From positions 54,783-74,782 of IMG/VR virus record IMGVR_UViG_3300002132_000024: DNA of 20,000 nucleotides. The stretch is one strand, 5' to 3'. The notes under the pieces were generated by a model, which saw only the letters and a program-made list of their open reading frames with translations, searched no databases and was not told the origin of the DNA. Source of the DNA: an uncultured virus (IMG/VR IMGVR_UViG_3300002132_000024). Taxonomy: Duplodnaviria > Heunggongvirae > Uroviricota > Caudoviricetes. A program made the position numbers and the translations under genes. This document shows positions 1 through 20,000 of the stretch, in pieces (the first letter of the stretch is position 1; each line of letters starts with the position of its first letter).

Positions 1-387
1 TAACTTCTTTGGCATCTTGATTTTGATCATCCAAACTTTCTTGTGATCAATCTTTCCTTTTTTAGTGCCAGGACGTATGTCTTCTGGCTTCTTAATTTTC
101 CTTACAACTGACAACATGTCTTCAGCGACTTGTACTTTACATCCGTATTCTAATAGACGCTGACCACCTTTGGGTTCAGGCATCTTATCTTCAGGCCACA
201 TAAAAGTACATTCAACAAAGTACCGGCTTTCGTACGGACCACTAACTAGTTCGCCGTCCAGCCAGTTATCGTAGACGTACACATCTAGTTCGTCGATAAC
301 ACGTTCGAAATCTTTGAGCAAACCTAGGCTGTTATTAGAGCCGTAAATTTGTTCGATGTTTGTAATAATATCTTTAATATCTGCCAT
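1..387 (-). CDS. Hypothetical phage protein, runs off the left edge of the window (3' end missing)
   Basis: Not in the ORF track. Read manually: ATG at 387-385 and an open frame to base 1 (MADIKDIITNIEQIYGSNNSLGLLKDFERVIDELDVYVYDNWLDGELVSGP...FMWPEDKMPEPKGGQRLLEYGC...KMPKKL). A GGAG SD and an ATAAATA box lie upstream. Confidence 0.85.
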   Translation of the reverse strand, partial: MADIKDIITNIEQIYGSNNSLGLLKDFERVIDELDVYVYDNWLDGELVSGPYESRYFVECTFMWPEDKMPEPKGGQRLLEYGCKVQVAEDMLSVVRKIKKPEDIRPGTKKGKIDHKKVWMIKIKMPKKL

Positions 388-403
388 GATTAATCTCCAT
401 TTG

Positions 404-410
404 TATTTAT
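404..410 (-). promoter_or_regulatory. TAAATA box (T4 late-promoter-like)
   Basis: The - strand reads ATAAATA-caaatGGAGattaatcATG; it resembles the T4 late consensus TATAAATA. Confidence 0.6.
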
Positions 411-453
411 CGCGGAAATTTAAACATAACATATATCATTTCCTCTAGACTGT

Positions 454-459
454 TAAATA
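454..459 (+). promoter_or_regulatory. TAAATA box upstream of phoH
   Basis: gtTAAATAc is intergenic, divergent from the 404-410 box, and sits directly before the phoH leader hairpin. Confidence 0.6.
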
Positions 460-461
460 CA

Positions 462-513
462 GTTGTGTTCGGGTATCGGACACTAGTGAACTTAGGGTCC
501 GATCCAGCACAAT
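462..513 (+). promoter_or_regulatory. Long stem-loop in the phoH 5' UTR
   Basis: TTGTGTT(463-469)/AGCACAA(506-512), GG(472-473)/CC(504-505), ATCGGAC(475-481)/GTCCGAT(497-503) and CTA(483-485)/TAG(493-495) pair. The stem ends just before the SD AGGAGG (517-522). Confidence 0.65.
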
Positions 514-533
514 ACTAGGAGGGAAAGCCTTAT

Positions 534-1274
534 ATGAAGCGAAAAAGAGCGCAAGTGCAGCGAAAAGAGCAATATGACCCACGTTTTGACAGCAACGTTA
601 TAAATATTGACCGCAGATTGAACGATAAAAGAAAACGAGTTCAAATCTATCCTAAGAATTTAAGTCAAGAGACTTACTTATTCAAACTGAATGATCCCAA
701 TAAAATGATAGTATTTGCAATAGGGCCCGCGGGTACCGGCAAAACCATGTTGGCTGTTCAGTGGGCAGTGGATCAATTAAAGAGTGGCGCAGCTGAAAAA
801 ATCATCATAACGCGACCAGCTGTATCAGTAGACGAGGAACACGGTTTCCTACCAGGCGACTTAAATGAAAAGATGGCGCCATGGACGAGACCAATTTTTG
901 ATGTACTCGCCGAAAACTTTAATGCTAGAGAAATCGAAAACTTTGTAAGAGAAGGAGTAATCGAAACCAGTCCTTTAGCATATATGCGTGGTAGAACATT
1001 TAAAAATGCAGTAGTTATTGCAGACGAGATGCAAAACACAACACCTAGCCAGATGAAGATGTTGTTAACTCGTCTAGGAACAGACAGCAAGATGGTAGTC
1101 ACAGGAGACCTACAACAAGCTGATCGTCCTAGCAATAATGGACTGTTAGAGTTTTTAGGACTTTATCGTAATTTTGAAGGACATCAATACGTTGACCTAG
1201 TACAATTTGATGTACAGGATGTAGAACGTCATGAAGCAGTAAAGGAGATACTAGCAATCTACGGCGACACTTAA
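534..1274 (+). CDS. phoH: PhoH-family ATPase
   Basis: Walker A GPAGTGKT, ITRPAV, GFLPG, YMRGRTF, Walker B IADEMQN, LTRLG and VTGDLQQ motifs; AGGAGG SD. Confidence 0.95.
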   Translation: MKRKRAQVQRKEQYDPRFDSNVINIDRRLNDKRKRVQIYPKNLSQETYLFKLNDPNKMIVFAIGPAGTGKTMLAVQWAVDQLKSGAAEKIIITRPAVSVDEEHGFLPGDLNEKMAPWTRPIFDVLAENFNAREIENFVREGVIETSPLAYMRGRTFKNAVVIADEMQNTTPSQMKMLLTRLGTDSKMVVTGDLQQADRPSNNGLLEFLGLYRNFEGHQYVDLVQFDVQDVERHEAVKEILAIYGDT

Positions 1275-1513
1275 TCTTTAGGGAGATGGGGGGTCAACCG
1301 ATCCCCTATCATCCGCTTGTAAAATTCGAGCATATCCTCATAGCCAGCATTGGGGTTAAGTAAGTTTTTAACACATTTCTTTTCTTTGAAGTCTAAGATG
1401 ACCTTGGCGGTCTGAGTGTGCTTCATCTTTATGCTGTTTTTAAATTCAGTGATTTCGTCCCATTTGCCGTTGGCTTGTTGATAATAGCTAACGATCATAT
1501 ATCTTGCACTCAT
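1271..1513 (-). CDS. Hypothetical protein (80 aa)
   Basis: ATGA-coupled to the dCMP deaminase stop; convergent with phoH, sharing TTAA at 1271-1274. Confidence 0.8.
   Translation of the reverse strand: MSARYMIVSYYQQANGKWDEITEFKNSIKMKHTQTAKVILDFKEKKCVKNLLNPNAGYEDMLEFYKRMIGDRLTPHLPKD
1282..1314 (+). terminator. Strong hairpin just after the phoH stop (terminator or 3' stabiliser); no clear U-tract
   Basis: GATGGGGGGTC(1285-1295)-AACC-GATCCCCTATC(1300-1310) forms 11 bp including 2 G-U pairs, extended by GGA/TCC. The wobbles pair only on the + strand. Confidence 0.5.
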
Positions 1514-2037
1514 TCTTCTTCTTCTCCGAATTGTTTTACATTCACTCCGGACTTTTGCAAAAACGCAATACCACTAGTATCCCTATAAGCGTTCCTATAT
1601 AGAACACTGCTAATACCACTTTGGTATATAAGTTTGGCACAGTCCAAACATGGAGCATGGGTAATAAACATGCTAGCACCCAAACCACTGTTAGTAGACT
1701 TAGCCAATTTTGCAATCGCATTGCTTTCCGCATGAAGCACCTCAGGTTTAGTTTTTAGTCGATACCGGCCTTGCATTTCATTACCATCAGCATCTAAGTA
1801 AGTACCTTCGAATGGCCAACCTGTTTCGATCTCTTCAGGATCAAGCCACCCACCTGCACTGCACCATTCTACATTTTCACAATTGTTGTCCCAGCCTGCA
1901 GGCATACCATTGTAGCCGTAGCTGATTACAGTATCATCTTTGACGATAACAGCGCCTACTTGTAGTCTCTCAGCATGACTGAGTTCGGCAGTACGTCCTG
2001 CCCAGTCCATATATAATTTTACAAACTTTTCTTTCAT
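1510..2037 (-). CDS. dCMP deaminase (Zn-dependent)
   Basis: VGAVIVKD, GYNGMP, HAESNAI and APCLDC zinc motifs. Start reassigned to the ATG at 2037 (MKEKF), which overlaps the upstream TGA (ATGA). Confidence 0.93.
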   Translation of the reverse strand: MKEKFVKLYMDWAGRTAELSHAERLQVGAVIVKDDTVISYGYNGMPAGWDNNCENVEWCSAGGWLDPEEIETGWPFEGTYLDADGNEMQGRYRLKTKPEVLHAESNAIAKLAKSTNSGLGASMFITHAPCLDCAKLIYQSGISSVLYRNAYRDTSGIAFLQKSGVNVKQFGEEEE

Positions 2038-2507
2038 TCTATTTCCAACCATGTGTGGTCGCCCATATATTTTACTTGTGTTTGATAGTCGTACCAATCA
2101 GGGGGACTACTAGACCAATCAGTAGGACCTCCTAGTACTAGCCTCATCTTTTCTTTGCGAGTATCCCAAACCAACCAGTACTCTTTACCCATCACAGGCT
2201 GAAATTCATATTCAGCAGCATGTACTGCATCTGTAATATCCAATCTACGTTTAATCTGTGCAGCCTGCTTTTCTAATACACTAACAAGTTCCATGATACG
2301 ATCATATTCTTGCTGGGCATACATCCTAGCATGATTGATCATTAGATCTTTCTGCTTAGTCACAGGGACTAGGTCAAAGTTAGGGCCGCCTGCTTCGGTG
2401 GGATATTTAGATACATTCCTATTAAAAAATGGAATTAGCGTACCACCAACGTCGGCATCAAAGCTGTGTCGTCCCTTGGCTAGATTAGACTTTTTCTTAT
2501 CGGTCAT
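2034..2507 (-). CDS. DUF2452-like protein
   Basis: [10 protein letters not shown], a coiled-coil segment ([25 protein letters not shown]), [15 protein letters not shown] and a terminal DHTW, recalled as the DUF2452 pattern. ATGA-coupled. Confidence 0.65.
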
Positions 2508-2827
2508 TCTTCAAGAAGTTTAATTTTGTTAGGTACCCCATCCCACTCTGCCGCGTTAGGCAATGCATCTTTTTGTTGAGTAATAACAGGCCATTTATTG
2601 CTTAGTCTAGTATTAATATCTAACCAAAAAGCAATATCAGTATTAGCATCGTTATCGGCTACAATAGCCCCAACCGGACATTCAGGAACACATACACCGC
2701 AATCAATACACTCGTCGGGATTAATTACTAAGAAGTTAGGACCTTCGTGGAAACAGTCTACAGGACAAACACTAACACAGTCTGTATGTTTACACTTAAT
2801 ACAATTATCAGTGACTAGATATGTCAT
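2504..2827 (-). CDS. fdxA: 7Fe ferredoxin (FdxA / Azotobacter FdI type)
   Basis: [51 protein letters not shown]...WPVIT...[13 protein letters not shown] closely matches the FdI pattern. Start reassigned to the ATG at 2827 (ATGA overlap). Confidence 0.93.
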
Positions 2828-3741
2828 AGAAGTTTTGCTAACCTCACTAATGTTGCTGCTAAGTTGATTTCCGGATCTGCACAAATTGTATGATCTACAA
2901 GGCCCTGCTTGATAACAAGTATAGCTTTATCTTGATTGTCATCAGTACCGAAGATTTCGATGTTGTCATACAACCAACGATAAACTTCTTCCATTTCTTC
3001 TGCACGAATTTTACCACATAGCATTTTACGTGCTTCTGTAATTTTGCCTGCCTTAAACAGCATGACCATGTCAAACTTCCAGTCAGCTGCACCCTGATCA
3101 CCTTTGCTAGGTGCCGCAAGTACGCCTTCATTGACATTTTGTTGCACAAGGTTAATGCACTTACGGAGATCTGGATATGTCACTTTAACATAGTTGTCAA
3201 GTGTATCAAGATCAAACTCTATGTTTTCTTCAACAAGAATAGTAGCAACACGGGCAGTGAATTCATTATGATCAGTTCGTTCAACGTGGAACCCTTGACA
3301 TCGACTATGGATTGCTGGAATAATCCTGTTAGGATAGTTGCATGTAAGAATGAATCTCGAAGTTGCATGATACTCTTCCATAACTCCACGCAACGCTGCC
3401 TGTGCGTTAGGACTCAAGTAATCAGCCTCGTCAAGTAGCACAACTTTAAATGGACCAAACGGAATCATCTGTACGAAGTTTGTAATCTTATCACGGACAT
3501 CTTCAACACTGTTAGTACGTGACGCATTGATTTCTAGTAAATCAAAATCTTCAATACCTAGTTCTTGAATAAGAACTTTAGCAAGGGTAGTCTTACCGAT
3601 ACCTGCACTTCCGCTTAACAACAGATGCGGAATGCTTTGATCTTTGATCCAAGTTTCAACTTGTTTACGTTGATGTGCATCTCTAAACACATATCCGTCG
3701 ACCTTCTTAGGACGGTATTTCTCTACCCATAGTTCTTTCAT
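2824..3741 (-). CDS. Clamp loader AAA+ subunit (RFC small subunit / T4 gp44-like)
   Basis: WVEKYRP (RFC box II), [36 protein letters not shown] and DLRK motifs. Confidence 0.93.
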
Positions 3742-3980
3742 GTTAGTTCCTTAATTTTCTCATCTAGATCCCACAGGCTAACACCTGGTGGATTTGTTAT
3801 ACCAGTTGCACGAGCTTGATCAAGCAAACTTCTTAAAAATGCTGCTTCATATCGCGAAATTGGTGCAATTTCAATATGCTTCTCGCCGCGTGATTCTAGT
3901 TCGTCTAACAAGTCTTCTGTGTCAAAGTCGCTAATATCAACCTCGACTTCAACTTCTGTGTAAACAGTTTTGTATACCAT
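3738..3980 (-). CDS. Hypothetical acidic protein (80 aa)
   Basis: Start reassigned to the ATG at 3980 (TAATG overlap with the upstream stop); EVEVEVDISDFDTEDLLDELESRG. Confidence 0.75.
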   Translation of the reverse strand: MVYKTVYTEVEVEVDISDFDTEDLLDELESRGEKHIEIAPISRYEAAFLRSLLDQARATGITNPPGVSLWDLDEKIKELT

Positions 3981-4183
3981 TATACTACTTCCTCTAAAAT
4001 TCCCAACAGTTCTGCTAGGATAAGCAAACATCCACCTGCAAATACAGAGCCCCAACCAAATGCTGTTCCGGCAAATGCTACACCTGCTACAATACGTAGA
4101 GCACTCTTTACAAGACTGACATAAAAATGGCCACGGCTTGGATCTTTTGCCGCAGGTACAAATACTTTTTCTGGAATAGGCAT
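3980..4183 (-). CDS. Small membrane protein (about 2 TM segments)
   Basis: Hydrophobic stretches ALRIVAGVAFAGTAFGW and VFAGGCLLILAELLGIL; tiles with its neighbours. Confidence 0.8.
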   Translation of the reverse strand: MPIPEKVFVPAAKDPSRGHFYVSLVKSALRIVAGVAFAGTAFGWGSVFAGGCLLILAELLGILEEVV

Positions 4184-4184
4184 G

Positions 4185-4376
4185 TTATTTTAACTCCGGT
4201 AATGGTATTGACGATGTTGTATCATTATAATCGCCTGATTGCTGATATGTGCGTGTTGCAGTTTCTTTAATCAACACATCACTACGATATCGATAAGTTG
4301 TAATTTCTCTACGTACTACACCTGAAAGATCGCTTTCAAATGCTTGTGTAAATGGTCCATCATTTTGTTTCGACAT
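4185..4376 (-). CDS. Hypothetical protein (about 63 aa)
   Basis: Likely start is the ATG at 4376 (MSKQND) after a purine-rich AAGGAAAGAAG; tiles with its neighbours. Confidence 0.7.
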   Translation of the reverse strand: MSKQNDGPFTQAFESDLSGVVRREITTYRYRSDVLIKETATRTYQQSGDYNDTTSSIPLPELK

Positions 4377-4548
4377 TTTTCTTCTTTCCTTTTGCTGCAC
4401 CCCATTTTCTTTTGTACTCTACGACTTCGCTTCGTTTGTACTTAGGGTATGTTGTCACGGTACCGCCATTTTCAAAGTATGCGCTTACCTCATTCGCTAG
4501 TTTTCCCGCAGCCTCTGCTGCTTTTTTCTTGCGTTCACTTTCAATCAA
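4360..4548 (-). CDS. Small basic protein with a SutA RNAP-binding-like motif
   Basis: KKKAAEAAGKLANEVSAYFENGGTVTTYP. Probable TTG start at 4548 overlapping the end of the TagD-like gene; the alternative GTG at 4587 cannot be excluded. Confidence 0.6.
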   Translation of the reverse strand: MIESERKKKAAEAAGKLANEVSAYFENGGTVTTYPKYKRSEVVEYKRKWGAAKGKKKNVETK

Positions 4549-4963
4549 TAGCTTGCTCTCTTCCTGCCACTCGTTTACGTAAATCACTTGAACTAAATCT
4601 ATGATCTCGTTTATTGAAGTATAGTTCGATATCTCGTTTACGGCAAATGTCTTTACCAGTAAAATCTTTATCTCTATACTCCTCTCCTAATATTCTAACA
4701 TCAATATGATACATTGTCAAGATATCTTCTAGATCTTGTTCAGTACCATACGGAATAATTTCATCTACATATCCTACTGCTTTAAGTTGTGTATAACGTT
4801 CAACAATAGTTTGTATAGGAGCATTTTTATTTGCACGATCAACGGACGGATCTACTTGTAATCCGCAGATAAGATAGTCGCACTGCTCTTTTGCTTCACG
4901 CAGCATTTGTACATGCCCGGCATGAAGTAAATCAAAAGTTGATGCAGTAAATCCTACTTTCAT
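4541..4963 (-). CDS. Cytidylyltransferase, TagD-like (glycerol-3-phosphate cytidylyltransferase family)
   Basis: TFDLLHAGH (HxGH), DYLICGL, ER, VDEIIPY, LGEEY and RFSSSDLR motifs. Confidence 0.88.
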   Translation of the reverse strand: MKVGFTASTFDLLHAGHVQMLREAKEQCDYLICGLQVDPSVDRANKNAPIQTIVERYTQLKAVGYVDEIIPYGTEQDLEDILTMYHIDVRILGEEYRDKDFTGKDICRKRDIELYFNKRDHRFSSSDLRKRVAGREQAID

Positions 4964-5325
4964 TTTACAAATGGTGATAGTTCAGGAGCAGTCCAACCTT
5001 CGGGCTTAAGAACTTTACCATCTTCACGTTTACGTACTAGTCCAGTTTCCGGATCTACTTTAGCAAAGTTAGTTTTCATTACTTCGTTCCATGCCGCTTC
5101 GGCATCGAATCCGCCTGAATGAATTGCTCCAACAGTCACAACTAGAATGTCAATTAATGCATCTAATTGTTCTACACGGTCGCTTGCAACAATAGCTTCT
5201 TTTAGTTCTTCGCGCTCTTCATCAATTAGATCCAAATACATTGCGTATTGAGCATTATTGATTTCGCTTACAGATTGACCGCAGGCAGTCATAAACTTCG
5301 CTTGATCGCGAAATGGATTTGTCAT
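4960..5325 (-). CDS. MazG-like all-alpha NTP pyrophosphohydrolase (DR2231/PRA-PH-like, possible dUTPase)
   Basis: LIDEEREEL...DALID (ExxE...D), WNEVMKTNFAK and REDGKVLKPEGW; AAGGAG SD. Confidence 0.85.
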   Translation of the reverse strand: MTNPFRDQAKFMTACGQSVSEINNAQYAMYLDLIDEEREELKEAIVASDRVEQLDALIDILVVTVGAIHSGGFDAEAAWNEVMKTNFAKVDPETGLVRKREDGKVLKPEGWTAPELSPFVK

Positions 5326-5335
5326 TCGTATCTCC

Positions 5336-5575
5336 TTAAGACTTTAATATCTTAAGTATACGCTGTTGTTCTTGTTTTGTCAACCACTCTTCTTCATCAT
5401 TTCCGAAGGAAGGTGCTCGTTTTAAGGTATCGTTAATAATGGACTGAATTTGATATAGATCTTTCTTACATTCAAATGCAGTAAATCCATCGTTGTGCGG
5501 ACTGGAACATTCTCTAGCAAGTGAATGTATCTGAGAAATGATCTCAGGAATGTCCCAGCCTTTTTTAAAACCCAT
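5336..5575 (-). CDS. Hypothetical protein (79 aa)
   Basis: TAATG-coupled to the GroES-like gene. Confidence 0.8.
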   Translation of the reverse strand: MGFKKGWDIPEIISQIHSLARECSSPHNDGFTAFECKKDLYQIQSIINDTLKRAPSFGNDEEEWLTKQEQQRILKILKS

Positions 5576-5997
5576 TACCCTGTTTTAGATAAGTTGCCTG
5601 GCATGAAGTCTTCTGGATTAATATCCATACTGCTACCGTGAGTGTATTCTTTTCCGATATAAAAGTCATTGGGCTTTTCGTCGGCAACAATTATGATAGA
5701 TTTTATTTCTACTTTTTGAAACTCTTTCTCACCATCGCCGTCATCGATCTTAATCTTACGAGTCCACCGACCGTGCTCAATTAATACCCATTGCCCTACC
5801 TTAACATCAATTCCGCACTCACTGCCAACTTTATAAACTTCAGCCCAACGAGGTTTAACTCCGTGTGCTTTACCGTCATCACTGCCAACGATAATACCAC
5901 CTTTGGTAAGTTGTTCACCCATATCCATATTAATAACAAGGACATCCTTGGACATGGCACGGATTTTAACTTTTTTAGCTTCAAATGCAAAACTCAT
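5575..5997 (-). CDS. groES: GroES/Cpn10-like co-chaperonin
   Basis: IRAMSKDVLV, mobile loop EQLTKGGIIV, AEVYKVG and DVKVGQWVL, plus a C-terminal extension. Confidence 0.8.
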   Translation of the reverse strand: MSFAFEAKKVKIRAMSKDVLVINMDMGEQLTKGGIIVGSDDGKAHGVKPRWAEVYKVGSECGIDVKVGQWVLIEHGRWTRKIKIDDGDGEKEFQKVEIKSIIIVADEKPNDFYIGKEYTHGSSMDINPEDFMPGNLSKTG

Positions 5998-5999
5998 AA

Positions 6000-6227
6000 T
6001 TAACCTTTCTTGCGTGAAACAACTTCTTCTTTTGAAGCGGCTGGATTGATTGCATAAAAATCTTGCAGAACTTGTTCTCTAGTACGAGTGACTTTTCCGC
6101 CTTCGCCAATTTCGTCACCACGAGCATTAACTCTCATGTTGCCTACTGCTGGAGTTTGTTCATTACGGAGAAATAGTTTCTCCATATCGATCTCTTTTCC
6201 TCTAACACTTGTGTATGTTCTTCCCAT
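6000..6227 (-). CDS. Hypothetical protein (75 aa)
   Basis: AAGGAG SD and an upstream TAAATA box; AVGNMRVNARGDEIGEGG. Confidence 0.85.
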   Translation of the reverse strand: MGRTYTSVRGKEIDMEKLFLRNEQTPAVGNMRVNARGDEIGEGGKVTRTREQVLQDFYAINPAASKEEVVSRKKG

Positions 6228-6228
6228 T

Positions 6229-6690
6229 TTATTTCTCCTTAAAGAATTCTTCTATTGGTAAATTGTATTTAACACTGTCTACCTTGTGTACACCAATCAA
6301 GTATAACACATAACTTGCTACACTACTACCTCTGCCCACACCCCAAACTATGTTATTAGCTCTAAGGGTATCTACTACAAATTTCATTGCTAACAGCACT
6401 GGAATCATATTGTTTTTACGAAAAAGCTCTAACTCAGTAATTATCCTATTATAATTTTCTTCCGGACATACCTGGACTACTAACTCTTCGATATCCATGT
6501 TTTTATATTCGTCTGGAATAAACCAGTTGCTTGGATTGATTTTAGTTTTGGGGATTGGATAGTTTAGATGCTCGTCATGTAGTCGATTGATGTATTGACT
6601 TAAATCATCTGCAGAAACACATTCAGAAAGAATCTGAGGGCCATGTTTTATGACACCTTGTATTAGCTGCTCTGTTGTATTAGTCCACAT
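6229..6690 (-). CDS. Stand-alone fragment of DNA polymerase III alpha (DnaE; N-terminal part of the palm only)
   Basis: RIITELELFRKNNM...VVDTLRANNIVWGVGRGSSVASYVLYLIGVHKVDSVKYNLPIEEFFK aligns with the DnaE GPGRGS..GSLV.Y.L.IT..DP....L.FERF segment and ends before PD(F/I)DxD. Confidence 0.85.
   Translation of the reverse strand: MWTNTTEQLIQGVIKHGPQILSECVSADDLSQYINRLHDEHLNYPIPKTKINPSNWFIPDEYKNMDIEELVVQVCPEENYNRIITELELFRKNNMIPVLLAMKFVVDTLRANNIVWGVGRGSSVASYVLYLIGVHKVDSVKYNLPIEEFFKEK
6266..6271 (-). promoter_or_regulatory. TAAATA box inside the DnaE-fragment gene, about 40 nt before the 6227 start
   Basis: The - strand reads gtgtTAAATAca, the same tgtTAAATAca context as 454-459. Confidence 0.45.
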
Positions 6691-6910
6691 TAATCAATTG
6701 ACCCATATCACTATCTGTATCTTTCAGTCTACGAGTATGTCTTTTAGACATCTCCTCTCTGTATATTATAACAAATGTTGATAGTTGTGTCAAGAGATCT
6801 TGGTTGCCTAAACGTGCAACTGTGTGATATTTTTTGGTTAATTCTAGAAGCTTCTGCTCAACCTCTTGGTCTTTGAGATTGGACAGATCTTCTTCAAGTG
6901 GATGGAACAT
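6680..6910 (-). CDS. Hypothetical helical protein (76 aa)
   Basis: TAATG-coupled upstream; overlaps the start of the DnaE fragment. Confidence 0.8.
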   Translation of the reverse strand: MFHPLEEDLSNLKDQEVEQKLLELTKKYHTVARLGNQDLLTQLSTFVIIYREEMSKRHTRRLKDTDSDMGQLINVD

Positions 6911-7482
6911 TAGCTAAATGTACCTAGGTAGTTTATAAAGAAATTATCTTCGCTGTGGCGCCAAATTTCTAAAATAATCGGGTTAGCATCGGAAGCAACT
7001 GTTAGTGTTCCTGGATAATCTGCATTAGTTTTAACAGCAGTAGCACCACTACCGGACAATGAGAAAGATACAGTGGTTGAAGTACTACTATATAGTTCAA
7101 TTGTCATTTTGCCAACTGCTGTTCCTACCGCAGGAAATCCTAAGAAATCAAATGTAAATGCAGCAGAAGCAAATGTAAACACTTGGTAGCCGCCATTCTC
7201 AAAGTCTAGCGTGTATGTCACTTGCGCTACTTCAAATGACTGTGCAGGATTTAAGACTTCTCTGTTATTTTGTAAAGTAGCATTATGGATAAGATTGCCG
7301 TTTAGGTCGTTGTCCACATCTGTTCTTACTACGTTGTCCTGCAGGTCTTCAATCTCAGTTTTTGCTGCTGAAAAGTTTGTTTTGATTGTATCAAAATTGT
7401 CTCGGAAGACTTGTGTATCGTTGTCCTGTCCAGCTACAGGAAAGTTTTCGTTGATTGCTGCGGAATTAATGTTGCTTGTCAT
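6910..7482 (-). CDS. Putative virion/tail structural protein
   Basis: N-terminal FPVAGQDNDTQVFRDNFDTIKTNF followed by a short coiled coil and a beta-rich C-terminal domain; lies in the tail module. Confidence 0.7.
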   Translation of the reverse strand: MTSNINSAAINENFPVAGQDNDTQVFRDNFDTIKTNFSAAKTEIEDLQDNVVRTDVDNDLNGNLIHNATLQNNREVLNPAQSFEVAQVTYTLDFENGGYQVFTFASAAFTFDFLGFPAVGTAVGKMTIELYSSTSTTVSFSLSGSGATAVKTNADYPGTLTVASDANPIILEIWRHSEDNFFINYLGTFS

Positions 7483-9944
7483 GGTAATTTTTCTCTCCGT
7501 TGTGGAAACGCAAGGTATTTATCCTCTATTTCGCCGTCTATAATATCTATTATATATCTATCTGCTAAGAAGTCAAGTGATTTAAAATCAAATCCAGAGG
7601 CCTTTATCCTAGAAATAATCCCTGCAGATTTACCCGGCAAGCAGTAGCACAGGGGCAGAGCTTTGGTAAATCCTAGCTCGTATGAAGCAGAATCTTGAAT
7701 ACTACGCATCCATTGCGGCAAAAATTCACGATCTCTGTCGCCTACTGTTTCTATTTGGGTTCGCATATTCTTTATACTATTTGGGAATATTCTTTGATGA
7801 TCGCTGTCGCTTACAAACGGTATATTGCTATCTACTTTAATTGCATCATAGCTGATTAGTACCTTACTGCTTATATCATTTCTTAATTCTACAGTGCTGC
7901 TAATGCTTTTACCATTTTTTTCAAGATCGTCGATGATATTTACATATATTATTTCGTATATTACTTCTTGTGTTGTAAGATCTTTAGCTTTAGCAGATAA
8001 CACGTCTCCGAGTTTTAGACGCTTATTATAATGATTCCTGCTCATAGCCTGTACATAATTTACAGCCGCCGTGCTTTCAATTCCGGCATATACTAATACC
8101 TTAAGAGCAGTTTGTATACCGAAGTTGATGTCACCGTATCTATATAGTTCTGAATTTTTAAAGATTGTAGCATCGGTAATAAAGTTATACCATTCTAGTC
8201 TTTTACTTTTTATTTGGAAGGCTTTAAGGTATAAGTTAGCAAATGTTTTAGTCTGCTCAGACACAACAGTTATAGTAAATATTTTATTCAATACAGCAAA
8301 GTTTACACTATCTCGGGCTTTAATTGTAAACGTAAACTTTTTGTCGTATGTTGTGGTTTCACTATCGTATGTAGAAGTAAAATCTCTAGAAGCAGTAGAA
8401 CTATCTTCTGCGCTGTCAGTTCTTTCAAAAAATCTTGTAAGTCCAGGACCTGCATTGTCCGCAAACTGCTTTACTTTTCCTTGTATGCTACCAGTTGGTA
8501 GGAATTCAAGGCCTGGAGGCAATTCTCCGCTGACGAATTCATAACCTACTCTACCGCCATATAATAGAGTTTCTGCCTCAACATATAGTTTACTTGGTTG
8601 ATTAGGTTTGATAGTTCCTAGATCGCTTACGGAAATCCAACTTACAGCACTTTCGATCTCACCAACAATCTCAACTGAGAATGTTTTATCAGCAGACGAA
8701 GTACCTGCAATCCAATATGCAGTATCTGTAGGCGATACATTTCTATTGCTCACATTACAGATATAGAGTAAACCGAGATATATAACTGCATCATTTACAG
8801 CATACGCAATTGATGCATTCCAGTCGCCACGTAGAGTATATGTAGTATATGCCAGCGTTGCAGGAAAGTTCACAGCCCGCAGAGTAAATGAGTATGTTTT
8901 AGACACTCTTGCTTGATAGGGAACATTTCCTGCAACTTCCCCAGTGATGCTGTCTAACTCCATTCCTGGAGGCAATTCGCTTGCACTAGTGTCTGGATTT
9001 AATGGCAGTAGGAAATAGGTTATAGTTCCTTCTAAACTAGGAGGATCGTACACATCTAAAAATATAGTCACATAGTTGTTAGCACGGAATCTTCCTAGAT
9101 TGCTTTCAGTGATCCAAATAGGCGTTCTGCTACTTGAGGCGTCAGCTTGGAACAGATTTGTATCTACTTGTACAATACTATTGTCTGCTTGCAAAAATTC
9201 TTCAGTGACGACATAGATCTTAAAAAGTCTATTCTCGGTGTAAATTCCATCAGTCACGCCAACTACAAAGTTGTAAATTCTACTCAAACGTCTTGGAGTT
9301 CTATTAGGCTCATTGTAATCGAATGTTTCGGTATCATAGTAAAATGTATCAAAACCATTAGAGCGTGCTTCGAGATAGTCTAAAGGAATAATATCAAGCG
9401 GTGTAGTATCATACCCGCCGGAAGTGTCTGTTGAATACTCTAGCGCAAAAATAGGATCAGTGAATCCGGAAATTACTCCAGTGTTGCTTAATGACAAGCC
9501 CGGAGGAAGAAGTCCGCCGTTTGGCACTAGATAATAGATCAACAAATCTCCTGCGGTTAGATCTGTATCTGTGGCAGTCACTTGAAATTCAACATAGGCA
9601 TTATCTAGAACGAAATAGTTATCGCCAGCACCTACATTAAGGAACCCTTCTCTAGTTAGCCATAATGGTGCATCAGCGCCGTCGACTCCTAGAGTAAATG
9701 TTCTATCCTCTACATCACTACCATCACTGGCACGTATGACAAACTTGCTTTCTGTGTAAATTTTTACTTCCACGGGAGAGCCAATAATTGATCCGTTTGA
9801 TAACCGCAACCCTCTCGGAAGAGATCCTGCTAGCAAACTAAATGTTATTGCTCCGACGTTAGAAGTTGCAGACAACGGAACGTCTACTGAAATGCGTTCA
9901 GTTAGTAGTCCTAGGTCTCCGGCTGGTGTTATCCAGGTTATCAT
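7479..9944 (-). CDS. Multi-Ig (He_PIG/cadherin-like) virion protein with a CBM5/12-like insert; putative baseplate/tail component
   Basis: Four W.T/S...L...LPxG(L/M)xL...G.I/V.G repeats and a module WNASIAYAVNDAVIYLGLLYIC...AYW; AAGGAG SD. Confidence 0.75.
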   Translation of the reverse strand: MITWITPAGDLGLLTERISVDVPLSATSNVGAITFSLLAGSLPRGLRLSNGSIIGSPVEVKIYTESKFVIRASDGSDVEDRTFTLGVDGADAPLWLTREGFLNVGAGDNYFVLDNAYVEFQVTATDTDLTAGDLLIYYLVPNGGLLPPGLSLSNTGVISGFTDPIFALEYSTDTSGGYDTTPLDIIPLDYLEARSNGFDTFYYDTETFDYNEPNRTPRRLSRIYNFVVGVTDGIYTENRLFKIYVVTEEFLQADNSIVQVDTNLFQADASSSRTPIWITESNLGRFRANNYVTIFLDVYDPPSLEGTITYFLLPLNPDTSASELPPGMELDSITGEVAGNVPYQARVSKTYSFTLRAVNFPATLAYTTYTLRGDWNASIAYAVNDAVIYLGLLYICNVSNRNVSPTDTAYWIAGTSSADKTFSVEIVGEIESAVSWISVSDLGTIKPNQPSKLYVEAETLLYGGRVGYEFVSGELPPGLEFLPTGSIQGKVKQFADNAGPGLTRFFERTDSAEDSSTASRDFTSTYDSETTTYDKKFTFTIKARDSVNFAVLNKIFTITVVSEQTKTFANLYLKAFQIKSKRLEWYNFITDATIFKNSELYRYGDINFGIQTALKVLVYAGIESTAAVNYVQAMSRNHYNKRLKLGDVLSAKAKDLTTQEVIYEIIYVNIIDDLEKNGKSISSTVELRNDISSKVLISYDAIKVDSNIPFVSDSDHQRIFPNSIKNMRTQIETVGDRDREFLPQWMRSIQDSASYELGFTKALPLCYCLPGKSAGIISRIKASGFDFKSLDFLADRYIIDIIDGEIEDKYLAFPQRREKLP
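7516..7522 (-). promoter_or_regulatory. TAAATA box about 35 nt before the 7482 start
   Basis: The - strand reads gATAAATAc, the same context as 404-410, followed by a GGAG SD. Confidence 0.45.
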
Positions 9945-9956
9945 CTGGACATCTCC

Positions 9957-10532
9957 TTACAATATGGAACCACAGTCTAGAGCTAGTCTTCCTGGAAGAG
10001 TTATGGTGCCAAAGTCTATGTTTGATGATTGATACAATACTTGCATTGCATTATCGTAGTCGCCGGTAATGGTACCGAAATCATACGATGTTAGAATATC
10101 TGTGACTGGAATGATAGTTTTAAAAGAAACAGTCGAACCAGTTGTTGTGACTTCTATATCTTTTCTGCTAGTCACCGAACCAGGAGCAGCAGTACCACCA
10201 AATGTGATCTGTTGATGTGTGCTGGCTAACATGCTACCGGAATCTGTGTCAATTCTAATAAAAGCATCCGGAGAAGTATTATTAAAGATGATAGCGTCAC
10301 TTGTGTCGTCTAACAACATTTTAGTACCAGACACTAGTGTTTTGAATTCTAAATTAGCACCAGTTTTTTGTTTAAAAACTCCGTATCCTGTTATACCTAC
10401 GTTTGATGCTGTAATGGTTAATTCTGTACTCAATGATGTAAAGTTAGCGTTAACCTTTTGAAAGGCGGTGCGTAGATCATCACCTAGGCCATCGTTTACT
10501 ACATTTCCGATATTAATTGTTTGTACTGTCAT
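9957..10532 (-). CDS. Tail/baseplate protein with a T4 gp10/gp9-like N-terminal motif
   Basis: QTINIGNVVNDGLGDDLRTAFQKVNANF at the N-terminus; C-terminal D(F/C)G(T/S)I repeats. Confidence 0.75.
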   Translation of the reverse strand: MTVQTINIGNVVNDGLGDDLRTAFQKVNANFTSLSTELTITASNVGITGYGVFKQKTGANLEFKTLVSGTKMLLDDTSDAIIFNNTSPDAFIRIDTDSGSMLASTHQQITFGGTAAPGSVTSRKDIEVTTTGSTVSFKTIIPVTDILTSYDFGTITGDYDNAMQVLYQSSNIDFGTITLPGRLALDCGSIL

Positions 10533-10550
10533 TATGCGCTCTCTTTAGTA

Positions 10551-10556
10551 TATTTA
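10551..10556 (-). promoter_or_regulatory. TAAATA box in the short intergenic gap before the 10532 start
   Basis: The - strand reads ggTAAATAtactaaagagagcgcataATG. Confidence 0.55.
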
Positions 10557-10559
10557 CCG

Positions 10560-10784
10560 TTATGCACCAGTACTATCTATCGCTTTAACCGCGGCAGCTA
10601 ATCTGTCCAATGCTGCTCCTACAGTAGTTGGTGCAGTTCCTGCCCAGTCGCCTGCTGTAGTTGGTGTATATGTTGTAGCATATAGTTCTGTAAAATTTGC
10701 ATTAACTTTGGTAAAGGCAGCACGTAGGCTATCACCTTGTTTGTCATTTGCCGAAGCGCCTACGTTGATTGTTTGTTGTGTCAT
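10560..10784 (-). CDS. Mini tail/baseplate protein (74 aa), mostly the gp10-like N-terminal motif
   Basis: QTINVGASANDKQGDSLRAAFTKVNANFTELY; GGAG SD. Confidence 0.8.
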   Translation of the reverse strand: MTQQTINVGASANDKQGDSLRAAFTKVNANFTELYATTYTPTTAGDWAGTAPTTVGAALDRLAAAVKAIDSTGA

Positions 10785-10796
10785 TTATCGCTCCAA

Positions 10797-12671
10797 TTAT
10801 ACCAATGCCGCAATTCTAATCTGGAAGTCTGCAAAGTCTGTACTTGCCGCTACCACTGATTTTAATCCAGCTAGATTAATAACTCTACTGCCTTGAATTG
10901 TTATTTCGTTCTCCGCAATAATATCACTGCTAAAAAACACAGCAGGAGTAATAGTAATTGCTGAACTGTCTGAACTGTCAATTAATGTAGTAAAAATATT
11001 ACCAGTAAATGTACCACTTACTGATCCCAGTGCAGAACTATATGTCACCTCGCCTGAGGTAGAATTGTATTGTAATATAGATGTACCATCAGCACCTCTA
11101 ATTGGTTTAATTACTAAACTACTTGCTGTTGTATTTTCTACCGCAGCGCCAGTTGCGTTAAGTACAATTGAGTTTGCCGCTTGGTTAGTTTCACCTGCTT
11201 CTTTACCAATTGCTATTGAGTCTTCACCTTGATTAGTTTTACCTGCTGTATCACCAATTGCTACTGCACTTATGCCTTGCGATGTAGTTCCAGCATTAAA
11301 GCCAATTGCTACTGCAAAATTGCCTTGTGTATTACTACCTGAGGAGTTACCTACTGCTGTAGCACCATAGCCTTGAGTTGTGTTACCTGCATCATTACCA
11401 ACTGCTACTGCAAATTCACCTTGACCTGTGTAGCCTGCCGAACCACCAACTGCCACTGCACCTGCGCCTTGAGTTGTGTTACCTGCATCATTACCGATTG
11501 CTACTGCTTCTGTGCCTTGAGTTGTTTTACCTGCATCTGTTCCAACTGCTACTGCATAGACGCCTTGAGTTGTAAGACCTGCATTTTCACCAAGTGCAAT
11601 CTTTGTTTCGCTTGTTCTTAGAACAGAGGTATAAACATCACCAACAATCTTTCCATCTACTGCATCAACTAATAATGTACTGTCATCAGCAAACACACTG
11701 CCTGTTAAATCAAATACTGGATTAACAGCGAATGTTAATGTATCAGTTCCAGTGTCTTTAGTTAACGTAATGCCTGCGCCGCTGTTAATATAAAATATAT
11801 CACTAGTAGCGTCTGCAGAAATCCTGTCTCCGCTGTCTCCGTTGATTTCAAAGTTTGCAAATGAGTTCTGTGCAGGCGCACTGTTAGTAATAGTCACATC
11901 GCCTGAAGCGACATCTGTAGAAACTGTGATACCAACTCCGTTTGAAATACTAAGCACACCGGCATTGGTGATCTTAATACCGTCACCTGTTGAATTATCT
12001 ATATTGATACCTGCGCCAGCAGTGCGTCCGCTTGGCAATGCTGTGATGCTTGATAAACTTCTAACTCCAGTATTCGCTACAGAGATACTACCGGTAGCAG
12101 CACTAACTGATATACCTGCTCCAGCCGATAAACTAGTGACGCCTGTGTTGTTTACTGTGATACTTTCAGCAGCCGAATCAACTACTAATTGTACAGCAGT
12201 ACCTGAATTTAGATTCAACACCGCCGCAAAGTCAGCAGCAACAACTTGGTTGCCGTTGTCTACTTGAACAGATTTAAAAAACGTTTTGTCTGGATCGATA
12301 ATTAAACTAGTACCAATGCCAGTTAGCGGATCTCCGCCTACGGTCGAATTAGCAGGTAAGTTAACTGTAAACCCTATACCTTTAATTTGAGCATTACCCG
12401 CCCAAAGCCCGTTGAGAGGATCTACAGTGCTGTATTCACTAGAATAAATACCGCGCCACTTGTGAGTTATATCGCCGATGTCATATAAGTTGTCTGTAGT
12501 AGGTTTAACACCGGTATCTAGTGTTTCAAAGTTGACTGGAGTTAACCCCGAACCATCACCAACAGTAGCAACAAGAATGTCAAAGTTTTCATTAACTTTG
12601 ATAAATGCTTCGTGTACATCACTCCACAGTAAGGGAGGAGCCCCAGCTGTAATATTTGAATTAAATGCCAT
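10797..12671 (-). CDS. Tail fibre/adhesin with YadA-head-like repeats
   Basis: N-terminal AFIKVNENFD, GV.S(L/I)S.G.GI.VS shaft repeats and 16-aa QGxxAVAIGxxAGxTx repeats. Confidence 0.8.
   Translation of the reverse strand: MAFNSNITAGAPPLLWSDVHEAFIKVNENFDILVATVGDGSGLTPVNFETLDTGVKPTTDNLYDIGDITHKWRGIYSSEYSTVDPLNGLWAGNAQIKGIGFTVNLPANSTVGGDPLTGIGTSLIIDPDKTFFKSVQVDNGNQVVAADFAAVLNLNSGTAVQLVVDSAAESITVNNTGVTSLSAGAGISVSAATGSISVANTGVRSLSSITALPSGRTAGAGINIDNSTGDGIKITNAGVLSISNGVGITVSTDVASGDVTITNSAPAQNSFANFEINGDSGDRISADATSDIFYINSGAGITLTKDTGTDTLTFAVNPVFDLTGSVFADDSTLLVDAVDGKIVGDVYTSVLRTSETKIALGENAGLTTQGVYAVAVGTDAGKTTQGTEAVAIGNDAGNTTQGAGAVAVGGSAGYTGQGEFAVAVGNDAGNTTQGYGATAVGNSSGSNTQGNFAVAIGFNAGTTSQGISAVAIGDTAGKTNQGEDSIAIGKEAGETNQAANSIVLNATGAAVENTTASSLVIKPIRGADGTSILQYNSTSGEVTYSSALGSVSGTFTGNIFTTLIDSSDSSAITITPAVFFSSDIIAENEITIQGSRVINLAGLKSVVAASTDFADFQIRIAALV
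11160..11600 (-). repeat. Intragenic 48-bp (16-aa) tandem repeat, 8 full units plus partial flanks
   Basis: Units include QGVYAVAVGTDAGKTT, QGTEAVAIGNDAGNTT and QGAGAVAVGGSAGYTG. An exact 30-bp direct repeat occurs at 11370-11399 and 11466-11495. Confidence 0.9.
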
Positions 12672-15600
12672 TATGTTCTCCCTACTGCAATTTCAATTGT
12701 GCCAATGTGATCGCTATCGTAAGTTGTTAACGACTTACCAACCACGGTACCTACTTTGACATCTCCTGTAGCAGCCATTGCTACACCTGGAATTCCTGAT
12801 GTAATCAAGATGTCTCCTTTATTAATTTTACCAACTACTCTACATGGTACACGCCCTTGTAGCGCAACTAAGTTCTTTAAACCTGGACATGCTTCATACA
12901 TAGTGTATGCAGCAGTGTTAGATACAACTCCTGCTACTCTTGTATCGCCTTTGACGTTAGTTGTAGTGACTTCTTTATCGCCACCAAATACCAACACTAG
13001 CCCAACTTCGTATTGCTTATCGCCTTCGTAGTTCTCTGCTAAGTCAGCGGAATAAGTTGCCTGCATCCTTGACTCATTTGGACTAGTACCAGTTAGTGTC
13101 CAACGACCAGTAATCGTACCAGCTGTTGTATTACCACCAGTTGTGATAGCAGTGACTTGTACGCTTGATGCTACAATCGGAGCAGCACTAACACCGTTCT
13201 GTGTTTTAAAGTAGTGCGTATCGTTCCAGTAGTTGGTAGCTCTGTCAGCTGCCAACGAACCGTTTTGTACCAGCATGCCGCCCCCGGAGTCATATCCGTA
13301 GTATCTAATATACCCACCTGTGGCAGTAGCGGTAGTATCAATAGTTAAATTAGTGTCGATTTTGTATTGTTGCACATCAATAATTCTACCACCAAAGTCG
13401 CCATTGCTATCTCTAGCAATTAGTTCACTTGCTCCAACACTCGCGCTTGAACCTGCAGAGCTATTGATCATAGCATAGTCACCGTCCGAGCTAAAGCTAG
13501 AAGCAGACGTTCTCTTTAAGAATCCTACAGCATTAAACTGTAATTTCTTAACAGCAAGTCCTTGGTCTACCACATCACTAAATGCTACAGCACTTACATT
13601 TCCGGTGGATAGCGTTGAATTAGCTAGAACAGTTTTACTAGCAATCTGAGCAATATCTCCTAATGCCACTGAGTTTGATTTCAAACTTACCCAACCATTG
13701 GATACTGTAAAGTCAGAAGTATTAAAACTTGCCAATCCACTAGCAGCTTGTATCACTGCTGCTGATCCTGTTGGAGCTGCGGCACCAGCAGCAGCAATAA
13801 CCATATCCAACTTGCTTTGTTCAATCGCAGCACTTGCACTAACTTCTGCATTATTAACAACACCTGCATTTAACTGTACATCGATGTTGTTTACAGAAGA
13901 GTCAACGCCTGCTCTGAGATCAAGTGTTAGGTCTCCTGTGATAGTAGCATTGATCAGTGTATTACCGACTCCAGTGAAGATCATAAAGTCTCCACCTTTT
14001 GGATCAGCACCTTCCCAATCTTGGAAGTTATCTACGGTTAAACTTCGCAAGTTAACTGCATCTTGGGCAGCAACAGGATCAGTAAGATTAGTAATCTTAT
14101 TGAAGTTTAGATTCATAGTCGCTTTCATACCTAACTGTCCATCTAGTGCCATAAAGCCACCGGATACTGTTGGTATTAATTGACTTGGAGTCACTGCTGA
14201 TCCGTCATGTCCTATTCCTAATCGCCGCTCTATATAGATACGTGCAGCATTTTCTGTCGGCACTGTATCAGTAGCGTTGTCTGTAAATCCAGAGTCTGTT
14301 GAAAACTCACTTACTGGAACTCCTCGTTTAAAACCGATACCATCTAAGTTGCTCAATGCAATTGACGCAGCAAATGTCACAGTACCAGTACCTTGGTCAA
14401 CTCTAAAATATGGACCAACACTAAAATTACCAAATTGGTCAGTGGTCACATAAAAGCAACGTCCAACATCTCGTTCTTGAGTTTCCTGACTCGCGTTAAC
14501 TGCATTTACCGGTGCCCCATAAATTTCGCTAGGATAGTTAGTATCTGCATAGGATCCTGTACCAATTTCTAACAAATCATGACTTGTTACACGAGTCAAC
14601 GAAATACGAATAGTTAAACTACCAATAGCTCCGTTAGTTCTAATGGCCACCGCAGACTTAATTGTGTACGAATTTTGATAAGCAATTATACTGTCAACCA
14701 ATGGACGATTTAAAATAACTCTTGCCCATGCCTCGTTGGTTATTGCCTCATTTTGGTAAGTATCAATAACATATTCCTCTCCGAGGAACACAAATTTACT
14801 ACCTGATACTCTACTTACTTCCTGAGTCGCCACTGGAACCACAGCGAATATCGTGGAGCCAACACCACCAGTGACTGTACCTACTGTATGTGTTCCTGTC
14901 TGAGTTCCTGAAGTGACTACTGCGTCGCCGCCTGGAACTAGACTAATTCGGAATGTGTCAGTAGTTATCCCTGCACTCAGTACGTGGAAATTGTTGTTGG
15001 TAGTCACACCAGTTGGCATTACTCCAGTAGTTTCAAACTTAATAACATCGCCCGCAGTAAAGCCGTGTGCAACTAGACCAATTTCTGCAGGATCTGCTAC
15101 GGATATAGTACAGGTTCTACCAGTTGGGTAGTCGTCGGTCCATTCACCTGGTTGGTATAATGTTAAGTCGTTGTAATTATAATTCTCTCTGGTAACAGTT
15201 CTAGTTAAACCATAAAGACTATAACCAAATGTTCCACTGCCAGCAGCAGTCACAGCTACGGGATTACCGTTTTTTGTAAGCGCTACTTTAAATTCGGTCT
15301 CAGTTAGCCCATCGGTAATAACCCAATAAATTTGATTGTCATTAGTTAACGGTGCAGGAAATACGCCTGTGTAAGTTAATCCTACTGGAGTTCCTGTAGT
15401 TGTTGCTATAGCAGCACCACCGGATGACGCTGATAGGGTAAATGTTGTCGTTCCATTGGTTGCAATAATATAATAAGTAGTTGGACTTGCATATCCCGCA
15501 ATGCTACCAGTACCGACATTAATTCCACTGATGGCAATTGTTTGACCGCTGACTAAGTTTGTTGCACTGCAACTAAACTGGCCAGAAGTGCCAGTAATTA

Positions 15601-18600
15601 CTACATTGTCTAGTACAGGATCAGACAATTCTAAAGTATAGTTTTCTATCAGCTTATGAGATTTAGCAGCTTGAATATACAAACTAGACCCGTCACCTAG
15701 ACTAGGACTAGCACCGTCAACAGTTAGCGATAGATAAAATTGATTATATTCTGGAATGCTAATAACATAGTATGTGGTATCAGCAAGAAGACCGTTCGAT
15801 GAACTAGTAGGAACAACTACATCGCCTACTTTTAATTTATGATTACCGCTGGTTGTACATAGATTCGTAGCAATGTCAGTAATTGTTAGTAATATTTTAA
15901 ATACCGCCGGATCAGCAACAGTGACGCTTACATTGTATGGTGCATTTGAATCCACAGATTGGCTAAATTGAAGAACTCGATAAACGCTGTCTTCGGTTTC
16001 TCTTAGTTTTAACCCAGTAGATGGTCTAACAGCAACTTCAGCTAAATCACCAGTAAGAAATAGTTGACCGTTATTTCTAATAGTTAATACTGTATTATTC
16101 GGTACTTGTAAAAACAGTCCATCAGCAGTAGCTGCCCCACCGGCTCCGCCGAGGTTCAGTCTAGCAACACCGGCTGGCAAATCAAGTGTCGTCACATTAC
16201 TAACTGGGTATCTATAAATTACCCCGCTGTGATCAATCTCTAGTTCACTTCCACCTAATGGTGTATATTCGTATGCGTATATGTATATGAACAATCCATT
16301 TAGTGTGTTTGCATACGTGCCGGATGGGAAATAACATTTAGCCTTCTGACTAAATTCTTCATAAACTGTAGTTGGTGTTGGAACTTCTAATGGATCAGCA
16401 CCTTCTGCAACCAAGGCATATGTACCATGGGCACTTGACCCGCCTACACTTCGAATCTGTCCACCATTGATAGAATAGTATGAAATATGGCAGTAGTAGG
16501 TAAACATTGACACAGCTTCAATCAATCCGCCGTTTGTTGCTACTAGACCATATCCTAAATCGTTGATTTGTGTAAAGTCATTTGACAGCATAGAACGGTT
16601 GCCTGGCATTAACAATTCATATCTACGTTGATAGGTAAATGTACCAGTCCCGCTTGATGATGTAGCAACTTTTACAATCGAACCAAACGTTGCAGTTATG
16701 TTAAATGTGTTGTTGCTTATGCCGTCACCGACTACGTAATATTCTTGTCCAGCAATAATACCTGTAGGTAAACTGCCGCCCTCGCTTACTGCGAATACAA
16801 GAGTAGCTCCTGCTTGCATCTTATGTTCAGTAAATGTAATAACAGCAGGAGTACCGTTGCTAATAGTACATGTTTGTGCGCCAGCGGCTCTGTTATACGG
16901 TGTAGTTTCGTCTAATACAAATGTAGCAGTTGAACCGGCTGGGCTATAGACATAATCTCTAACATAGTTAATGCGGAGTACACTGTCATCAACTAAGAAA
17001 CTGGCCGGCAATTTAGGTAAACGTTCTAGTCCACTAACTGACAATCTAGTAAATGTAGCGTCCGATGAAATGTGATTAAATTGTAGGTTTCCGGTAAAGC
17101 CGTCAACAAACTTACCACCTGCAAACGTCTGGCGATTAGTGCTTCGAGAGAATGATGCGCATTCTTGAGCATACGGAGACTTGGCAAGAATTTGACCTTC
17201 GGGATCAAGCACACACATAAAGCCGCCGTGACCTTGTGCAGTAATAGCCTGCCAGCGAACCGCATCGTTGGCAAGGAAAACGTCCATGTATTGATTTTCT
17301 TTAGGATAGTTTACGCTGCCTGATCCATCGATTACATCAGTTAATGCTGCTAATAGAGCTTGAATAACTATGTCAACATCAACCTCTGCTTGATAAGCAG
17401 CATCTATAATCTGCGGAGCAAGATCGTTGTATATAGTTGATATTACAGTATTATCTATGATGTCTATCATTAAATTTTCTAGATGAACTAATACTGCAAG
17501 GTACTCGTTCAGCTGATCTGTAATAGCAATTCTAGCACTAGCGCTTTCATAATACTTTAATCCTGCAGAGATAGTTCTATTATATCCACCGTACTTTAGG
17601 TCAAAAGTAAATGCATCAACTAGTAATCCTACATCTCTCTTACATAAAGCGCTGGTATAACTAAATGCAGGTGTAAATGGAGAAATAGTATTTGCTATTT
17701 GATAATCCATCCATGCAATGATTTCTTCTTGCAAGAATGCTCTGTTTAAATTGATTAACTCTGCAGCAGCGGTATACGTACCCTTGTTATCGACTTTTGG
17801 ATAAACCGGTTCGGAAGAGTCTTGTAGATAGTGATAACCGTATATTTTATCAGCAACAGCTAATCCGTCAACGACAGTGTCTCTACGAAATTTTTGGAAC
17901 GCCCACGGGGAACTTGATGTTCCTGGCTTTGGTCTAATAATACATCTACGAAATTCATCACCAACAATAGATACGTTTTGCGGAACTTTTAGTGGATAGT
18001 TTTCATAGTACTCACCACTTTCAACCAAAACAGAAATTTGTGTACTTAAGGTAATATCGCCGTAGGCTATTATTTCACCTTCAACAAATGAACCAAACTT
18101 AACGTCAACATCAAAAATCTCTCTGCCTTCAGAATCAAGTGAACCGTCGTGTGCTAAAATTTGTGCAAGTGCTCCAGAAGTAACACCTTCTAGATATAAT
18201 CCTTCACGGATGTCTCTGCCTCGAATAGCCTGCGGAGTATCAGTAGAGACATCACCTGTGAAATCTGTTCGGTATCCTTGGGTATCAAGTAAGAATCTTG
18301 GCAGATCGACAGTTAACGTTGGTAAGCTAGTAAATCCAGTACCTCTATCGGTAATAGTAATACTAGTAATCACACCGCCGGTGACTACCGCAGTACCAAA
18401 TGCACCTGCGCCACCGCCGCCAGTGATACGAACTGATACTAGCGAATATCCAGTTCCGCCGTTTGTGATGGTTACAGAGTTGACTCTATAGGTAATATTA
18501 AATGTAGCACCTGCGCCAATAGCGCCGATACCTACAGGAGCAGCTGATTCGTCGATTACAGTGGATACAGAAGTAGCACCTGGCAAGACTGAGTATGTAC

Positions 18601-19681
18601 CTGTAGAAATAATTCTATAAGTTAATATAGCCCCAGGAGTAGTTAGTGTTGACAGCACCTCAATGGTACACGCTCCGGTTCCGGTTCCGCCAACTATGCT
18701 TAAAATATCCCCAGGAAAGTAGTTTGTACCAACGGAGTTGAGCACTACAGCATTAACACTTAATTTTACATCGCCTGCAAATCCACTTCCAGAACTCGGA
18801 GAACTTGTAATGCTACTTAATGTGACATCAGAAGCTCCTTGGTTATAAGTTAATACCTTTCTATAAGGTCCAATTCGCAATGGTGATTCTAAAATTATTT
18901 CTTCGGCACGTTTTAACGCTGCTTCTAATGTACGATAGGCATAGGCCAATGCACGACCTTGCAACGATCTCGACACGCCCACTCTTTCGTCTGCCCCAGA
19001 TGTTGCAACGTATAAGTTTACAGAACTGCCAAATGCAGCGTTGTCAACGTATCGTTTTGTTGCAGCAACTAAGCCATCGAAGTTAACATCATCGTCTGGC
19101 TCTGGATCTCTAGAAAGTATCAACGGACCAGACATGCGACCAAACGCTGAATCTGCACTTCCGGTTTCTGGATTAATAGCATTCACACCTGCTCTTGATA
19201 TTTTACTATCAGCATATGCTTTATTAACTAATTCATGTTTGTATAAAGGTGATAGGGGTGTTAATTGAGTTCCTGCATCTAGGATTCTATATTGTAGGCC
19301 ACCAGAGCGTAGAGATAAGTCGCCACCTAACTGTGGGGATGTATCTGCAGAAATTTCAGCAAAGTCTGCATTAATCGAAATCTCATTTGGATTAGTAATA
19401 AAGTCAATACTAATACCATTTCCAGAAACTAGTTGTTTAAATGCTACCCCCGATTCAGTGTTATTAACTGTGACCAACGGTGTAGAACCTGTAGTTGGAT
19501 CGTTCTGTCCAACATACGAACCTGGAGTATCGTCTAGACCGATGAACGAAAGTCGTTCACCTAGTCCTAACGAACTGTATAGTTCTCGAAAGTTATCATT
19601 AACTTTTCTGAACGAGTCGCGAATACTATCGCCTGTACCATCATTACCTACGGTACCAATATCAATTGTTTTACGTGCCAT
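12671..19681 (-). CDS. Giant modular tail fibre/tailspike (2336 aa)
   Basis: gp10-like N-terminus (TIDIGTVGNDGTGDSIRDSFRKVNDNFRELY), SPQLGGDL and AATKRYVD fibre motifs, pectin-lyase-like segments (LYVATSGAD...AYRTLEAAL; SGEYYENYPLKVPQNVSIVGD), repeated beta modules, and a C-terminal ADLAE...VALQGRVP domain resembling the peptidase G2 intramolecular chaperone. Confidence 0.85.
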   Translation of the reverse strand: MARKTIDIGTVGNDGTGDSIRDSFRKVNDNFRELYSSLGLGERLSFIGLDDTPGSYVGQNDPTTGSTPLVTVNNTESGVAFKQLVSGNGISIDFITNPNEISINADFAEISADTSPQLGGDLSLRSGGLQYRILDAGTQLTPLSPLYKHELVNKAYADSKISRAGVNAINPETGSADSAFGRMSGPLILSRDPEPDDDVNFDGLVAATKRYVDNAAFGSSVNLYVATSGADERVGVSRSLQGRALAYAYRTLEAALKRAEEIILESPLRIGPYRKVLTYNQGASDVTLSSITSSPSSGSGFAGDVKLSVNAVVLNSVGTNYFPGDILSIVGGTGTGACTIEVLSTLTTPGAILTYRIISTGTYSVLPGATSVSTVIDESAAPVGIGAIGAGATFNITYRVNSVTITNGGTGYSLVSVRITGGGGAGAFGTAVVTGGVITSITITDRGTGFTSLPTLTVDLPRFLLDTQGYRTDFTGDVSTDTPQAIRGRDIREGLYLEGVTSGALAQILAHDGSLDSEGREIFDVDVKFGSFVEGEIIAYGDITLSTQISVLVESGEYYENYPLKVPQNVSIVGDEFRRCIIRPKPGTSSSPWAFQKFRRDTVVDGLAVADKIYGYHYLQDSSEPVYPKVDNKGTYTAAAELINLNRAFLQEEIIAWMDYQIANTISPFTPAFSYTSALCKRDVGLLVDAFTFDLKYGGYNRTISAGLKYYESASARIAITDQLNEYLAVLVHLENLMIDIIDNTVISTIYNDLAPQIIDAAYQAEVDVDIVIQALLAALTDVIDGSGSVNYPKENQYMDVFLANDAVRWQAITAQGHGGFMCVLDPEGQILAKSPYAQECASFSRSTNRQTFAGGKFVDGFTGNLQFNHISSDATFTRLSVSGLERLPKLPASFLVDDSVLRINYVRDYVYSPAGSTATFVLDETTPYNRAAGAQTCTISNGTPAVITFTEHKMQAGATLVFAVSEGGSLPTGIIAGQEYYVVGDGISNNTFNITATFGSIVKVATSSSGTGTFTYQRRYELLMPGNRSMLSNDFTQINDLGYGLVATNGGLIEAVSMFTYYCHISYYSINGGQIRSVGGSSAHGTYALVAEGADPLEVPTPTTVYEEFSQKAKCYFPSGTYANTLNGLFIYIYAYEYTPLGGSELEIDHSGVIYRYPVSNVTTLDLPAGVARLNLGGAGGAATADGLFLQVPNNTVLTIRNNGQLFLTGDLAEVAVRPSTGLKLRETEDSVYRVLQFSQSVDSNAPYNVSVTVADPAVFKILLTITDIATNLCTTSGNHKLKVGDVVVPTSSSNGLLADTTYYVISIPEYNQFYLSLTVDGASPSLGDGSSLYIQAAKSHKLIENYTLELSDPVLDNVVITGTSGQFSCSATNLVSGQTIAISGINVGTGSIAGYASPTTYYIIATNGTTTFTLSASSGGAAIATTTGTPVGLTYTGVFPAPLTNDNQIYWVITDGLTETEFKVALTKNGNPVAVTAAGSGTFGYSLYGLTRTVTRENYNYNDLTLYQPGEWTDDYPTGRTCTISVADPAEIGLVAHGFTAGDVIKFETTGVMPTGVTTNNNFHVLSAGITTDTFRISLVPGGDAVVTSGTQTGTHTVGTVTGGVGSTIFAVVPVATQEVSRVSGSKFVFLGEEYVIDTYQNEAITNEAWARVILNRPLVDSIIAYQNSYTIKSAVAIRTNGAIGSLTIRISLTRVTSHDLLEIGTGSYADTNYPSEIYGAPVNAVNASQETQERDVGRCFYVTTDQFGNFSVGPYFRVDQGTGTVTFAASIALSNLDGIGFKRGVPVSEFSTDSGFTDNATDTVPTENAARIYIERRLGIGHDGSAVTPSQLIPTVSGGFMALDGQLGMKATMNLNFNKITNLTDPVAAQDAVNLRSLTVDNFQDWEGADPKGGDFMIFTGVGNTLINATITGDLTLDLRAGVDSSVNNIDVQLNAGVVNNAEVSASAAIEQSKLDMVIAAAGAAAPTGSAAVIQAASGLASFNTSDFTVSNGWVSLKSNSVALGDIAQIASKTVLANSTLSTGNVSAVAFSDVVDQGLAVKKLQFNAVGFLKRTSASSFSSDGDYAMINSSAGSSASVGASELIARDSNGDFGGRIIDVQQYKIDTNLTIDTTATATGGYIRYYGYDSGGGMLVQNGSLAADRATNYWNDTHYFKTQNGVSAAPIVASSVQVTAITTGGNTTAGTITGRWTLTGTSPNESRMQATYSADLAENYEGDKQYEVGLVLVFGGDKEVTTTNVKGDTRVAGVVSNTAAYTMYEACPGLKNLVALQGRVPCRVVGKINKGDILITSGIPGVAMAATGDVKVGTVVGKSLTTYDSDHIGTIEIAVGRT

Positions 19682-19712
19682 TTTTCATCCTAGAATAAGC
19701 AGTTTGCTACAA

Positions 19713-19718
19713 TATTTA
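19713..19718 (-). promoter_or_regulatory. TAAATA box upstream of the giant tail gene
   Basis: The - strand reads gcTAAATAttg, about 30 nt before ATG 19681, with an AGGA SD in between. Confidence 0.55.
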
Positions 19719-19742
19719 GCCCAAAGTTTTATAAGCCGGATG

Positions 19743-19748
19743 TAAATA
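19743..19748 (+). promoter_or_regulatory. TAAATA box 4 nt before an ATG (probably leaderless)
   Basis: tgTAAATAcactATG, with no SD between the box and the start codon. Confidence 0.55.
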
Positions 19749-19752
19749 CACT

Positions 19753-20000
19753 ATGTTCTTAAAAACTTTAACAGAAGAAACCAGTTATAAACGTGTCAGC
19801 AAGTGCGGCCATGAACACAACTACACAAGAAAAAAGACCATTGCGGTCTTTGGTTGTGATAATTGCGACATTAAATTTACTAGAGATCTAAAATCAATAG
19901 ATCGAAAACGATTAAGCAACAATTATTTTCATTGTTGTTCTAATTGTGATGCTAAGAGATTTGCACAGCGTAAAGGAGTAGAACAGAAACAAATCTGGGA
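19753..20000 (+). CDS. Putative Zn-binding protein (CxxC...CxxC), runs off the right edge
   Basis: Not in the ORF track. Manual translation: MFLKTLTEETSYKRVSKCGHEHNYTRKKTIAVFGCDNCDIKFTRDLKSIDRKRLSNNYFHCCSNCDAKRFAQRKGVEQKQIW. Confidence 0.8.
   Translation, partial: MFLKTLTEETSYKRVSKCGHEHNYTRKKTIAVFGCDNCDIKFTRDLKSIDRKRLSNNYFHCCSNCDAKRFAQRKGVEQKQIW

Follow-up and report, generated by a model that had tools for sequence, protein, structure and literature searches.

A probable nucleotide-binding subunit of a split minimal DNA polymerase III alpha encoded by an environmental T4-related jumbo phage

Introduction

Full-length DnaE is a single chain of 900–1200 aa that carries PHP, a complete palm, thumb, fingers, clamp-binding and OB parts. 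In DnaE, as in other nucleotidyltransferases of the Pol-beta fold, a glycine/serine loop with the GRGS motif holds the triphosphate of the incoming nucleotide. The split DnaE of cyanobacteria (DnaE-n and DnaE-c) is encoded by two distant genes, and its products are rejoined into a full-length replicase by a trans-splicing intein.

A split minimal Pol III alpha has been described from sequence in group 2.2 jumbo phages (Iyer et al. 2021, Viruses 13:63, PMC7824862). As set out in the sections of that paper devoted to it, the system consists of an NTP-binding palm unit and a C-terminal, Mg2+- and template-binding unit encoded by a distant gene, and T4-related jumbo phages have it in addition to a family B polymerase, further Pol III domains being absent (PMC7824862). 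Several cultured phages used for comparison below, namely Atu_ph07, the Rak2-like phages 121Q, GAP32 and PBECO4, and PA5oct, are named in those sections or are related to members named there (PMC7824862). Earlier genome papers had reported a truncated "Pol III alpha" (CBB_328, 172 aa; Atu_ph07 gp316), with no partner mentioned in the passages concerned, and database records exist that already name both halves (Sinorhizobium phage Phosso; RefSeq "DNA polymerase"). In a search of the literature on split or minimal Pol III, with subscription journals outside its coverage, the best-ranked papers all concerned the intein-split cyanobacterial enzyme. No binding, activity, expression or other bench study came up, and for split Pol III with family B polymerase in jumbo phages the Iyer paper was the only one from 2021 on.

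Here we report on a short gene in a stretch of 20,000 nucleotides (the window), which is the final 20 kb of a 74.8-kb linear IMG/VR record of an uncultured virus (IMGVR_UViG_3300002132_000024) with a CheckV completeness of 21%. A preliminary description of this DNA, made from its letters alone, had taken the gene for a DnaE fragment that ends just before the catalytic aspartates, and had by implication treated the arrangement as new. It is not: the split minimal Pol III alpha is already contained in the sections of Iyer et al. (2021) mentioned above, and the window gene adds a member to it. Like the proteins described there, the window protein is small, stand-alone and encoded beside a family B polymerase; unlike them, as far as those sections describe them, it comes from an environmental clade, is shorter (153 aa) and has a different N-terminal extension. 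We refer to this protein and its homologues as the N-half and to the products of the partner gene as the C-half.

Results

Genomic setting and family assignment

The coordinates of the N-half gene and of the features around it are listed in Table 1. The ORF list, Pfam, an alignment and a structure model all bear out the preliminary reading of a 153-aa ORF that is tightly coupled to its neighbors, carries the GRGS motif and stops at IEEFFKEK ahead of the aspartates. The 75-aa ORF downstream of it starts 1 nt past its stop codon. Searches with Pfam and PHROGs showed a neighborhood of the T4-related phage type, in which a MazG-like protein and a cytidylyltransferase-like protein are encoded in addition to the clamp loader and the GroES/gp31-like protein. 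In the same searches, neither of the ORFs flanking the N-half proved to be a polymerase piece, as had been noted from the letters; one belongs to phrog_14844 and the other has no clear family. The order of the genes in the window (DnaE piece, phrog_14844 protein, GroES-like protein, clamp loader) was also observed in Atu_ph07, MIJ3 and 121Q, where the gene directly downstream of the N-half matched phrog_14844 with E-values of 8e-08, 4.3e-11 and 7.3e-64, respectively. The phrog_14844 ORF is a conserved neighbor of the N-half, and its membership in the system is only putative. An N-half protein of identical sequence is present on a 352-kb contig from elsewhere.

Table 1. Features in the window at and around the N-half gene (positions are those of the window).
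Feature	Position	Strand	Description	Assignment
N-half ORF	6229..6690	-	153 aa, ATG start	Probable N-terminal (NTP-binding) unit of a split minimal DNA polymerase III alpha
Upstream 76-aa ORF	6680..6910		11-nt overlap with the N-half ORF	
75-aa ORF	6000..6227	-	phrog_14844, E = 8.3e-15; translationally coupled downstream of the N-half	Unassigned function
GVGRGSS motif	6322..6342	-	N-half residues 117–123; direct reading of the sequence	
Promoter-like site, sigma-70-type	6765..6793	-	TTGACA, 17 nt, TATAAT; TG preceding the -10 hexamer	
Clamp loader	2824..3741		Pfam and PHROGs	gp44-type clamp loader
GroES/gp31-like protein	5575..5997			GroES/gp31-like protein

A single Pfam family, PF07733 (DNA_pol3_alpha), matched the N-half (E = 2.7e-13), with residues 67–152 corresponding to positions 11–96 of the 260-position profile. 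No PHP, intein/Hint or any other Pfam family was found in the protein at E ≤ 0.1, in agreement with the preliminary observation that it contains neither a PHP domain nor half of an intein. Among the PHROGs, the N-half matched phrog_11127 ("DNA polymerase", a 171-position profile) with an E-value of 3.5e-38. Residues 79–150 align to residues 383–454 of Taq Pol III alpha and to residues 322–392 of the E. coli enzyme, the aligned segments ending at ..FERFL, and the GVGRGSS motif aligns to GPGRGSAAGS in Taq Pol III alpha. The C-terminus of the N-half, ..PIEEFFKEK, lies 3–4 residues short of the position of the DnaE catalytic aspartates; the catalytic aspartate triad is absent from this chain and is located, in relatives, on a separate C-half. 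The N-half gene encodes a conserved stand-alone protein that corresponds to the DnaE palm from about residue 275 to 396 (E. coli numbering) and includes the GRGS loop.

Conservation and selection

In cultured jumbo phages, tblastn with the N-half matched small ORFs of 169–177 aa with E-values of 4e-22 to 2e-27, including those of Atu_ph07, PA5oct/MIJ3, 121Q, GAP32 and PBECO4. An exhaustive search of cluster representatives (50% identity) yielded 1280 matches at E ≤ 0.001 and 783 at E ≤ 1e-10, and the best 150 of the 1280 are all 59–196 aa long. When proteins of similar length were searched by a word-indexed method, at least 8000 matched at E ≤ 0.001, the best 120 of which have 153–158 aa and 66–100% identity to the N-half. 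All of the 50 homologues that were aligned stop within a few residues of ..EF[FL]K, which confirms that the breakpoint is conserved in relatives. Residues G117, G119, R120, G121, S122 and S123 are invariant in this alignment, and V118 is nearly so.

Selection on the gene was estimated by the method of Nei and Gojobori (NG86) for 56 distinct genes, comprising the window gene and IMG/VR relatives, from the pairs with 0.05 < dS < 1.5. The dN/dS ratio had a median of 0.26 and a maximum of 0.60 over 215 of the 1540 pairs, a further 742 of the 1540 being saturated. The N-half gene is under purifying selection, and the proposed check on dN/dS thus turned out in favor of a functional gene. A search for longer proteins (217 candidates) returned seven, all of them either singletons or clusters of two members, each confined to one contig. 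Unrelated Pfam domains are present in four of these; two others are extended at the N-terminus and keep the N-half breakpoint, and one (P0397) reads through into the downstream gene. No fusion of the N-half to the C-half occurs among these seven proteins from 217 candidates, which is weak evidence in itself.

Partner gene in related phages

The preliminary description had predicted a partner that starts near (M)PDIDID elsewhere in the genome. Such a partner was found in relatives of the window's phage, and not on the 74.8-kb record itself. With Pfam, no finger domain above the cut-off was detected in the window's contig or in the three complete relatives 121Q, MIJ3 and Atu_ph07, and each of these three genomes has exactly one PF07733 match. 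The sub-threshold finger match of Atu_ph07 is a 191-aa ORF that begins with MKNIPDIDIDF, and that of 121Q is a 212-aa ORF containing RTDIDIDF, located at 13,282–13,917 of its genome, where the N-half is gp56; an equivalent C-half ORF is present in MIJ3 too. When the 121Q C-half was used as the query, one homologue per complete genome was found in 121Q, MIJ3 and Atu_ph07, and the three distances from the N-half were 31, 43 and 182 kb. On two environmental contigs, G003 and G005 (N-half identity to the window protein 69% and 54%), C-half ORFs of 192 and 193 aa start with MPDIDIDF and lie 167–168 kb from the N-half. The lack of an intein family in the N-half and the start of these C-halves directly at MPDIDIDF leave no room for an intein, and they support the earlier proposal that the fragment is one part of a split C-family polymerase core without an intein. 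The expectation of further DnaE pieces was not borne out; there are two only, and no extra PF07733 match or finger match above the cut-off occurs in the three complete relatives.

The C-half family corresponds to phrog_11778 (E = 9.1e-70), with proteins of about 192–212 aa, and it is as abundant as the N-half, at least 7969 of 8000 candidates matching it. In 33 aligned C-halves, residues D3, D5, D7, F8, K66, D68, R135, P136, K138, K165, H168 and Y172 are invariant and form the motifs DxDxDF, K-x-D, R-P-x-K and K-x-x-H..Y. These motifs are colinear with M. tuberculosis DnaE1, in that MPDIDIDF is followed by ..IRPAKR.., which corresponds to ..YRPGP.., and by ..FKKSHA.AY.., which corresponds to ..FNKSHAAGY... 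The match of the C-half to solved DnaE sequences is marginal (E = 0.01), and 28 of the 33 members match the Pfam finger domain under the cut-off (best E = 0.0029). A conserved convergent gene of about 120 aa (phrog_11637) adjoins the C-half gene.

The two halves also occur together beyond these genomes. The complete 141-kb genome of the Alishewanella phage Slicko01 has both halves about 11 kb apart, and a search that started from the C-half found the N-half on four of five long IMG/VR contigs as well, including G008 and G009, both rated 100% complete. Both halves are thus present in all six relatives taken as complete (121Q, MIJ3, Atu_ph07, Slicko01, G008 and G009) and also on four large partial contigs (G003, G005, G011 and G012). 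The distance between them ranges from 11 to 207 kb in the relatives and from 167 to 207 kb in G003, G005, G008 and G009. Among cultured phages, tblastn counts of N-half and C-half matches by genus hardly differed, at 34 and 34 for Escherichia, 11 and 11 for Pseudomonas, 10 and 11 for Klebsiella, 8 and 8 for Salmonella, and 8 and 8 for Erwinia.

The 74.8-kb record yielded no C-half, and neither did two contigs (97 and 67 kb) with a 100% identical N-half; the best 120 C-half clusters include no contig of 352 kb. Its absence from the record is expected if the spacing of the halves is the 167–207 kb observed in the four environmental relatives, and the partner gene of the window's phage presumably lies outside the 75-kb fragment. 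More generally, 14 of the 16 N-half contigs of 80–210 kb are without a C-half. Except for one of 202 kb (G004), these contigs are shorter (80–168 kb), and the lack of a C-half would be compatible with the spacing of 167–207 kb in the environmental relatives.

G004 is flagged as having direct terminal repeats and as 100% complete, and the T4-type core genes are all present in it. Its N-half is intact and lies about 98 kb from either contig end, which is nearer than the usual distance between the halves. No C-half was found in it even by an unfiltered profile search (best E = 0.6), and none of the genes that neighbor the C-half in G003 are present. The 127-nt terminal word of G004 recurs internally at position 196,620, within repeated RCC1-type genes, and RCC1-repeat paralogues are located at both contig ends. 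The internal copy of the terminal word and the RCC1-repeat genes at both ends make the completeness of G004 doubtful, and the internal copy weakens the case for G004 as a complete genome with the N-half alone.

Structure models

The polymerase assignment of the two halves rests on VIA-align together with PHROG and Pfam matches. AlphaFold2 models of the window N-half and of the G003 C-half had mean pLDDT values of 85.2 and 90.0, respectively. In Foldseek searches of the PDB, the best 17 matches of each model were all C-family polymerases; the best match was weak for the N-half (E = 0.036) and had an E-value of 3.1e-4 and a TM score of 0.60 for the C-half. With VIA-align, residues 52–153 of the N-half model were placed on residues 275–395/396 of E. 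coli Pol III alpha (Z 8.8–9.7, rmsd 2.9–3.0 Å, 97–100 aligned residues), and residues 51–153 on residues 303–415 of M. tuberculosis DnaE1 (Z 11.1, rmsd 2.4 Å, 97 aligned residues); the corresponding ranges were 292/294–457 in Taq Pol III alpha and 820–967 in PolC. Residues 1–190 of the C-half model were placed on residues 400/401–781/784 of the E. coli enzyme (Z 8.6, rmsd 4.1 Å, 185 aligned residues), and the C-half ranges were 419–811 in M. tuberculosis DnaE1, 461–841 in Taq Pol III alpha and 971–1296 in PolC.

In these alignments of predicted models, the N-half and C-half ranges adjoin in all four enzymes with a gap of 3–4 residues, suggesting a clean cut just ahead of the aspartate strand. 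The 185–188 aligned residues of the C-half cover about 385 residues of DnaE, suggesting loss of the thumb and of a large part of the fingers. In the model, the initial portion of the DnaE palm is made up of N-half residues 52–153. Residues 1–51 are predicted as three short helices, a clade-specific extension that differs between clades, and they matched no solved structure. Residues 112–126 of the model are assigned neither helix nor strand, which would fit a strand that needs its partner.

Replication genes and promoter-like sites

An 889-aa family B polymerase, with polymerase (PF00136, E = 8.5e-36) and exonuclease (PF03104, E = 1.2e-20) domains, is encoded on the same contig as the N-half, and family B polymerase matches were obtained in all three cultured relatives tested (Atu_ph07, MIJ3 and 121Q). 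The presence of this polymerase indicates that the DnaE-like piece is not the main replicase of the phage, and the preliminary wording, by which the phage assembles its replicase from such pieces, has to be given up.

The promoter-like site upstream of the N-half agrees with the consensus at 12 of 12 positions. About 75 nt separate the end of its -10 hexamer from the ATG at 6690 downstream, and the site falls inside the upstream 76-aa ORF. Within 200 nt upstream of the N-half, the best site scored at least 10 of 12 in all 26 distinct IMG/VR relatives and 11 of 12 in 23 of them; the best sigma-70-type site in control stretches scored 8–9 of 12. No enrichment of sigma-70-type sites was found in the regions upstream of the C-half. 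These sequences suggest that the N-half may be transcribed early by the host polymerase. For PA5oct, whose two halves are EST35_0288 and EST35_0220, the main text of the expression study gives no per-gene values for either, and neither their tags nor their coordinates occur in two supplementary files.

Discussion

Taken together, the two conserved, co-occurring proteins correspond to the palm and fingers of a C-family polymerase in trimmed form. They share the palm fold and the GRGS loop with full-length DnaE (E. coli 2hnh/2hqa/5fkv, Taq 2hpi/3e0d/4iqj, M. tuberculosis 5lew/7pu7) and with PolC (3f2b). Unlike full-length DnaE, the N-half has 153 aa, the aspartates reside on another gene product, and the pair lacks the thumb and a large part of the fingers. 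The system resembles the cyanobacterial split DnaE in that a C-family polymerase is built from two distant genes, but it has no detectable intein, and the C-half begins directly at MPDIDIDF. We consider it quite probable that the ORF at 6229..6690 encodes the nucleotide-binding subunit of a minimal split DNA polymerase III alpha of T4-related group 2.2 jumbo phages, a two-chain auxiliary enzyme.

In such an enzyme, the two chains would fold together without splicing, with the N-half strand that precedes GRGS pairing with the N-terminal aspartate (DIDID) strand of the C-half, and one Pol-beta-type active site would be assembled from two polypeptides. The N-half would hold the triphosphate of the dNTP, and the C-half would provide the metal-binding aspartates and the finger residues. 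The resulting nucleotidyl transferase of about 345 aa may be an auxiliary to the family B replicase of the phage, and is most likely a DNA polymerase that serves in repair or in some part of replication. The N-half would probably be expressed early, from a strong sigma-70-type promoter.

Several other explanations were weighed against this one. The ORF is short and lacks the catalytic aspartates, and one of the seven longer proteins runs on into the downstream gene, as might be expected if the N-half were what is left of a full-length DnaE in decay, or the product of a frameshift or misassembly. Signs of decay in homologues combined with a lack of complementary DnaE fragments, or else an assembly error or frameshift, had been named in the preliminary description as what would speak against a split enzyme; decay and assembly error are both contradicted by the data. 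The same length and the same end recur across thousands of independent contigs and the median dN/dS is 0.26, which practically rules out a pseudogene, a frameshift or a misassembly; moreover, the downstream frame encodes the unrelated, conserved phrog_14844 protein, none of the longer proteins joins the two halves, and the two extended ones end at the common breakpoint. We regard this reading as almost certainly wrong. It is also conceivable, though in our judgment unlikely, that the N-half acts alone or with another partner, as an adaptor of the T4-type replisome or a modulator of host Pol III, and that the C-half is dispensable. Consistent with this are G004 and 13 other contigs (80–168 kb) with an intact N-half and no C-half; the fixed neighborhood of the N-half (phrog_14844, GroES/gp31-like protein, gp44 clamp loader) in four distant phages, with the C-half elsewhere; the separate helical extension at residues 1–51, which has no counterpart in DnaE; and the conserved promoter-like site, which is found at the N-half and not at the C-half. 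However, both halves are present in six of six genomes taken as complete, the sole "complete" exception depends on a terminal repeat of which an internal copy exists, and the other single-half contigs are shorter than the spacing observed in the four environmental relatives. The invariant residues, moreover, are those of the NTP-binding GxGRGSS loop, which a mere adaptor would not need, and the unassigned residues 112–126 of the model would fit a partner-needing strand. Strict conservation of this loop likewise argues against the putative modulator of host Pol III that the preliminary description had offered as an alternative.

A different question is whether the two chains, once assembled, form a polymerase at all. 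They might instead constitute another nucleotidyl transferase of the Pol-beta fold that does not copy a template, active for example in untemplated addition or in making a nucleotide signal or a modified nucleotide. The missing thumb and the missing part of the fingers (185–188 residues aligned over about 385 of DnaE) would be compatible with such an enzyme, as would the absence of PHP, beta-clamp-binding and OB parts from either half in Pfam searches and the full family B polymerase that the phage already encodes. On the other hand, the finger motifs that line the template and dNTP site of DnaE are kept and are colinear, the nearest structures of both halves are all replicative C-family polymerases, and Iyer et al. 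(2021), in the sections on this system, interpret it as a polymerase. We judge an enzyme of this other kind to be very unlikely, and a split minimal polymerase remains the reading that we prefer.

With a split polymerase as the basis, the split itself might serve as a timing device, by which the two-chain active site forms only once both gene clusters are expressed; we put this forward tentatively and think it rather doubtful. The N-half, with its own near-consensus promoter, would travel with the clamp loader and co-chaperonin genes, and the C-half would be produced 11–207 kb away from another cluster, without such a promoter and beside the phrog_11637 gene. The palm sheet would then be completed across the chains only after both clusters are on, and a further, partner-independent role of the N-half may exist in lineages like that of G004. 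If this were true, the phage would have, in addition to its family B replicase, a second polymerase that is switchable.

For annotation, the window gene is best named the N-terminal unit of a split minimal Pol III alpha, rather than "DNA polymerase III alpha subunit" or a replicase. Both half-families are very abundant in metagenomes. Should the pair prove active, it would be much smaller than any other C-family polymerase core, with about 345 aa in two chains versus more than 900 aa, and its catalytic centre would span two polypeptides without splicing. An active pair would also offer a minimal model for the working and the origin of the bacterial replicase, a point made in the sections of Iyer et al. 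(2021) that treat this system.

Genes Flanking the Two Polymerase Halves

The gene directly after the N-half, the NTP-binding unit of the split minimal DNA polymerase III alpha, encoded a phrog_14844 protein in every case, namely in the window and in the cultured jumbo phages 121Q, MIJ3, and Atu_ph07. One longer database protein (P0397) was a read-through of the N-half and the phrog_14844 protein. In the window, the stretch from the N-half to the clamp loader contained genes for GroES/gp31-like, MazG-like, and cytidylyltransferase-like proteins, as listed in the table, and three large ORFs upstream of the N-half, on the same strand, are presumably structural.

After the C-half, the separate partner carrying the catalytic aspartates, came a gene in convergent orientation encoding about 120 aa in the environmental relative G003 and in 121Q, Atu_ph07, and PA5oct. 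The copies of the cultured phages 121Q, Atu_ph07, and PA5oct were assigned to phrog_11637 (E 1e-57 to 9e-35). The G003 copy was identified by eye and included in a profile. The encoded proteins shared a conserved stretch, ..WWW[EQ][ST]NR.IP.. The 3' ends of the C-half and the convergent gene overlapped in G003, 121Q, and PA5oct, and were separated by approximately 13 nt in Atu_ph07. Upstream of the C-half, G003 and MIJ3 each encoded a protein with an N-terminal zinc-finger-like motif (C..C...H..C); the two proteins were judged similar by eye.

Features flanking the polymerase halves
Feature	Genome	Coordinates	Strand	Length (aa)	Assignment
phrog_14844 protein	window	6000..6227	-	75	phrog_14844
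phrog_14844 protein	121Q; MIJ3; Atu_ph07	L003:4415-4759; L002:4316-4657; L001:4502-4906		113-134 (range)	phrog_14844
GroES/gp31-like	window	within 4541..5997	-	140	PF00166 (E 1.2e-5); phrog_931
MazG-like pyrophosphohydrolase	window	4960..5325	-		
Cytidylyltransferase-like	window	4541..4963	-		phrog_7878, heptose-phosphate adenylyltransferase type
Large ORF	window	7479..9944	-	821	
Large ORF	window	10797..12671	-	624	
Large ORF	window	12671..19681	-	2336	
Convergent gene	G003	L102:2073-2444	-	~120	
Convergent gene	121Q	L009:1742-2095	-	~120	
Convergent gene	Atu_ph07	L008:996-1361	+	~120	
Convergent gene	PA5oct	L201:2069-2467	-	~120	
Protein upstream of C-half	G003; MIJ3	L102:600-1271; L019:789-1496	+	223-235 (range)	

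Completeness of an Environmental Relative

The complete status of the 202-kb IMG/VR record of G004 (loci L189-L199) rests on a 127-nt direct terminal repeat. A third copy of this repeat was found inside the contig, at position 196,620, and RCC1-repeat paralogues were present at each end. A repeat artefact may underlie the circular/complete call.

Family B Polymerase

The 74.8-kb record containing the window encoded a family B polymerase as a single 889-aa ORF. The main polymerase of Atu_ph07 and MIJ3 seems also to be encoded in pieces, because in both phages the family B matches were distributed over a pair of distinct open frames, of 418 and 578 aa in Atu_ph07 (W01 212,336-213,688) and of 825 and 379 aa in MIJ3 (W02 124,889-128,666).
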